Shown here: piece by piece, positions 1-64,000 of the stretch
How the letters are laid out: every line of letters begins with the position of its first letter
Numbering within the stretch: the first letter of the stretch is position 1
Source: Klebsiella phage KPP2018
Length of the DNA stretch: 64,000 nt
Sequence record: NC_110934.1
Strand: one strand, 5' to 3'
The notes under the pieces: generated by a model
What the model saw: only the letters and a program-made list of their open reading frames with translations
The model's database searches: none
Told to the model about the DNA's origin: nothing
Position numbers and translations under genes: made by a program

Positions 1-64
1 TCTTGTTCTGTCATGTTGCTCCCCCAGTTCAATTTATGTAATTATTATACAGAACTTTTGGAAA

Positions 65-352
65 CTAAGCAACTACATTTTTTAAGAATTTGATGCCTTT
101 CTTTCTCTTCTTATATTTCCACGTTAATGGATTCTGTCGATTATGAACACTTGAGATCTTTGTCTCATCAAAGTTCTTCAATATCATGTAATCACAAGAT
201 AGTTGTTCTAATGGAATGTGATCACCGTCAAAAGCGTGTACATAAGGTTGTTGACTAGCACGATAATGATAGACTTTGTTAATTCTACGTTTCAGCGACT
301 TATCCGCGCAGTAAATAAAGAAGTTTTCAGGATGCATCAGCAGCTCCTTCAA
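65..352 (-). CDS. hypothetical protein (95 aa); duplicated at 29529-29816
   Basis: ORF track; directly upstream (in transcription) of it lie tRNA genes, probably co-transcribed. Confidence 0.5.
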   Translation of the reverse strand: MKELLMHPENFFIYCADKSLKRRINKVYHYRASQQPYVHAFDGDHIPLEQLSCDYMILKNFDETKISSVHNRQNPLTWKYKKRKKGIKFLKNVVA

Positions 353-354
353 TT

Positions 355-429
355 TGGTGCACCCTGTTCGTATCGAACGAACCTCTCAAGCTCTTCAGGC
401 AAGCGCTAATCCATCTCAGCTAAAGGTGC
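355..429 (-). tRNA. tRNA, anticodon loop CUGAAGA (GAA, Phe-like); anticodon stem has two U-U mismatches
   Basis: Reverse complement GCACCUU..GUUCG-UUCGAUA-CGAAC-AGGGUGC-A-CCA: 7-bp acceptor, D-arm, T-arm and encoded CCA. Confidence 0.65.
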
Positions 430-435
430 AAATTT

Positions 436-512
436 TGGCAGGGGTAAAGGTATTCGAAACCTTTTCATGGGTTTTGGAGGCCCATTTGCAACCTATGCGT
501 ACCCCAATTATT
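436..512 (-). ncRNA. tRNA-like remnant (T-arm AAGGU-UUCGAAU-ACCUU, U1-U72 mismatch, 9-nt anticodon loop); possibly pseudo-tRNA
   Basis: T-arm and acceptor recognisable but D-arm and anticodon arm non-canonical. Confidence 0.3.
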
Positions 513-515
513 AAT

Positions 516-590
516 TGGCACACCCAACGAGGATCGAACTCGTGTTCCCACTGTGAAAGAGTGGTGTCCTAACCGCTAGACGATAGGTGC
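516..590 (-). tRNA. tRNA-Glu (UUC)
   Basis: Revcomp has acceptor, D-arm GUCUAGCGGUUAGGAC, anticodon stem CCACU/AGUGG with loop CUUUCAC, T-arm GAGUUCGAUCCUCG, CCA. Confidence 0.85.
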
Positions 591-597
591 ATTAAAT

Positions 598-685
598 TGG
601 TGGGGAAAGATGGAGTCGAACCACCCGAGTCGCAATGACAACTGATTTACAGTCAGCTCTGCTACCACTTACAGAATATTTCCCC
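598..685 (-). tRNA. tRNA-Tyr (GUA), type II with long variable arm
   Basis: Revcomp GGGGAAA..; anticodon loop CUGUAAA; long variable arm; T-arm GGUUCGACUCC; acceptor GGGGAAA/UUUCCCC; CCA. Confidence 0.8.
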
Positions 686-815
686 ATATTTAGAAGTATT
701 CAAAAATTCTCATTTAAACACTTTTAAATATGTTTCCAAATTAGATAAATATTATATCAAGTTTTATAGTATTGGGCAAGTCAAATTTTAAAGAACTTGC
801 CCAATGCTGTATTAG

Positions 816-1091
816 TTAGTCGAACTTAGGAGTGACAGTTAAGGAGAACGGAAGTTCAAAAACTTCTTCGCCCTCATCACTAATAGTGATTACACGACCT
901 TTAAGTTCAGACATTGAAATATCAATATCAGCTTTTGCATCTGGAGCCATGCCAGCTTCAATACATTTAGCTTTAATTTCCGGCAGAAGTTCTACATCGT
1001 AGAAATAAAGCCATTCAATCTCACCTTCCCAGCCTTCCCAGGATTTACAGATTGCACTTTCAATACCAGCAGCTATAACACGATTTTGCAT
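816..1091 (-). CDS. hypothetical protein (91 aa)
   Basis: ORF track; preceded by conserved early promoter/leader; duplicated at 30280-30555. Confidence 0.55.
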   Translation of the reverse strand: MQNRVIAAGIESAICKSWEGWEGEIEWLYFYDVELLPEIKAKCIEAGMAPDAKADIDISMSELKGRVITISDEGEEVFELPFSLTVTPKFD

Positions 1092-1160
1092 TCGTTAACT
1101 CCTTCATCAATTTATATAACTATTATATCAGAAATTTAAAGCAAAAGGCAAGTACATTTT
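1092..1160 (-). promoter_or_regulatory. Conserved T5-type early promoter (-35 TTGCCT, 17 bp, -10 TATAAT) plus conserved leader/RBS
   Basis: Minus-strand reading: ..TTGCCTtttgctttaaatttctgaTATAATagttatataaattgatgaaggag; member of >20-copy element family. Confidence 0.7.
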
Positions 1161-1181
1161 TAAAAATTCTGTTTGGAGGAG

Positions 1182-1388
1182 CTAAACTCCAGATTCTTCA
1201 GCCAAGTCTAGACTAATAAGAGATATAGCCATAATTGCTGCTCCGTGCTCTTTTTCTCCAGTCTCTTTAGCTAGAGTTATAATATCAAGAAATTGCTTAT
1301 GAAAATCTGCAACCTCTTGAGTTATACCTGCCTCAGCAATCATGCCTTTAAGCATGAAGCGTTGTGCGGTAATTTCAGGATTAGCCAT
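1182..1388 (-). CDS. hypothetical protein (68 aa)
   Basis: ORF track; start ATG overlaps stop of upstream small ORF (ATGGCTAA coupling). Confidence 0.5.
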   Translation of the reverse strand: MANPEITAQRFMLKGMIAEAGITQEVADFHKQFLDIITLAKETGEKEHGAAIMAISLISLDLAEESGV

Positions 1389-1548
1389 GTTGTTTCTCCA
1401 GTTTCATCTTTAATAGTCTACAAATAAAATCAATGTCTTCATCCGTGCCTAGATCTCTATCTTCAAGGGTTGCCTTGAAGTTTTTAGTCAATTCCATGAG
1501 AATAACTTCTCTAGAACGACGTGTTGGCGGAGGTGGATGTCTATACAT
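1381..1548 (-). CDS. hypothetical small protein (55 aa, MYRHPPPPTRRSREVILMEL...)
   Basis: Unlisted (<60 aa) ORF; stop overlaps start of 1182-1388 gene, typical translational coupling. Confidence 0.4.
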   Translation of the reverse strand: MYRHPPPPTRRSREVILMELTKNFKATLEDRDLGTDEDIDFICRLLKMKLEKQHG

Positions 1549-1563
1549 CTTATTTCCTTAATT

Positions 1564-1640
1564 TGGTAGGGGTGGTGGGATTCGAACCCACAAAACCTGA
1601 ATTTTAAGTCCAGTACCTATGCCAATTCGATTACACCCCC
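1564..1640 (-). tRNA. tRNA, anticodon loop CUUAAAA (UAA, Leu-like) but type-I length with short variable loop
   Basis: Revcomp GGGGGUG..acceptor pairs with CACCCCU; anticodon stem CUGGA/UUCAG; T-arm GUGGG-UUCGAAU-CCCAC; A-CCA. Confidence 0.6.
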
Positions 1641-1647
1641 ATGTAGT

Positions 1648-1836
1648 TTAGTCAATTACTTTTGAGGCTTCAAGGTAGTCGATATAGTGTACGTTTTCTA
1701 CCGTAATCATATAATCCGCCACTTTATCCATAGCTTGGGCTTCAGAGGTAGCTCTGGCTAACCTATATCCTTTTCTATACTCATCCGGGTATTCTCTATC
1801 TTGAATAAACACAACATAAACTATATATAGATCCAT
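1648..1836 (-). CDS. hypothetical protein (62 aa)
   Basis: ORF track. Confidence 0.45.
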   Translation of the reverse strand: MDLYIVYVVFIQDREYPDEYRKGYRLARATSEAQAMDKVADYMITVENVHYIDYLEASKVID

Positions 1837-1855
1837 TTGTGACCTCTATTTAATT

Positions 1856-1933
1856 TGGTGGCTCCCCGAGGATTCGAACCTACGTACCTTCCGGTTATGA
1901 GCCGGGTGCTCATACCATATGAGCTTGAGAACC
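1856..1933 (-). tRNA. tRNA-Met/Ile2 (CAU)
   Basis: Revcomp GGUUCUC..; anticodon stem CCGG with loop CUCAUAA; T-loop UUCGAAU (T-stem has mismatches); acceptor with two G-U pairs; CCA. Confidence 0.65.
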
Positions 1934-1939
1934 AAAATC

Positions 1940-2028
1940 TGGCGGAAGAAGTGGGAATCGAACCCACAAGGCTATATTTCAAACCGACAGATTAGCAATC
2001 TGCTGCAATACCATTATGCTATTCTTCC
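1940..2028 (-). tRNA. tRNA-Ser (GCU), type II
   Basis: Revcomp GGAAGAA..; anticodon stem GCAGA/UCUGU, loop UUGCUAA; long variable arm; T-arm GUGGG-UUCGAUU-CCCAC; G-CCA. Confidence 0.8.
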
Positions 2029-2049
2029 GAATTTATAAGATATATTATA

Positions 2050-2571
2050 TTAGAAATTTAGCTTCATAGCAAGAAAATTTTTCAAGTTTTCGGTAGACAT
2101 CTCATCCACATCTACAGGAGAAACAAATCCATTTAATTGTCTAGCAAACTTTTCACCAGCAGGATCATTGTCCCCAACAGCTACCAATTTAAAAGGTAGT
2201 AATTTCAGTTGCTTTAATAACGCTTTTCCTGGAGAAGAACCCAACATTGCCAGGGCTGGATAACCCGCATTATGTAATGCAACTGCCTTAAATACAGATT
2301 CAGCAATCAATACTACTTTTTCATCCCCATTGAGAGTTTCTAGTCCCCATACACACTGTGTAGTAGAATAAGTAAAGTATTTAGCTTCAAAGGGGCACTT
2401 ACCATGACCTTTTGGAGCAGAAGGATTATAAGTTTGATAGCCCCTCAACATTCCAGAGAAATCATACAACGGGACTGTTAGCCACCCTTCCGGACTTAAC
2501 CAGCAATGATATTTATCTGTATCAAATCCTCTAGATAAGAGGTGCTGTGTTAGCTCATCAACATTCATATT
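2050..2571 (-). CDS. Toprim-domain protein (DnaG-primase-like Toprim: E in IAES, DxD in AVGDNDPAG)
   Basis: ORF track 2050-2619; real start is Met17 (MNVDELTQ..) because the conserved TATAAT+ATAAATTTGAGAGAGG leader ends there. Confidence 0.6.
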   Translation of the reverse strand, partial: NMNVDELTQHLLSRGFDTDKYHCWLSPEGWLTVPLYDFSGMLRGYQTYNPSAPKGHGKCPFEAKYFTYSTTQCVWGLETLNGDEKVVLIAESVFKAVALHNAGYPALAMLGSSPGKALLKQLKLLPFKLVAVGDNDPAGEKFARQLNGFVSPVDVDEMSTENLKNFLAMKLNF

Positions 2572-2663
2572 TGGTTCCTCTCTCAAATTTATAGATATAT
2601 TATACAGAGAATTTAGCATTCAAGCAATCAAATTTTTTAACTTTTTAGAGGAAAATCATAGGG

Positions 2664-2686
2664 CACTTAAGGGTAGCAGATAAGTG
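2664..2686 (+). promoter_or_regulatory. Inverted repeat CACTTAAG-N7-CTTAAGTG-like (CACTTA..TAAGTG), candidate operator upstream of Gly-rich gene promoter
   Basis: cacttaagggtagcagataagtg: 6-bp arms are reverse complements. Confidence 0.3.
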
Positions 2687-2744
2687 GTGAGGACCAAAAT
2701 TTGTGACCCCACTAAAAATCCAGGGGCAATTTTTAAAGACCCCT

Positions 2745-2772
2745 TGACATTTTCGCTGGGGTAGTGTAAAGT
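2745..2772 (+). promoter_or_regulatory. sigma70-like promoter (TTGACA, 16 bp, TAAAGT) for the Gly-rich protein operon; copy 1
   Basis: cccTTGACAttttcgctggggtagtgTAAAGTatatg; not of the conserved phage early-promoter class. Confidence 0.55.
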
Positions 2773-2834
2773 ATATGTTATGGATGAGTGATCAAAGAGA
2801 CACACATTTTCTATATACTAGGAGGTGTCAAAAA

Positions 2835-3611
2835 ATGACAGAAGAAGTAGCTAAGAGTCCTGAGACCGTCGCTAGCGTTGCAGCAGAACTGCACCGTCAC
2901 GAGGAATCAGATAAGAAAAAGTGGGAGAAGGTCAGAGCCTACGAAGAGAAACATCGTGAACACGATGAAGATGATGAAGAAGATGACGATGATGAGTATT
3001 GTCATAAATATGGAAAACGTAAAATGCAAGAACCAGTAAACGTATTCACTAGTGGCTTCCCTGGCCTAATGGGTGGTTACCCAGCAAACGCAGGTGCTTT
3101 CGGTGGTGAAGGTATGGGACTATTCGGAGCTATCCTAATCGGTGCTCTATTAACAGGCGGATTCGGTGGTTTTGGTGGATTTGGTGGACGTGGTGTAGTT
3201 GGTGAAGGTACCGCAGTTGATGCAGTACTTCAGAACCAAGATACCGCTAGTATTCTAGCAGCTATTAACACTACTCGTACAGAAGCTAACCAGGGTACTG
3301 GAGCTGTTTTAAGCGCAGTTAACAATGGTTTTAGCCAGACATCCCAAAACCAGAGCCGTGATACTCAGTCTGTACTAACTACGATCTATGGTACGGGTGC
3401 TAATCTGTCTAATCAAATCTGCCAGGAAACTCGCAACGTTATTCAGGGTCAGTTCGATCTTTCTCGCCAGATTGATCAATCTTTCGCAGCTAACCAGATA
3501 GCTCGTGCACAAGATAAGTTTGATTCTGCACAGATCGCTTTCCAGCAGACTTTACAAACTAATAACCAGTTTGCCGCTGTTCAGGCTCAGATGTGTGCTA
3601 ACCAGTTATGA
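2835..3611 (+). pseudogene. Truncated copy (258 aa + 1 junction aa) of Gly-zipper/QN-rich membrane protein gene; truncated at repeat boundary 3605/3606
   Basis: RBS AGGAGG 9 nt before ATG 2835; identical to first 257 codons of the 331-aa gene at 32299-33291, then reads L-stop across the junction. Confidence 0.75.
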
Positions 3612-3711
3612 TAATGATCAAATCGATCAGCAAACGGCGGGCTTTTTGCTGGACACGCTGAAAGCGGAACACTGCACTAAAAAGCAAGCGGCAAAAATTA
3701 TTTTAATGTAA
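3607..3711 (+). pseudogene. Orphan C-terminal gene fragment (..YDNDQIDQQTAGFLLDTLKAEHCTKKQAAKIILM*) lacking N-terminus and start
   Basis: Open frame begins exactly at the repeat junction, ends at TAA 3709-3711, followed by hairpin GGGGCG-aaagtaa-CGCCCC. Confidence 0.5.
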
Positions 3712-3759
3712 TTAATAAAGGGGCGAAAGTAACGCCCCACTAACTAGGGAGTATTACAA

Positions 3760-3909
3760 ATGATTATTTTTCGAGCTATTCTGGCGGGTATCTTGGGCGC
3801 TATTTTATCTTTGTTTGCAATAGCTTTCGATGTTCACGCGGTTATTATCGGCGCGGGTATCGCTGCATTTTCTTATCTGCTGGGCTGCATGACTAGTAAA
3901 GGAGAATAA
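3760..3909 (+). CDS. small hydrophobic membrane protein (49 aa, MIIFRAILAGILGAILSLFAIAF...)
   Basis: Unlisted ORF; two predicted TM stretches; GC-richer than surrounding phage DNA. Confidence 0.5.
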   Translation: MIIFRAILAGILGAILSLFAIAFDVHAVIIGAGIAAFSYLLGCMTSKGE

Positions 3910-3911
3910 AA

Positions 3912-4124
3912 ATGATCCGCAACGTTTCTCTTGCACGTTCGAAAGGCTTTAAGCTGGTGGATGCTAACACGTTCGAGCGGGAAGATTGTAAAATCGAATA
4001 TGTAGCACGTAACAAAAATGCCTTTCGTGTTACTGAGAAAAAATTTGATAAGCGCGGCAACGTGATCGCTGAAACGGTTAAGCACTTTGCCACCTTTTAC
4101 GCTGCGTTTCGTGGGGTACTATGA
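3912..4124 (+). CDS. hypothetical protein (70 aa)
   Basis: ORF track; RBS GGAG 8 nt upstream; start 3 nt after previous stop. Confidence 0.55.
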   Translation: MIRNVSLARSKGFKLVDANTFEREDCKIEYVARNKNAFRVTEKKFDKRGNVIAETVKHFATFYAAFRGVL

Positions 4125-4261
4125 AAAGCGTTATCGTTATTGCCCTTGCAATGGTTGGCGGTTTTACCGCCACCTTATTCAAAAATGACCCCATTTCATT
4201 GGGGATCTTTATGTTATTATCTGGCTATCTAATTGGGAGGTTGTCAAATGGTTATTTATGA
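4121..4261 (+). CDS. small membrane protein (46 aa, MKSVIVIALAMVGGFTATLF...)
   Basis: Unlisted ORF; ATGA overlap with upstream stop; hydrophobic. Confidence 0.5.
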   Translation: MKSVIVIALAMVGGFTATLFKNDPISLGIFMLLSGYLIGRLSNGYL

Positions 4262-4592
4262 GGGCAATCGTTTTGTTGCTAATTGCCGTCCTGCATTATT
4301 AGCAAACTACTTAAATCAGCTTTCCCCAGCTTATAAGGGTGTTATTAATATTTATGAGGGCAAGGCGCATTATAAAATCAATGCGGTCGTTGCCCGTGAA
4401 CTAGCATTTCAATTTTTGACCTTTGCATCTTGTGATATTCAGGTCATGGGGGAAGCATTAATTGCAGAAAATGAAGATGATTTTATTAATATTTTCCGCA
4501 AGATATGCACCGAGCGGCTGATAATGAAAGGCGCGTATATTCAATCCACGGCTGATAGTATTGAAACAGCGTTTCGAAAGGTGGCGCAATGA
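4248..4592 (+). CDS. hypothetical protein (114 aa)
   Basis: ORF track 4233-4592; likely start ATG 4248 after RBS GGGAGG. Confidence 0.55.
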   Translation: MVIYEGNRFVANCRPALLANYLNQLSPAYKGVINIYEGKAHYKINAVVARELAFQFLTFASCDIQVMGEALIAENEDDFINIFRKICTERLIMKGAYIQSTADSIETAFRKVAQ

Positions 4593-4747
4593 AAAAGTTT
4601 TTAATAGCTGGCATGTTTCCGTTGTTGCCTTATGTAATTTGCTGGGCTTTATACGCTCATGGCGCTAGTGTTCCCGCTGTGGCTTCATTTGGTGTATCGG
4701 CGGGCTTTCTAGCTGGACTATTAGCAAGCGTATACTTACGCAAATAA
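4589..4747 (+). CDS. small membrane protein (52 aa, MKKFLIAGMFPLLPYVICWALYAHG...)
   Basis: Unlisted ORF; ATGA overlap with stop of previous gene. Confidence 0.5.
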   Translation: MKKFLIAGMFPLLPYVICWALYAHGASVPAVASFGVSAGFLAGLLASVYLRK

Positions 4748-4766
4748 TTAATAATGGGGCGTTATT

Positions 4767-4961
4767 ATGAGCAATAAAATTGTTGTAACCAAAATCAGTA
4801 CAATGGTTGATGTTTTTTACGTGCCCGATACGCCGGAAAACCGACAAGCGGTCGAGCGTGGAGAATATGATAAAGTGATTTATGATCACGATGGTTATTA
4901 TCAGCATTTAGTGGATTCCTACGGGGAGGAGGAGAAGATCACGCATCGACTACCAGACTAA
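4767..4961 (+). CDS. hypothetical protein (64 aa)
   Basis: ORF track; last gene before the non-coding repeat block. Confidence 0.5.
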   Translation: MSNKIVVTKISTMVDVFYVPDTPENRQAVERGEYDKVIYDHDGYYQHLVDSYGEEEKITHRLPD

Positions 4962-5000
4962 TAATCACGGGGCGCAACTATCAGGAAGTGCCCCCAATTC

Positions 5001-5025
5001 TCAAATGAGAATGATTCTCATTTGA
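5001..5025. promoter_or_regulatory. 25-bp palindrome TCAAATGAGAATGATTCTCATTTGA (Fur-box-like GATAATGATAATCATTATC relative)
   Basis: Perfect inverted repeat; half-site AATGAGAAT recurs in the downstream iterons. Confidence 0.4.
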
Positions 5026-5217
5026 CCGCGCCCGCGATGGTTAGCCTGCTAATGGTTAGGGTGTTACGTGTCGCCTTGTGTGATCGTTAGCGTGCTAACT
5101 AATTTTCAAGCCTCCTTCAATTTTGCCCTTGTTTTAGTATCCCCAACAAAATTAAACGCGTTAGAATGCGTTTGAGAGCGTTTTAACGCTATATTAGAAT
5201 TATTCACTGCGTAGGAA

Positions 5218-5237
5218 TACTGTATATTTATACAGTA
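5218..5237. promoter_or_regulatory. LexA (SOS) box TACTGTATATTTATACAGTA
   Basis: Perfect CTGT-N8-ACAG palindrome with AT-rich spacer matching E. coli LexA consensus. Confidence 0.55.
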
Positions 5238-5246
5238 GGATAAGCT

Positions 5247-5255
5247 GTGGATAAG
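5247..5255 (-). promoter_or_regulatory. DnaA box (TTATCCACA on minus strand)
   Basis: tgtggataa; second identical box at 5319-5327 and a 1-mismatch box (tgttgataa) at 5258-5266. Confidence 0.5.
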
Positions 5256-5318
5256 TCTGTTGATAACGCTTCAAAACGGCTAGAATTTTGTCAAGTCAAA
5301 TCGTGCTGTTAGTAAGTC

Positions 5319-5327
5319 TGTGGATAA
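5319..5327 (-). promoter_or_regulatory. DnaA box (TTATCCACA on minus strand), within repeated 13-mer AGTCTGTGGATAA
   Basis: Exact 9-mer consensus. Confidence 0.5.
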
Positions 5328-5350
5328 CTTAAATAACAGTGTTTCTCACT

Positions 5351-5530
5351 TCCGTTCTTAAATGAGAATCATTATCATTTGCATTTCACTATCTAACTAA
5401 TAATCATTCCGCTTTTTAAATGAGAATCATTCCGCTTTTTAAATGAGATTGATTCTCATTCCGCTTTTTAAATGCGAATTATTATCATTCTCATTCCGCT
5501 TTTTAAATGAGAATGATTCTTATTATCATT
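5351..5530. repeat. Iteron array A: 4-5 direct repeats of ~23-33 bp core CATTCCGCTTTTTAAATGAGAAT(CATT)
   Basis: cattccgctttttaaatgagaat repeated head-to-tail at 5405, 5428, 5455, 5488 with Fur-box-like AATCATTATCATT tails. Confidence 0.7.
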
Positions 5531-5538
5531 CGTATTTA

Positions 5539-5564
5539 GCGCAGGGCAATTGCCCTGCGCTTTT
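5539..5564. terminator. 22-bp perfect GC-rich palindrome GCGCAGGGCAATTGCCCTGCGC followed by TTTT (intrinsic-terminator-like or protein-binding site)
   Basis: Perfect dyad with 9-bp GC-rich arms and U-tract. Confidence 0.5.
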
Positions 5565-5787
5565 GTGCAAATCCGACATTGCTCCACGGGTGTTACGTGC
5601 GGGCGTGTATGTGCGAATCCGACAATCTTTGGTAGTGTGCAAATCCGACCCGAAAAATTTTTATAGTGTGCAAATCCGACAATGAATTTTCCCAAAAACT
5701 CCAGCAATCTCGAACTGCGTTCGAATCCTGTGGGGTATGTGCAAATTCGACACGGTTTTTCTAGGATTAAGATGTGCAAATCCGACA
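5565..5787. repeat. Iteron array B: six direct copies of GTGCAAATCCGACA (14 bp; variants GTGCGAATCCGACA, GTGCAAATTCGACA)
   Basis: Copies at 5565, 5611, 5637, 5668, 5739, 5774, irregular 26-71 bp spacing. Confidence 0.75.
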
Positions 5788-6098
5788 AGATTTTTGTGAC
5801 TTCGATTGGAGGGTGTGTGATTGTGTGGGTTTGGGGAGAAGATGAGAGAGCGAGAGAAAATAAGGGAAGAAACTGGAGGAGCAGCATGGGTGGCGTGTAA
5901 CGCCTGATTTGCTGCGTTTTTGGGGAAGAGTTGAGAAGATTTGGGTTAATTGGGCTTGGGGCGAGATAAAGTAAAATTTTATTAGCAAAATGGGGCAAAA
6001 TAGCTTGACAAGTGAAAATTCCTGTGGCTCTAAAAACTCAGGCAATCATGGGCCTTCGGCCCGAAATAATGCTGCTATTTTCAGGAGATTATATGTGC

Positions 6099-6165
6099 CT
6101 AAAAACTTAGGCATTTGTGCAAATCCGACCATAAATTTCTAGAAACACAATGTGCAAATCCGACA
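6099..6165. repeat. Palindrome TGCCTAAAAACTTAGGCA plus two further GTGCAAATCCGAC(A/C) iterons (6117, 6152)
   Basis: Same 14-mer as array B, 35 bp apart. Confidence 0.65.
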
Positions 6166-6204
6166 GTAATTTCTGGAAATGTGTTTTCAAAAAATGTCTC
6201 CTAG

Positions 6205-6295
6205 AAATAACCGCCCTCCCTATAACCGCCCTGTATTAAACCGCCTAGTATATGTTCCTAGAAACTTAGGAGAACCGCCCACTAGAAGCGTGATA
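6205..6295. repeat. Four direct repeats of AACCGCC(C) at ~13-22 bp spacing interleaved with CTAGAAA motifs
   Basis: ataaccgccctcc / ataaccgccctgt / taaaccgcctagt / gaaccgcccact. Confidence 0.5.
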
Positions 6296-6622
6296 TCTCG
6301 TGGGTATTTCGTGAGAACTCTGGAGTTTCTAGGAAAGTGTATGTGATCCTAGAGATGGGGAGCGGCAACAGGTGTATCATCTTGAACACAGATATTGCCT
6401 TTAAATATATTCGTATGTTTTAAAAGTAAATGATCCCCCATTTCATGTGAGATTCCTCGTGGGGCGCGTGAGTATTACGGAAGAACTCTAATATTGGCCC
6501 GCGCTAAGACTAGCCGCTATAGCACAGACGCAAATAGAGTTGTAATAATCATCGCCCCTAGAGTTCACAATAAGAGTTATTGTTAATCTATGAGATTATT
6601 ATAACATACATTTTTAATAACG

Positions 6623-7378
6623 TCAAGAAGATTTTGCTAACGTTTTTGGATTCTTCCTGGCTTTGAGATATATCCCTTTAGATGCTAGGTAAATATATGT
6701 TGCTAGGAATGAAGATTCTGATCCCGATTCCTCATAGGTTAACGTACCTCTAGGGTATTTATTTGTTTTAGGAGCATAGTTAAGCACAGCCGCAGTTAAT
6801 GATCCTAATCCTAGAACATCCGCAAGACGTCTAAAGGTATTCTCTTCATCATGAATAGCATAAAGAATGTTATCTTCAATATCCGTTAATGGAATCTTAC
6901 GGATATGAGATACTGCAATCCGTGCTATCATAGCTCCAATTGTTTTATTAATATCCTCGAAAGAAACACTCTCCATATATTTTAGAGGGGGAAGATGGTC
7001 ATATTTACATTTCTTAGGCGGAATAAGAAGTTGTTCAGGGTAAGCCTCTAGTGCCTGACGAACGTTTGCTTCTGGATATGTTGGCAAAGGTTCATCTATA
7101 ATAACATGTAAAAAGTTAGCTCTATGCCCTTTAGCAGTTGGATCTAAAGACTTGAGTACTTTATTCATATCCACATATGAATATGCTAGGTCTGCTTGAG
7201 GAGCATTAATATCAAACTTAATCTTCTTGCCCTCCCATTTAGCAGGGAACATCTCACAAACAAACATTACTGCATGTTTGACGTCTGGCTCTAGCTCTGA
7301 TAGACATTTGTGATCTGCTGTTACTGCTAAAGCGAGTATATTCTTAAATTTATTAGCTTCTTCAATCATATATCCCAT
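6623..7378 (-). CDS. hypothetical early protein (251 aa)
   Basis: ORF track; first of a long minus-strand early gene block. Confidence 0.6.
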   Translation of the reverse strand: MGYMIEEANKFKNILALAVTADHKCLSELEPDVKHAVMFVCEMFPAKWEGKKIKFDINAPQADLAYSYVDMNKVLKSLDPTAKGHRANFLHVIIDEPLPTYPEANVRQALEAYPEQLLIPPKKCKYDHLPPLKYMESVSFEDINKTIGAMIARIAVSHIRKIPLTDIEDNILYAIHDEENTFRRLADVLGLGSLTAAVLNYAPKTNKYPRGTLTYEESGSESSFLATYIYLASKGIYLKARKNPKTLAKSS

Positions 7379-7707
7379 GCCTGCTGACTAGTATCACTAA
7401 CTTGTGTCTTTTTCTCTCTTCGTGGTTTAAAAGTTCCTGTAGTATTACTTTTACTAGGTTCTAATTTATACCACAGCATTCCTAGCTGGTTAACCATATG
7501 AGCAACATTTCTAGGGGTCAATGGAGGTAGGGATTCACAGTTTGATATCTCTATTAATATATTAAATAATTCTGTCTCTTTAGCCTTACTGTTTACTACC
7601 ACCACGTATTCTAATGTCTCTACCTCAGAATCCTCGTCTTTATAGTAAAGGCTAAGAGTAATTAAATTTTCCCCAGCAGGAGTTATTTTTGTTTTACCAA
7701 ATATCAT
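7366..7707 (-). CDS. hypothetical protein (113 aa)
   Basis: ORF track; overlaps neighbours by a few nt. Confidence 0.55.
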   Translation of the reverse strand: MIFGKTKITPAGENLITLSLYYKDEDSEVETLEYVVVVNSKAKETELFNILIEISNCESLPPLTPRNVAHMVNQLGMLWYKLEPSKSNTTGTFKPRREKKTQVSDTSQQAWDI

Positions 7708-8321
7708 TAATTACCTCTCTTATCTTCATTAAGCGCAGCTCCCAACGCCTCCATAATAGCATCTTCTAAACTTCCATGTTTACTAGGATCATTAAAATGA
7801 ATAGCATAAACAGAACTCCTAGAAACTCCAGCATCCGCAGGTGCTACGCTTCGCATATCAGATTCAAAAGCTTCTTGAGTATGCTTTAACTGTACAGAAG
7901 GGCCGTAATCTTCACCAAACTTGTATGACTGCGTACTACTTATCACACCCCCACAAGGAACATTGTGCATATCCGACATTAATCTTTTATCGGAGTTATT
8001 CAGCATTGCGATTGGCCCTGACTGCCACGGATCTCGAATAGTTACTGGAGTACTGGGGCGGTTCACTTCAGCCTTCACAAGTTTGTACCCTGCATCGATT
8101 AATGCGTTAATTAGATTATCAGCTGGGATGCGAGCCTTGCCAAAAATCTTACGAGCATCTTCGAGCTTATCCTCAAGATCTTTACATGCTCTAAGGTCAG
8201 TGTGTGCAAATGTTAGCTTCATAGATTTAAATTGTACAGTAGCAGTTAAATCTTTAAAGCTATAATCCCATGTGTTCAGTTCATGATCCGGTACTACTTG
8301 AATAGGTTGTTGTGCAAACAT
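7707..8321 (-). CDS. hypothetical protein (204 aa)
   Basis: ORF track. Confidence 0.6.
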   Translation of the reverse strand: MFAQQPIQVVPDHELNTWDYSFKDLTATVQFKSMKLTFAHTDLRACKDLEDKLEDARKIFGKARIPADNLINALIDAGYKLVKAEVNRPSTPVTIRDPWQSGPIAMLNNSDKRLMSDMHNVPCGGVISSTQSYKFGEDYGPSVQLKHTQEAFESDMRSVAPADAGVSRSSVYAIHFNDPSKHGSLEDAIMEALGAALNEDKRGN

Positions 8322-8506
8322 TATATATTCTCCAGTTTGTCTAACAGTTTATGAGCTGCGATGTTATATTGAAAGAGTTCATTATTGAGAATTTCATTCT
8401 CACAGGTTAACTCTAGATTCTTAGTATTGAGGCGACTGCAAATCAGTATCAGTCCCAGGATTATTAGGAGTGAGCCTCCTAGTAATACAAGAAGTAATGT
8501 TTCCAT
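8321..8506 (-). CDS. small membrane protein (61 aa)
   Basis: ORF track; single hydrophobic helix. Confidence 0.5.
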   Translation of the reverse strand: METLLLVLLGGSLLIILGLILICSRLNTKNLELTCENEILNNELFQYNIAAHKLLDKLENI

Positions 8507-8739
8507 TATTTAATTCCCATGTAACGTTTGAGATATCCGATGAAGTCTTCCGCTGTATGCTCTACGCTACCTTGAGCTACGAATAGCTTGAGAGCTTCAC
8601 GTTGTAGTTTGAGAGCAGCTAACTCACCCCGTAATTTTATCAGATCTTCTGCTAGTTCTCTAGCTCTACGCATAATAACAAAAGATACAAGTACTACGAT
8701 GAATAACATAACTACTAAAATAATTGCTATGATTTCCAT
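8506..8739 (-). CDS. membrane protein (77 aa) with C-terminal coiled coil
   Basis: ORF track; N-terminal TM helix IIAIILVVMLFIVVLVSFVIM. Confidence 0.5.
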   Translation of the reverse strand: MEIIAIILVVMLFIVVLVSFVIMRRARELAEDLIKLRGELAALKLQREALKLFVAQGSVEHTAEDFIGYLKRYMGIK

Positions 8740-9017
8740 ATTAACATCCAGCTTTTATCACACATTTGGGCATGGTCTATCAGTTCATTCATTGATGTAT
8801 TGTTATCATAAATGCACTCTAGTATATACCTTCTATCAAATTCGTCAACCAAATATTCTACGTTATTTATTACTACTTTATACAGATCTGGGACTAGAGA
8901 GCATGTATTTGGTACGGGGCGACTGCTTAAGTCTATTTCGTTTTTACCCCATTCTGTTTTAAATAGTTTGTTACTAAGTGCTGCTAATGGGTTTGACCAC
9001 ACAATATAGCTACTCAC
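8727..9017 (-). CDS. hypothetical protein (96 aa)
   Basis: ORF track. Confidence 0.5.
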   Translation of the reverse strand: MSSYIVWSNPLAALSNKLFKTEWGKNEIDLSSRPVPNTCSLVPDLYKVVINNVEYLVDEFDRRYILECIYDNNTSMNELIDHAQMCDKSWMLIWKS

Positions 9018-9453
9018 TATTTATCTCCCTTCTTAACTTTGAAAACTTATTATACCAAACTATATGATTATCGTCAATTACAAATTTATGATAACATGCT
9101 GGCACGGTATAAGTTCCATAATCCGTGACACGCTGCACAACCTTGTGTGCACACAGTCGACAACCATGCCCTTCTAAATGAGATCTAGCAGTTTGCCAGT
9201 AATACCCTTCATGATCTGGGCAATAGATCTCGACTTGCTGTTGCATTGTTTTATAATTTACACGCTCATACCCAAAGAAAGCTCCATGAACTGCAACAGC
9301 TTTCTTGATAAATATAAGGTTTAGTGCTTCTTGCTGAAAGTCGGGATGTAGCTGCTTAATCTTAGTTCTATTAATAGATCCATCCGATTTGATAAACCTA
9401 TTTATTGGGAAGTTGTTAGCTTCCTCGATTAGTAATTCATTTACTTTTTCTCT
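9010..9453 (-). CDS. Cys/His-rich putative zinc-binding protein (possible HNH-like nuclease; ..YCPDHEGYYWQTARSHLEGHGCRLCAH..)
   Basis: ORF track 9010-9558; shortened to Met36 to avoid 100-nt overlap with next gene. Confidence 0.4.
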   Translation of the reverse strand, partial: REKVNELLIEEANNFPINRFIKSDGSINRTKIKQLHPDFQQEALNLIFIKKAVAVHGAFFGYERVNYKTMQQQVEIYCPDHEGYYWQTARSHLEGHGCRLCAHKVVQRVTDYGTYTVPACYHKFVIDDNHIVWYNKFSKLRREINSE

Positions 9454-9457
9454 CATA

Positions 9458-9682
9458 TTAGATATTCTCACACCTAAGGTAGAAACATTCGTAAGCATCA
9501 CCAGTAAACTCTTTACCTTGTAGTATACATTTAGCCTGGTCTTCTGGTACTCCGGCATCTAATAATTGTTGTTTACTTGGCTTTTCAGCGAATACCTTTA
9601 CAAAATATTCACCATCCTGATTATACTCATTTATATCTCTAGTAAGGACATATACTTGCATTTGAAATTCCTTGAAACACAA
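9458..9682 (-). CDS. hypothetical protein (74 aa)
   Basis: ORF track. Confidence 0.45.
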   Translation of the reverse strand: MCFKEFQMQVYVLTRDINEYNQDGEYFVKVFAEKPSKQQLLDAGVPEDQAKCILQGKEFTGDAYECFYLRCENI

Positions 9683-9715
9683 AAGGCCAGAACAATTAAG
9701 TCCTGGCCTCTAGAA

Positions 9716-10153
9716 TTAATGAAGTTGTTTACCACTTCTTAACATAGTGGCCGTTTCCATAAGATTTAACGTTGTATCACGCTTTTTGATTTGTTTGTCG
9801 AGTTCATCGGTGCGTTTGCCAATGTAAGCGTTAATAGCCATATTCATAGCTGAGGCGAGATCTTCTTTGGTTATCTCTTCATCATCTAAGGCTAATTTAG
9901 CCAAAGAATCGAACGCAATAGAAAGTCCTATAAGATCTGAGGTTTCACTAGCTAAGATGGGATCAATATTATCTATTGTTACTTCTAACATAGAGTTAAC
10001 AATATCTTCTCCGTCTACTAGACCAGATTCAATATTACTCTCCCATTCCTTCATCTGCTCCAGCAATGGATTTTTCTTTTCTGTCATGGTAGAGATTTCC
10101 TGTGTCAGTTGGTAAGAAGGACGATTGAGCTTTAGGTGGATGTTGTTTAGCAA
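9716..10153 (-). CDS. hypothetical acidic protein (145 aa; true start probably internal Met)
   Basis: ORF track; overlaps next ORF. Confidence 0.5.
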   Translation of the reverse strand: MLNNIHLKLNRPSYQLTQEISTMTEKKNPLLEQMKEWESNIESGLVDGEDIVNSMLEVTIDNIDPILASETSDLIGLSIAFDSLAKLALDDEEITKEDLASAMNMAINAYIGKRTDELDKQIKKRDTTLNLMETATMLRSGKQLH

Positions 10154-10496
10154 TCCAGTTAAGAATCAGCACACGACTAGGAACAATATCAGTGTTGTAC
10201 CAGAAATCGTGAACCCATTGACGAGCATCCTCAAACTTACCAAATTTATATGCTTTCTTAAACAATTTAAACCCAAAACAATCTGGTGTAAAGTCTACTT
10301 CACGATACTGAACTACTTTAGAACCGGTTAGGTCTTGGATTGCTGCATTAATTTCTGTATGAGAGAATTTTGTTTCGTGAAACTTATTAAAGAATCGGTA
10401 GTTGAAGCGTCCGTTCGTTTCGACAAACAACTGGATAAAGAGATCGTTAAATTGATTATCAAACCAGTAATTCTGTAGTTGTTGTAGTGCTGTCAT
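10035..10496 (-). CDS. hypothetical protein (153 aa)
   Basis: ORF track. Confidence 0.55.
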   Translation of the reverse strand: MTALQQLQNYWFDNQFNDLFIQLFVETNGRFNYRFFNKFHETKFSHTEINAAIQDLTGSKVVQYREVDFTPDCFGFKLFKKAYKFGKFEDARQWVHDFWYNTDIVPSRVLILNWIAKQHPPKAQSSFLPTDTGNLYHDRKEKSIAGADEGMGE

Positions 10497-10693
10497 TTAC
10501 GAACTCCGTTAATTGCCACGATGATGCCTTCGTACATAAAAGGAAGTAGTTCAGAAGTGTAGAAGATATTTTCCGTTATTCCTAGATGTCGAAAAAGTAT
10601 ATTAAATAATGCTGTTAGAAATACAATCTGAGGCAGTAATACAAAATACTCAGTTACAATCTTTGGTGCCTGATAAACAAGACGTTTTATCAT
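10493..10693 (-). CDS. small membrane protein (66 aa)
   Basis: ORF track; hydrophobic. Confidence 0.45.
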   Translation of the reverse strand: MIKRLVYQAPKIVTEYFVLLPQIVFLTALFNILFRHLGITENIFYTSELLPFMYEGIIVAINGVRK

Positions 10694-10792
10694 TGTTTTT
10701 AAGTCTCCTTATTACTTTGGCCTGCTCCACAATAATAAAAACTGCAAGCACTAATAGTGCTATTAGCCCCGCAGTAATTGGTACTAAATCAA

Positions 10793-11119
10793 TCATGGGA
10801 GACGCCATACGTAATTAGCTGTCTGTAGGATCTTAGGTGTGTCATTATGATACATTACTACAGACTTTGGTGAATAACTATCAGCTAGTTCTTTACGAAT
10901 CATCTTACATTCTTCACCAGTATCGATATTTTTAACTATCACTTTCATATTAAGAGGTGTTAATACAGAAAGTGGTTTCCAAGAGTCCTCAATTTCAATT
11001 CCTACCTTTTTCTCGATTAACATGAGAACTTCTAGTGTATCATCTGGAATACTAATATTATTATTCACAAACTGTAATATCTCATGTAAGGTATTTAATT
11101 CATTAAAATTAAGCTTCAT
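10793..11119 (-). CDS. hypothetical protein (108 aa)
   Basis: ORF track. Confidence 0.55.
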   Translation of the reverse strand: MKLNFNELNTLHEILQFVNNNISIPDDTLEVLMLIEKKVGIEIEDSWKPLSVLTPLNMKVIVKNIDTGEECKMIRKELADSYSPKSVVMYHNDTPKILQTANYVWRLP

Positions 11120-11354
11120 CTTTAAGAATATCCTCTACCATATCACAAGACTGTTGCAATTCATCAGCAATACGTTTAATATCGGTTTTTGTTACTTTAC
11201 CAACTAACATCACCAGTAACATAGAAAAGATAATAAGTGGAACTGGAATAACAAATAAAGCTACTTTAGCTACATTCTTTGGTGCCCATGTGTGGTATTT
11301 AGTAACCAGTACACCAACCACAATTAGATAAAACGCTAGAATAAACATCATCAT
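11109..11354 (-). CDS. membrane protein (81 aa, two TM helices)
   Basis: ORF track. Confidence 0.5.
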   Translation of the reverse strand: MMMFILAFYLIVVGVLVTKYHTWAPKNVAKVALFVIPVPLIIFSMLLVMLVGKVTKTDIKRIADELQQSCDMVEDILKDEA

Positions 11355-11632
11355 TTTTTAATCTCCGTAATTATCTGTGCGCGCATTACTTTATTAGGTA
11401 ATTTTGTATTCCCAGCTATTGCTTCAATATTGTTTAGTTTTTCTTTTAGAATATCTGAGCGTCTTTGTGCTAGTTCAATATCTTGTTCTTGTTCTATTAA
11501 GCGGCAGTGAAGTCCACTATTAGTAGTAAGCATACTCTCCATATTTTTTCGCATGCTTACAATACCAATAATCCCACCAATCGCTGCTAGTGTCATAAGA
11601 ACTAGTAGTCCAATGAGAATTTCAGTTAACAT
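11351..11632 (-). CDS. membrane protein (93 aa) with coiled coil
   Basis: ORF track; N-terminal TM. Confidence 0.5.
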   Translation of the reverse strand: MLTEILIGLLVLMTLAAIGGIIGIVSMRKNMESMLTTNSGLHCRLIEQEQDIELAQRRSDILKEKLNNIEAIAGNTKLPNKVMRAQIITEIKK

Positions 11633-11792
11633 TAAATACTCCTACATTTTTCGTTATCTGGGACTAATTTACACATTTCTACTTTCAGTTCTTTTGCTGA
11701 GTTTTCTAGTTTAGAAACTTTATTGTGAATAAGTCCCAAAAATATCGCTTGGAAAACTACCATTATTGCTACTAATGCTAGTTTATTCTCCA

Positions 11793-12062
11793 TTATTTCT
11801 TACCTTTCAGTTGCTTAACTTCACGCTCAAAAGATGCTGCACGACGTTCAGCAGTTGCCTGGTGCTCTTTCGCAAAACGAGCTTCCTGTTTTGCGAGGTT
11901 GAATGCCATAGCATTCTTATTCAGAGAATCATACATCTTTTTCATTGCCGGAATAGACATCTTCATGAGCTGACCCTCAAAACCCTGCATGTCGAGGAGA
12001 ATTGCCAGAACGTTAGCCATTTCGTTTTTAGTCATGTTTTCCATTAGAATTTCCTCTCTCAT
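11793..12062 (-). CDS. hypothetical protein (89 aa)
   Basis: ORF track; conserved promoter/leader directly upstream (12063-12120). Confidence 0.55.
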   Translation of the reverse strand: MREEILMENMTKNEMANVLAILLDMQGFEGQLMKMSIPAMKKMYDSLNKNAMAFNLAKQEARFAKEHQATAERRAASFEREVKQLKGKK

Positions 12063-12122
12063 TAATTTATGAACTTATTATACAGAATTTTAAGGCTTAA
12101 AGCAACTGAATTTTTTAATTAC

Positions 12123-12554
12123 TTACCAATCGTTAACAACGCCGGAGAACTCAGAAGCAAAAACTTTTTCAAATTTCTCTGCAATTTCAGGATGATCTTT
12201 GCAGATCAGCTCAATACAGGCTTCTGGAGTCATTCCTTCATCTTCAGGATCACCATAGTATTTATCCCAAAGATCATCAGGAATGATATGCTCCGCCAAA
12301 TCTTGGAAAGAGATTAACTGATAACGTTCTGCCTCCTCAGCGATAAGAATTTCGCACAGATCTTTATCTATATCGCTACGATAATCAGCAATTAATAGGG
12401 CATTGCAAGCATGACATTCCCAGACCATCAAACGTTCAGAGATAGGATTAGACTTATCTTGAACGTAAGACTGGAACAAGGTTCGGAAAGTTGCCTTAAC
12501 TTGTTCAAACTTATCTGCTGCTGCGAAAACTAGAGCTTTATCAACTTTGTTCAT
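12123..12554 (-). CDS. hypothetical acidic protein (143 aa)
   Basis: ORF track; conserved promoter/leader at 12565-12625. Confidence 0.55.
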   Translation of the reverse strand: MNKVDKALVFAAADKFEQVKATFRTLFQSYVQDKSNPISERLMVWECHACNALLIADYRSDIDKDLCEILIAEEAERYQLISFQDLAEHIIPDDLWDKYYGDPEDEGMTPEACIELICKDHPEIAEKFEKVFASEFSGVVNDW

Positions 12555-12721
12555 TTTGATTCCTTCTCATCAATTTATAAAGTAATTATATAGAAACTTA
12601 AGCATTTTAGCAAATAAAACTTTTAATTAAAATGCCTAATCCTATGCCAATAGCAATACAAATGATTATAAGTATTGCTATCGCTTGTATGATTCGTTTA
12701 ATAATAGCCTCAGCTATATAT

Positions 12722-13243
12722 TCAGACATTTAACATCCAGCTAGTTTTATCATGTGAGGTATACTTACCACTCATGATGTCTTCCAGACGTACTGGTGAT
12801 TTTGCATACTCGACACAAACGTTAATATAACGGGGATCCCCCATTAGCTCAAAGTGAGTATGCCCATGTAAGTTCTTCTTACCTCTCAGCTCCCCATGGT
12901 GTATTGGAGCATGGGAAAGCCAGAAGTTTTTATACTTAACTAGTGATTGTACATTATCTACAATCCCTATTAAGTCTTTGAAAGATAATCCTTCTCGTTC
13001 TAAGTCGTGGTTTCCCAAAACTAACGTAGTTCTAACATTGCCAAAGAGTTTTTCGAACTTCTCCAAACCATTTCTAGATACAAATGCGTCTCCTAAAATA
13101 TAGAATACTGTACGCTTATCTTTCACGGATGTAATAGTATCCATAATAAATTCGTCATGCTCTTCCATAGTAGAGAAGATTGGTCTGAATTTAGTAATAT
13201 TTGCATGCCCCAAGTGGAGGTCACTCCAAAAGCGAACTTTCAT
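12722..13243 (-). CDS. calcineurin-like metallophosphoesterase (173 aa)
   Basis: Motifs DLHLGH, GDAFVSRNG, GNHD, GHTH. Confidence 0.75.
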   Translation of the reverse strand: MKVRFWSDLHLGHANITKFRPIFSTMEEHDEFIMDTITSVKDKRTVFYILGDAFVSRNGLEKFEKLFGNVRTTLVLGNHDLEREGLSFKDLIGIVDNVQSLVKYKNFWLSHAPIHHGELRGKKNLHGHTHFELMGDPRYINVCVEYAKSPVRLEDIMSGKYTSHDKTSWMLNV

Positions 13244-14118
13244 TAAAGAACCCTCTGTACACCACAGCTATCTTCCCGGAGTGTAGTAAATGTGGTGATT
13301 TTACCCGTTTCATCGTTAACTTGCGCAACCGTCAACTGCCCGTTGAAAACACCGCCAGTATCAAGATAAACACGGTTTTTATAAAGAAGTGGGTAAGGAA
13401 CCCCAGTATGTCCGTGAAACACGAAATCTACACCTTTAACTTCTGGCACTTCTACCATGTATTTTTCTTTAAATCCTGCATAACGCTGGAAGTACGGGTG
13501 TTCCTCACCATTTTTGGACAAGTAGAAGCCTATTTCTTGGACTACATCTCGATCCCATAAATATGGTTCAATATGGTATCCAGGATGGTCATGTGGGTCT
13601 TCCTTAGCTGCTTCTACTTGTGCAATAAGATTATCCCATACTGGGGTTTCTACTTCATTACCACATTCTTTGTACGTAAAAGGTACGCCACCGTGAACAA
13701 CACCATACTTCTTACCACGATGTCTAACAGTTAAGAATACTGGCATTTTTTCAGCCATATCTTCGGCAATATTTTTAATGGTGTCTGCATCCAGCTCATC
13801 CATGGCCCACATACCACCGTTATACATCCAATTAGCCCAATCTCCTGCAATCATAAATTGGTCATGATTACCACGGACACTGATAAAATGTGGATTATAC
13901 AGGAATTTGGCTAAAACTTGTAGGTTTTGTGTGCCTCGGTCAATTAAGTCACCAACACATACTAAGCAATCTTTTTTGCCATTATACCTTGCTAATTTCA
14001 ACGCATCTTCTAGCAAATCATTGCATCCATGAATATCACCAACGAAAAATAAGTTGGCGTCATCAGGCACTACTAGAGTTTTATGTACATTAAATTCTTT
14101 TTTCATAATTATTCCCAA
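13243..14118 (-). CDS. Ser/Thr protein phosphatase (lambda-PPase-like, 291 aa)
   Basis: Motifs GDIHGC, GDLIDRG, GNHD; T5-like phages encode such phosphatases. Confidence 0.8.
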   Translation of the reverse strand: MGIIMKKEFNVHKTLVVPDDANLFFVGDIHGCNDLLEDALKLARYNGKKDCLVCVGDLIDRGTQNLQVLAKFLYNPHFISVRGNHDQFMIAGDWANWMYNGGMWAMDELDADTIKNIAEDMAEKMPVFLTVRHRGKKYGVVHGGVPFTYKECGNEVETPVWDNLIAQVEAAKEDPHDHPGYHIEPYLWDRDVVQEIGFYLSKNGEEHPYFQRYAGFKEKYMVEVPEVKGVDFVFHGHTGVPYPLLYKNRVYLDTGGVFNGQLTVAQVNDETGKITTFTTLREDSCGVQRVL

Positions 14119-14354
14119 ATAACAGTTAAAATAGTTGTGCCATAATCATTAGATAGTTGGAGAGTATAACCCTCTTTATAGAGGGCTTTTATAGCTTCAT
14201 AACTAATTTCATCACGATTAAACTGTACAAAAGAACCTCCAATCTCCACGGAAGAAACTATTCTCTTTTTAACGTATTTATATGGTTTCTTTCTACTCTT
14301 AAGGAGTGTAGCTCTATTTATTCTAGCTAAACGTTTTGCTTGTTCCGCTAACAT
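14109..14354 (-). CDS. hypothetical protein (81 aa)
   Basis: ORF track. Confidence 0.5.
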   Translation of the reverse strand: MLAEQAKRLARINRATLLKSRKKPYKYVKKRIVSSVEIGGSFVQFNRDEISYEAIKALYKEGYTLQLSNDYGTTILTVIWE

Positions 14355-14358
14355 TTAA

Positions 14359-14736
14359 TTATCTCCAGTGATTAGTATGCTTCTCAGCTTCCTCATCGTT
14401 AGGCTCAAAGACAACATGGCAGTCAACTGCTTCCCAAAAAGCCTCACGGATTAAAGAGTTTTTAGCTGAAATGTCTAATTCTCCCCACTCTTCTAAAGTC
14501 TCTAGGTCTGTATCAACTTCGGTATCACAGCCAACCAACCCCAAAGAAACAACAATAGTAACGCGATCTTCACGTTGTTCGGGATAAACATCAGCATATT
14601 CCCAAGCAGCTTCTTCAACATAATATTGTTGTTCCTTTTCTGGAAGTGACTTATACTTTTCTTCTGTAATACCCATCTCAACGGCGCGAGTACCACATAC
14701 TACATTATTATTAATAATTAGATATGCATAGTTCAT
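14359..14736 (-). CDS. hypothetical acidic protein (125 aa, MNYAYLIINNN...)
   Basis: ORF track 14359-14793; start moved to Met20 after RBS AGGAG; a 26-aa hydrophobic leader ORF (14734-14814) sits between promoter and gene. Confidence 0.55.
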   Translation of the reverse strand: MNYAYLIINNNVVCGTRAVEMGITEEKYKSLPEKEQQYYVEEAAWEYADVYPEQREDRVTIVVSLGLVGCDTEVDTDLETLEEWGELDISAKNSLIREAFWEAVDCHVVFEPNDEEAEKHTNHWR

Positions 14737-14915
14737 CGTAATACTCCTATTTCTTGAAGGGCAAAGAAAGCCATTAATATGACTAAAATCCATACAAAGA
14801 TATGTGACATAATCATATTAATGTCTCTCATCAATTTATATAAGTATTATACCAAAATTTTTAGCAAAAAGCAAGTAAAATAAAAGCCTGATCAGCTAAG
14901 ATCAGGCTTTGTTTA

Positions 14916-15206
14916 TTAGTCCTCTGGATTATCATCCAGGAAATTTTTAATAGCTTCGTGCATAGTTTCTTTACGAAGCTGACGTCCAATCAGAATATGA
15001 TTAGCTTCTATTCGACCATTAGGTAAGCGATCCGCCAGAACTACTACAGGAACTTGGCGCACACCAAATTTCTGCATTAATTCTGTATTATCAGTCTCTT
15101 TATGGATTTCCAAATTATAGTCATTGACTACTTTATCAAATACTGGCTCAAACATTTTGCAAGGGTTGCAAGTAGAACCTTTCAATAGATATACTAATTT
15201 ACTCAT
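14916..15206 (-). CDS. thioredoxin/glutaredoxin-like protein (CxxC: CNPC)
   Basis: 96 aa, CNPC active-site motif near N-terminus, thioredoxin-fold spacing. Confidence 0.6.
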   Translation of the reverse strand: MSKLVYLLKGSTCNPCKMFEPVFDKVVNDYNLEIHKETDNTELMQKFGVRQVPVVVLADRLPNGRIEANHILIGRQLRKETMHEAIKNFLDDNPED

Positions 15207-15630
15207 AGTTATTAATGGCCTCTAAGAAGTTTCTCATAGTTTTTACGGTTGCAGTGCTTAGATCAAGATTTACACCCAAACACTCGGTTAATGCCTCCTG
15301 ATAAGGAGCCTTCAATCTGCCTTCTGGGACTTCTACCTTTTTATACTCTTTATTTTTGACCTTTTTAATCATAGTCTCTAGTACAAGAAGCGGTAATTTA
15401 GCACCTTCAATATCAGTACCCAAAAGTTCAGTTAAAATTTTATTAAGATCAAGACGAGTTAACTTTTTGCCCTTAGACATAGATGCACCTACCTTTGTAT
15501 CAATAGATTTTTCCGCTTTCTTTTCGAGCTTTTTGTACTCAGGAGAGTCATGATCACGGAGTGCAATGTTTAGCTCGTAATGTGGTATACGAAAATGTTC
15601 CGCCATTTGAGTATAGAAACGATCAGACAT
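15199..15630 (-). CDS. hypothetical protein (143 aa)
   Basis: ORF track. Confidence 0.55.
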   Translation of the reverse strand: MSDRFYTQMAEHFRIPHYELNIALRDHDSPEYKKLEKKAEKSIDTKVGASMSKGKKLTRLDLNKILTELLGTDIEGAKLPLLVLETMIKKVKNKEYKKVEVPEGRLKAPYQEALTECLGVNLDLSTATVKTMRNFLEAINNYE

Positions 15631-15705
15631 AATATATACCTCTCTTAACTAATTTATGTATATATTATATAATAACTAGGGCTAAAAGTCAACTACTTTT
15701 TTATC

Positions 15706-16122
15706 TTAATCTACTACATGTATAAATCTTTTCCTAACTAGATACATAGTTATTGGGTAAATTGAGTACATAAGTATCGGGGAGAAAAGGGTGAAATACG
15801 CTGTAACTCCCCCAGCTAACATCAAAGGTATTAATGCTAGAGTAAGGGCCATAAGAATCATACCGAATGAAACAGCCAAAGCTATGGATATAGGATTCTC
15901 TAGTTCCATCCATAACCAACAATATTTCGTATCTCTATGGCAATTGCATTTACAAACGCCGAATGAACCCATAATTATATACTCTAGTCCGTGAATAACC
16001 TTTATTAATAAGCTATTTCGGGTAGTTAATGCAAGGATAGTAAAGACTATCATTAAAACGAATACTACTAGACTTATTTTCCAGATACCTAGCAGCATCA
16101 TAGTGAATAGTTCTGCAAACAT
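15706..16122 (-). CDS. integral membrane protein (138 aa, CKCNCH motif)
   Basis: ORF track; 3-4 hydrophobic helices. Confidence 0.5.
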   Translation of the reverse strand: MFAELFTMMLLGIWKISLVVFVLMIVFTILALTTRNSLLIKVIHGLEYIIMGSFGVCKCNCHRDTKYCWLWMELENPISIALAVSFGMILMALTLALIPLMLAGGVTAYFTLFSPILMYSIYPITMYLVRKRFIHVVD

Positions 16123-16199
16123 GGCTTTCTCCTATCTTCAAAAATTATTAAAGCCCCCTTTGCCTAAAAAGGCGGGAATACTCCCGCCTCAGTTATTAA

Positions 16200-16613
16200 T
16201 TAAACTAGTTCGACATGACCGCCATCATAGGTACCACGTTTTATTTCATCGTGATAATCTCCCGAAGCATTCCAATCAGCACCAAAGCGAAGTTTAATGC
16301 CTAGTTCTTTACCGGCTTGTTCAAAAGCCTTTTTAACTGCCCAAAATGCTTCTAAATCATTCCAATCAATTTTGCCATTAATGTATGGAGCAAAATCAAG
16401 GGCATCCCCAGTAATATGCTTGCTTTTACTAGGATCTTTTAAAAATGAAGTACCATTAGCAATATTCTGGGCACTTTGTGCTACTGTACGAATACCCTGT
16501 ACGATCGTGAAATCATATGGAGATAATTCTAAAGCTCTACGAGCTACTTTTTGTAGCTCTGGCTTAACGGTAGCTAATTGTTTTTCGCTATTTTTACCAA
16601 ATTTAAAACTCAT
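16200..16613 (-). CDS. lys: endolysin, L-alanyl-D-glutamate peptidase (T5 Lys-type, 137 aa)
   Basis: Sequence matches my recollection of T5 endolysin (MSFKFGKNSEKQLATVKPELQKVARRALEL..HITGDALDFAPY..GGHVELV); Zn-peptidase H..D..H motifs. Confidence 0.85.
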   Translation of the reverse strand: MSFKFGKNSEKQLATVKPELQKVARRALELSPYDFTIVQGIRTVAQSAQNIANGTSFLKDPSKSKHITGDALDFAPYINGKIDWNDLEAFWAVKKAFEQAGKELGIKLRFGADWNASGDYHDEIKRGTYDGGHVELV

Positions 16614-17266
16614 ATTGATCTACCTAAAGATCTCTGTTGTGGGGAACAGAGCTTTGTTAAATACTCGTTAAATTTCTCAGAATCGGCTGCATCTACAGGA
16701 TTATCTTTCCAAGCAATACCAATATATCCAGCATAGATATTGTTTAGATTGAAATACGGACAAGTGTATATGTAATTAAAAGTAACGTTCTTAAACGCAG
16801 GTATATTTAACCCCATGTATTTATTTACTTTTACACTTAAATCCGATGCGTAGTTAAAGCCTTCCAAGTGACGTCTATATAGCTCAGACGTTTTATTTAC
16901 CGCTTTATCGGCCAAGTCAGCCCTATCTAATTGCGCATTGCTTTCCCATGCAATAATGTTAGAATAATCATTAATGGCATCGGGTTTATACTTGACGACA
17001 AAAACAGCATCCGCACCCGTTTGGGAGAAAAGCACCATGCTCTTCTCTCTAGCTACATTAGGAAAGTTATCTATCCTTTGAGTTTGAACATCCTGTAGAA
17101 CCGCAGACGTGGAGAAAGTCTTTAAGAATGACATCACCTCGCTAGTATTACTAACAAATAAGAAAATAATGACAGCAACTAAGATAGTTAGCAGACGTTT
17201 AAGAAGCGATGCTGGATCTTTCGCTTCTTGGAGCAGTACCGTTAATAATTGTAAGAACTTTTCCAA
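16610..17266 (-). CDS. holin (T5 Hol-type, 218 aa)
   Basis: 4-nt overlap with lys; N-terminal TM helix; same size and position as T5 holin. Confidence 0.7.
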   Translation of the reverse strand: MEKFLQLLTVLLQEAKDPASLLKRLLTILVAVIIFLFVSNTSEVMSFLKTFSTSAVLQDVQTQRIDNFPNVAREKSMVLFSQTGADAVFVVKYKPDAINDYSNIIAWESNAQLDRADLADKAVNKTSELYRRHLEGFNYASDLSVKVNKYMGLNIPAFKNVTFNYIYTCPYFNLNNIYAGYIGIAWKDNPVDAADSEKFNEYLTKLCSPQQRSLGRSI

Positions 17267-17422
17267 TTGTAACCTCCTCTAACCAGTACCATTATACTAA
17301 TTTTGGAGGAAAATTACAATGTGTTTTTAAAGATCACTTCTGGAGCATAAAATTTTGTCGTTGTCAAGAAGAATTTTAGATAAAAGAAAAGCCAGGGTCG
17401 TTAAACCCTGGCTTAAAACTAC

Positions 17423-18022
17423 TTACTCTTCGTTGTGCTCCTCGAATTGAGGTAACTGGGCTTTATTATATTGCTCAGATCGATATTTTGCCAAGATTTC
17501 AATACGCTTATGGATTTCTTTGCTATCTAGATAGATATTTTTGTTGTCTTTTACCATCTCGTCGATTTCATCTATTGAGAAGAATGGATAGTAGACATCT
17601 AGCATCATATCTTCTACGAACTTGTTGTAAGATTCATAGGCTTTCTTGATTTCTTGACCTTTCTCACAGAATCCGCCAGAGAACGTGTGTCCCATTAACG
17701 TAGCATGTGGATGTACTACCCATCCATGACAGGATAGGAAAATTGTGCAGTAAGCAGAAGCACTAGGACCAATCAGATGTCCTATAACTGTTCCACGGCA
17801 ATTAGCAATTAAGTTAGATAACTGTGCAGCAGTATCAACATAACCACCCGGGCCATTAATCATCAGATTAATTTCGTCGTCCTCATTTGCCTGCATAAGT
17901 ACCATTGATAAATCACGGTATTCATCCGGCGGGCCTAATTCTTCATCAAAGAAAAAGGTATACTCATTAGATTGGCGAATGGAGTGAAACAGGTTAGTCT
18001 TTTCTTCTTTTTTATTAGTCAT
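17423..18022 (-). CDS. ClpP-like serine peptidase (S14 family) homolog
   Basis: INGPGGYV / IGPSASAYCTIFL / LMGHTF segments parallel ClpP INSPGG / MGQAASMG / MIHQP. Confidence 0.55.
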   Translation of the reverse strand: MTNKKEEKTNLFHSIRQSNEYTFFFDEELGPPDEYRDLSMVLMQANEDDEINLMINGPGGYVDTAAQLSNLIANCRGTVIGHLIGPSASAYCTIFLSCHGWVVHPHATLMGHTFSGGFCEKGQEIKKAYESYNKFVEDMMLDVYYPFFSIDEIDEMVKDNKNIYLDSKEIHKRIEILAKYRSEQYNKAQLPQFEEHNEE

Positions 18023-18034
18023 AGCGATCCTTGA

Positions 18035-18787
18035 TTATCCAACTAGTGGTTCTAGCTCTAAGTCACAGAAGTTATAAACTTCTAGTTTAAGGTTATTGAT
18101 ACCATCGAATTTATTAACTAATTCGTGAGTAATATATTTTGCAGGAATACCACTTTCAGATGGATGATCTGATTTAATAGTGAACTTCTGCTCAGCGGGT
18201 ACTACATTTACTATCAAAGAATCCATATCTAAATGGTTTGTTTCTCTGAGTAGCTCTCCTTCATTGGGGAATCTAACATCTGTTATTACGGCGACGTCTG
18301 GGTCGTCTTTAGCGATGGATTGCTCCAGAATTATGAGCCAAATGCGTTCATGCACCAGCTGCCTTCCTAGCTCTGTTCCTACGAGCTGTAACATTTTTCT
18401 CGGAGAAATAAATAAACTATAAAGACCATCTTCTTTACTCCCTGAGATAAGTTGTTGAGGATTAAGATATTTTTCCTCAAAAATAGGCCAAACGTACGAG
18501 AAGTCTTCAAACTTATCGATACCATACTTAAACCACACATCCCTGGCTCGCTCCAATTGAGATTGTGTGACCGTAAACCATTGGTCAATCTCTTTTCCCC
18601 TGCGCTCTCCTAGAAACTCTGGAGTTACACCGAGGATTACGGATGCAAGTTCATAAACGGGCTTAGCAAAACTGTAACGACAGGGTAAACACATTGGATA
18701 CGTGTCATTACACCAATCAATAATTAATTTTGCAACGGTATCTTTTCCCGAACCAGCTTCACCATGTAAACCGACTAATACTGACAT
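18035..18787 (-). CDS. deoxynucleoside monophosphate kinase
   Basis: P-loop GEAGSGKDT at N-terminus; T5 dNMP kinase-like. Confidence 0.7.
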   Translation of the reverse strand: MSVLVGLHGEAGSGKDTVAKLIIDWCNDTYPMCLPCRYSFAKPVYELASVILGVTPEFLGERRGKEIDQWFTVTQSQLERARDVWFKYGIDKFEDFSYVWPIFEEKYLNPQQLISGSKEDGLYSLFISPRKMLQLVGTELGRQLVHERIWLIILEQSIAKDDPDVAVITDVRFPNEGELLRETNHLDMDSLIVNVVPAEQKFTIKSDHPSESGIPAKYITHELVNKFDGINNLKLEVYNFCDLELEPLVG

Positions 18788-19140
18788 TAATCTTTCCTAT
18801 TTGTAATGGGTGGATAGTAAACTAAGCAACGTTTTTCTTGTAAATCTTGACGATAGAAGCAAACCATACCAGTCAGTCGTGAAATGTAAGAGTAAACTGC
18901 TTCCTCACATTTTGCTTTTGCATTCCAATCTTTGTATGGTATAACAACTACTACGCCATCTTCTCCATTTGTAGCTAATTTCTTTTCAAACCTAAAGTTA
19001 AAGCTACAAGGTTGAAGTCCTTTAGGCCAGTCTACATGAGCTTGCTTTAACTCATGAGATGGCTCTGGTTTTATTTCTTCTGCACAGCCTGTGATCGTGA
19101 TTGTGGCTGCGAGCAGTACTCCAAGTTTCCAGTTAAACAC
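18787..19140 (-). CDS. lipoprotein (lipobox ITGC), candidate o-spanin
   Basis: Signal peptide + Cys lipobox; overlaps upstream coiled-coil TM protein gene by 70 nt. Confidence 0.5.
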   Translation of the reverse strand: MFNWKLGVLLAATITITGCAEEIKPEPSHELKQAHVDWPKGLQPCSFNFRFEKKLATNGEDGVVVVIPYKDWNAKAKCEEAVYSYISRLTGMVCFYRQDLQEKRCLVYYPPITNRKD

Positions 19141-19520
19141 GCTAATCTTTCCTCGAACTCTTTATTCTGCTTTTTAGCAATTAATGTTACCAATCCAGGC
19201 TTTGCAGCGATAACATCTTGACGACTAAGAGCTTTATCTAGCTGCTTAATCTTTTTGTCTAGATCTGCTTGCGAAATATTATTCATTGTGAAATACTGAT
19301 TCATTCTAGTCTCACGAAGTTCGCTTTCAGCTTTCACCTTATTAAGGGAAGTCTCTAGAGAGGAAATCTTTTTAGTAGCTACCGCAAGATCTCCCGCTAA
19401 AGTCTCCACTTTATCTACTAAGTGATAAGCACCGAACCCGATGCCTATCGCTAGACCTGCTCCCAGGATATACCACTTACCGTGCCATATTCCTGAAAGA
19501 AGTTTTTGTATCAAATCCAT
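19071..19520 (-). CDS. N-terminal TM + coiled-coil periplasmic protein, candidate i-spanin
   Basis: TM helix YILGAGLAIGIGFGAY then long coiled coil; overlapping lipoprotein gene downstream. Confidence 0.5.
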   Translation of the reverse strand: MDLIQKLLSGIWHGKWYILGAGLAIGIGFGAYHLVDKVETLAGDLAVATKKISSLETSLNKVKAESELRETRMNQYFTMNNISQADLDKKIKQLDKALSRQDVIAAKPGLVTLIAKKQNKEFEERLACLTGNLEYCSQPQSRSQAVQKK

Positions 19521-20175
19521 GCGCTGCTAACCTGTCTTTATCTGATACTTTAATCATATCAGGCTCACCAGTTCCTAGTACACCAAAGATATACTGTTCG
19601 AGAACTTGGTGTAAACGGTATAAGTTACTTTCAATTTCCTGCCACGGAATACCTGACTGATGGAAACGAATGTTAGTCTGAATCACGAAGTTACGAACAT
19701 CATCGTTATCGTTCTTTTTAATACCTTTCACATATGCAATCGGTACACGCAGTTCGGATAAGATACGTTCTGCTTTAGGTTTTGCTTCAGCGAGCAAATC
19801 ACGCATTGTTTCACGAACATCTCCACGACTCTTATCCATTAAGTAAGAGCGAGCATGCAATCCCATCTCTTCCATTTTATCGAACATAGTGTCGAGATTA
19901 AACGTTTTGAAGCTAAATGCTGGATGCCAGCAGTACAGCTCGTGTAACCAGTAAACTTCACCTGCAACAAATAGTGGGTTTACAAAATATTCGAAATCAC
20001 CACGAAAAGATAGCGAGCCATCACGAAATACCTGGCGAGTATGCACAATGTTCTTTTCTGCATCATCGGTTACTTTAACCAGCAACTCTTCAGTTTTACG
20101 CTCCCAAACACGATCTGGGTCGAACAAACTGTTTTGCAAATCATACACATCGGCGAACTTAGAAATAATCCTCAT
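19477..20175 (-). CDS. hypothetical protein (232 aa)
   Basis: ORF track; promoter element 20190-20250 upstream. Confidence 0.6.
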   Translation of the reverse strand: MRIISKFADVYDLQNSLFDPDRVWERKTEELLVKVTDDAEKNIVHTRQVFRDGSLSFRGDFEYFVNPLFVAGEVYWLHELYCWHPAFSFKTFNLDTMFDKMEEMGLHARSYLMDKSRGDVRETMRDLLAEAKPKAERILSELRVPIAYVKGIKKNDNDDVRNFVIQTNIRFHQSGIPWQEIESNLYRLHQVLEQYIFGVLGTGEPDMIKVSDKDRLAAHGFDTKTSFRNMAR

Positions 20176-20329
20176 ATTTAATCCTCTTGCCTCAATCTAT
20201 AAACATATTATACAAAAGTTTGGGCATCTAAGCAACTAAAATTTTATTATAAAAATAGCCCAGTCGCAAAAGTGCAGGCTGGGCTTTGTCATTATTTGCT
20301 TTTGCTAGTAAGTTGATTTAGTATCAATC

Positions 20330-20710
20330 TTATGTAATATTAGTTTCTCTAGCTTTGCGTAGTACCCCTGCATTTCTCCACAATTTGATGTCAGCAACTG
20401 TTTCTTTATATGGAGCAATGGTAGAACCAATTGGGCCAGCAACTAATAGTCCAAAGAACCCTACAATACGCATGTAGAACAAGCATTCTTTGGCTGTCAT
20501 ATTATTTACTGCTTTTTTCTGCTTTTCATCTTTAAACTTCTGTTCTTGATCATCAATATGTAGATACTTAACAAACCATTCAGCAGAATATTCATCCAAA
20601 TGTCTAATAATAGCTATCGCATATCCAGCACCGATTAAAAACCAGGTTGTAACAAGAATTAGTAATATAGTCATATTATCTCCAGTTAGGGCTAGCAGCC
20701 ATCTCACCAC
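20330..20710 (-). CDS. membrane protein (126 aa)
   Basis: ORF track; three hydrophobic helices. Confidence 0.5.
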   Translation of the reverse strand: MVRWLLALTGDNMTILLILVTTWFLIGAGYAIAIIRHLDEYSAEWFVKYLHIDDQEQKFKDEKQKKAVNNMTAKECLFYMRIVGFFGLLVAGPIGSTIAPYKETVADIKLWRNAGVLRKARETNIT

Positions 20711-20784
20711 TTACCGCACTAAGGGGCACGACTCCCTTATCCGTAACAGTTGCAGGTGACGCAACTCGGTCCTACGCGAGTTCT

Positions 20785-21069
20785 TTAGGTATTCTGCATT
20801 TCAGCTTTAAATTTTTTCATATTACGAGTTTTTCTATAAAAGAAAAACACAGATGTTGGGCCTAGAAGAATATCCACAATAAATATCATAGATCTAGCAC
20901 ATCTGAGTAATGTTTTATCATCAAGAGGAGGCAGATCTAACGGTCGAGTTTTATGTATAACGTATAATATTACATCTTTATTCTTAGAAATATACAGATC
21001 ATCAACCAAGCTGTAAATAGCTACTATAGATCCAATGATGAACCAAAGAGCAAATGGAGAGATAATCAT
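20785..21069 (-). CDS. membrane protein (94 aa)
   Basis: ORF track. Confidence 0.45.
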   Translation of the reverse strand: MIISPFALWFIIGSIVAIYSLVDDLYISKNKDVILYVIHKTRPLDLPPLDDKTLLRCARSMIFIVDILLGPTSVFFFYRKTRNMKKFKAEMQNT

Positions 21070-21404
21070 TTCAGATCCTTTTCATTAATTAGAATATTAG
21101 TAAACAGTGGAGTAACTCCTAGACTCATAGTAGGTCCAAACATATTCATGGCTACCCACAATTGCATAGTGATCATCCCATCTTTAATCTCTGGATCTTT
21201 ATATTCTTCGATACGTTTTTTAGCAAAGGCAATTACATCTGGAGTACTACCGTTCTTTACAACATGATCATGCCAAAACTGGGTATTCTCACTACGTAGG
21301 AATGTTAAAACATCCTTAGTTGCTGGAATCTGCACTGTGCTATTGATGTTTAGTCTTTTCACGTTCTTTTCCATGTTACTCTTCTCCTTCAAAGTCGCAA
21401 TCAT
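21066..21404 (-). CDS. hypothetical protein (112 aa)
   Basis: ORF track. Confidence 0.5.
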   Translation of the reverse strand: MIATLKEKSNMEKNVKRLNINSTVQIPATKDVLTFLRSENTQFWHDHVVKNGSTPDVIAFAKKRIEEYKDPEIKDGMITMQLWVAMNMFGPTMSLGVTPLFTNILINEKDLK

Positions 21405-21669
21405 AACGACAAGTAAAAGAACTGGAGCTATTAGTACGTTGGGTGGTTATTTCACCGCGTTTGCTAATAGTAACGGCTGGAGTAGAGAAGTTTTTATTAG
21501 TATAGATTTCTACTTTACCATTACGTTCTTTAACATCACGAACTTTACCATACTCGGTAATAATGCCGTTCTGTTGGACTTTAACACTGCCATTTTTCAT
21601 AGAAACTTTGGTAGATGCCAGAGAACCGAAACTAACTGCGGAGATCATCAGTGCAATAATAAACTTATT
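21376..21669 (-). CDS. secreted protein with signal peptide (likely start Met38 MNKFIIALMISAVSFGSLAS)
   Basis: ORF track 21376-21783; typical Sec signal after internal Met. Confidence 0.45.
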   Translation of the reverse strand, partial: NKFIIALMISAVSFGSLASTKVSMKNGSVKVQQNGIITEYGKVRDVKERNGKVEIYTNKNFSTPAVTISKRGEITTQRTNSSSSFTCRYDCDFEGEE

Positions 21670-21946
21670 CATCTTCATCCTCCCCACTACAATCACGACA
21701 TACATCATAATCGTTGAAAGAACGTTCGTGAGCTTCACACCACCAAGAACAAGAATCGCAGAGAAACATTTCAGTTTTCTCAATTGCTTGGCCTAAAAGA
21801 TCATCAGCTTCCTCAGCAGTAATCTTCAATCCGCACACATCTGCCACACGTTCTTTAATTAAACGACCTGCTTCGTGGTAAGACATACAGGTTCCCGCAA
21901 CATCATGTTCAAGAACATGAACAGCACAGTCTAGACGAGTTTTCAT
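21665..21946 (-). CDS. Cys-rich small protein (93 aa; CDSCSWWCEAH..CRDC)
   Basis: ORF track; two CxxC pairs, acidic tail. Confidence 0.5.
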   Translation of the reverse strand: MKTRLDCAVHVLEHDVAGTCMSYHEAGRLIKERVADVCGLKITAEEADDLLGQAIEKTEMFLCDSCSWWCEAHERSFNDYDVCRDCSGEDEDE

Positions 21947-22022
21947 TTCAAACCTCTCTCATCAATTTATAAACATATTATAGCAAGAAAAGAGAGGTTT
22001 AGCAAATGAATTATTTCAGAAT

Positions 22023-22370
22023 TTAGTCATAGCACCACCATAATCCACGCTTACGCATGTCATGGTCGCGATTATAATCATAATTTTCTGGATCTTTCAT
22101 CACGCGGTGGAGTTCTTGACGGTTCCCTTGGCGAACCATTTTATTAGAATGCCACTTAACATTCTTACTAATAGAATTCCAGTTATAACCATCCTTTTTC
22201 TCATTACGAATGGTTGCTTCCTTCATTTCTTTTTTGATGTCGTCCCAGGATTTGGCATAAATAACACGAATCCAGTAGCCATTTTCTTTGAGGAAAGAAT
22301 ATTCTTGAGAGAATTGTTCTTTAGACTTCCACCACTGATCACCAGATTGTTTACGATAAGTACGGCTCAT
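22023..22370 (-). CDS. hypothetical basic protein (115 aa)
   Basis: ORF track. Confidence 0.55.
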   Translation of the reverse strand: MSRTYRKQSGDQWWKSKEQFSQEYSFLKENGYWIRVIYAKSWDDIKKEMKEATIRNEKKDGYNWNSISKNVKWHSNKMVRQGNRQELHRVMKDPENYDYNRDHDMRKRGLWWCYD

Positions 22371-22491
22371 ATTACCTCCATTAAGTCTTTTAAATTAACC
22401 TAATGTGGATGAATTTTATTATACATATATTATGTACCTTTATACAGAAAAACCCCAGACTACTTATTCAATAGCTGGGGTTTGTTATTAA

Positions 22492-22797
22492 TTACAGATC
22501 GGGGCGTTCATCTTCGAACGCCACGAAGCCATCAAATTCATCATTTGAAATACCACCAGTATAGGTGATGTCCGCAATCATCGCTTCCATTTTCCGGATC
22601 TCCGAGGTTTTCATGCCTGCTTTACTATTCTTATAGTATTTGCGAGGGTTCCCACACATCCAACAAGAACAGATGCAAGGAGTAGTAGTGACAATACCTA
22701 ACCGCTTAGGGCTTTCTTCATGTGGAAAGATTGTCCAATACTTCTTGCGGTTGTTCTTCACACGTTGCCGGTGATGACGTCTTAATGCTCGATCCAC
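22492..22797 (-). CDS. Cys-rich zinc-ribbon-like basic protein (101 aa; CICSCWMCGN)
   Basis: ORF track. Confidence 0.5.
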   Translation of the reverse strand: MDRALRRHHRQRVKNNRKKYWTIFPHEESPKRLGIVTTTPCICSCWMCGNPRKYYKNSKAGMKTSEIRKMEAMIADITYTGGISNDEFDGFVAFEDERPDL

Positions 22798-22878
22798 ACA
22801 TTTCTCCTAAAACTTGGGAGATAAATGGAGTTTGCTCGACTACCTTGCGTAGTTCGGAGAAACCGTATCCAAACCCCA

Positions 22879-23247
22879 TTACATCGCCTGAGTAAATGTA
22901 CGACTAATAACGTCGTTCTGTTGTTCACGAGTCAGTGCATTAAATCGAACAGCGTAGCCAGAGACACGGATGGTCAACTGATGATATTTTTCAGGATGTT
23001 TCTGCGCATCCAAAAGCTGATCACGGCTTAACACATTGACATTTAGGTGCTGACCACCTTCGATTTGAGGGGCGACTTCCACTTTGACTTCACGGAAGGC
23101 TTCGGGATCGAATTGTGGTGTGATACCTTCTAGATCTTCAACTAGAACTTTCTGTTTAAGTTCACCATTGTCGGAGTATAGCTGAATAATCTGATTTTCA
23201 TGAACAAGGTTAATTACGCCAGATTTAAGATTTTGATATGCTTTCAT
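22879..23247 (-). CDS. grcA: autonomous glycyl radical cofactor GrcA (YfiD) homolog
   Basis: C-terminal half aligns to E. coli GrcA incl. glycyl-radical motif [12 protein letters not shown] and [12 protein letters not shown]. Confidence 0.8.
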
Positions 23248-23289
23248 TAGATCTCCCCGATGTTAGAATTTGGCTCAGCTCTTTATTCT

Positions 23290-23484
23290 TTATACTTTTC
23301 CATAGTATACGGAAACTGTCTTACCAGTTTGGTTCATGACGTATGCTACTTCATCTTCTTTTAAAAAGATGGCTTGATCTACTCCAACTATAGCCAATCT
23401 CTTATTTCTAGGATTAAAGCTTACGCTTTTGCCCGTATGGATATGTTCACCATTCTTGGCTGACATTATTTTAATTGTTAACAT
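23290..23484 (-). CDS. hypothetical protein (64 aa)
   Basis: ORF track. Confidence 0.4.
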   Translation of the reverse strand: MLTIKIMSAKNGEHIHTGKSVSFNPRNKRLAIVGVDQAIFLKEDEVAYVMNQTGKTVSVYYGKV

Positions 23485-23521
23485 AGCTGCTCCTAAATTT
23501 AGCTATCTCTAGCTATTTTAA

Positions 23522-23597
23522 TGGTAGTTAGTAGTGGATTTGAACCACTGTAGTCGCTCCGTATGAGGGAGGTGCATAACCACTCTGCCAACTAACT
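23522..23597 (-). tRNA. tRNA-Met/Ile2 (CAU)
   Basis: Acceptor AGUUAGU/ACUAACU, anticodon loop CUCAUAC, T-arm GGUUCAAAUCC, A-CCA. Confidence 0.75.
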
Positions 23598-23693
23598 GTT
23601 ATGTTTTACTAGACTAAGTAAGTATTCTTTATACTCTTTAGACCAATTAGCTTTTTTAAACTTTCCTGGACGCATAGTCTTAATTCCTAAATT

Positions 23694-23770
23694 TGGTACT
23701 CCGGGAGGGATTTAAACCCCCGATCTCTCGGTTATCAGCCGAGTGCTTTAGATCGCTAAGCTACCGAAGC
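23694..23770 (-). tRNA. tRNA-Ile (GAU)
   Basis: Anticodon stem CUCGG/CCGAG loop CUGAUAA; T-arm GGGGGUUUAAAUCCCUCC; A-CCA. Confidence 0.8.
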
Positions 23771-23771
23771 A

Positions 23772-23978
23772 TTAATATTTAATTGCAGAACGTTTACCAT
23801 TTCTAGGCGCATCTGGAAGTCGTGCACGTTCTGCCATTCTTCGCTTAATCTTTGAGATATTTTCTAGTGTTTGTTCTTCAGGCTTAATACCTGAAACACT
23901 ACACCACTGATTACCATCCCATGCGGTAATGATCATAACACCATTACCCATAATCTTTTCTGTGAAAGTAATTCTCAT
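23772..23978 (-). CDS. hypothetical protein (68 aa)
   Basis: ORF track. Confidence 0.45.
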   Translation of the reverse strand: MRITFTEKIMGNGVMIITAWDGNQWCSVSGIKPEEQTLENISKIKRRMAERARLPDAPRNGKRSAIKY

Positions 23979-24271
23979 TATAGCAACTCATCTAAGCAAG
24001 AGGTATATTTAAGTTTACCATCTTTATCTACTTTGATTTCGACTTCCGCTCGTGGTACTTGACGAACTACACCATGAATCATCTTATAGCGAATGCCTTT
24101 AGCTGGTTCACGATCTTTTGGAAATACTTGCTTAACCGTTACTACCTTGAAACCCTCACGCGGTGTTAACACTACTACTTGATCACCTTCTTTGATCTTC
24201 CAAGAGCTAGGAAATTCATAGGTATAGCGTTGACCACCAGTTTGGAACACAACAGAAAGATAACGTTTCAT
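23978..24271 (-). CDS. hypothetical protein (97 aa)
   Basis: ORF track; promoter element 24280-24340. Confidence 0.5.
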   Translation of the reverse strand: MKRYLSVVFQTGGQRYTYEFPSSWKIKEGDQVVVLTPREGFKVVTVKQVFPKDREPAKGIRYKMIHGVVRQVPRAEVEIKVDKDGKLKYTSCLDELL

Positions 24272-24338
24272 TTGGTTTCCCTCTCATTAATTTATATAAA
24301 TATTATAACAATAAATAAGAGAGAAAGCAAATGAATTT

Positions 24339-24533
24339 TTAATAAAGTTTAGTCACTTCATAAACTATACTACGAGATTCTTTATTACGTTGTATTAAAT
24401 TAGCATATGCTTCTTCAGCTTCATTTTTAGTATTAAAGTCTATAACGTGAGAGGTATTAGCTCTGTTTGATTGGCTATACCAGATAACTACTAGGAGTTT
24501 AAACATACTAATCCTTAAATTGGTGCTGGGCAC
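24339..24533 (-). CDS. hypothetical protein (64 aa)
   Basis: ORF track. Confidence 0.4.
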   Translation of the reverse strand: MPSTNLRISMFKLLVVIWYSQSNRANTSHVIDFNTKNEAEEAYANLIQRNKESRSIVYEVTKLY

Positions 24534-24607
24534 AGGATTCGAACCTGCAACGGGATTACTCCTCCTGATTACAAATCAGGTGCATTCAACCATTCTGCCA
24601 ACCCAGC
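24521..24607 (-). tRNA. tRNA-Thr (UGU) with unusually long (14-nt) variable region
   Basis: Acceptor GCUGGGU/GCCCAGC, anticodon stem CCUGA/UCAGG loop UUUGUAA, T-arm GCAGG-UUCGAAU-CCUGU, A-CCA; 87 nt. Confidence 0.7.
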
Positions 24608-24772
24608 AGAACCCGTTATTTCAACGGGATTTCTTTTTCAATAACAGGGGACTTGTCAGTCATGACTGTCATTGCCATTTGTTGTAGAAATTCAAAGGTG
24701 AAGGCTACACGTTCTTCACCAATCTCTACTTCTACACGTTTCTTTTGTTTATCGATCTTGACTTTCAGATTA

Positions 24773-24994
24773 TCAGCCATCTTCGGGTTCTCGTTGCTGC
24801 GCTACTTCTAGCCAGTCTGGTAGAAGAAACTTTGTACGAAATTCTTCGTAAGTTTCTTTGGGATAAAAGCTAAAACCTCCTTTCTCGTCATTCAGGATAA
24901 CAGAGCCGTCAGTTTGTTCGTATGCTCGGTATGTTTCTCCAATAACAATAACTCGTTTATCGGTACTTTTATTACGAAATTCAAAAACGTGCAT
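24773..24994 (-). CDS. hypothetical protein (73 aa)
   Basis: ORF track. Confidence 0.45.
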   Translation of the reverse strand: MHVFEFRNKSTDKRVIVIGETYRAYEQTDGSVILNDEKGGFSFYPKETYEEFRTKFLLPDWLEVAQQREPEDG

Positions 24995-25010
24995 AACGTT
25001 TCCTTAAAGT

Positions 25011-25086
25011 TGGAGCGGCTAGAGGGAATCGAACCCTACTCAGCGAGGCTTGGAAGGCCTGCGACACAACCCGTGTGCTTAACCGC
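25011..25086 (-). tRNA. tRNA-Gly (UCC)
   Basis: Acceptor GCGGUUA/UAGCCGC, anticodon loop CUUCCAA, T-arm GGGUUCGAUUCCC, U-CCA. Confidence 0.8.
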
Positions 25087-25094
25087 TTATTGTT

Positions 25095-25170
25095 TGGCTG
25101 GAGAAGGAGGAATCGAACCTACCATTAACGGAGTCAAAGGCCGTTGTGCTAACCGTTACACTACTCTCCA
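25095..25170 (-). tRNA. tRNA-Gln (UUG)
   Basis: Acceptor UGGAGAG/UUCUCCA, anticodon loop CUUUGAC, T-arm UUCGAUU, G-CCA. Confidence 0.75.
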
Positions 25171-25176
25171 ATTATT

Positions 25177-25252
25177 TGGCTGGAGTGCCTGGGATCGAAC
25201 CAGGAACCTTCGGAGTCAGAGGCCGACGATCTGCCAATTGATCTACACTCCA
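25177..25252 (-). tRNA. tRNA-Gln (CUG)
   Basis: Acceptor UGGAGUG/CACUCCA, anticodon loop CUCUGAC, T-arm CCUGG-UUCGAUC-CCAGG, G-CCA. Confidence 0.75.
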
Positions 25253-25260
25253 ATAACCCT

Positions 25261-25461
25261 TTACTCTACAGGAACCGTGGCGATTGGTTCTGGATCTTCT
25301 AAACGTTTGCCTTCATGATCTACTCGAATAACTCCGCATCCTTCGCAAATCACAACAGCACCGTAGCCTTCTTTAACTTCAGCTTCTGTAATCAAACCAG
25401 AAAGATCACCAGTATCTCTGCCCCACATATCAATGGAGCATTGTTTGCAGAAATCAGCCAT
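25261..25461 (-). CDS. zinc-ribbon protein (66 aa; CKQC..CEGC)
   Basis: ORF track; two CxxC pairs. Confidence 0.45.
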   Translation of the reverse strand: MADFCKQCSIDMWGRDTGDLSGLITEAEVKEGYGAVVICEGCGVIRVDHEGKRLEDPEPIATVPVE

Positions 25462-25486
25462 ATTTTATTTCCTATTTAAGTTAATT

Positions 25487-25563
25487 TGGGGTGGCTAGTG
25501 GAATTCGAATCCACATAGGCCTGATTCACAATCAGGATCATTAACCAATTATGATATAGCCAC
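25487..25563 (-). tRNA. tRNA-His (GUG)
   Basis: Acceptor GUGGCUA/UAGCCAC, anticodon stem CCUGA/UCAGG loop UUGUGAA, T-arm GUGGA-UUCGAAU-UCCAC, C-CCA. Confidence 0.8.
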
Positions 25564-25931
25564 AATTGAAAACTCGCAGGGTTAGCGAAACCTTCCTCAA
25601 TTAGCATGTTCTAGAATACTAATCAAGTTATCTCCTATTGCACGCAGCTCAAGACGAGTACGAATTTTCAATTGTGGCGGCTCTCCGAAACTCTTCTACT
25701 CTAGCCTTAGCAGCTTACTCCCGAACGCATGTCGGGAAAGTCTTACTAAGAGCATCAAATAGCACCGTTACACTTTGAGCCATAGATATATCAAGAAGCA
25801 GAAGGACTTGAACCTTCACGAGATAGACCATTTATCTCAGCCGCTTTATGAGGTATGTTGCAAGGAGTGGATGTTCCTTATAAACCTTTTAGGCAGCCCC
25901 GTCTACCGATTCCGGCATACTTCAAGAATTT

Positions 25932-26105
25932 TTATAAACCAGCAGAAGCCTCATTTAAAGCATCAACAATAGCCTCACGTTGGGTCATTCCATACCCGGT
26001 GGAATCTAGGTGTGGCAAATAAGCCTTCCATCCCTTATCTGTTTCATGAAGACATGCTTTAAATTTTGTACCATCCTTCATTGTTACAGTAACTGTTTTG
26101 CTCAT
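25932..26105 (-). CDS. hypothetical small protein (57 aa, MSKTVTVTMKDGTKFKACLHETDKGW...)
   Basis: Unlisted ORF between tRNA blocks. Confidence 0.35.
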   Translation of the reverse strand: MSKTVTVTMKDGTKFKACLHETDKGWKAYLPHLDSTGYGMTQREAIVDALNEASAGL

Positions 26106-26125
26106 AAGATTTCCTTATAGTTAAT

Positions 26126-26215
26126 TGGCAGAAGATAATGGAGTCGAACCATCACCGTATCGCTACAGCGGGCTGGTTTTCAAGACCAGTTACGTACCAC
26201 TACGTCCTATCTTCT
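26126..26215 (-). tRNA. tRNA-Ser (UGA), type II
   Basis: Acceptor AGAAGAU/AUCUUCU, anticodon loop CUUGAAA, long variable arm, T-arm GAUGG-UUCGACU-CCAUU, G-CCA. Confidence 0.8.
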
Positions 26216-26221
26216 ATTGTT

Positions 26222-26312
26222 TGGCGGAAGAGGAGAGATTTGAACTCTCAAGCCGTTTTACCAGTCAGCCACTTTCCAAGCGGTTTTCGTCGCCAATTCG
26301 ATTTGCTCTTCC
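26222..26312 (-). tRNA. tRNA-Ser (GGA), type II
   Basis: Acceptor GGAAGAG/CUCUUCC, anticodon loop UUGGAAA, long variable arm, T-arm GAGAG-UUCAAAU-CUCUC, G-CCA. Confidence 0.7.
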
Positions 26313-26349
26313 AATAATAAGATGATGCCTCTATCACACCAGGCAGTTA

Positions 26350-26420
26350 CGCCTCGCTGGGATTCGAACCCATTAAAACAGCTCAACCAAGATAGTAGGT
26401 TTAATTTACTCTGACCATCA
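26350..26420 (-). ncRNA. tRNA-like remnant (T-arm GGGUUCGAAUCCCA present, no pairing acceptor stem)
   Basis: T-arm motif but 5' half lacks complementary acceptor strand; probable pseudo-tRNA. Confidence 0.3.
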
Positions 26421-26424
26421 AATT

Positions 26425-26501
26425 TGGTGCGTGACAAGGGATTCGAACCCTCAAAACCCGACTTCTAAGGACGGTATGTATGCCAATTCCATCAATCACG
26501 C
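26425..26501 (-). tRNA. tRNA, anticodon loop CUUAGAA (UAG, Leu-like) but type-I length; paralog of the UAA tRNA at 1564-1640
   Basis: Acceptor GCGUGAU/GUCACGC, T-arm GAGGG-UUCGAAU-CCCUU, A-CCA; anticodon stem with U-U mismatch. Confidence 0.6.
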
Positions 26502-26506
26502 ATGTT

Positions 26507-26585
26507 TGGTGGAGAATAACGGAATCGAACCGTTCTGATGTCCTCGGTGCAAGCGAGGTGTCCACTCCATGCAGACCCATTCCCC
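26507..26585 (-). tRNA. tRNA-Ala (UGC)
   Basis: Acceptor GGGGAAU/AUUCUCC, anticodon stem CCUCG/CGAGG loop CUUGCAC, T-arm AACGG-UUCGAUU-CCGUU, A-CCA. Confidence 0.75.
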
Positions 26586-26844
26586 AAATTCTTTAGTTTA
26601 CTAAGGCTATTAGCTCGGCGTAACTACAGCACCTTCGCTTCAAGCGGAAGGAACCGCGTCATCTCGCAAACCCGATACACTATTCAGTTGCCGCTGAATC
26701 TAGTGGACTAATCTAGAACTTCTCCCGAATCGTAGGGATCGTGCTTTTTGGCAGCCAGTCCTAGGTCGAGCTAATACCTTAGTGAACTATGATGAGGATT
26801 TCTCCTCATCAATTTATATAAATATTATAACAAGAAATTAAGCA

Positions 26845-27213
26845 TCAAGCAAGTACATTTTTAGCGATTTCTTGTAGTTCCTTTACATCACGAACGTAAA
26901 GGTAATCAGAGCTTCCAGAGTGCATACTTTGCATAACCACACCTTCATCTGGTGCATTATCCTTCAGAGTAATTCCTAACCAGAACTCGGCAAAACTAGG
27001 TGTTATCTCACCTTGACTTGCCTTGAATACATCATATTCTGTAAGTTCTTGACCAGTAGATAATCCCAAATATACAGAACTAAGATCAATCTCTTTATGA
27101 GACTCATAAAACTCCGATAGATCCTTTTCCATATCCCAGCCATGCTGTAGCGCGAACTCCATTGTCACATGACCGAAATAACCTTGAATCTTGCTTGATA
27201 ATTGCATTTGCAA
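26845..27213 (-). CDS. hypothetical protein (122 aa)
   Basis: ORF track; promoter element 26810-26870 downstream-of-stop/upstream-of-next. Confidence 0.55.
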   Translation of the reverse strand: MQMQLSSKIQGYFGHVTMEFALQHGWDMEKDLSEFYESHKEIDLSSVYLGLSTGQELTEYDVFKASQGEITPSFAEFWLGITLKDNAPDEGVVMQSMHSGSSDYLYVRDVKELQEIAKNVLA

Positions 27214-27232
27214 TTCCTTATTTTGAGTTAAT

Positions 27233-27306
27233 TGGTACTCGGTGATAGAATCGAACTATCGCAACCGCCGTGTAAAGACGGGGTTCTCCCATTAAACTAA
27301 CCGAGC
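27233..27306 (-). tRNA. tRNA-Val (UAC)
   Basis: Acceptor GCUCGGU/ACCGAGU, anticodon stem CCGUC/GGCGG loop UUUACAC, T-arm GAUAG-UUCGAUU-CUAUC, A-CCA. Confidence 0.75.
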
Positions 27307-27310
27307 AATT

Positions 27311-27389
27311 TGGTAGATCGCCTGGGACTCGAACCCAGAACCTTCCGATTAAAAGTCGGATGCTACTAAACCTATTGAGCTAGCGATCT
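27311..27389 (-). tRNA. tRNA-Lys (UUU)
   Basis: Acceptor AGAUCGC/GCGAUCU, anticodon stem UCCGA/UCGGA loop CUUUUAA, T-arm CUGGG-UUCGAGU-CCCAG, A-CCA. Confidence 0.8.
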
Positions 27390-27578
27390 ATTAGTAACCA
27401 TTGTATACTTCTTTAATAGAGTGAACCTTCAAGTAAGGGTGATTAGTATTAAACTCTGACATTACTTCATCCCAATTTTTACCATAATGGGCAAGTAAGG
27501 ATTTTGATGTATTCTTACCTGAACGTTTGTCGCTTACTACTAATCGAAATACTTTCATTTCGAAATCCCCTATTAAAA

Positions 27579-27656
27579 TGGAAGCGGGTGCAGGAATCGA
27601 ACCTACCTCTTTCTAGCTTATGAGACTAGTGATCTCTACCAGAGATCTAACCCGCA
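27579..27656 (-). tRNA. tRNA-Met/Ile2 (CAU), with U1-U72 mismatch
   Basis: Anticodon stem CUAGU/GCUAG loop CUCAUAA, T-arm GUAGG-UUCGAUU-CCUGC, U-CCA. Confidence 0.6.
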
Positions 27657-27662
27657 ATTGTT

Positions 27663-27738
27663 TGGTCAGTGCGGCAGGACTCGAACCTGCGACCCGAAGC
27701 ATCCAAGGCTCCCACGCTACCAACTGCGCTACGCACTG
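27663..27738 (-). tRNA. tRNA-Pro (UGG)
   Basis: Acceptor CAGUGCG/CGCACUG, anticodon loop CUUGGAU, T-arm GCAGG-UUCGAGU-CCUGC, A-CCA. Confidence 0.75.
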
Positions 27739-28400
27739 TTAATTCTTTTATTGTGGAGGAATATTAATAATTCGTCCGTCTACACAATAAACGGTACTAG
27801 GAATTGTACTATATATATGTAGAAATTCTTTATATTACTCTCCCCGCCACAGAAATTTTTAGCAAATTCATACTCTTTATTAATGGTTGAGTCAAATTTA
27901 AAACAACCAGTAAGTAGGAATACAGATAGTAATAAAATTTTCTTCATTTAGCTTTCCTTCTCTTCACTTTATAAAATATATTATACAGATAATTAAGCAG
28001 AATAGCAAATGAATTTTTAATAAATTTACTTATTGTGTAGGCCACCTGGAGGCTACCAACCCCACGGCTGACAAAGAAGTTTGCGAGACCTCTCTTAAAT
28101 GCCAGAATAGATCCGCCGATCTATCGGAACCTACATAATAAGTAAACTTTATAGTGTCATTCTAGACAGGACTCGAACCTGTTATCACTTGTGCGGACTT
28201 ACGAGAACCATTCTTTCACTCGAATCGAACGAGCTTCTGCCCTCGCCAAGCTGGTTTCCCCGTCAACCACGCTAGAATGTTTAATTGTTTTCAGTGCAAG
28301 AGTCCGAGTCTTGGACACGACCGCTTCGCAAGTACATAGGCAGCTTATCATGAATCAGCACTTCCGAATTGCTAGCTCCGTGTTCTGCACTGAAATTTTA

Positions 28401-28748
28401 TTAGTTTAACCGTAAAGTATTATCTACTTCACCATTAATTGTTCGGCATTCTTCTGGGATTGCCGGGGTGGCCTTGTATTCCCACCATTCAGAACCGTCA
28501 TATTCACCACGTTCTAACCAAGTTCCATCAGTAAACCATACGTTACCATAAAGCAATTGTCCACCGAAACCAGAATCATATTTAAAGTCTAGATTATTTA
28601 GAAAATCTTCAATATCTTTTTCTGTATAACCTACGGGTAATACCCAAACTTCTTTGTCCCCATAATAACCGAATTCTATCTTAATACACTTAACTTCAGA
28701 CTTAGTATTCTTTAGGGCAAGTAACAACTCTTCTTTAGCATTAATCAT
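28401..28748 (-). CDS. hypothetical protein (115 aa)
   Basis: ORF track. Confidence 0.55.
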   Translation of the reverse strand: MINAKEELLLALKNTKSEVKCIKIEFGYYGDKEVWVLPVGYTEKDIEDFLNNLDFKYDSGFGGQLLYGNVWFTDGTWLERGEYDGSEWWEYKATPAIPEECRTINGEVDNTLRLN

Positions 28749-28774
28749 AACATATTTCTCGTGCTAGTTTAATT

Positions 28775-28851
28775 TGGCGCGACCGATGGGATTCGAACCC
28801 ACATTCTCTCCCGTGACAGGGGAGTACCATTACCAAGCCAGCCCCGGTCGC
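28775..28851 (-). tRNA. tRNA-Asp (GUC)
   Basis: Acceptor GCGACCG/CGGUCGC, anticodon stem CUCCC/GGGAG loop CUGUCAC, T-arm GUGGG-UUCGAAU-CCCAU, G-CCA. Confidence 0.8.
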
Positions 28852-28860
28852 ATAATTCAT

Positions 28861-29046
28861 TTACTCAGCTTTGAGTTTTTCAATAGCTGCATTAAGTTCC
28901 TTAAGAAACTCTTTTCGTACATTAAGACGATTAAGACTTACTAGTATATCATGTTTAAGTTCTTCGATATATTTCTTCTCAACTTCAATATTGTTGATAG
29001 TGCTATCACGATGAACTTCTAGCTGCGCAATTACATTCTTGGACAT
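28861..29046 (-). CDS. hypothetical coiled-coil protein (61 aa)
   Basis: ORF track. Confidence 0.4.
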   Translation of the reverse strand: MSKNVIAQLEVHRDSTINNIEVEKKYIEELKHDILVSLNRLNVRKEFLKELNAAIEKLKAE

Positions 29047-29071
29047 GCTTGTTTCCTCAGTTATTAATAAA

Positions 29072-29147
29072 AATGGTATCTGTGGCTGAATTCGATATCA
29101 GCAATGATAGCTGGTTGGCTACCGGTTTACTTAACTCTACACAGAAT
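29072..29147 (-). ncRNA. tRNA-like gene with aberrant T-loop and U1-U72 mismatch (anticodon arm unclear)
   Basis: Acceptor UUCUGUG/CACAGAU + A-CCA and T-arm GCUGA..UCAGC present, anticodon arm non-canonical. Confidence 0.35.
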
Positions 29148-29148
29148 T

Positions 29149-29231
29149 TGGCGGGCCGTGTAGGATTCGAACCTACGTTGTCTTTCGACATGGATTAACA
29201 GTCCACCGCCAAACCGCTTGGCTAACGACCC
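29149..29231 (-). tRNA. tRNA-Asn (GUU) with extended variable region
   Basis: Acceptor GGGUCGU/ACGGCCC, anticodon stem GUGGA/UCCAU loop CUGUUAA, T-arm GUAGG-UUCGAAU-CCUAC, G-CCA; 83 nt. Confidence 0.65.
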
Positions 29232-29383
29232 TAAATTTATATTGCTGACTAGGATTTTCACCTAGACGGAGTTAGCACCGTAGCGTGTAGCGGCATACCC
29301 CTCCAAACCGTGCCTCATCTTTCAATTACGGAGACAGTGTTCCTACGCGTGCCTGAATTGATTTAACAATTCTTTCAGCAAAT

Positions 29384-29459
29384 TGGACGACCGCATGAGA
29401 TTTGAACTCACATAAGAAGGATTTGCAATCCTTCTCCTAAGCCATTCAGCCAACGGTCG
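29384..29459 (-). tRNA. tRNA-Cys (GCA)
   Basis: Acceptor CGACCGU/GCGGUCG, anticodon stem AAGGA/UCCUU loop UUGCAAA, T-arm GUGAG-UUCAAAU-CUCAU, U-CCA; driven by conserved promoter at 29480-29555. Confidence 0.75.
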
Positions 29460-29528
29460 ATTTATCTTGTTCTGTCATGTTGCTCCCCCAGTTCAATTTA
29501 TGTAATTATTATACAGAACTTTTGGAAA

Positions 29529-29816
29529 CTAAGCAACTACATTTTTTAAGAATTTGATGCCTTTCTTTCTCTTCTTATATTTCCACGTTAATGGATTCTG
29601 TCGATTATGAACACTTGAGATCTTTGTCTCATCAAAGTTCTTCAATATCATGTAATCACAAGATAGTTGTTCTAATGGAATGTGATCACCGTCAAAAGCG
29701 TGTACATAAGGTTGTTGACTAGCACGATAATGATAGACTTTGTTAATTCTACGTTTCAGCGACTTATCCGCGCAGTAAATAAAGAAGTTTTCAGGATGCA
29801 TCAGCAGCTCCTTCAA
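29529..29816 (-). CDS. hypothetical protein (95 aa), repeat copy 2 of 65-352
   Basis: Identical to copy 1. Confidence 0.5.
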   Translation of the reverse strand: MKELLMHPENFFIYCADKSLKRRINKVYHYRASQQPYVHAFDGDHIPLEQLSCDYMILKNFDETKISSVHNRQNPLTWKYKKRKKGIKFLKNVVA

Positions 29817-29818
29817 TT

Positions 29819-29893
29819 TGGTGCACCCTGTTCGTATCGAACGAACCTCTCAAGCTCTTCAGGCAAGCGCTAATCCATCTCAGCTAAAGGTGC
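29819..29893 (-). tRNA. tRNA (GAA, Phe-like), copy 2
   Basis: Identical to 355-429. Confidence 0.65.
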
Positions 29894-29979
29894 AAATTTT
29901 GGCAGGGGTAAAGGTATTCGAAACCTTTTCATGGGTTTTGGAGGCCCATTTGCAACCTATGCGTACCCCAATTATTAAT

Positions 29980-30054
29980 TGGCACACCCAACGAGGATCG
30001 AACTCGTGTTCCCACTGTGAAAGAGTGGTGTCCTAACCGCTAGACGATAGGTGC
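29980..30054 (-). tRNA. tRNA-Glu (UUC), copy 2
   Basis: Identical to 516-590. Confidence 0.85.
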
Positions 30055-30061
30055 ATTAAAT

Positions 30062-30149
30062 TGGTGGGGAAAGATGGAGTCGAACCACCCGAGTCGCAAT
30101 GACAACTGATTTACAGTCAGCTCTGCTACCACTTACAGAATATTTCCCC
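30062..30149 (-). tRNA. tRNA-Tyr (GUA), copy 2
   Basis: Identical to 598-685. Confidence 0.8.
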
Positions 30150-30279
30150 ATATTTAGAAGTATTCAAAAATTCTCATTTAAACACTTTTAAATATGTTTC
30201 CAAATTAGATAAATATTATATCAAGTTTTATAGTATTGGGCAAGTCAAATTTTAAAGAACTTGCCCAATGCTGTATTAG

Positions 30280-30555
30280 TTAGTCGAACTTAGGAGTGAC
30301 AGTTAAGGAGAACGGAAGTTCAAAAACTTCTTCGCCCTCATCACTAATAGTGATTACACGACCTTTAAGTTCAGACATTGAAATATCAATATCAGCTTTT
30401 GCATCTGGAGCCATGCCAGCTTCAATACATTTAGCTTTAATTTCCGGCAGAAGTTCTACATCGTAGAAATAAAGCCATTCAATCTCACCTTCCCAGCCTT
30501 CCCAGGATTTACAGATTGCACTTTCAATACCAGCAGCTATAACACGATTTTGCAT
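30280..30555 (-). CDS. hypothetical protein (91 aa), copy 2
   Basis: Identical to 816-1091. Confidence 0.55.
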   Translation of the reverse strand: MQNRVIAAGIESAICKSWEGWEGEIEWLYFYDVELLPEIKAKCIEAGMAPDAKADIDISMSELKGRVITISDEGEEVFELPFSLTVTPKFD

Positions 30556-30645
30556 TCGTTAACTCCTTCATCAATTTATATAACTATTATATCAGAAATT
30601 TAAAGCAAAAGGCAAGTACATTTTTAAAAATTCTGTTTGGAGGAG

Positions 30646-30852
30646 CTAAACTCCAGATTCTTCAGCCAAGTCTAGACTAATAAGAGATATAGCCATAATT
30701 GCTGCTCCGTGCTCTTTTTCTCCAGTCTCTTTAGCTAGAGTTATAATATCAAGAAATTGCTTATGAAAATCTGCAACCTCTTGAGTTATACCTGCCTCAG
30801 CAATCATGCCTTTAAGCATGAAGCGTTGTGCGGTAATTTCAGGATTAGCCAT
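30646..30852 (-). CDS. hypothetical protein (68 aa), copy 2
   Basis: Identical to 1182-1388. Confidence 0.5.
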   Translation of the reverse strand: MANPEITAQRFMLKGMIAEAGITQEVADFHKQFLDIITLAKETGEKEHGAAIMAISLISLDLAEESGV

Positions 30853-31027
30853 GTTGTTTCTCCAGTTTCATCTTTAATAGTCTACAAATAAAATCAATGT
30901 CTTCATCCGTGCCTAGATCTCTATCTTCAAGGGTTGCCTTGAAGTTTTTAGTCAATTCCATGAGAATAACTTCTCTAGAACGACGTGTTGGCGGAGGTGG
31001 ATGTCTATACATCTTATTTCCTTAATT

Positions 31028-31104
31028 TGGTAGGGGTGGTGGGATTCGAACCCACAAAACCTGAATTTTAAGTCCAGTACCTATGCCAATTCGATTACAC
31101 CCCC
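31028..31104 (-). tRNA. tRNA (UAA, Leu-like, type-I length), copy 2
   Basis: Identical to 1564-1640. Confidence 0.6.
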
Positions 31105-31111
31105 ATGTAGT

Positions 31112-31300
31112 TTAGTCAATTACTTTTGAGGCTTCAAGGTAGTCGATATAGTGTACGTTTTCTACCGTAATCATATAATCCGCCACTTTATCCATAGCTT
31201 GGGCTTCAGAGGTAGCTCTGGCTAACCTATATCCTTTTCTATACTCATCCGGGTATTCTCTATCTTGAATAAACACAACATAAACTATATATAGATCCAT
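31112..31300 (-). CDS. hypothetical protein (62 aa), copy 2
   Basis: Identical to 1648-1836. Confidence 0.45.
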   Translation of the reverse strand: MDLYIVYVVFIQDREYPDEYRKGYRLARATSEAQAMDKVADYMITVENVHYIDYLEASKVID

Positions 31301-31319
31301 TTGTGACCTCTATTTAATT

Positions 31320-31397
31320 TGGTGGCTCCCCGAGGATTCGAACCTACGTACCTTCCGGTTATGAGCCGGGTGCTCATACCATATGAGCTTGAGAACC
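31320..31397 (-). tRNA. tRNA-Met/Ile2 (CAU), copy 2
   Basis: Identical to 1856-1933. Confidence 0.65.
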
Positions 31398-31403
31398 AAA
31401 ATC

Positions 31404-31492
31404 TGGCGGAAGAAGTGGGAATCGAACCCACAAGGCTATATTTCAAACCGACAGATTAGCAATCTGCTGCAATACCATTATGCTATTCTTCC
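31404..31492 (-). tRNA. tRNA-Ser (GCU), copy 2
   Basis: Identical to 1940-2028. Confidence 0.8.
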
Positions 31493-31513
31493 GAATTTAT
31501 AAGATATATTATA

Positions 31514-32035
31514 TTAGAAATTTAGCTTCATAGCAAGAAAATTTTTCAAGTTTTCGGTAGACATCTCATCCACATCTACAGGAGAAACAAATCCATTTAA
31601 TTGTCTAGCAAACTTTTCACCAGCAGGATCATTGTCCCCAACAGCTACCAATTTAAAAGGTAGTAATTTCAGTTGCTTTAATAACGCTTTTCCTGGAGAA
31701 GAACCCAACATTGCCAGGGCTGGATAACCCGCATTATGTAATGCAACTGCCTTAAATACAGATTCAGCAATCAATACTACTTTTTCATCCCCATTGAGAG
31801 TTTCTAGTCCCCATACACACTGTGTAGTAGAATAAGTAAAGTATTTAGCTTCAAAGGGGCACTTACCATGACCTTTTGGAGCAGAAGGATTATAAGTTTG
31901 ATAGCCCCTCAACATTCCAGAGAAATCATACAACGGGACTGTTAGCCACCCTTCCGGACTTAACCAGCAATGATATTTATCTGTATCAAATCCTCTAGAT
32001 AAGAGGTGCTGTGTTAGCTCATCAACATTCATATT
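31514..32035 (-). CDS. Toprim-domain protein, copy 2
   Basis: Identical to 2050-2571. Confidence 0.6.
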   Translation of the reverse strand, partial: NMNVDELTQHLLSRGFDTDKYHCWLSPEGWLTVPLYDFSGMLRGYQTYNPSAPKGHGKCPFEAKYFTYSTTQCVWGLETLNGDEKVVLIAESVFKAVALHNAGYPALAMLGSSPGKALLKQLKLLPFKLVAVGDNDPAGEKFARQLNGFVSPVDVDEMSTENLKNFLAMKLNF

Positions 32036-32208
32036 TGGTTCCTCTCTCAAATTTATAGATATATTATACAGAGAATTTAGCATTCAAGCAATCAAATTTT
32101 TTAACTTTTTAGAGGAAAATCATAGGGCACTTAAGGGTAGCAGATAAGTGGTGAGGACCAAAATTTGTGACCCCACTAAAAATCCAGGGGCAATTTTTAA
32201 AGACCCCT

Positions 32209-32236
32209 TGACATTTTCGCTGGGGTAGTGTAAAGT
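32209..32236 (+). promoter_or_regulatory. sigma70-like promoter (TTGACA-16-TAAAGT) of Gly-rich/Q-rich/Cys-rich operon, copy 2
   Basis: Identical to 2745-2772. Confidence 0.55.
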
Positions 32237-32298
32237 ATATGTTATGGATGAGTGATCAAAGAGACACACATTTTCTATATACTAGGAGGTGTCAAAAA

Positions 32299-33291
32299 AT
32301 GACAGAAGAAGTAGCTAAGAGTCCTGAGACCGTCGCTAGCGTTGCAGCAGAACTGCACCGTCACGAGGAATCAGATAAGAAAAAGTGGGAGAAGGTCAGA
32401 GCCTACGAAGAGAAACATCGTGAACACGATGAAGATGATGAAGAAGATGACGATGATGAGTATTGTCATAAATATGGAAAACGTAAAATGCAAGAACCAG
32501 TAAACGTATTCACTAGTGGCTTCCCTGGCCTAATGGGTGGTTACCCAGCAAACGCAGGTGCTTTCGGTGGTGAAGGTATGGGACTATTCGGAGCTATCCT
32601 AATCGGTGCTCTATTAACAGGCGGATTCGGTGGTTTTGGTGGATTTGGTGGACGTGGTGTAGTTGGTGAAGGTACCGCAGTTGATGCAGTACTTCAGAAC
32701 CAAGATACCGCTAGTATTCTAGCAGCTATTAACACTACTCGTACAGAAGCTAACCAGGGTACTGGAGCTGTTTTAAGCGCAGTTAACAATGGTTTTAGCC
32801 AGACATCCCAAAACCAGAGCCGTGATACTCAGTCTGTACTAACTACGATCTATGGTACGGGTGCTAATCTGTCTAATCAAATCTGCCAGGAAACTCGCAA
32901 CGTTATTCAGGGTCAGTTCGATCTTTCTCGCCAGATTGATCAATCTTTCGCAGCTAACCAGATAGCTCGTGCACAAGATAAGTTTGATTCTGCACAGATC
33001 GCTTTCCAGCAGACTTTACAAACTAATAACCAGTTTGCCGCTGTTCAGGCTCAGATGTGTGCTAACCAGAACTCTCTGGAACGTCAGATCGCTGAATGTT
33101 GCTGTGAACTTCAGACTGCGATCGCTGGTGTAACTACTGCGCGTATCCAGGATGAGTTAGACGCATGTCGCCTACGTGAAGCAATCGCTGCGGGTAGCGG
33201 TGCTAACGGTCAGGTAATTAATCAAATCGCTTTAAGTCTTGGTGCTATCACTCAGACTCTGGCTGGTCTGCAGGCTAAACTGCCGGCTTAA
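32299..33291 (+). CDS. Gly-zipper membrane protein with acidic N-terminus and Q/N/S/T-rich coiled C-terminal domain (331 aa)
   Basis: RBS AGGAGG; acidic DEDDEEDDDDE stretch, hydrophobic GLFGAILIGALLTGGFGGFGGFGG segment, then QN-rich low-complexity domain with CCC motif; ~50% GC vs ~38% background. Confidence 0.65.
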   Translation: MTEEVAKSPETVASVAAELHRHEESDKKKWEKVRAYEEKHREHDEDDEEDDDDEYCHKYGKRKMQEPVNVFTSGFPGLMGGYPANAGAFGGEGMGLFGAILIGALLTGGFGGFGGFGGRGVVGEGTAVDAVLQNQDTASILAAINTTRTEANQGTGAVLSAVNNGFSQTSQNQSRDTQSVLTTIYGTGANLSNQICQETRNVIQGQFDLSRQIDQSFAANQIARAQDKFDSAQIAFQQTLQTNNQFAAVQAQMCANQNSLERQIAECCCELQTAIAGVTTARIQDELDACRLREAIAAGSGANGQVINQIALSLGAITQTLAGLQAKLPA

Positions 33292-33312
33292 TATTAATGG
33301 GAGGAGCCCATT

Positions 33313-33729
33313 ATGAGTAAATATGGTTTTGTAAATAACGGACTTAATCAAAGTATGGGCTCCCAGCAGCCCATTCCGGGTCTGGATAACCCCTACTTAC
33401 AACAATTGCAACAGCGTTTAGCAGAAGCGCAACAGATGCAGCAACAACTCCAGCAAAACCCTGGAAGTGTGAGTCCTATGCAAATGATGCAGCAAATGAG
33501 CGGGCAGTCGCAAATGCCCCAACAAATGCAGCAACAGATGCCGCAGCAGCAAGTTCAGCAACAAACCCAACAACCGCAGGTTTCTGCGGAAGGACAGGCA
33601 GTACTAGCCCTTTTCGAAGACTTCGCAAAGACAGAGGATGGGAAGCAGCTTGTATCACTTATGGGTAAGTTTAATAGCTTCTGCCAAAGCCAAGTTGCAA
33701 AAGCTCAAAATGGTGGTAATAACTCCTAA
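33313..33729 (+). CDS. poly-Q / Q-M-P-rich low-complexity protein (138 aa)
   Basis: RBS GGGAGG; QQLQQRLAEAQQMQQQLQQ..MQQQMPQQQVQQQTQQPQ; structured C-terminal ~45 aa. Confidence 0.6.
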   Translation: MSKYGFVNNGLNQSMGSQQPIPGLDNPYLQQLQQRLAEAQQMQQQLQQNPGSVSPMQMMQQMSGQSQMPQQMQQQMPQQQVQQQTQQPQVSAEGQAVLALFEDFAKTEDGKQLVSLMGKFNSFCQSQVAKAQNGGNNS

Positions 33730-33738
33730 GGAGGAATT

Positions 33739-33933
33739 ATGTGTTGCAGAAAATCTGTTTCGTGCTGCCCAATGCCTGTAGCACGTTGTTGCTCTTCAGC
33801 AATGTTTACACAAATACCGGCGTTCAATCCGTTTGCCTTTAAGCCTACTCTTATCCTGCCCCCTAGAGTAGATTTTCAGTCAAGGTTGGCCTCCCGTATG
33901 GGTGGTTGCTGTAATAAGAGTATATGGTTCTAA
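33739..33933 (+). CDS. Cys-rich peptide (64 aa) with four Cys-Cys doublets (MCCRKSVSCCPMPVARCCSS...GGCCNKSIWF)
   Basis: RBS AAGGAGG 5 nt upstream; followed by intrinsic terminator. Confidence 0.55.
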   Translation: MCCRKSVSCCPMPVARCCSSAMFTQIPAFNPFAFKPTLILPPRVDFQSRLASRMGGCCNKSIWF

Positions 33934-33944
33934 AGAACCAAACA

Positions 33945-33985
33945 ATAAAGCCCCTAGTCGAAAGACTTAGGGGCTTTTCTTTTAT
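33945..33985 (+). terminator. Rho-independent terminator (AGCCCCUAGUC-gaaa-GACUUAGGGGCU + UUUUCUUUU)
   Basis: Perfect 11-bp stem, tetraloop, U-tract. Confidence 0.75.
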
Positions 33986-33999
33986 CTTAAATACAGAAA

Positions 34000-34040
34000 A
34001 ACCCTGCGCTCTTCAGGGAACGCAGGGCTTACTTCAGATG
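34000..34040 (-). terminator. Rho-independent terminator for convergent SPFH gene (CCCUGCG stem, U-tract on minus strand)
   Basis: aaaaaccctgcgctcttcagggaacgcagggctt; hairpin with poly-U when read on minus strand. Confidence 0.65.
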
Positions 34041-34053
34041 TTACATGCGGGTA

Positions 34054-35001
34054 TTATTTATTACGCATATCCATGATCATTTGACCATCGTAGCCAGTAC
34101 CTACCACAGTCTGGGGTACACCACCTTGATATTTCTGAGCACGAATCATTTCGACTTCCAGTTGCTTCCAGCGAATCATCTCAGGAGTAATGGTACGTTG
34201 TAATGCGGCGTTAGCTTCAGCTTCTTTCTTAGCTGCGTATAGTTTAGCATCTGCGTCACGTTCATTGGCAATAGCTTGGTTGTTGCGGGCTTCACGATCT
34301 GCTTCTGCTTGTTTAACTTTTTGCTGTGCTTCCTGCTCAACACGAGCTAATTCAGCTTTAGCAGCATTAACCTGTTCTTCACGAACTTTGGTATTCTGTA
34401 CCTGTTCCATGATTACCGGTGGCAAAGTAATATCCTGAAGGAACACCTGCTTAACTGTGTAACCATATGGGCGTGCATACTCTTCAACTTCCTGTTGAAT
34501 TGCAGTTTGCAATTGAGCCTGAATTTTAGCATCAAACAAATCTTGTGCTTTAGGTACAGACTTACCAAACTCACGAATAGTAGACAGTAATTTTTCAGTT
34601 ACATATTTGTCTAACGCTTGATCCTGAGTACCTGCATTAATACGGTTAATTGGTGCCTTAGAACCATCAAACTGCAACATAACAGTCAGGTCAACAGTGG
34701 ATTTAAACTTATCCTGACTAGGAACCTGAAGTTTATCTAATTTTAGAGCAATATCTTTAGTACTAAAAGTATCGAAAGAAGCAAAAGGATTTACAATATG
34801 AAAGCCGGGTAATACTGGGCTAGGGTCAACTTTACCCAGGAAAGTCTGGGTTTTAACAGTACCGTCTTGAACAACAGTATAGGAGTTAAGGGCCAGAACT
34901 AAACCTACCAAACCAACTGCAGCACCAATACCCCAACGTTTGATATTACGCATCAATTTTTGCTCATAAGTCAGTTCTTTAGTGTTTTTAGTAGCAAACA
35001 T
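34054..35001 (-). CDS. SPFH/band-7 (HflC/HflK/prohibitin-like) membrane protein
   Basis: N-terminal TM helix, core GFHIVNPF..(cf. HflC GLHFKIPF), long Ala/Gln/Glu coiled-coil tail. Confidence 0.75.
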   Translation of the reverse strand: MFATKNTKELTYEQKLMRNIKRWGIGAAVGLVGLVLALNSYTVVQDGTVKTQTFLGKVDPSPVLPGFHIVNPFASFDTFSTKDIALKLDKLQVPSQDKFKSTVDLTVMLQFDGSKAPINRINAGTQDQALDKYVTEKLLSTIREFGKSVPKAQDLFDAKIQAQLQTAIQQEVEEYARPYGYTVKQVFLQDITLPPVIMEQVQNTKVREEQVNAAKAELARVEQEAQQKVKQAEADREARNNQAIANERDADAKLYAAKKEAEANAALQRTITPEMIRWKQLEVEMIRAQKYQGGVPQTVVGTGYDGQMIMDMRNK

Positions 35002-35035
35002 ATATTTCCTTTGTTTTAGTTACAGTTAATAAAAT

Positions 35036-35110
35036 TGGCCGAGGTGACAGGATTCGAACCTGCATAAAGGAATTTAGAAGACTCCTGCCTCTCCCTTAGA
35101 CTACACCCCG
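35036..35110 (-). tRNA. tRNA-Arg (UCU)
   Basis: Acceptor CGGGGUG/CACCUCG, anticodon stem GGAGU/AUUCC loop CUUCUAA, T-arm GCAGG-UUCGAAU-CCUGU, G-CCA. Confidence 0.75.
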
Positions 35111-35599
35111 TTTAAGTATTTTTAAGAACTCTCGTAAAAACTCTTAAAAATACAGACGATACCGGGAGAGTCATAAGTCTCACTCATTAAGTATTTCAAG
35201 ACAAAATACGGTAACGTCTATTATTTTCCAGTTTAAGTCAGGGTGACTTAGTGGTTATGTCCTGCGGTATATTGAGGACTCGGTTAGGCTTGGGGTCATG
35301 ACTTCCCGCCTTCTGCTGCTACTCAACAGGAGTTATCGCGAATTACCTGTGCTATTGTGCACCATTAGTGACATCTCTCACGTCAGCATTTCCCACTTTG
35401 TGGATAGCTTGAAAAACTACTCCGATATGGAGGAAGAACTTCACTATCCTAGAATACCTTCTAAAGTTCTTCTTTAGCCTGGACATAGTTAAATCGTAAT
35501 AAAACTATTCAGCAGACTGGTTGGTTAGTCTGGAACCAACTACCGCGTGGTTTAGGCAGTGCGCAACTAACCTCGGAAGCTTTTACGTTAAAAGCATCA

Positions 35600-35690
35600 G
35601 TTATCCAGTTCTTACCGACCGTAGGATTCGAACCTACATCTTCCACCAGTTACGGCTTGATAATACCAATTATACTAGGACGGCAGTGTT
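35600..35690 (-). ncRNA. tRNA-like element (T-arm GUAGG-UUCGAAU-CCUAC) without CCA and with poor anticodon arm; probable pseudo-tRNA
   Basis: Motif-level similarity only. Confidence 0.3.
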
Positions 35691-35944
35691 ACTACATAAG
35701 TGATTTCCACACCCCACTATTTATAAATTAGAGAAGAGTTTAGGGGAGAGGTTTCAGACGCCTCATTTTACACGTTCTAGCCACTAACCGGGATTGCCGC
35801 CCCCTGTGTACTAGTTTTACAACTAACCCACCGACTCTATTCAATGCGCTCCGGTTAGGATTCTGCACTCAGCGTAATCGGCTCGCTGTTCCCTAATTTA
35901 TGAATATATTATACAGAATTTAAAGGCATTTAGCAAATAAATTT

Positions 35945-36388
35945 TTAATTAAATTCGCCAGCAATCTGAGCAGCAGTACCACCATCATAACGCCCAGGAA
36001 ATTCTTCCTTAATCGCTTTCATCAGCATACCTTTTGTAATTCCAGGGTTTAGCTTAACTAATTCTGCAAAGTATTTACGAATCTCAGTATCAGATAACTG
36101 AGGAGGCAGATACTCCTGCAACCACTTATTTAGAATGTATTCATACTGAGCGGACTGCAAGCTATAACTATCAAGATCTTGACCATGAAGTTTAGCTTTC
36201 ATCTGGTTAATGCTTTTTAGTTGCGCTTTGAGATAAGACACAAATTGTTCAGAAGTGATGAAATCTTTATCAATACGCTGAAGATCCCCGATTATGGTCT
36301 GATAGCTTTTAGCGACTTCTTTATCAGAACCATTAAACTTAGAATCCTGCAAAGCTCTACGCAAAACATCTAAAATATTCTCTTCCAT
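35945..36388 (-). CDS. GatB/YqeY-domain protein
   Basis: C-terminal ..ITKGMLMKAIKEEFPGRYDGGTAAQIAGE resembles YqeY family. Confidence 0.5.
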   Translation of the reverse strand: MEENILDVLRRALQDSKFNGSDKEVAKSYQTIIGDLQRIDKDFITSEQFVSYLKAQLKSINQMKAKLHGQDLDSYSLQSAQYEYILNKWLQEYLPPQLSDTEIRKYFAELVKLNPGITKGMLMKAIKEEFPGRYDGGTAAQIAGEFN

Positions 36389-36626
36389 TATTTCATTCCT
36401 AACGCTTGGTTAAAAGATTGTTCTGTCATAACTGCTGAGACTTTGGCGAAATCAAACTTTTTAGGGTTAGTAGTAATTTCAGCCACGTTAGATGTTTTAA
36501 CAGTTTTCGTAGTACGAATACCGCGAGTGTTAACACCAATAATTACAACTGATTTCATATTTCACTTCCTCTCATTAATTTATGAAAGTATTATACAGAA
36601 ATTTAAGTAGTTAAGCAAGTAAATTT

Positions 36627-37094
36627 TTAAGTTTTAGTGACAACAGGTTTATAGAACGTATGTCCCTTAATCTTAGTTGTTTTCTTAAATTTCTTTGTCC
36701 AGTAAGGTTTATCTTTACCACTATGGAAGTATAGTGCTCCATGTGTAGGATCTTGTGGTAAATCAACGTAGTATATCACTCTAGCTAAATTCTTAGCGGT
36801 TTGCCAAGCCTCATCAGTTTTATCAACTTTTGGTCTCTTAGATACCCAAGAGAACTGGTTAGACTGATATACTACTTTACAGTAGGAATCTGGGAATTTA
36901 CCGGAGTTTACACGGTTTTTAGTAACATGTGCAATCGCCGTCATTCCCTTTATGCCCTCACCACGACTCTCGAAATAGATATTTTTAGCAATGCAATCTA
37001 TTTCTTTTGCATCGTGCGATGCCTGACTACTAAAGCTGAAGGTAAGGGCAGCTACTAAAAGCAAAGCTGCCTTCATTCTTTTTACTCCTGCCAA
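36627..37094 (-). CDS. secreted cell-wall hydrolase (SleB/CwlJ-like Hydrolase_2 domain)
   Basis: Signal peptide; IAKNIYFESRGEG..GMTAIAHVTKNRV..QFSW motifs. Confidence 0.7.
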   Translation of the reverse strand: MAGVKRMKAALLLVAALTFSFSSQASHDAKEIDCIAKNIYFESRGEGIKGMTAIAHVTKNRVNSGKFPDSYCKVVYQSNQFSWVSKRPKVDKTDEAWQTAKNLARVIYYVDLPQDPTHGALYFHSGKDKPYWTKKFKKTTKIKGHTFYKPVVTKT

Positions 37095-37399
37095 TCATAT
37101 TCAACACGATTGGGATTTTCTTTATACCCTAAGTCAAGCAAATCATTACGCATATTTTGCTTAGCTACTGGGTTCGAGGTTACTAGTACCACTTTCTTTG
37201 GTCTCTGCCCAAATTCTAAGAGTAAACGAAGAATTTGATAACCTTCCATACCATCTACAGCCAAGTCATTATCCATATAAACGAAATGGCCTGTGGTATC
37301 AGTTTTATTCAGAAACTCTACAGCGGCTTCTGGGGTTCGAATGATAATGTCCATTCCGTGAAGATTACGCACATCATCAATCAAAATATGAAAAGTCAT
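37082..37399 (-). CDS. stand-alone CheY-like receiver (REC) domain protein
   Basis: ILIDDV.. then FVYMDNDLAVDGMEGYQILRLL (phospho-acceptor Asp + DGMEG loop), VLVTSNP (conserved Thr/Ser), 105 aa. Confidence 0.55.
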   Translation of the reverse strand: MTFHILIDDVRNLHGMDIIIRTPEAAVEFLNKTDTTGHFVYMDNDLAVDGMEGYQILRLLLEFGQRPKKVVLVTSNPVAKQNMRNDLLDLGYKENPNRVEYDWQE

Positions 37400-37841
37400 A
37401 ATAGCCTCGTTTCATCAATTTAAAAATATATTATACATATAATTTAGTGGATTAGCAAATACATTTTTAAATTGTGAAACTAGTAAACCGATAAACAGCC
37501 TAGAGGCGCCACAGGCCATATCTTATGAGCCATGTACCTTTGATCTAGGGTTTGAATCATCAACGAATACTTTGCATCTTTTAGCTTTAGAAGTTTAGAA
37601 GTTTGAGTTCTTTAAACTTTTCAGCTTTCATACTTAAATGTTGATCTTTGAAGTTGTGTCGGTAATATCAACGACGCTTTGTTCTTACGTGTCAGCTTAA
37701 AAGGCTGGTGTAATAAACATAATCTCCAATAGATTATACTTTATAGTATGGTCAGCGGTCTTATTTAACCTCGTATTTCAACCGCTGCTGCGAGGTAAGA
37801 TGCTTGGGCTTTCGTCTACCGATTTACTAGCTTTTAAATTA

Positions 37842-38480
37842 TTACTCTACTTCAATGAAGGTAGAGGCGTTAGACTCGGACAGAACAAAGTCAACATTTG
37901 TTGCAAAGTCCTGATATTCCTCGTCATGCTGCTTAATCAGCTTCTCCAGTTCCAGCGGATCAATCAAGAATGGAGTATTCTTGAGTTCCAGCAGGTTGAG
38001 CTGCATTTTAACTTCATCTTCGGAAGTTTTCTTATCGCGGGTAGCCATGCTATCCTGTAAACGCTCATATTTAGCATCAAACTGTGCTTTCTGCGTATTA
38101 AATTTAACCGTAGCGGCATGGAACTGCTTACGCATGTTAGCCAGCAGTTGAGCTTTAAGCTCCATAGAACGCTTAGCTTCAATTGCTTCCGCAACAGTCA
38201 TTTTACGAGAACCAATCTCAACGATTGTTTCTGCATTGCTCTTAATCAGAGCAGATTTGATACTATCACGCTTAGACATCATATCCAGCAGAGATTGGAA
38301 ATCAGTCTTAATACGAGTAGACAGGGCATCTACTTCGATTGCAGCGCCAACTACAACCTGGTTTTTATCCTTACCTTCACCAACAGCGATCAGAAGCTGT
38401 TGTTCAGTAGCTTTACGGATTTTAGCTTCCAGAGATTTGATAGTTGCCAGAGCGCGAGTTTTAGAAATACGAGTAGTCAT
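37842..38480 (-). CDS. hypothetical coiled-coil protein (212 aa)
   Basis: ORF track. Confidence 0.6.
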   Translation of the reverse strand: MTTRISKTRALATIKSLEAKIRKATEQQLLIAVGEGKDKNQVVVGAAIEVDALSTRIKTDFQSLLDMMSKRDSIKSALIKSNAETIVEIGSRKMTVAEAIEAKRSMELKAQLLANMRKQFHAATVKFNTQKAQFDAKYERLQDSMATRDKKTSEDEVKMQLNLLELKNTPFLIDPLELEKLIKQHDEEYQDFATNVDFVLSESNASTFIEVE

Positions 38481-38533
38481 TATTTGCTTCCTTATATGAG
38501 GTTTGAGATTTGAATTTGTTTAAATTTGGTCTA

Positions 38534-38716
38534 TTACAGACCAATTGCCAGCAGAGTGCGCAGAACAGTATCGTTACTGTTATCAATTTTAGGATTAGCA
38601 CGATTTAGCAGATCAAAGATTTTCTGGACACCTGATTGACGTTCAGCCATACGACGGATACCCAGATTACGAGTAGCTTTCTTACCATTTTTACGAACAT
38701 TTTTAGATACTGGCAT
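38534..38716 (-). CDS. small basic protein (60 aa)
   Basis: ORF track. Confidence 0.45.
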   Translation of the reverse strand: MPVSKNVRKNGKKATRNLGIRRMAERQSGVQKIFDLLNRANPKIDNSNDTVLRTLLAIGL

Positions 38717-38786
38717 ATTTGTTTTCCTTTTATTGTTTTCTCAAATTTATGAATATATTATACAGAATTTTGGGGCCGGAAGCAAA

Positions 38787-39488
38787 TCAAATTTTCATTT
38801 TTTCGATCATAGCTGCAACACAATAGCTTTCAACTAAGGCATCAAATGCAGGATCATGCTTAACCGGATAGATCCCATAACGAATAGTGTCCATCTTCTC
38901 CATTTTAGCTATTGCCCAGCTAATACCTTCGGTCTCTAGAGCTTTATAACTGTATCCAGCTTGCATCCAGAGATTACGAAGAGATCGAACATTACCCAAA
39001 TTCCAGAATTTCCACGGAACTACCTCTTCATTGGTTCCAGCATGGAACGTGTTTGCAGAGTAGATAGTCATATCAAACTCTGGGCCATTGCCATAATACA
39101 AAGCGTTTTCGCCTAGAGCCAACTCCATAATATTTTGGGCCATAGAGAAGGCAGCATAGTTTGAGCCTAATTTATTAGTGCAATGATGTTTACCATTTTG
39201 GAAGGCAATCAGTTTTGGATTACGTTCCTTCATAGCTTCCATAATGTGGATAGCAGACGGGCTATTTTTAGCTTGATCCATCCAGAATGCTAGAGTAGAT
39301 GCTGTAACTTTAGCACCAGAATTAAGCTGATCTTGTACATCCAAAGTAACAAATACTAGATCAGGGTCTTTATCAATTCCATGCATAGCCACAAAAGCGA
39401 AAGAAGGCATTGCGATATGAGTAGTACCACAATCTCCTGGAGTTCCTAGAGATTCAATATCTAGCATACCAAATGGTTTTACTTTCAT
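38787..39488 (-). CDS. DnaQ-like DEDDh 3'-5' exonuclease
   Basis: Exo I LDIESLG, Exo II ..GPEFD.., Exo III VKHDPAFDAL (H-x4-D). Confidence 0.6.
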   Translation of the reverse strand: MKVKPFGMLDIESLGTPGDCGTTHIAMPSFAFVAMHGIDKDPDLVFVTLDVQDQLNSGAKVTASTLAFWMDQAKNSPSAIHIMEAMKERNPKLIAFQNGKHHCTNKLGSNYAAFSMAQNIMELALGENALYYGNGPEFDMTIYSANTFHAGTNEEVVPWKFWNLGNVRSLRNLWMQAGYSYKALETEGISWAIAKMEKMDTIRYGIYPVKHDPAFDALVESYCVAAMIEKMKI

Positions 39489-39516
39489 AACTTATCCTTT
39501 ATTGTGTAGAAAACTA

Positions 39517-39753
39517 TTAAAGAGCTGTCTCTTTAATAGACTCCCACTTCTTGGGGTCTTTAAAACCAGGAAGCATATCCTCACTGACATCCCAGTTCTC
39601 TTCCATAGAGAAGTCGGGCCATTCATTCCAGCTACCTTCCAGCTCTTCATAACAGCTGTCCATTACCTCATGACTAGAAAGTCGTGTATAATCTCTAGCG
39701 GACTTATGAGTGCTAGCACGGTTAAAATCATTCTTTACTACAAAATTACGCAT
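39517..39753 (-). CDS. hypothetical acidic protein (78 aa)
   Basis: ORF track; followed by hairpin GGGGCGAAAGCCCC. Confidence 0.45.
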   Translation of the reverse strand: MRNFVVKNDFNRASTHKSARDYTRLSSHEVMDSCYEELEGSWNEWPDFSMEENWDVSEDMLPGFKDPKKWESIKETAL

Positions 39754-39794
39754 AGTTTCTCCAAATAAGAGGGGCTTTCGCCCCCTGATTTAAA

Positions 39795-40010
39795 TCACTT
39801 GCCCAGCAGTTTAAGGATATTTTCCATAATAGTTTGGGCAGATTTTTCACTCTTGTTGGTTTCAGCCAACTTTAAAGCGAGTTCTTCCTGCTGTTTCTGA
39901 ATATCCGCAGCAATTTTTTGATCAGCCTCAATACGAGCTTGAAGCTCATCAGTGATAGTGGTAAAGGAAGCAACGATTTCAGTAACAGAACGTGGTTTCT
40001 TAGAAAACAT
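39795..40010 (-). CDS. hypothetical coiled-coil protein (71 aa)
   Basis: ORF track. Confidence 0.45.
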   Translation of the reverse strand: MFSKKPRSVTEIVASFTTITDELQARIEADQKIAADIQKQQEELALKLAETNKSEKSAQTIMENILKLLGK

Positions 40011-40074
40011 AAAAATATCCTTGATTAGTTAGAGAATTAGTAGATTGTAGGGGCTTTCGCCCCCTATTTATCTA

Positions 40075-40590
40075 TTACTTCGCTTTACGCTTGCGAGCTG
40101 GTTTAGCAGATTTACGAGCGGAATCACCCGTGAACTTAATGCCTACACCGTAACACAGAGCACGAACATTATCTTTACTATACTCTACGCCAAAGATATT
40201 TGGTTTAACAGAACCAAACTGTCCACGAGTATCACGCAATACATCTGCTGTTGGTTTACGCTTCTGGTTAACTGCCTTCTCATAGTCTTTCATAGACATA
40301 CCATTACGAGAGAACAATTCAGCCCCAGCGTTGAAGCTCAGGGAAACTGGGACAGATTTGTGGCCGTAATTTTCTACATACATAACCATTTTGTAGGATT
40401 TACGGGTCGCATTTTTAGCCTTAGGCTTCTGACGAATCGGAGCCGGATTATTCAGTGCTTGAGCAGCCTGAGCATCGGTAGGATGCTTACGCAGATGGCG
40501 TTCCAGACGAGCTTTGCGATTAGCCTCGGTCTGCGGGAAAGTTTTAACTGCCGGAGCTGCTTGAGTTTTTGCGTTTTTCTGCTTAGCCAT
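40075..40590 (-). CDS. highly basic protein with Lys/Arg-rich termini (171 aa; possible DNA-binding)
   Basis: ORF track; N- and C-terminal KAK/RKRKAK tracts. Confidence 0.5.
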   Translation of the reverse strand: MAKQKNAKTQAAPAVKTFPQTEANRKARLERHLRKHPTDAQAAQALNNPAPIRQKPKAKNATRKSYKMVMYVENYGHKSVPVSLSFNAGAELFSRNGMSMKDYEKAVNQKRKPTADVLRDTRGQFGSVKPNIFGVEYSKDNVRALCYGVGIKFTGDSARKSAKPARKRKAK

Positions 40591-40665
40591 TATTTGTTTT
40601 CCTTTTTGTTTATCAATTTATGAAGTATATTATACGAGAATTTGAAGCGTTTAGCAAATGAATTT

Positions 40666-41115
40666 TTAATTTATTAACTGTAAGCTTCTTTTAATTTCAG
40701 ACCTTACCTGCATCAAAAGAACTCCTAAAGTATTATCCCCGATGCCTCGGCAAACACCCCAATATGTATCTCCCCAGGTATTTCCTTCGATCAAAGTTGC
40801 ATTTTTTGTTGCTAACAGTTTGTCTCTCAAATCAGGAATTGCAAACTTTAACCGTAAAAGCTCTAGCATTACATCATCTTTTACCTTATCCCAGTCATGG
40901 CGCAGAGTTAATTTACGTCCTCTACGTTTGGCAACTCCTGCGTTTAGAGAGCGTAGTACATGAGCTACATCATCTTTTTGGTCTGATTTCATAGCCTGAA
41001 AAGCATGTTCTACAGTATCAGCATGCCATATTTCATTTAGATATTCGAAAGTAATTGGTGATAAATAAAAGTTTGATAAGAAACTATAAGTACCTTTAAA
41101 TTCAGTAATCTTCAT
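40666..41115 (-). CDS. NADAR (YbiA/DUF1768) domain protein
   Basis: N-terminal FKGTYSFLSNFY and ..GNTWGDTYWGVC.. match NADAR family signatures. Confidence 0.65.
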   Translation of the reverse strand: MKITEFKGTYSFLSNFYLSPITFEYLNEIWHADTVEHAFQAMKSDQKDDVAHVLRSLNAGVAKRRGRKLTLRHDWDKVKDDVMLELLRLKFAIPDLRDKLLATKNATLIEGNTWGDTYWGVCRGIGDNTLGVLLMQVRSEIKRSLQLIN

Positions 41116-41396
41116 TTTTTACGCCCCGCATCTTTAGCCTCCTCGGCTGTATAGATATACTGATAAGCCCCTTTGGAGTAGGCTGGAGCAGTACACATTT
41201 TCTTACGCTCAATCTCTTCTTGAGCTTTTCTTTCGCGTTCAGCTAATTCTTCGTCCAGATAAACTAAACGTTGTTCTGGAGGAGGTGGAAGTCGTGTCTC
41301 TGGCTCACCAATATTAGCCTTTCTTATTTGACGAGGTGATTGTGCACGTTTTCTCAATGGTTTAAATCCTAATGAATTTGAGTTATAAATCCACAT
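41112..41396 (-). CDS. hypothetical protein (94 aa)
   Basis: ORF track. Confidence 0.5.
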   Translation of the reverse strand: MWIYNSNSLGFKPLRKRAQSPRQIRKANIGEPETRLPPPPEQRLVYLDEELAERERKAQEEIERKKMCTAPAYSKGAYQYIYTAEEAKDAGRKK

Positions 41397-41472
41397 AAAG
41401 CCCTCCTCACTTTCAATACGAATATTATACTAAATTAGAGGGCTTTAAGCAAGAAAATTTTTAATTTATTTA

Positions 41473-41961
41473 TTACATCTCAGCCATTTCAGCTTCAGTA
41501 ATAACAGTATTACACAATGCATCTACAGCTTCATTACCACTAATACCAGAATGTCCTTTAACCTTAATAAAGGTAGGATTAGTATTATGAAAGTTGATAT
41601 ACTGCTGTGTTAATTTAAATGCTTCCTGCCAAAGTTCTAGATTAAGAGGAACTTCACCATCTGCTTTCTTCCAGCCTTTCCTTTGCCAAGAAAACATCCA
41701 ACTTTCCATGCCGTTTTTGCAATAAGCAGAGTCAGTATAGATAGCAATTGGTCTATTATCTTTTTTAACGGACCAACGTAGAGCTTCTACAATAGCTGTG
41801 AGTTCCATCTCATTATTTGTAGTTTTAGGATTATAACCAGATTTAGAACCTAAACGATCGTCGTTATCATCATAGACAATAAAACCCCAAGCACCTGGAC
41901 CTGGGTTAGACTTACAAGCACCATCTGTGTAAATGTGGAAAACCGATATTATACCTCCCAA
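41473..41961 (-). CDS. rnhA: ribonuclease HI
   Basis: HIYTDGACKSNPGPGAWGF..NNEMELTAIVEAL..YTDS..KGHSGISGNEAVD motifs (DEDD catalytic residues). Confidence 0.85.
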   Translation of the reverse strand: MGGIISVFHIYTDGACKSNPGPGAWGFIVYDDNDDRLGSKSGYNPKTTNNEMELTAIVEALRWSVKKDNRPIAIYTDSAYCKNGMESWMFSWQRKGWKKADGEVPLNLELWQEAFKLTQQYINFHNTNPTFIKVKGHSGISGNEAVDALCNTVITEAEMAEM

Positions 41962-42230
41962 CTAATTTTAAGACCCATGTCTACAAAGGCAGCTTCTCGG
42001 TAGTATTGAGAGATATGATACCCCTTATCCGATAAGGTTTTTAGTACCGATTTAGCTGCTCCTGGCATTTCTCTAGGATTATATAGCCACCTAGCGTAAG
42101 GATTATCTCGAATAATTACTTCTGTATTTCCAGACTTAGCAGCTTCTACAATCTTTTCTTCTATAAACTTTAGAAGTGCGGGTACTTCTGTTAATCCTGC
42201 AAGTTCTTGAGCTTCTTTGGCTGAAATCAT
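41949..42230 (-). CDS. hypothetical protein (93 aa)
   Basis: ORF track. Confidence 0.5.
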   Translation of the reverse strand: MISAKEAQELAGLTEVPALLKFIEEKIVEAAKSGNTEVIIRDNPYARWLYNPREMPGAAKSVLKTLSDKGYHISQYYREAAFVDMGLKISWEV

Positions 42231-42323
42231 TATATACCTCCAATTTATAAAATATATTATATTTAAATTTCACTAAATAAGCAAATGAAATTTGAATATA
42301 ATAGCCCCGAAGGGCTATTTAAA

Positions 42324-43177
42324 TTACACAGTGAATGGATATGCAATAGCAGGGTGGTGTTCGTAACCACGAACAGTAAAATCATCCTTACTTACCCAGG
42401 TCAATACATCCTCCAGAGTTTGGATATTTGGATTGATTTCTAGAGTAGGAGGTGCAAAAGGTTCACGATCGAATTGCTTATGCTCCATCAAAACATTATA
42501 CTGATCCTCATAGATATGAAGATTGATAATCTTCTGGCGTGCAATTCCTGGTTTAAGGCCTGTAATCTGTGCCATTAATGCTAGAAGCGTATAGCACTGA
42601 ACCATGTTAAATACTTGGCCTAACAGGAAGTCATTAGATCTCTGGAAAGAGTTCAGGTATAATGTATCTCCCAAAATAGAGAACTGATGGGTGTGCATAC
42701 ATGGACGTAAGCAACCCTTTGAGAACTCTCCCGGATTCCAGAAGGTTAGAATTTCCCCCGATCATCAATGCCCTTCTTCAGATTATGATAAATCTTGGCT
42801 AGTTGGTCAAACATAAGACCATCGGAATTAGTCCACTGACGTCCTTGAACACCATAGACTCGTCCCATATCATCCTCACCTTTACGGTATGGATTGTCTA
42901 GCCAAGCTAAGTTTTCATTTGCATTAGCATTCCATGTGTTAACACCAATAGCGCGGAATTGTGCTGCTGAGTCATACCCACGTAGATACCCAATCATTTC
43001 CATTATTGCTTGTTTTGCAAACGCCTTACGGGTAGTAATAAGGGGAAATTCACCTGCACCTACGTTAAAAGTAAAATCTGCGTCAATAATAGTGAGGCAA
43101 CGAACCCCTGTTCTAGGATTCGTTACCCACTGACCCTCTGATAGAATACGTTTTCCAACTTCGATATACTGATCCAT
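42324..43177 (-). pseudogene. thyA: thymidylate synthase ThyA interrupted by a frameshift (N-terminal part 42746-43177, C-terminal part 42324-42760 in the -1 frame)
   Basis: N-ORF ends ..DDRGKF*; other frame continues ..[31 protein letters not shown] (ThyA AWNP..PCH..QFYV core); shift at a C5/G5 run 42755-42759. Confidence 0.8.
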
Positions 43178-43710
43178 TAATAAGTAACCAATTCCTGTAC
43201 AAATCGCAGGCTGTTATCACTGTTTGCGCCGGTTGCGTAAACTAAACGAGTAGATTCATAGTTGTAATCTAGAATCGTATTATCCAGATGTACATCTGCC
43301 TCTAGTTTTTGATCACTAAAGATTGTGGATACGAAAGCACTTTCAATATGACCATGAATATACATTTCGTACAGTAATGTTGCGCCACCTAAAACCACTG
43401 TCTGTTGATCTTTTAAGAATGTAGGTAATGTATCCCCAATCTTTGAAATTGGGGTATAGATACCATGTTTAATATCATCAGGCAGAGGACGATCTGCACG
43501 AATAAAGAGGTCAGATTCTCCAATCATACGTTGCCGAACAACTTCTGGAAGTGCTAAATAAGTACCAGCACCAATGATGATGTTATCTGGATTCAACATG
43601 TCCAGTTGAGAATAGAAAGCATCTAGTTCTTCTTTGAAGGAACCCCATGGAAGTTTACCACGGAGGCCGAACTCCCCATTCGGCCCAACTGCATACATTG
43701 CTGTAATCAT
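43177..43710 (-). CDS. folA: dihydrofolate reductase
   Basis: [11 protein letters not shown] and [10 protein letters not shown] motifs; adjacent to thyA as in T-phages. Confidence 0.7.
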
Positions 43711-44852
43711 AAGAAATCTCCAAATTCATTACCCAGATCTTTCAGAGTATCAGTAGAGGTCTCAGTTACCTGACCTACACGATATGCTGCACCAATCTGG
43801 ATTTCTTGTGGAGCAGGCTGTAGAGAAGTAGTATCCAACCAGTTCATGATCCATGGAATGGGGTTCTTGGTGATTACCGGCAGATTACTTGGCCATTCTA
43901 CACCGATGTGCATAAATGCATTACGTCCCACAAAGTACAAATACTCTTCTAGAAGTTCTGCGTTCAAACCAATCAGGCTACGACCTTTGAAAATGAAATG
44001 ACCCCATTCAATTTCAGTTTTCAGAGTTTTCAGGAGCTGTGCTGGTGCTTTAGCCACTGCTTCATCCACCAGGTCTTTGTCAAACTGCTGGAACATAATC
44101 TGGATGATTGCTTTGGACATCTGAGTGTGCAGAGCTTCATCTTTAGCGATTAATTGCAGATTTTTAGCAATACCTTGCAGAATATCGTTCTCTGCTAATG
44201 CAAAGGTACATGCAAAGGATGCGTAAAACTGCATTGCTTCCAGACCATAGATCGCAAAGTAAGCGTCTAATAGTTTAGCCTGAGTTTCACGTTTAACTTC
44301 AGGGAACTCAGTTTCTGGGTATGTATTGTCGCCACGATGATCGCGTACTGCAATGAAATACTGACCTAACTGGTACAGTTCATCGAATAGTTCAACAGAA
44401 TCAGCGATGCGTGCGAATGCTTCTTGGTTTTTGGTTACAGAATCAATAAATTCTGCTGGATCAGTTAACACATTACGAATAATATTGCTATAAGCACGAC
44501 TATGCAGATCTTCAAAATAGCTCCACTGCTTGAGCATACCTTCCAATTCTGGACGACTTACAAGCGGCATAATAGCTGCTTCAGGAGCGCGACTGATAAA
44601 GGAATCAGTTTGAGTCTGCCATGCTAAGTTCAGGAGTGTAATTTCCTGAATTTCACGCGGGAGATTAGGCCATTGTTTCTTATCTGCTTCCAGACTGATT
44701 TCAGTTTCAGTCCAAAATTGAGAGCGTTGCAGAAGTGCCAGACGTTCTAGTTCTGGATGTGCTACACGTACATAATCTGCGATACCGAGAGAATCTCCCA
44801 GGAAAAGGTCAGCGTTAGTATGATCCCAATTCAGGTTTAGTAAAGTAGTCAT
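43707..44852 (-). CDS. nrdB: ribonucleotide reductase class Ia beta subunit
   Basis: 381 aa, ferritin-like di-iron/tyrosyl-radical protein; own TTGCTA-18-TATAAT promoter at 44883-44912. Confidence 0.85.
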   Translation of the reverse strand: MTTLLNLNWDHTNADLFLGDSLGIADYVRVAHPELERLALLQRSQFWTETEISLEADKKQWPNLPREIQEITLLNLAWQTQTDSFISRAPEAAIMPLVSRPELEGMLKQWSYFEDLHSRAYSNIIRNVLTDPAEFIDSVTKNQEAFARIADSVELFDELYQLGQYFIAVRDHRGDNTYPETEFPEVKRETQAKLLDAYFAIYGLEAMQFYASFACTFALAENDILQGIAKNLQLIAKDEALHTQMSKAIIQIMFQQFDKDLVDEAVAKAPAQLLKTLKTEIEWGHFIFKGRSLIGLNAELLEEYLYFVGRNAFMHIGVEWPSNLPVITKNPIPWIMNWLDTTSLQPAPQEIQIGAAYRVGQVTETSTDTLKDLGNEFGDFL

Positions 44853-44920
44853 TGATTTTCCTCTTTCTCACTATTTCAGGAATATTATAGCAAATCTGGT
44901 AGCGATTAGCAAGTAAAATT

Positions 44921-44950
44921 TCAAAGAAAAAGGAGACCCGAAGATCTCCT
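44921..44950. terminator. Bidirectional hairpin terminator between nrdA and nrdB (AAGGAGACCCGAAGAUCUCCUU + U-tract)
   Basis: Palindromic GC-containing stem flanked by A-tract/T-tract. Confidence 0.6.
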
Positions 44951-44958
44951 TGTTTTTA

Positions 44959-47394
44959 TTAAATAGTACAACCACCGGATGCACAACCGGCTGCTTCTTC
45001 TCCAGCACCTCCACCATTTGCGGTATTGAAGTTAGCATAATACCAAGTTTTCCACCCATACTTAACAGCAGTCATGAAATCACGAACTACTACTGGGCCA
45101 GGAATGATTTCATTCTCAAACTTGGTGTAGTCATAGTACATATTCGTACTGATAGACTGACTGAAGAATTTCTGCATAGTTGCTACCCACTTGATCCACT
45201 CGATACGATCTACATCATAAGCCAGTTTATAGCTCATTAACGTTTCCCAATCGGTTGCACCTGGAGCAATTGCAATTACTTTATTAACTGCACTACCCTT
45301 GATAGATACAATCTTACGAGGTGGTTCGATAGAGTTAGTAACACCTAACAGAACAGAAGAACTTTCTCCCGGCATCTGAGCAGTCAGAACAGAGTTACGC
45401 ATACCATATTTCAGAATATCTGCACGTAGAGACTCCCAATCCATTTCTAGACCTACGGATACCAGTTCATCAACAGTTTTCTTGTACGTGTCGATTACCA
45501 GAATTCCTTTAGATGGTTTAGTACGATCAAACCACTCACATGCGCCCTGTTCTTTAGCTAGGCGTACAGAGGCTTTATGCAGGAAGTAAGACAGTTTTTC
45601 AGCCTCACGGTGAATCCAGTTACGAGCTTCAATACCTTCATAAGCCAGACCTTCTGCTGCCATTGCACCTGCTGCGTTCATCAGGCCAATACCCACATTA
45701 CGACGTTTCTTAGCCGTATATTCCATAGTTGGGAACGGATAATCCTGAATTTCAATAATTGTATCAACGAATTTCAGGAGGATGTAGCAAGTTTTTTCCC
45801 ACTCGGCCAGAGATTCCATGCGTCCAAGTACAACACCACCTAAGTTACACAGAGATACTTCACCAATATCCTCCGGCTTCATTTGATCAAGTTGTTCTTT
45901 TGTCTTATACAGTTCCGTGATATGATGGAATGGGCGTGTAGGCTGAGTAATTTCAACACAAAGGTTTGTCATACGGATCGGATCAAGGAAGTTACCGTGA
46001 CGATTAGATTCCCCGATGTGATGAGCATACATACGTCCTGTTTCCATTCGGATACGTAGCCAAGTATCTAGGATTTCTTTTGCAGAGACTTTAGGGGCTG
46101 CAGGAACTGTTTTTCCTTCGTGGTCGATCTTTGTAAGAGATGCCACACGTTTCTCCGCTGCCACGTAGATTTCTTCAAATTTAGCCTCGTCATCACTATA
46201 AAACGCTTCATGAACTTCTGGAGCATAGAAGTATGACATTAGCGTAATATCTTCGTTTTTAAGATAACGTTTTAACAAAAGATTGTTAAAGCTCAGAGAA
46301 TAATCCATCTTATCGATTTTATTCTCATCTGTAGCACGTTGTTGCTTAACCTGCATCAATTGAATGATTTCAGGGTCGAAGTATGGATAAGACACTGTAG
46401 CAGAACCACCACGAGTTTGCTGAGTATTGGCCTTTACTGAGCGGTCAATGTGTCGATAATATGGCAGTTTTCCGGAATGCGGGAATGCCCCATTTCGCAC
46501 CGGATCAGCAATTGATCGGCTTTCAAGATGATACCCGATTCCCGCTCTGGCTGCGACCATTTTGAAGACGATGTGCTCGGCGGTGTCGATTGAATCCAGC
46601 GTGTCAGTGGAATCCACGAGGCAGCAACTAGCAAATCCACGGTCACTAGAGCGCAGACCAACCAGTGGCGGCGTAGGAACGTTGATTTTGTGGAGCGACA
46701 TTGCGTTGTAGAGATCGATTGCATCTAAAATTGTCCAGTTAGGTTGAGATAGCATCGCCATTGCCATACCCATGTAGGCAAACTGCGGAGTTTCATAAAT
46801 TTCACCAGTGGCTATGTTACGACGGGAATACTTATCAAAGAACTGCTTCAGCCCACCACTAGTAAAAAGACGGTCACGATCATGGTCGATAACCTGATTC
46901 AGAGCTTCAAATTGCTCATCGGTAATCCATGCACTCATGTCTTCCCATGCACCTACGCTAACCATGTGGTCATGGAAGAAGCGTAGAGAAGGTGGTTCGA
47001 AGGAATCATAAAGGCGTTTACGCATTTGCGCAAGACGTAATTCCTTTGCTGGCACATCATATGCTGGATTATCTTTAATAAGACTTTCAGCAGCTTTAAT
47101 TAATGCATCCATCAGAGTGTCGGAATCTACAACCCCTTTAGGCAGAGTTTTTTGAGCAGTCATAGTAATGGCTGACCAACTTACATCAACTGTTTTGCAA
47201 CCATACTCTGCCCAACCATTGATTTTTTCAGGAGCAAAATCTTCTACAGTACCGTCACGTTTAATTACTTTTTCAATGCGATGGCTCATTTGGCTTTCCT
47301 TTTTATAGTTATCAGGATTTAAGGAATATTCTACTTTATTATCGGTCATTAGGCAAATAAAATTTTCTGATAGAAAAGGCCCGAGTATTTTCAT
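44959..47394 (-). CDS. nrdA: ribonucleotide reductase class Ia alpha subunit
   Basis: 811 aa, N-terminal ATP-cone (KRDGTVEDFAPEKI), catalytic core, C-terminal Cys pair. Confidence 0.9.
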   Translation of the reverse strand: MKILGPFLSENFICLMTDNKVEYSLNPDNYKKESQMSHRIEKVIKRDGTVEDFAPEKINGWAEYGCKTVDVSWSAITMTAQKTLPKGVVDSDTLMDALIKAAESLIKDNPAYDVPAKELRLAQMRKRLYDSFEPPSLRFFHDHMVSVGAWEDMSAWITDEQFEALNQVIDHDRDRLFTSGGLKQFFDKYSRRNIATGEIYETPQFAYMGMAMAMLSQPNWTILDAIDLYNAMSLHKINVPTPPLVGLRSSDRGFASCCLVDSTDTLDSIDTAEHIVFKMVAARAGIGYHLESRSIADPVRNGAFPHSGKLPYYRHIDRSVKANTQQTRGGSATVSYPYFDPEIIQLMQVKQQRATDENKIDKMDYSLSFNNLLLKRYLKNEDITLMSYFYAPEVHEAFYSDDEAKFEEIYVAAEKRVASLTKIDHEGKTVPAAPKVSAKEILDTWLRIRMETGRMYAHHIGESNRHGNFLDPIRMTNLCVEITQPTRPFHHITELYKTKEQLDQMKPEDIGEVSLCNLGGVVLGRMESLAEWEKTCYILLKFVDTIIEIQDYPFPTMEYTAKKRRNVGIGLMNAAGAMAAEGLAYEGIEARNWIHREAEKLSYFLHKASVRLAKEQGACEWFDRTKPSKGILVIDTYKKTVDELVSVGLEMDWESLRADILKYGMRNSVLTAQMPGESSSVLLGVTNSIEPPRKIVSIKGSAVNKVIAIAPGATDWETLMSYKLAYDVDRIEWIKWVATMQKFFSQSISTNMYYDYTKFENEIIPGPVVVRDFMTAVKYGWKTWYYANFNTANGGGAGEEAAGCASGGCTI

Positions 47395-47431
47395 ACCCAG
47401 GCCCTGTATATTACCAGTCTAGCTTTTTAGC

Positions 47432-47722
47432 TTATTCAATTACTTTAGCTCTAGCTACTTCTTTTAATAGAATATCTATGGAGGTGCTCAGCTCGTTATA
47501 ATTGAATGGTTTATTTGGATTTGAGGTTACAATTTTCCACGCTAGGGTTGTCTTAGGACTTTCTTCCCCTTCCTTACGTGTAATCATATTAGCAGCACTC
47601 AGTGAAGTACGATGTATTTTAGTTTTACGGCTCAGATGAACGACGTTTCCCATATTACACCTTCCCCATGTCTTTAAAAATATCATAGAATGCTTTAGAC
47701 TCAACAGAACGAACGTTATCAA
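47432..47722 (-). CDS. hypothetical protein (96 aa)
   Basis: ORF track. Confidence 0.45.
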   Translation of the reverse strand: MITFVLLSLKHSMIFLKTWGRCNMGNVVHLSRKTKIHRTSLSAANMITRKEGEESPKTTLAWKIVTSNPNKPFNYNELSTSIDILLKEVARAKVIE

Positions 47723-48416
47723 TCAATTCGATCATTGAGAATGGGGCATTTTCGTATTTCTCATAGACTTCCATAAGGAGTGCTAGACCTGAGTCACCTT
47801 TAATGTCTTTCTGAGCTATATCTCCGCAGATAATTAAACGGCAGTCTTGTCCTACACGAGTTAGGAGACAAATCATTGCCTCAACGGAAATATTCTGAGC
47901 TTCATCGACAATTACATAGGAGTTGTTGAAAGTTCTGCCACGAGCATGTTCGATAGCCAAAAATTTAATTTTCTGACGTTCGACATATCCTTTATATGCA
48001 TGATCGCCGATGGCCCATTTCATACCATCAGCTATTGGCTCCAACCAAGGTTCTAGCTTTTCCGCTAGATCACCAGGAAGCATACCAAGAGACTTACCTA
48101 GAGGTTCATTAGGACGTACGAGAATCACTTGCTCAATATCTGAGTGAATGTCTACGAGTTCCTGAGCTGCAAGAACGGACGGAATAAAGGTTTTACCAGT
48201 ACCTGGCTCACCAATACCCACAGTCACTGTGTTGTTCTTGATCATATTGATGTATGATTTTTGCTCGCGGTTTTTACCTACTAGGGATTTAGCAACTGGG
48301 TTAGCGTAATCATTAGAAAAATCAGCCTGAATTACGTTATTCTCATACTTGTTGCCACGCTTTCTTGAACCATTGCGGTTCTCTCTTTTTTGACGTGCTT
48401 TTCCCATAAATAACAC
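47655..48416 (-). CDS. phoH: PhoH-like ATPase
   Basis: Walker A GEPGTGKTF, Walker B IVDEAQN. Confidence 0.85.
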   Translation of the reverse strand: MLFMGKARQKRENRNGSRKRGNKYENNVIQADFSNDYANPVAKSLVGKNREQKSYINMIKNNTVTVGIGEPGTGKTFIPSVLAAQELVDIHSDIEQVILVRPNEPLGKSLGMLPGDLAEKLEPWLEPIADGMKWAIGDHAYKGYVERQKIKFLAIEHARGRTFNNSYVIVDEAQNISVEAMICLLTRVGQDCRLIICGDIAQKDIKGDSGLALLMEVYEKYENAPFSMIELIDNVRSVESKAFYDIFKDMGKV

Positions 48417-48701
48417 TCCTATAGTGTACTTCGCTAACAGAGGATCAACAAAAAGATCTTGTTTATCAACTTACAAATATATTATACCAATATATACAGT
48501 AAAAAGCAACTACAATTTTAAATAAGCCTATGATATTGCATTTAAATAAAAAATTTGCTTGCTTTTAACGTGAGATGTGTGATACTAGATAATCATTTTA
48601 TATCGCGTGCACGAGTGCGTGATTATACAATTTTTAATAGAGATTGGCAAATAAAATTTTTTGACTCAGATCATGTTACAGAACTTTATAGTAAAATATT
48701 G

Positions 48702-48730
48702 TTGACATCCGCCCTCGAATGAGTTATAAT
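48702..48730 (+). promoter_or_regulatory. Perfect-consensus sigma70 promoter (TTGACA-17-TATAAT) upstream of nrdD
   Basis: gTTGACAtccgccctcgaatgagtTATAATag; a second weaker TTGACT..TATAGT promoter 40 bp upstream. Confidence 0.7.
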
Positions 48731-48759
48731 AGTAGTCTTAGTTAGAGAAGGAGAGTATA

Positions 48760-50634
48760 ATGAATCGCAATGAAGAACTAAAGTATAAAGAAATGCAGGC
48801 GTTAATTAGAAACTGCAAAGAGATTATCGAAGGGTCAGCAGATGAAGAGCTGCTGTTTAATAATGCTAATAAACCCTCAGAACGTTTCCCTACACAAAGG
48901 GATATGCTTGCAGGTGAATTGAGTAAGTATCTGATTCTAGAAGAAATGCCAATTCAGATTCGAAATGCTCATATGATTGGGGATATTCATTTCCATGATG
49001 CTGATTATGCTGCATTAGGCATGACTAATTGTTGTCTGGTAGCTCTGGAAGATATGTTGAAGAATGGTATGAAGGTTGGTAATGCTGAAATTAGCACTCC
49101 AAACTCTATCACTACTGCGGCGGCTATTACTGCTCAGATTATCACTCAGGTTAGCTCCCATCAGTATGGTGGTACTTCTGTAGATCGCCTTGATGAAGTA
49201 TTAGCCCCTTATGTTCGTAAATCCTATGACAAAAATCATGCGTTTGCAAAACGTTGGACTAAGGATGAAGCCAAAGCATCCGTAATGGCTACGGAGATGA
49301 CTGAAAAAGAAGTCTATGATGCCTGTCAAGGTCTGGAGTATGAAATCAATACGATGTTCAACTCTAATGGTCAGAGTCCATTTATTACCTTTGGTTTTGG
49401 TCTAGGAACTTCTTGGGAAGCACGTCTAGTACAGAAAGCAATACTGAAAGTACGCATGGATGGTTTAGGTATCAATAAACGTACAGCTATCTTCCCGAAA
49501 CTGGTATTTGTACTTCGTGATGGTGTTAATATGAAACCAGGAGATGTTAATTATGACATCAAGAAGTTAGCTATGAAATGTACTGCTGAACGTATGTATC
49601 CAGACTATATCAGCTATGATAAGGTTGTGGAAGTTACTGGGGACTACAAAGTTTCTATGGGCTGCCGTTCATTCTTAGCTGCTACAGAAGATGGTGAAAC
49701 TGCCGGTCGTAATAACTTAGGTGTTGTTTCTGTAAACTTGCCTAGAATTGCTATCGAAGCTGAAGGAAATATTGACCTATTCTTTGATTTGCTTGAGCTA
49801 CGTGTAGATACAGCATTAAAAGCGTTGGAGTGGAGAGTTGATCGCTTAAAATACATTCAAGCTAAAGCTGCGCCCATCCTCTATATGTCAGGAGCCTTTG
49901 GGTTACGCTTGGAGCCTGATGAATACGTATTCGATCATTTCTATAACCGTGCTTCTGTATCTCTAGGGTATATTGGTTGCCATGAAATGCTACAGTTCAT
50001 GTTTGGCAAAGATGTAGACACAATGTCCGAGACCTGCATCAAGTTTGTTCAGCGTGTATTGCAGTACATGCGGGATAGAGTCGATCAGAAGAAGGAAGAA
50101 ACTAAGTTAGGTTATAGCCTGTATGCTACACCATCAGAATCCCTATGTGACCGTTTTTGTCGTCTAGACCGTGAATATTTCCCGGAACATGAAGATATTC
50201 TGTCCAAAGGATACTACACTAACTCTCACCACCTTGATGTAGAACGTAAAGTTGCTCCCAATGTGAAATTTGATTATGAATCTAACTTTACTCCGATTGC
50301 TTCTGGTGGGTGCATTTCCTATGTAGAACTACCGGATATGAAACGATTCCCAGATGCACTGGAATGGGTTATTAATTATGCTGCTAGTAAGGTTCATTAC
50401 TTCGGTATTAATACCCCAGTGGATTCTTGTGGTAAATGTGGATTCTTAGGTGAAACAATAGCATCCGAAGATGGATTTAAGTGCCCTATCTGTGGTAATC
50501 ATGACCCCGAAACTCTTGAAGTAACTCGTCGAGTTTGTGGGTATCTTGGAAATCCGGGTGCTCGTCCATTTAACCCAGGCAAACAGCACGAGGTGATGGG
50601 CAGAGTGAAACATCAGGATATTCGAGCTAAATAA
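48760..50634 (+). CDS. nrdD: anaerobic (class III) ribonucleotide reductase
   Basis: 624 aa; C-terminal Zn-ribbon CGKCG..CPICG and glycyl-radical motif RVCGYLG. Confidence 0.9.
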   Translation: MNRNEELKYKEMQALIRNCKEIIEGSADEELLFNNANKPSERFPTQRDMLAGELSKYLILEEMPIQIRNAHMIGDIHFHDADYAALGMTNCCLVALEDMLKNGMKVGNAEISTPNSITTAAAITAQIITQVSSHQYGGTSVDRLDEVLAPYVRKSYDKNHAFAKRWTKDEAKASVMATEMTEKEVYDACQGLEYEINTMFNSNGQSPFITFGFGLGTSWEARLVQKAILKVRMDGLGINKRTAIFPKLVFVLRDGVNMKPGDVNYDIKKLAMKCTAERMYPDYISYDKVVEVTGDYKVSMGCRSFLAATEDGETAGRNNLGVVSVNLPRIAIEAEGNIDLFFDLLELRVDTALKALEWRVDRLKYIQAKAAPILYMSGAFGLRLEPDEYVFDHFYNRASVSLGYIGCHEMLQFMFGKDVDTMSETCIKFVQRVLQYMRDRVDQKKEETKLGYSLYATPSESLCDRFCRLDREYFPEHEDILSKGYYTNSHHLDVERKVAPNVKFDYESNFTPIASGGCISYVELPDMKRFPDALEWVINYAASKVHYFGINTPVDSCGKCGFLGETIASEDGFKCPICGNHDPETLEVTRRVCGYLGNPGARPFNPGKQHEVMGRVKHQDIRAK

Positions 50635-50640
50635 GCTAAT

Positions 50641-50680
50641 CAGCCGGGTTGCTAGTCGACCTGGCTTTTATTTTATTTGC
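50641..50680 (+). terminator. Intrinsic terminator after nrdD
   Basis: cagccgggttgctagtcgacctggcttttattttatttg: GC stem + U-tract. Confidence 0.55.
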
Positions 50681-50733
50681 TTTCAGCCAAAAATTTATAT
50701 ATAATAGATTTATAAATTTGAGAGGAGAAAGAT
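50677..50733 (+). promoter_or_regulatory. T5-type early promoter (TTGCTT-17-TATAAT) + conserved leader ATAGATTTATAAATTTGAGAGGAGAAAGAT
   Basis: Plus-strand member of the conserved promoter/leader family. Confidence 0.7.
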
Positions 50734-51114
50734 ATGGAATTAAAGCCCTATATAGTTGAATCTACATGTGGTAGTTTCCATCTGGGTGTGGATGATATTG
50801 CTGAGGCTGTCTTTGCTGCTACAGGTGATTACTCGCATATAGAGGGTGTTGCATACCCTACCATTATTGGCGATTGGGTGGGAACAAATCTAGATGTATC
50901 ACCTTATAACCCATATTGCTTGTTTGATGAAGACAGAGATGAAGTAAAATGTAATCTTGAATTTGTGTATAATAGAGTGTTAAAAGTGTACCAACGTAGC
51001 CCCAATGGGTACGAAGATATTACTTGGAGTATTAAACAGTATCTTAAAGATATATACTCTAGTTTTTCTGACGAAGACCTAGAAACAGTTGCAGTGGAGT
51101 TTAATAATGACTAA
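50734..51114 (+). CDS. hypothetical protein (126 aa)
   Basis: ORF track. Confidence 0.55.
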   Translation: MELKPYIVESTCGSFHLGVDDIAEAVFAATGDYSHIEGVAYPTIIGDWVGTNLDVSPYNPYCLFDEDRDEVKCNLEFVYNRVLKVYQRSPNGYEDITWSIKQYLKDIYSSFSDEDLETVAVEFNND

Positions 51115-51313
51115 GAATGTGAAACACCTTAAATATCGCTTAATTTACAACGGACGTATGGAAACAGAAGATCTGGCCCAATTAGCTATTAATTCTAATG
51201 AGGTTACTGTGCGTGCACTGGCAATTGAAAAGTTGCGTGCCTCTTATGAAAATCGTGTTATGGAATTAGAGGAGAAACTTTATGGCATTCTCGAAGCCGA
51301 TGCTACCAGATAA
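51089..51313 (+). CDS. hypothetical protein (74 aa)
   Basis: ORF track. Confidence 0.45.
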   Translation: MQWSLIMTKNVKHLKYRLIYNGRMETEDLAQLAINSNEVTVRALAIEKLRASYENRVMELEEKLYGILEADATR

Positions 51314-51503
51314 GGGTTTAAACGCCGCTTTGGAAAACGCATTAATGCAGCACTGGGAAACTGGCTATAGGGATGGTGTTGAATCTTGCGCTACTATGCT
51401 AGAAGTTATTGCTAATACCTTAATGGAGAAAGGTAATAAAGAATTAGCTGAGCTGTTAGATAGTATTGTGCAAAACTTTAGAGAACAGGTGAAAAATGCG
51501 TAG
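51282..51503 (+). CDS. hypothetical protein (73 aa)
   Basis: ORF track. Confidence 0.45.
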   Translation: MAFSKPMLPDKGLNAALENALMQHWETGYRDGVESCATMLEVIANTLMEKGNKELAELLDSIVQNFREQVKNA

Positions 51504-52311
51504 ATTAATTATTATTAGCGGTGCAGGTTTGAGTGTTGAAAGTGGTGTACGAGCTTTTCGTACTGATACTGCTAGTGGTAAAGCATTGTGGGATGATTAT
51601 GATCTAGAAGAAGTATGTAATATTCATGCCTTTCGTGGTAATTTTTATCATAAAACCCATATGTTTTACAACAAGCGTCGTGAAGAGCTAAAAACTGTTG
51701 AACCCAATCTTGCGCATTTGCGTATTGGTGAATGGTATAAACAATATCCAGGTCAAATAGTAAACTTGACTACCAATGTTGATGACCTTATTGAGCGTGC
51801 TGGCGTTCCACATAGTGACATTCTGCACATTCACGGATATTTAAAAGAGGTTGTTGTAGCTGATAGCTACAATAGTAGCAATAAACGGATTATTGATGTA
51901 GGATACAATTCTATTGATCCAGATGATTATAAATGGGTTAAACCTAATGTAATCTTCTTTGGAGAGCATGCTCCAGCATATGCGGAGATGTACAATGTTT
52001 TTGATGGTATTACCAGTCAAGATATGATCATTGTGGTTGGTTGCTCTAACCAAGTAATTAACTTCTACTGGGAATTATTTCCTGTTCTTAATTTGACTGC
52101 TGCCAAGCTAATGGTTGTTAACTACTATGATAGTGCCCTAGCGGTGGAACCGGGCTATCAAGGTATGACTCGTAGTGAGATGTACCAGCTGGAAGAACGC
52201 GGTATCCCTTACTGGAGTAAAGGTGCGGTAGATGCTTTCAGTGATCCTGATTTTATTGCTCGTGTAGAAGCTCATTTAGGGGGTAGACCTTATGTATCAG
52301 GAAATAAGTAA
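51496..52311 (+). CDS. Sir2-family (sirtuin-like) NAD-dependent protein
   Basis: N-terminal GAGLSVESGVRAFR (cf. sirtuin GAGIS(A/T)ESGI(P/R)(T/D)FR), ..HG.. and VVGCS (small-domain) motifs. Confidence 0.7.
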   Translation: MRRLIIISGAGLSVESGVRAFRTDTASGKALWDDYDLEEVCNIHAFRGNFYHKTHMFYNKRREELKTVEPNLAHLRIGEWYKQYPGQIVNLTTNVDDLIERAGVPHSDILHIHGYLKEVVVADSYNSSNKRIIDVGYNSIDPDDYKWVKPNVIFFGEHAPAYAEMYNVFDGITSQDMIIVVGCSNQVINFYWELFPVLNLTAAKLMVVNYYDSALAVEPGYQGMTRSEMYQLEERGIPYWSKGAVDAFSDPDFIARVEAHLGGRPYVSGNK

Positions 52312-52804
52312 TACTCCAATTATTTTTCTAGACATTGATGGGGTGCTCAATTCGAGCATCTCCCACCATCATGCACCCGATGATGAAAAGATTTTCTTTG
52401 GAAGTGACTGGGTTTTCAAACCGCTTCTCAAAGCTTTTCAGGACTTTATTCGCCCTTCTCCGATAATGATTGTTGGAGTATCATCTTGGTTCTCTGTTAG
52501 AAATGAGATGGAGAACGTTCAGATTATGACCGGATTAGGTCTTATCGATCGCTTTCTTGGTACAACGGATTTTACTGGGGGTGGATTATCTAGGGGTAAT
52601 TCTGTTCTTCGCTTCGTTGAAAAGCATAGGCTCAAACATTGGTGTGTGCTTGATGATGCGGGTGCTATGATGTATCAGTATCCAACGGTTATAGTCAACG
52701 GTAGGACTGGGATAAATCTTCAAGATTTAAAAGCTGTTAGCTATATGCTAGAATTTAGCCCAGATCTTGAAATGTGTAAGTCCTTACAACAATTTAAGGT
52801 GTAA
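52292..52804 (+). CDS. HAD-superfamily phosphatase-like protein
   Basis: Motif I IIFLDIDGVLN; 20-nt overlap with Sir2 gene. Confidence 0.55.
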   Translation: MYQEISNTPIIFLDIDGVLNSSISHHHAPDDEKIFFGSDWVFKPLLKAFQDFIRPSPIMIVGVSSWFSVRNEMENVQIMTGLGLIDRFLGTTDFTGGGLSRGNSVLRFVEKHRLKHWCVLDDAGAMMYQYPTVIVNGRTGINLQDLKAVSYMLEFSPDLEMCKSLQQFKV

Positions 52805-52806
52805 AT

Positions 52807-53235
52807 ATGTTTAATAATGTATTCTCTAAAGAAGCTAACCCAATTTTGGTTAACTTTTGGCGTACTCTCCCAGCTAGCCTGTATAATGAGGCTATTAACT
52901 CTTTGAAAATATGGTGTGAGAATAACGAAATCTCCTTTGCTTTTAAAGATGATATTGATGAGGCTCCCTGTATTGGTTTAATTGTTCAGGTAGAGGATGG
53001 TCTTGAAGAGATTGTGGGCTGGAAAGAGTTAGACGAAATGGGCTTAGTTTTTGCGTTAAACTATAAGCTGTTTATGCCTGCTAAGCATCGCCTCGTTGTT
53101 AACTATAAAACTAGTGAATCTCCTGGTTTTCAGGTTAATGAACGTTATGGTTGGTCTTACTCACCGGAAGAAGTAAATGAGGGGATTCAGAAACTTCGAC
53201 GTTTCGGGTATATGATCCCAGGTTTAACTGCCTAA
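52807..53235 (+). CDS. hypothetical protein (142 aa), paralog A
   Basis: Shares DEAPCIGLIV..W.ELDEMGLVFALNYKLF.P..GYMIPGL with the next ORF. Confidence 0.55.
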   Translation: MFNNVFSKEANPILVNFWRTLPASLYNEAINSLKIWCENNEISFAFKDDIDEAPCIGLIVQVEDGLEEIVGWKELDEMGLVFALNYKLFMPAKHRLVVNYKTSESPGFQVNERYGWSYSPEEVNEGIQKLRRFGYMIPGLTA

Positions 53236-53244
53236 GGGGGTATA

Positions 53245-53637
53245 ATGGAACAAGTATATTGGCGTCAGATTGACCCTAGTTTGGTGAAACGTGCGGAGAA
53301 GCTGCTACAACGTTGGTTGGGGGTAGGACAAGCCTCCTTCACTTTTCCTGAGCAGCAAATAGATGACCCCTGTATTGGTGTTTTTCTATCCGGCTACGCG
53401 GGGGAATGGGAATTGGATTGGAATGAATTGTCTGCTATGGGCTTGATTGTTGCCCTAAACTTCTCTTTGTTCCACCCACGTGGTTTGGCCATATGTCGTG
53501 TGCCGGATGATGGTTGTTCGCCCCATCTTTTACAGGTGGAAGATGATATTTGGGAGTACACTCCAGGTATTCTCAAAGAAGCTAAAGAACAATTAAATCG
53601 TGTTGGGATTTATGTTCCAGGCCTAAATGATGAATGA
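53245..53637 (+). CDS. hypothetical protein (130 aa), paralog B
   Basis: DDPCIGVFL..WNELSAMGLIVALNFSLFHP..GIYVPGL; tandem duplicate of 52807-53235. Confidence 0.55.
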   Translation: MEQVYWRQIDPSLVKRAEKLLQRWLGVGQASFTFPEQQIDDPCIGVFLSGYAGEWELDWNELSAMGLIVALNFSLFHPRGLAICRVPDDGCSPHLLQVEDDIWEYTPGILKEAKEQLNRVGIYVPGLNDE

Positions 53638-53734
53638 CTTTTATTAGCTGAACTCTGATTACCGAGTCATTTTGGCTCGGTTTTATCCGTACTCAAGACC
53701 AATGCTAGCACCATCCGGAAAATTTTACTTGCAG

Positions 53735-53790
53735 GATGCCCAAAATCTTGATATAATATTTATATTGAATTGAGAGACATTAGTAAAAAT
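53735..53790 (+). promoter_or_regulatory. T5-type early promoter (..TTGCAG..TATAAT) + leader TATTTATATTGAATTGAGAGAC starting a ~470-nt untranslated leader
   Basis: ttacTTGCAGgatgcccaaaatcttgaTATAATatttatattgaattgagagac. Confidence 0.55.
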
Positions 53791-54255
53791 TGATTTTGCT
53801 AATTTTTCTTGTTTACAATCCGCGATACGGAACAGTTAGGCTGCCCCATTAAGGGTTGTTTTAACTATTACTAGTGTTTATATTGCATTAGTTAATCTTC
53901 AATTAAGTGATCTGTGTACCCTGAATTCGGAAAGGTAAATCCAAACCGTGCATATTTAGCTCGTTATATAGGCAGAGTTTTATATGGGGGTGCGAACGAA
54001 AAGAGCAGCGAATGGCGGCACGTACAGTAGTCACCTACCAATAGGATAGTGAGGACAAATAGAATCGGCTTAGCGGCCAATGACCTAGGTTCTATTCTGT
54101 ATATGAGCGAAGAGAGCACAGCACTGAGATATGATAACTTATTCATATTGCTTGATGATAATTGATGTTTACGTAAATAGTAGTAATAGTTGTTCTATTC
54201 TTTCTGAATAGTCCTAAAGAAAAGATTTTCGATTAACCAACACAGGAGTATTGTT

Positions 54256-57045
54256 GTGTTTTCTATTCTTCAAGGTCACGCCGGATTTTCTCGTGATTTA
54301 GCAACAGGTATTTGGCGAGAAATCAAAGCGGAAGATTATACCTTTGCCAAGCGATTCTCGAAAGAGCATCCAGAAGGTAAACCAGCCTCTATGCCCTTCA
54401 AATTTGATGTAATAGAAGAGCATGACCCGCAAAGCCTTGCCGAAATGTTACCACTTATGAGACGTTTAACGTCTGACCCTCATATCGTTGCGGTACGAGG
54501 TCGATGTCTTGCACCTAAAAATAATGTGCGACGTAAGAAAGGTAACTTTAATGTGTCTAACCCTAGCAATATTATTGCTATGGACGTGGATGGTATCCTA
54601 GATACCGGTGGGTACGACAAGTTTAATCTTGTAGGCATGGCCCGCCACATTATTAAGATGTTGAATAGTATTAGTGAGGACATGTTTCCTCTTGATGCAG
54701 GGTTTATTGCTCATGCATCGTCTTCGGCTGGCCTAAAACCAGGTATCCGAATGCACTTAATGCTAGAATCTAACGTCAAGGTAACTCAAGGTCAGTTAAA
54801 GTTCTTATTTACGTCTATCAATGATAGTAGTAAGCAAAAATTCGGTTTTGATATTGCCGACTTAGCTTATTATTCATCTGTCCAGCTTCACTATTTTGCC
54901 GACCCTTTATTTAGCGATGGTATTGTAGATCCGTTTAAAGCGGAGAGTAAGCCACGTCTGGTGTATGTTAAAGGTTCGAAGGTAAATTTGCCCAATAATC
55001 TGGTTGACTATGAAACAACTAGAGGAGAGTTTAAAGAGGAATTCTATTCCTTACTTGACCAAATTAAAGGCAAAAAGATCGCGTCTGATAAAGTAGAAGA
55101 AACCATCAGCGAATTGGAAGAAGCTGAGGATGGGGTGTACTTGCGTATTATCCCTAAACTCTATCATAGAGCTTTGGAGGATGGTGTTGATTTTGCATGG
55201 CTAGAAAAAGAAATTCGTCCAGCCTTATCAGAATATATTGCAACTAAAGATAATAGTCGCAATATTCAAGATTACTTTAATAATGGTCGTAAACAGGCTC
55301 TGAAAGCATTTGTTAATAATTCTAAACGTGAGATTCCATTAAATCTGAAAGGTGTTCCACTCAAGAAATTAGAAGTGGATTCTCCACCAGAAGTTCCATA
55401 CCTGAAGATCAACATTGTGCCCCCAAAAGGCCATATAACATTTGTTAAGGCAAGTCTTGGTACTGGTAAAACTACGGCAGTAACTAAATGGCTGGACGCA
55501 GGTGTTCTTCCTGGCAACTTTTTAGCAGTTACAAATACTAGAGCGCTGGTATCTTCAAATGCCAAGAAATTTAGTGCAGGACAATACGATAAGTCTGTAG
55601 ATATGCTCAACTTTAAACGTGGAGCTATTGATCGTATGTCCACAACTATTCACTCTTTGCATAAGTTCAAAAGTTTTATTGGTCAAATAGACACCATTTT
55701 TATTGATGAATGTGATGCTGTAATGAATGACCTATTATTCGCTCCCGTTGTTAAACAACGTCGCGAATGTATTCAAGTTCTACGTGACATCCTCATGACA
55801 GCTAAAACTGTAATTCTATCAGATGGTGATATTAGTGCTGAGACGATTGAAGCTTACGGTTCTCTAATTGATTTTGATAAGCCAGTTGCATTTTATAATC
55901 ATCACCGTAAGATGCTGTCAAAAGCTCATGCTTATGAGTTCCCTGATGAATCTAGTATTTGGGTTGCACTTCAGACTTCTCTAGAGATGGGTGAGAAATC
56001 TATCTTAGTATCCGACTGTGGGCCGGATGAACTGAATGAGAAGGGCATGGCACTGCGTCGTAATACGGGTGCGTTAGTTAAGGAAATCCACTCAAATTCT
56101 ACATCCGACGTAGATATTAGACGTATTCTGGATTACACAACTAATGAGCTAATTGATCAACAAATTGATTGCTTATTATGTAGTCCATCCGTAACTAGCG
56201 GTGTTGACTTCAACTATTTTGATAACGTATTCGTTATTACTAGAACCTCAAACCAAGCGCCAAACATGCGTTTTCAAGCAATCAGGCGCGACCGTGGCGC
56301 TCAGAACATTTATTATTTTATTGATAAATCTACGAGTGGATTCTCCGCAGGTTCTGAGCAATATAACATTGATGAAGGTTGGCTGGAGTTAGCACAGCAA
56401 TTATACGCACGTCGCAGGGAGCTGGAATCTAGAAACTATACTAGTACTCTACGCTATTACTTGCTTGATCAGGGTGCAACTATTGATATTTTCAGTGAAA
56501 GCTGGGGAACTATCGAAGGTGCTGGGAAGGAATATACGGAAGAGCGAATCAAAGCTATTTTATATTCAACTCCTGATTATTGTGCCCCACGTCATGCTGA
56601 TGCGTATGAAGCTAAACTACTTCTTGTTCGTTATTATCATCTTGAGTCTATTAAAGATGTAACAGTTGAGCATGTTGAACAGTATATCAAGGATAAACCG
56701 AATGATCGAGCGGCATTCTTCCATAAAATGCACGAGATGTTCTGGGAAGATATTAAGAAGTGTTCAAATGTCACTATCAAACCATTCATAGAAGCTCTGA
56801 AAGGTAAGAAGAAAGATTTCTTCCTTAAAACAGGTCAGAGTGCTAACCCAAAATATGCAAGAATGTATCTTGGTATGATGGGTATTGGCAAGGATATGAA
56901 CACGGAGAATATTGTAGACTGGTACAGGACTTATTGTAAAATCGAGTGTATGCCAATCCCATATAAGTTTATGACTGATGAGGAGAAACATATGCATGAT
57001 GAAGCAATGGCGGAGCTAGGTGCTAGAAATGACAGTGAAGAATAA
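54256..57045 (+). CDS. large early ATPase (929 aa) with Walker A SLGTGKTT and DECD box; candidate replication-origin-binding/helicase-like protein; GTG (or TTG 54253) start
   Basis: RBS AGGAG upstream of non-ATG start; P-loop at aa ~405, FIDECD Walker B. Confidence 0.6.
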   Translation: MFSILQGHAGFSRDLATGIWREIKAEDYTFAKRFSKEHPEGKPASMPFKFDVIEEHDPQSLAEMLPLMRRLTSDPHIVAVRGRCLAPKNNVRRKKGNFNVSNPSNIIAMDVDGILDTGGYDKFNLVGMARHIIKMLNSISEDMFPLDAGFIAHASSSAGLKPGIRMHLMLESNVKVTQGQLKFLFTSINDSSKQKFGFDIADLAYYSSVQLHYFADPLFSDGIVDPFKAESKPRLVYVKGSKVNLPNNLVDYETTRGEFKEEFYSLLDQIKGKKIASDKVEETISELEEAEDGVYLRIIPKLYHRALEDGVDFAWLEKEIRPALSEYIATKDNSRNIQDYFNNGRKQALKAFVNNSKREIPLNLKGVPLKKLEVDSPPEVPYLKINIVPPKGHITFVKASLGTGKTTAVTKWLDAGVLPGNFLAVTNTRALVSSNAKKFSAGQYDKSVDMLNFKRGAIDRMSTTIHSLHKFKSFIGQIDTIFIDECDAVMNDLLFAPVVKQRRECIQVLRDILMTAKTVILSDGDISAETIEAYGSLIDFDKPVAFYNHHRKMLSKAHAYEFPDESSIWVALQTSLEMGEKSILVSDCGPDELNEKGMALRRNTGALVKEIHSNSTSDVDIRRILDYTTNELIDQQIDCLLCSPSVTSGVDFNYFDNVFVITRTSNQAPNMRFQAIRRDRGAQNIYYFIDKSTSGFSAGSEQYNIDEGWLELAQQLYARRRELESRNYTSTLRYYLLDQGATIDIFSESWGTIEGAGKEYTEERIKAILYSTPDYCAPRHADAYEAKLLLVRYYHLESIKDVTVEHVEQYIKDKPNDRAAFFHKMHEMFWEDIKKCSNVTIKPFIEALKGKKKDFFLKTGQSANPKYARMYLGMMGIGKDMNTENIVDWYRTYCKIECMPIPYKFMTDEEKHMHDEAMAELGARNDSEE

Positions 57046-57262
57046 AAAATGGGAAACAAGGAAGTTTCCAGTAAAAGAACGTAAAGTTCCTGTTTACGAC
57101 ACTTCGGAAAAGCTATGTAGGGTGGTACCGCATAGATTAGCTGGCATCCCTAACATATCCGAGTGGTTACTTAAACAACGGAAAACTAACGTGTCTCTTC
57201 GCATCGGCTTTGAGTTAGATAAAGTCTATGCTGAACTTGCTTCTTTGCTCAAGGAATCGTAA
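57020..57262 (+). CDS. hypothetical protein (80 aa)
   Basis: ORF track; overlaps end of upstream gene. Confidence 0.45.
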   Translation: MLEMTVKNKKWETRKFPVKERKVPVYDTSEKLCRVVPHRLAGIPNISEWLLKQRKTNVSLRIGFELDKVYAELASLLKES

Positions 57263-57332
57263 AAATTTATTTGCATATTGCAAAAAATTTCTGTATAATA
57301 GATTCATAAATTTGAGAGAGAGGAGTTTAAAT

Positions 57333-58037
57333 ATGGCTGGTTCTCGTAGAAAGAAACATATCCATGAAATCCCAGATGAAGTCTTTAAAAAGGTTATAGA
57401 GCATCTGGAGAACGGTGGTACTAAGAAAGCAGCATGTGAAATGCTCGGCGTATCCTCCAATCCAACTATGGAAAGGATGATTGAAGAGTGGCAAGATCGC
57501 CAAATTCAAGTTGCCGAAATGAAGAAAAAGAAACGTGGCACACTCATTGAAGGCATTGAGTTAGCTAACGTTATTGAGCAGTATTTATCCGGTGATTCTT
57601 TCGAAGAAATTGCCGATCGTAATTACCGCTCTGTAGCAATGGTTAAATCCGTTCTGGAACGATATGGTGCTCTACTTCGTTTGAACGATATTGTAGATCC
57701 ATTAAATCCTCCAATTATTCCTGATGATGCTGTAGCAGAAGAGTTTGCAGTTGGTGAGCTTGTTTGGGTTCCTGGATACCAGTGTATCGGTGAAATCAAA
57801 AAAGCAATGGATAATCCCGTTGGTTGTTACCGTGTATGGCTTTTATCAGAGGGCAAACAACAGAACGTTCATTATATGAATTACGAGCTGGCCTCTGTTA
57901 AACATCTGGAAAAGTTAGGGGTTGACGTAAAATCTCTAGGGTACAAGTGGACTCGTGAAGAAATTATTACGTTGATTAACGAAGCTGTTAAGGCTGCCCT
58001 GAAACTTGATAAAGAAAAAGGAAAACGCCGTGAGTAA
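57333..58037 (+). CDS. putative HTH DNA-binding early protein (234 aa)
   Basis: ORF track 57228-58037; true start ATG 57333 after conserved leader ..ATAAATTTGAGAGAGAGGAGTTTAAAT. Confidence 0.55.
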   Translation: MAGSRRKKHIHEIPDEVFKKVIEHLENGGTKKAACEMLGVSSNPTMERMIEEWQDRQIQVAEMKKKKRGTLIEGIELANVIEQYLSGDSFEEIADRNYRSVAMVKSVLERYGALLRLNDIVDPLNPPIIPDDAVAEEFAVGELVWVPGYQCIGEIKKAMDNPVGCYRVWLLSEGKQQNVHYMNYELASVKHLEKLGVDVKSLGYKWTREEIITLINEAVKAALKLDKEKGKRRE

Positions 58038-58260
58038 GCTAACAGATTTGCTTAAAGATGGAGATGTAAAATATCTCCAACGGGATAGCTGGGAAAATAA
58101 TAAATACTTTACAGTGGTTTTAGAATTTAACGTAGAGCAGGGTACAGTGACCGAACATGTGTGGGAGAACGGTATGGAATCCCCACTTATCCGTCAAGTA
58201 AACCTTACCCTAGACGAGGCTCTGGCTGACGATTGGGAGATTGTTGAACCAGATGTGTAG
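58006..58260 (+). CDS. hypothetical protein (84 aa)
   Basis: ORF track. Confidence 0.5.
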   Translation: MIKKKENAVSKLTDLLKDGDVKYLQRDSWENNKYFTVVLEFNVEQGTVTEHVWENGMESPLIRQVNLTLDEALADDWEIVEPDV

Positions 58261-58366
58261 CAATTACCGAAAAATTTCAGTTGCTTAATCCTATAATTCT
58301 TGATATAATATTCTCATAGTTTGAAAGAACTATTCTGTTTAATTCTTAATTAAGGAAATATAAAAT

Positions 58367-58777
58367 ATGACTACTCCAACTCAGTGGACTGATGAACTGT
58401 TCGAAAAAATGTCTTCCGAATACGTTGCTCGTATGGAGCAATTCCCAGAGGATGAACGTCCGGGTGTTAGCATGGAAATTGTTAGCGAAATTGCCCAGGA
58501 AAATGGTGTAACTCCGAACGGTTTTCGTATGAAGCTGACTAAAGCAGGTTTGTATATTAAGAAAGCTGCTGGCTCTGCTTCTAAATCTAGCGCATCTACT
58601 GGAGAAAAAGCTTCTGGTGGTTCTCGTACTTCCAAAGCCCAAGCTCATGCCGATCTTCGTTCAGCATTCTCTGATGCTGGCCTAGCACCCGATTTTCTGG
58701 ATGATGCAATTATCGACAAACTGACCGGTAAAGCGGCCGCTCATCTGGCAGAAGCAATCCGAGCTATCACTAAGTAA
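58367..58777 (+). CDS. hypothetical protein (136 aa) with Ser/Ala-rich linker
   Basis: ORF track; RBS AAGGAA. Confidence 0.55.
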   Translation: MTTPTQWTDELFEKMSSEYVARMEQFPEDERPGVSMEIVSEIAQENGVTPNGFRMKLTKAGLYIKKAAGSASKSSASTGEKASGGSRTSKAQAHADLRSAFSDAGLAPDFLDDAIIDKLTGKAAAHLAEAIRAITK

Positions 58778-58813
58778 TTTTTAGATAAATCCACCAACAA
58801 AAGGAATACAGTT

Positions 58814-59110
58814 ATGACCAAAGCTGAAATTATCGCACAATGTGAAAAATTTGGTGAGTTTTATCTTCATTACGAGAAACTTCGTCAGAAAGGAACTACG
58901 TACCTTCAGGGTACGATGGAATTTGATCCAGCCCAAGATAAATATCTGGCTGAGCGTATTAAACGTGAACGTATTCGTAAAGCGAAAGATGATGAGATCC
59001 TTGTCTTCTCTCGTACTAATGATAGCTTCCGTTTTATTCCTGTCGAGAAAGTCCGTCGTGTGACTAGCCTCCAATCAGAGTTAGATCGTGCTTCTCCAGT
59101 AGGCCGATAA
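58814..59110 (+). CDS. hypothetical basic protein (98 aa)
   Basis: ORF track; RBS AAGGAA. Confidence 0.55.
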   Translation: MTKAEIIAQCEKFGEFYLHYEKLRQKGTTYLQGTMEFDPAQDKYLAERIKRERIRKAKDDEILVFSRTNDSFRFIPVEKVRRVTSLQSELDRASPVGR

Positions 59111-59160
59111 GAAACCAATTAGCCCCTATATGGGGCTTTTTGTGTATTTGGGATATGTAA

Positions 59161-59469
59161 ATGAGCGAACAGGTAAATCAAAACTATGAAGGACACGTTG
59201 ATGACCAGTCCATCATACTTTGGGAGAAGGAGGGAGAACAAGTAAGATTAACAGTATCTGAATTTCGTGGGAATCTATACATGGGTATTCGTTACTGGCT
59301 TCTTGATATTAATGATGAATGGTTTCCAACGAAATCTGGCTTCTCTTTTCCTTACACCCTAGAAACAACATCACAGCTTTTCTATGCGTTTACACAGATT
59401 CTTAGCGAATCTGAGGTTTTACATGAAGTACAGAAACGAGCTGAAGAACTCAAAGCCAAGAATGCCTAG
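59161..59469 (+). CDS. hypothetical protein (102 aa)
   Basis: ORF track. Confidence 0.55.
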   Translation: MSEQVNQNYEGHVDDQSIILWEKEGEQVRLTVSEFRGNLYMGIRYWLLDINDEWFPTKSGFSFPYTLETTSQLFYAFTQILSESEVLHEVQKRAEELKAKNA

Positions 59470-59554
59470 TTCTTGGCTTTTTCTTTATAAATGTATTTGC
59501 TTTCAACTCAGTTTTGTTATATAATATTTATATAAATTGATGAGAGGATCAATT

Positions 59555-59743
59555 ATGAACATAACACTTCCAAAAATTCAAGCAAAGTTAAACCTATTAT
59601 CGAATGCTAGAAATAACTATCTAGATAACTTTGGCGGAATCAACGATAAAGCGTACAAAGATGCGTGGTTGAAAGAAGCGCAAGAGTTAGCCGATCTCAC
59701 TACTCAGTATAATAAAGAACTACAGGTAGAAATGAATGACTAA
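59555..59743 (+). CDS. hypothetical coiled-coil protein (62 aa)
   Basis: ORF track 59537-; true start ATG 59555 after conserved leader ..ATAAATTGATGAGAGGATCAATT. Confidence 0.5.
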   Translation: MNITLPKIQAKLNLLSNARNNYLDNFGGINDKAYKDAWLKEAQELADLTTQYNKELQVEMND

Positions 59744-60707
59744 TGTAAAAGACTTTATTAAACGTTGTCAAGAAGCGTATTACCAGGGAATGTCTTTAAT
59801 CTCTGACGAAGAATATGATCGTCTGATTAAAAGATTCCCGTTAGAAGAAGAGATCGGGCCTAAGGGTGATATCCCACATCTGTATCGTATGTATTCTTTA
59901 CAGAAAGTTTATTATAATCGTGGGGATAAACCTCCGTTTAACCCATTAGGTCAGGTAGAAACTGATAAGTTAGATGGTTGTGCGATTTCTCTGTTATATA
60001 TTAATGGCGAATTTGTTCAAGCACTAACTCGTGGTAATGGCATTCTAGGGAATGATGTCACAAGCAACGTAAGATTGCTGAATATCCCTAAAAAGATTTC
60101 CCAAAAAGTACCTACTCAAATCACTGGCGAAGTTCTAATTACAAAAGAAGTAGAAAATAAACGTAACTTTGCCTCTGGTGCTATTAACCTCAAAGATAGC
60201 GATGATTTCGTACAACGTATCGGGGAAGGTGGTTTAATCTTTGTTGCATACGGTATCCAGTGTTCTGCTGAATCTGTAGGTATTACAGAATCGTATTTAA
60301 AAGATATGCTTTGGCTAGAGAATGAGAACTTCTTAACAGTTGTTAATGTGCGTTCCTTCTTTAAATGGATTCCGACGGATGGTAAAGTTGTTCGTATTAA
60401 TGACAACAACAAATTCTTCCGAGAAGGCTGGACTAATAAATTCCCTCGTGGAGCATTCGCTATTAAAGAGGATGAAGAAGGCGAGATTACAACTCTTACT
60501 AAAGTTGAGTGGCAGGTAGGGGCTTCTGGTAAAGTAACTCCAGTTGGTTATTTCGAACCGGTAATTATTGATGATGCTACAATTGTTAAAGCGACTCTTA
60601 ATAACGTTGATTATATTAACTCTCTCGATCTAGAGATCGGTTGCCAGATTCGAGTAATTCGTGCTGGTGGTGTAATTCCGTGCATAGTAGAGCGAGTATA
60701 CGATTAA
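59736..60707 (+). CDS. ligA: NAD-dependent DNA ligase, N-terminal part (adenylation + OB-fold domains)
   Basis: KxDG adenylation motif in TDKLDGCAI, TRGNG motif; ends after OB domain. Confidence 0.85.
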   Translation: MTNVKDFIKRCQEAYYQGMSLISDEEYDRLIKRFPLEEEIGPKGDIPHLYRMYSLQKVYYNRGDKPPFNPLGQVETDKLDGCAISLLYINGEFVQALTRGNGILGNDVTSNVRLLNIPKKISQKVPTQITGEVLITKEVENKRNFASGAINLKDSDDFVQRIGEGGLIFVAYGIQCSAESVGITESYLKDMLWLENENFLTVVNVRSFFKWIPTDGKVVRINDNNKFFREGWTNKFPRGAFAIKEDEEGEITTLTKVEWQVGASGKVTPVGYFEPVIIDDATIVKATLNNVDYINSLDLEIGCQIRVIRAGGVIPCIVERVYD

Positions 60708-60909
60708 TACATAACCCTTTGCTACCCATCTACCATATCGGAATTATAAAGTGGTTATTGACATTTTCGCCGCTTAGGTATATACTATTATCATTCAGTT
60801 GAGGGATAGAAAGTTATGGCGAGGGTAAGCAAAGTTAGTTAAAATTGTAGTTGCTAAATGCTTAAATACTTGCTATAATATTTATATAAATTGATAAGGA
60901 AGAAATTTG

Positions 60910-61689
60910 ATGAAAATCGAAATTCCAACACAATGTCCCTCTTGTGGTTCTAAGCTAGATCTTGTCAACGGACAATTATTCTGTAGGAATAAGTCCAACT
61001 GTCCAGCGCAATCAAGTAAGTTAATTGAGAACTTCTGCACAAAAATGAAGTTAAAGGGCTTTGGCCCAAAAACTATTGAGAAGCTGGAGCTGACGAAGAT
61101 TTCAGAACTATTTTACCTAACCGAAGAAGCTTTGGTTAGAGCCGTGGGTAGCAAGGTTGCCGCTAAGTTAATTAGCGAATTAAATACTAAAGTTCGCGGA
61201 GACATTGACTTTGGTTCAGTTCTCGGTTCTTTAGGAATCCCTCTAATTGGAGAGGTTGCAGCAAAGAAATTATCCCAAAATTGCACTAGCTTCCACGATG
61301 TGAAGGCTGACGGCAAGGCTGGAGAAAATTATAAAGCCTGGCTAAATTCCCCACAAGGCAAGGATGTTATCGAACTACCGTGGAAATTCTCAAATGGTAT
61401 TAAGGGTGCTAAAACTGACATCATCATTACAGATGAATTAGTTGCCCAGCCAAACGGAATCGCGGTATGTATTACCGGATCTTTGCAAGATTTTGCAAAT
61501 AGAACGGATGCAACAAACTATTTAGAAAGTCTAGGGTATACGGTTAAGAAATCCGTTACTAGAGACGTCAAATACCTAATCTGTGAGGATGAATCAAAAC
61601 GTTCTTCCTCATCTTATAAGAAAGCCGAAACGAATGGGATAGAAATCCTGTCGATTAAAGAACTATTGGAGAAAAATAATAATGTCTAA
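60910..61689 (+). CDS. ligA: NAD-dependent DNA ligase, C-terminal part (C4 Zn-finger, HhH, BRCT)
   Basis: CPSCGS..CRNKSNCPAQ zinc finger at N-terminus, GFGPKT HhH, C-terminal BRCT-like; own promoter/leader in 60710-60909. Confidence 0.85.
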   Translation: MKIEIPTQCPSCGSKLDLVNGQLFCRNKSNCPAQSSKLIENFCTKMKLKGFGPKTIEKLELTKISELFYLTEEALVRAVGSKVAAKLISELNTKVRGDIDFGSVLGSLGIPLIGEVAAKKLSQNCTSFHDVKADGKAGENYKAWLNSPQGKDVIELPWKFSNGIKGAKTDIIITDELVAQPNGIAVCITGSLQDFANRTDATNYLESLGYTVKKSVTRDVKYLICEDESKRSSSSYKKAETNGIEILSIKELLEKNNNV

Positions 61690-62449
61690 ACTGAACTGGA
61701 ACGTAGAAGGTGTAACCGAGTCTCTGAAAGCAAAAGCCACTGCTCTGGGTGTTGCTGTAATCTCTCAAGAACAAGTAGCTGCTATCGCTGCTGAACTGGC
61801 TGCTGAAACTGGCAAAGATGTTACTGCTCGCTCTGTTGGCTCTAAACTGCGTAAAGAAGGTTTTGAAGTACAAAAAGCTAACGAAGTGCAGAAATCTCCG
61901 TGGACTCCTGAGCAGGAAGCTGAACTGGTTGATTTCCTGAACGCTCATGCTGGTCAGTATACCTATGCTGAAATCGCTGCTGCTGTAGCTGGTGGTCAGT
62001 TTGGTGCTAAGCAGGTACAGGGTAAGATTCTGAGTCTGGAAATGACCGCTTCTGTTAAGCCAACCGAAAAAGCTGCTGCTGTTCGTTCCTTTACTCCGGA
62101 TGAAGAAACTGATTTTGTTAATCAGGTTGTTGCTGGTGCTACTATTGAAGCTATCGCTGCTCACTTCGGTCGCAATATTAAGCAGATCCGTGGTAAAGCT
62201 CTGAGTCTGCTTCGTGAAGGTCGTATTGCTGCTATGCCGGTACAGGAAACTTCAAGTGCTAAAACTCGTGAAGATCTGTTAGAAGGCCTGGATCTGGTTA
62301 ACATGACTGTTGCTGAGATCGCTGAGAAAACTGGTAAGTCTGAGCGTGGTGTTAAATCTATGCTGTCTCGTCGTGGTCTGGTTGCTAAGGACTATGATGG
62401 TGCCGCTAAGCGTGCTAAACTGGATGCAAAAGCTGCGGCTGCTGAATAA
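61682..62449 (+). CDS. Ala-rich early protein with internal ~100-aa duplication (255 aa)
   Basis: Two similar segments (..EIAAAVAGGQFGAKQVQGKILSLE.. / ..IEAIAAHFGRNIKQIRGKALSLL..). Confidence 0.55.
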   Translation: MSKLNWNVEGVTESLKAKATALGVAVISQEQVAAIAAELAAETGKDVTARSVGSKLRKEGFEVQKANEVQKSPWTPEQEAELVDFLNAHAGQYTYAEIAAAVAGGQFGAKQVQGKILSLEMTASVKPTEKAAAVRSFTPDEETDFVNQVVAGATIEAIAAHFGRNIKQIRGKALSLLREGRIAAMPVQETSSAKTREDLLEGLDLVNMTVAEIAEKTGKSERGVKSMLSRRGLVAKDYDGAAKRAKLDAKAAAAE

Positions 62450-62531
62450 TCTGGTAAATTAAACCTAAGGGGAGGGGGCTATGCTCCTTCCCCTTTTTGC
62501 ATTTAGAAGGCACGAAAGCGTGCAAAGGAGA

Positions 62532-64000
62532 ATGACCTTGTTTAACGTGCAAGCTGTAGTGTTGAAGATGCTTCTAGCTTCTGAACAGAAGCAAATAGCA
62601 TTGGAAACATTCTCAAAACTGCATAAAGATCATTTTAATGACGCTTTCTCCTCAATTTACCAAGCCGTCCAGAATTATTATAAAAAATATAACACAATGC
62701 CGTCCATTGACGCACTTATGCTTGAAGCTAATAGGAACGCCCGCCTTTCTCAAGCTCTAGTCGTCTTAGCTAACACTCAAATTCCAGAAGTGAGCATGGA
62801 ACAGGCACTTGAAGTCCTAGAAGCCGAATATACACAGGATTTATTCCTGAAGCTTCTAGAAACAGACGTGCTTCAAGATTTAACAATGCTGGATCAGGGA
62901 GAAATTCTCAACCGAGTTGCCTCCCTTCACTTAAAATTAGAAGAGAAAGTAACGAATACTGGAAAAGTATTCAACGCAGATAACATGCGTATTTTCCAGA
63001 GAGAAGAAGATACCAAACTGAACTTAATAGCTCTTGGTATTTGTAATGAGTTCGACGCTCAAATTGGTTTAGCTCGCACAGAAACGTTACTGCTTGGTGG
63101 TTGGCGTGGTACTGGTAAATCCATTATCTGTTCAAACATACAGGTTCAGCAATATTTGAATGGAGATATTGCTCCATACTTCTCAATTGAGATGAAAGAA
63201 CATGAAGTATTTAGACGTAATCTAGCCATGTTAGCTGGTGTATCAGCACTAGCAATGCGTAATAATACTCTAGAAGGTGCAGCTCTATTGAGATTAGCCA
63301 GAACTAGAGCTAGAATGTTTAATGGTGGTGAAGAGCTTTTTGATAACTTCGTTAAACAATACACAATGGCTAAGATGAGTGATTTCTACGATATGGAAAG
63401 TAAGCTAATAGAGGGGTATGAGCTACATACTCCTATGATTATTGTTTATGACCCTGAGCTGTCTATTACAACAGTTGACGTAGAACTAAATAAATTAGTT
63501 GCTAGATATGGAGATAAAGTTACAGTAGCCTTACTGGACTATATTAACCAAACCCGACTTCCAGACTCTAAAACCATTGATATGTATGACTGGAAAGAAC
63601 AGATGGTTGTTAGCTCGTCTTTCAAATCTATCTGCCAGAAACATAACGTGGCTGGTGTAGCTCCTTACCAGATCGATCAAGATGGTAGAACACGTATGTC
63701 AAAGGGGATTCTTGATTCCGCTGACATGGCTGCTAATCTTAACGCTGCAAAAGCTGATAATGGTCAAGGTGCTATTATGTTTGACTTCGTTAAGACTCGT
63801 TCTTCTGATAGCGTGAAGTTTATGCCTAAAATGAACTGGGAAACTCTGCGAATGGATAACACTACCAACCTAGCAATGGAAGATATATCTCAAATGGAAG
63901 CTGAGTTCGTTATCCCTATTGAGAAGGATAAGCCAGCTCAACCTAAACGTGCTAAGAAAGACAAAGCTGAAAATTCAACAGGTGAACAGGCCAGCGATAT
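62532..64000 (+). CDS. DnaB-like replicative helicase, partial (runs off window end)
   Basis: Open frame from ATG 62532 to 64000 with no stop; Walker A-like LLLGGWRGTGKS; absent from ORF track only because it is unterminated. Confidence 0.65.
   Translation, partial: MTLFNVQAVVLKMLLASEQKQIALETFSKLHKDHFNDAFSSIYQAVQNYYKKYNTMPSIDALMLEANRNARLSQALVVLANTQIPEVSMEQALEVLEAEYTQDLFLKLLETDVLQDLTMLDQGEILNRVASLHLKLEEKVTNTGKVFNADNMRIFQREEDTKLNLIALGICNEFDAQIGLARTETLLLGGWRGTGKSIICSNIQVQQYLNGDIAPYFSIEMKEHEVFRRNLAMLAGVSALAMRNNTLEGAALLRLARTRARMFNGGEELFDNFVKQYTMAKMSDFYDMESKLIEGYELHTPMIIVYDPELSITTVDVELNKLVARYGDKVTVALLDYINQTRLPDSKTIDMYDWKEQMVVSSSFKSICQKHNVAGVAPYQIDQDGRTRMSKGILDSADMAANLNAAKADNGQGAIMFDFVKTRSSDSVKFMPKMNWETLRMDNTTNLAMEDISQMEAEFVIPIEKDKPAQPKRAKKDKAENSTGEQASD

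Follow-up and report, generated by a model that had tools for sequence, protein, structure and literature searches.

A T5-like phage NADAR gene that is very probably an orthologue of the DarT1 antitoxin AdfN^Bas32

What does a short, stand-alone gene in the early region of a T5-like phage contribute to infection, and is that contribution already known from a relative? The DNA analysed here (the window; 64,000 nucleotides of Klebsiella phage KPP2018, NC_110934.1) comes from a T5-like phage (Demerecviridae, Markadamsvirinae). An earlier note made from its letters had picked out one gene as a NADAR-domain protein and a candidate counter-defense factor against DarT-type toxins:

40666..41115, minus strand: adfN-type NADAR gene, an ATG-to-stop ORF of 149 aa, stop codon included

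These coordinates are exactly those that had been proposed, and the translation carries both of the motifs quoted, FKGTYSFLSNFY at residues 6-17 and GNTWGDTYWGV at residues 111-121.

The family assignment was correct. The protein matches the Pfam NADAR profile PF08719 (DUF1768) at 78.9 bits (E=7e-22; gathering cutoff 35.1 bits) in a full-length alignment (protein 9-142 against profile positions 9-163 of 163), and the ORF matches PHROG 1017 at E=8e-45. This is a NADAR ORF whose family match lies far above chance. The more specific NCBIfam model "DS32_2 NADAR family anti-phage protein" was rejected, since the score of 44.7 bits fell short of its cutoff of 240. No Rfam family was found on either strand between 39000 and 42500, and antisense ORFs inside the NADAR gene had no support.

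An AlphaFold2 model built on 37 homologues (mean pLDDT 97.1) has strands at residues 18-25 and 28-34 plus helices, and shows the YbiA-like fold, an alpha-helical core with two flanking small beta-sheets. When the model was searched with Foldseek, the significant PDB matches were NADAR structures only: E. coli YbiA (2B3W; TM 0.82, 36% identity, probability 1.00) and the Phytophthora nicotianae NADAR with ADP-ribose (8BAU; TM 0.75, probability 1.00). The match to the DarT1-linked NADAR of G. lovleyi (8BAT) was weak (TM 0.48, E=0.39). YbiA was also the best PDB match by sequence (E=3.6e-15).

The minus-strand gene order at the locus is thymidylate synthase, a small ORF, RNase H, a 94-aa ORF, NADAR and a 171-aa DUF7022 protein, and the 3 kb around NADAR are 97-98% identical to many T5-like Salmonella and E. 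coli phages. The features that frame the gene are:

41112..41396, minus strand: 94-aa T5.090 orthologue, upstream of NADAR, 90% identical to T5.090
41424..41452, minus strand: putative sigma-70 early promoter of the T5.090-like/NADAR pair, TTGCTT-17 nt-TATAAT, read by eye
40629..40657, minus strand: promoter-like site equivalent to T5 P-H 207, TTGCTA-17 nt-TATAAT, found by automatic scan

The DUF7022 protein (ORF 40075..40590) is the T5.089 orthologue (92% identity). The 94-aa ORF, which had no match in Pfam or NCBIfam, diverges from T5.090 only in its last ~12 residues, where the cassette begins. In T5 itself, T5.090 and T5.089 are separated only by an 83-bp spacer with the annotated promoter P-H 207. 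The window is identical to T5 through P-H 207, diverges exactly at the NADAR stop (~40667) and becomes T5-like again within the 3'-terminal part of the T5.090-like gene. Because identity to T5 breaks and resumes at these two points, the NADAR gene is a ~450-bp accessory cassette that is absent from T5. Its downstream edge is marked by the promoter-like site at 40629..40657, which drives the T5.089-like gene downstream. The "early region" of the earlier note was thus well placed: the gene sits between the T5.090 and T5.089 orthologues, among rnh, thy, frd and nrd, and directly upstream of P-H 207.

The stop codon of the T5.090-like gene overlaps the NADAR start codon (ATGA at 41112-41115), so the two genes are probably co-transcribed and translationally coupled. 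The promoter-like site at 41424..41452 has an A/T-rich tract upstream and is followed by a strong Shine-Dalgarno sequence, GAGGAGGG. Its -35 hexamer, TTGCTT, matches the consensus at only three of six positions, which is why the site was missing from the automatic promoter scan. Between rnh and T5.090, the annotation of T5 likewise shows a promoter at the corresponding site. This agreement and the ATGA overlap make early co-transcription of NADAR with the T5.090-like gene likely.

Two other minus-strand genes nearby deserve mention. The T5.087 orthologue (38787..39488, minus strand) has an Rv2179c-like 3'-5' exoribonuclease domain (PF16473, E=3e-8), and its relatives are labelled either "metallopeptidase" or "exonuclease". 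The thymidylate synthase gene (42324..43177, minus strand) is split into ORFs of 143 aa (42746..43177) and 124 aa (42324..42698). The frame breaks near 42757-42759 because of a 1-nt deletion relative to phage BB1 (GATCG-GGGG versus GATCGTGGGG), and an error in the sequencing and a genuine pseudogene are the two possible explanations. In phage Bas33, this place is taken by a thymidylate synthase allele that differs considerably.

Has the function of this protein been determined in a relative? Using the GenBank records of two phages to set orthology, we found that the window protein is identical at 148 of 149 residues to bas33_0070 of HildyBeyeler (Bas33; MZ501074, protein QXV80081.1), with H73 in place of Ser. 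It is identical at 146 of 149 residues to bas32_0066 of IrisVonRoten (Bas32; MZ501075, protein QXV80247.1), the differences being T9A, H73S and K104E. The separation from these two proteins therefore amounts to one to three substitutions, all at non-conserved positions, since 9, 73 and 104 are variable columns of the family alignment. Both relatives are 450-nt genes coding for 149 aa in Markadamsvirinae, and both occupy a slot identical to that in the window, downstream of rnh (rnh / T5.090-like / NADAR / T5.089-like). Salmonella phages SP33, STyj5-1 and X5 encode proteins identical to the window NADAR.

A NADAR search across the BASEL phages was published by Johannesman et al. (Nat Commun 2025; PMC11825919). 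In it, Bas32 and Bas33, described as "Markadamsvirinae closely related to T5", carry one NADAR apiece, which was named AdfN^Bas32. In E. coli, this protein needed no further phage factor to neutralise DarT1 toxicity, and when it was expressed ectopically, RB69, T5 and Bas25 again plated at full titre on hosts with DarTG1 (PMC11825919). T5, which lacks the cassette, is DarTG1-sensitive in that work and is rescued when AdfN^Bas32 is supplied, while DarTG2, which modifies thymine, was unaffected (PMC11825919). As far as the available text goes, AdfN^Bas32 was assayed through ectopic expression only, with no deletion in a native phage (PMC11825919). The same source calls the Bas32 and Bas33 NADARs identical; in their GenBank records, the two differ at two residues (A9/T9 and E104/K104; L005 3642..4091 against L001 6001..6450, in locus coordinates).

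The function of this gene is therefore already known, in that it was published in 2025 for an orthologue that is 98-99% identical. What the earlier note had put forward, a counter-defense against guanine ADP-ribosylation by DarT-type toxins, has been demonstrated experimentally for AdfN^Bas32 (PMC11825919). Its wording needs narrowing in one respect: DarT1, which modifies guanine, stands as the target, but DarT2, which modifies thymine, does not. The neighbours of the window gene (T5.090-like, the DUF7022 protein and RNase H) have no ART domain, as would be seen for an orphan. From this comparison we conclude that the window gene is very probably the AdfN^Bas32 orthologue, a stand-alone NADAR of minimal core that serves the phage as an orphan antitoxin against DarT1. 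The H73 allele of the window would be expected to behave like AdfN^Bas32.

[quoted passage not shown] 2023 (PMC11543638). The chain index of PnNADAR equals the numbering of the paper plus 2, an offset that was consistent for all eleven residues named there. The mapped residues of the window protein, their counterparts and the roles reported for those counterparts (PMC11543638) are:

E36: PnNADAR E43, E. coli C7 E88; distal ribose coordination
K43: PnNADAR K50, E. coli C7 K95; phosphate and adenine contact, essential
K63: PnNADAR K75, E. coli C7 K115; dispensable in vitro, essential for in vivo rescue
R67: PnNADAR R79, no C7 equivalent given; ADPr contact
D74: PnNADAR D86, no C7 equivalent given; ADPr contact
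W75: PnNADAR W89, no C7 equivalent given; ADPr contact
E110: PnNADAR E125, E. coli C7 D171; catalytic acidic residue
D116: PnNADAR D130, no C7 equivalent given; ADPr contact
W119: PnNADAR W133, no C7 equivalent given; ADPr contact

All nine are present in the window protein, and E36, K43, K63, E110, D116 and W119 are invariant among 37 homologues that are 47-98% identical to it. The protein thus has the Glu and Lys of a NADAR active site (E36 and K43) together with the acidic residue (E110). [quoted passage not shown] Since the catalytic residues are present and invariant across the homologues, the window NADAR most likely works by hydrolysing the N-glycosidic bond that links ADP-ribose to N2 of guanine in single-stranded phage DNA.

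In the proposed sequence of events, the gene would be expressed early from the promoter ahead of the T5.090-like gene. As the host toxin DarT1 of DarTG1 writes ADP-ribose on guanine N2 in single-stranded phage DNA, the NADAR would bind the adduct and cut its N-glycosidic bond, with E36 and E110 holding the distal ribose and K43 the diphosphate. Removal of the adduct would unblock phage DNA replication and allow infection to proceed in DarTG1 hosts. The thymine adducts made by DarT2 would not be expected to serve as substrates.

How does the protein relate to the other NADARs that act on DarT1? DarG1 (BC4488 subfamily) likewise reverses guanine N2 ADP-ribosylation and neutralises DarT1, and the window protein retains, as K63, the Lys that corresponds to K115 of E. 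coli C7. However, DarG1 is encoded beside DarT1, whereas no DarT or ART gene is adjacent to the window NADAR, and the catalytic residue is Asp171 in E. coli C7 but Glu110 here. DarG1 also has a basic N-terminal beta1-beta2-alpha1 extension, proposed to bind ssDNA, that is absent from the window protein, in which the core motif begins at residue 6; this absence speaks to some extent against an anti-DarT1 role. The weak fold match to 8BAT reported above separates the two further.

T4 gp30.3 (AdfN^T4) is also a phage NADAR that counters DarTG1 and is G-specific. In BLASTP, it had no detectable pairwise similarity to the window protein (E=1.2). The third catalytic residue and the K63 position, Glu and Lys in the window protein, are His and Gln in T4-type NADARs. 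AdfN^T4 does not neutralise DarT1 by itself but depends on further phage factors (PMC11825919). These differences in sequence, catalytic residue, K63 position and need for phage factors point to independent acquisition of AdfN^T4 and the window NADAR. The same paper places AdfN^Bas32 near two archaeal NADARs and concludes that phages co-opted NADARs several times (PMC11825919). Membership in the DarG1 or the T4-type branch was rejected for the window protein on the basis of the catalytic residue, the missing N-terminal extension and the absent similarity.

The AdfN^Bas60 type, represented by bas61_0107 of EmilieFrey (Bas61; 183 aa), neutralises DarT1 alone (PMC11825919) and shares the Glu and Lys catalytic residues and the K63-equivalent Lys. 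It differs in being only 23% identical to the window protein, in its PnNADAR-like insertions and in belonging to a phi92-like phage with another genomic context. In the Bas61 genome (locus L012), three adjacent genes are annotated at 7876..10091 as macrodomain protein, phosphoribosyltransferase and HAD-like protein, another NAD/ADP-ribose-related cluster that lies ~18 kb from the Bas61 NADAR.

The cassette is a minority trait among T5-like phages. Of 446 phage-collection records with the T5.089-like neighbour, 96 (roughly a fifth) have the NADAR, as counted by tblastn with one place per record; in 94 it is at least 95% identical and in 2 about 60%. Epseptimavirus UTK0009, a Salmonella phage, has a 60% identical NADAR (2489..2938 of locus L004) that is shifted by one slot and sits immediately behind RNase H, ahead of the T5.090-like gene. 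The shift suggests either a separate insertion (a second acquisition) or a rearrangement within this variable part of the early region. The 94-aa variant of the T5.090-like protein accompanies NADAR, and a 92-aa variant is found in phages without it, such as T5.

Public annotation of these genes is uneven. The NADAR is variously labelled "swarming motility protein", "GTP cyclohydrolase II", "N-glycosidase", "antitoxin-like enzyme" and "hypothetical", and the "swarming motility protein" label is also borne in several records by the T5.089-like DUF7022 neighbour, which is unrelated to NADAR. The 90%-identity protein cluster that contains the window NADAR also holds T5.090-like proteins of 92-94 aa, and this mixture is probably an artefact of overlapping or fused gene calls.

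The counter-defense reading had also been linked to Sir2-like and HAD genes about 10 kb away. Both genes are real: the Sir2-like gene (51496..52311, plus strand) matches PF02146 at E=1e-24, and the HAD gene (52292..52804, plus strand) matches HAD_SAK_2 at E=7.5e-20. They form part of a divergent unit on the strand opposite to NADAR, and their T5 counterparts are T5.102 and T5.105. The suggestion that they fit with NADAR was not supported, since T5 has both genes but no NADAR, so there is no co-variation; a functional module of NADAR, Sir2 and HAD was rejected for this reason. The two genes belong to a four-gene block (51496..53637, plus strand) of Sir2, HAD_SAK_2 (the "Swiss Army Knife RNA repair" HAD domain) and two DUF7415 genes (52807..53235 and 53245..53637). 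This block is orthologous to T5.102 and T5.105-T5.107 and is present in T5 independently of NADAR.

Why should some NADARs neutralise DarT1 alone and others not? YbiA and gp30.3 hydrolyse G-ADPr in vitro but fail alone to rescue DarT1 toxicity in cells, and the K115A mutant of the E. coli C7 NADAR likewise combines in vitro activity with a lack of in vivo rescue (PMC11543638). We compared the K63 position (window ~40927..40929) across proteins, using loci L006 (3469..3951), L007 (4308..4766) and L012 (28085..28636). It is Lys in the window protein, bas61_0107 and PnNADAR, Ala in YbiA and Gln in T4 gp30.3. Lys is thus present in the three NADARs that neutralise DarT1 alone, namely DarG1, the AdfN^Bas32 type and the AdfN^Bas60 type. 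Judged by alignment, the association of a K63-equivalent Lys with self-sufficient rescue is a correlation across five proteins that goes beyond the published papers. It is a tentative proposal, on the doubtful side, that K63 makes the NADAR a self-sufficient DarT1 antitoxin and that the Glu-type site also removes cytidine-linked and RNA-linked ADPr. The second part is raised because the YbiA-type Glu active site is kept.

A wider substrate range is also the alternative that fares best against a dedicated anti-DarT1 role. Here the protein would be a broader de-ADP-ribosylase that acts on cytidine-ADPr, RNA guanosine-ADPr or soluble ADPr-derived signals and so counters further defenses. Glu-bearing enzymes of the YbiA type and of the general "NADAR" type remove C-ADPr and act on RNA, neither of which DarG1 and T4 NADARs do, and the site in the window protein is of the Glu type. 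Soluble ADPr derivatives may be targets of phage NADARs, as Iyer et al. argue, and Johannesman et al. raise the possibility that certain phage NADARs detoxify further ADP-ribosylating defenses (PMC11825919). However, no natural defense system that uses C-ADPr is known in the literature. We regard this broader activity as rather unlikely, and it would add to the anti-DarT1 role, with which it is compatible, rather than replace it.

YbiA, the closest solved structure (36-40% identity), is like the window protein a bare core fold without extensions and has the same E/K/E active site. This resemblance raises the possibility of a metabolic N-glycosidase for riboflavin intermediates or another small-molecule ribosylamine, with any anti-DarT1 activity incidental. 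Consistent with such a role, YbiA is the best PDB match by both sequence and fold, and E110 aligns with PnNADAR E125 and is Glu as in the YbiA subfamily, not the Asp of DarG1 or the His of the T4 type. The protein also matches TIGR02464 (riboflavin biosynthesis intermediates N-glycosidase) at E=3.4e-18, and many database relatives are labelled "ribA/ribD-fused uncharacterized protein". However, the TIGR02464 score of 66.4 bits is below the equivalog-domain cutoff of 73.7 bits. Neither a RibA/RibD fusion or neighbourhood nor the ybiA-dinG-ybiB context was found at the window locus; YbiA shares a chromosomal operon under LexA control with dinG and ybiB, whereas the window gene is in a phage early operon. 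That YbiA, closest by sequence and fold, does not rescue cells from DarT1 is a point against the anti-DarT1 reading. It also counts against the metabolic reading, since the AdfN^Bas32 orthologue, unlike YbiA, protects three phages from DarTG1 in vivo. In addition, the gene is accessory and occurs in about a fifth of T5-like genomes, a distribution that suits counter-defense better than metabolism. A riboflavin-type main function is thus very improbable and was rejected on the sub-cutoff TIGR02464 score, the gene context and the anti-DarT1 phenotype of the orthologue.

Least probable of all, and extremely improbable, is stoichiometric neutralisation of DarT1 by toxin binding, as is thought for AdfA and AdfB. 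A hint in its favour is C7 K115, which in vivo rescue requires but catalysis does not, so that it may contact DNA or the toxin, and the equivalent K63 is conserved. However, a pure binder would hardly keep its catalytic residues invariant throughout a large family at ~50% identity, all NADARs so far assayed hydrolyse G-ADPr, and the phage NADARs assayed by Johannesman et al. are described as having DNA ADP-ribosylglycohydrolase activity (PMC11825919).

Enzymatic reversal of DarT1 modification by an AdfN^Bas32 orthologue remains the preferred reading, and scientifically it brings nothing categorically new; the K63 correlation and the wider substrates are modest leads. If removal of C-ADPr or RNA-linked ADPr were true, T5-like phages that carry the gene would be protected beyond DarTG1. 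For the family, ~95 T5-like genomes need re-annotation of this gene as an AdfN-type anti-DarTG1 factor. Many T5-like phages are candidates for biocontrol of Salmonella or E. coli, and the presence or absence of the NADAR would offer a simple marker to predict their growth on DarTG1 hosts.
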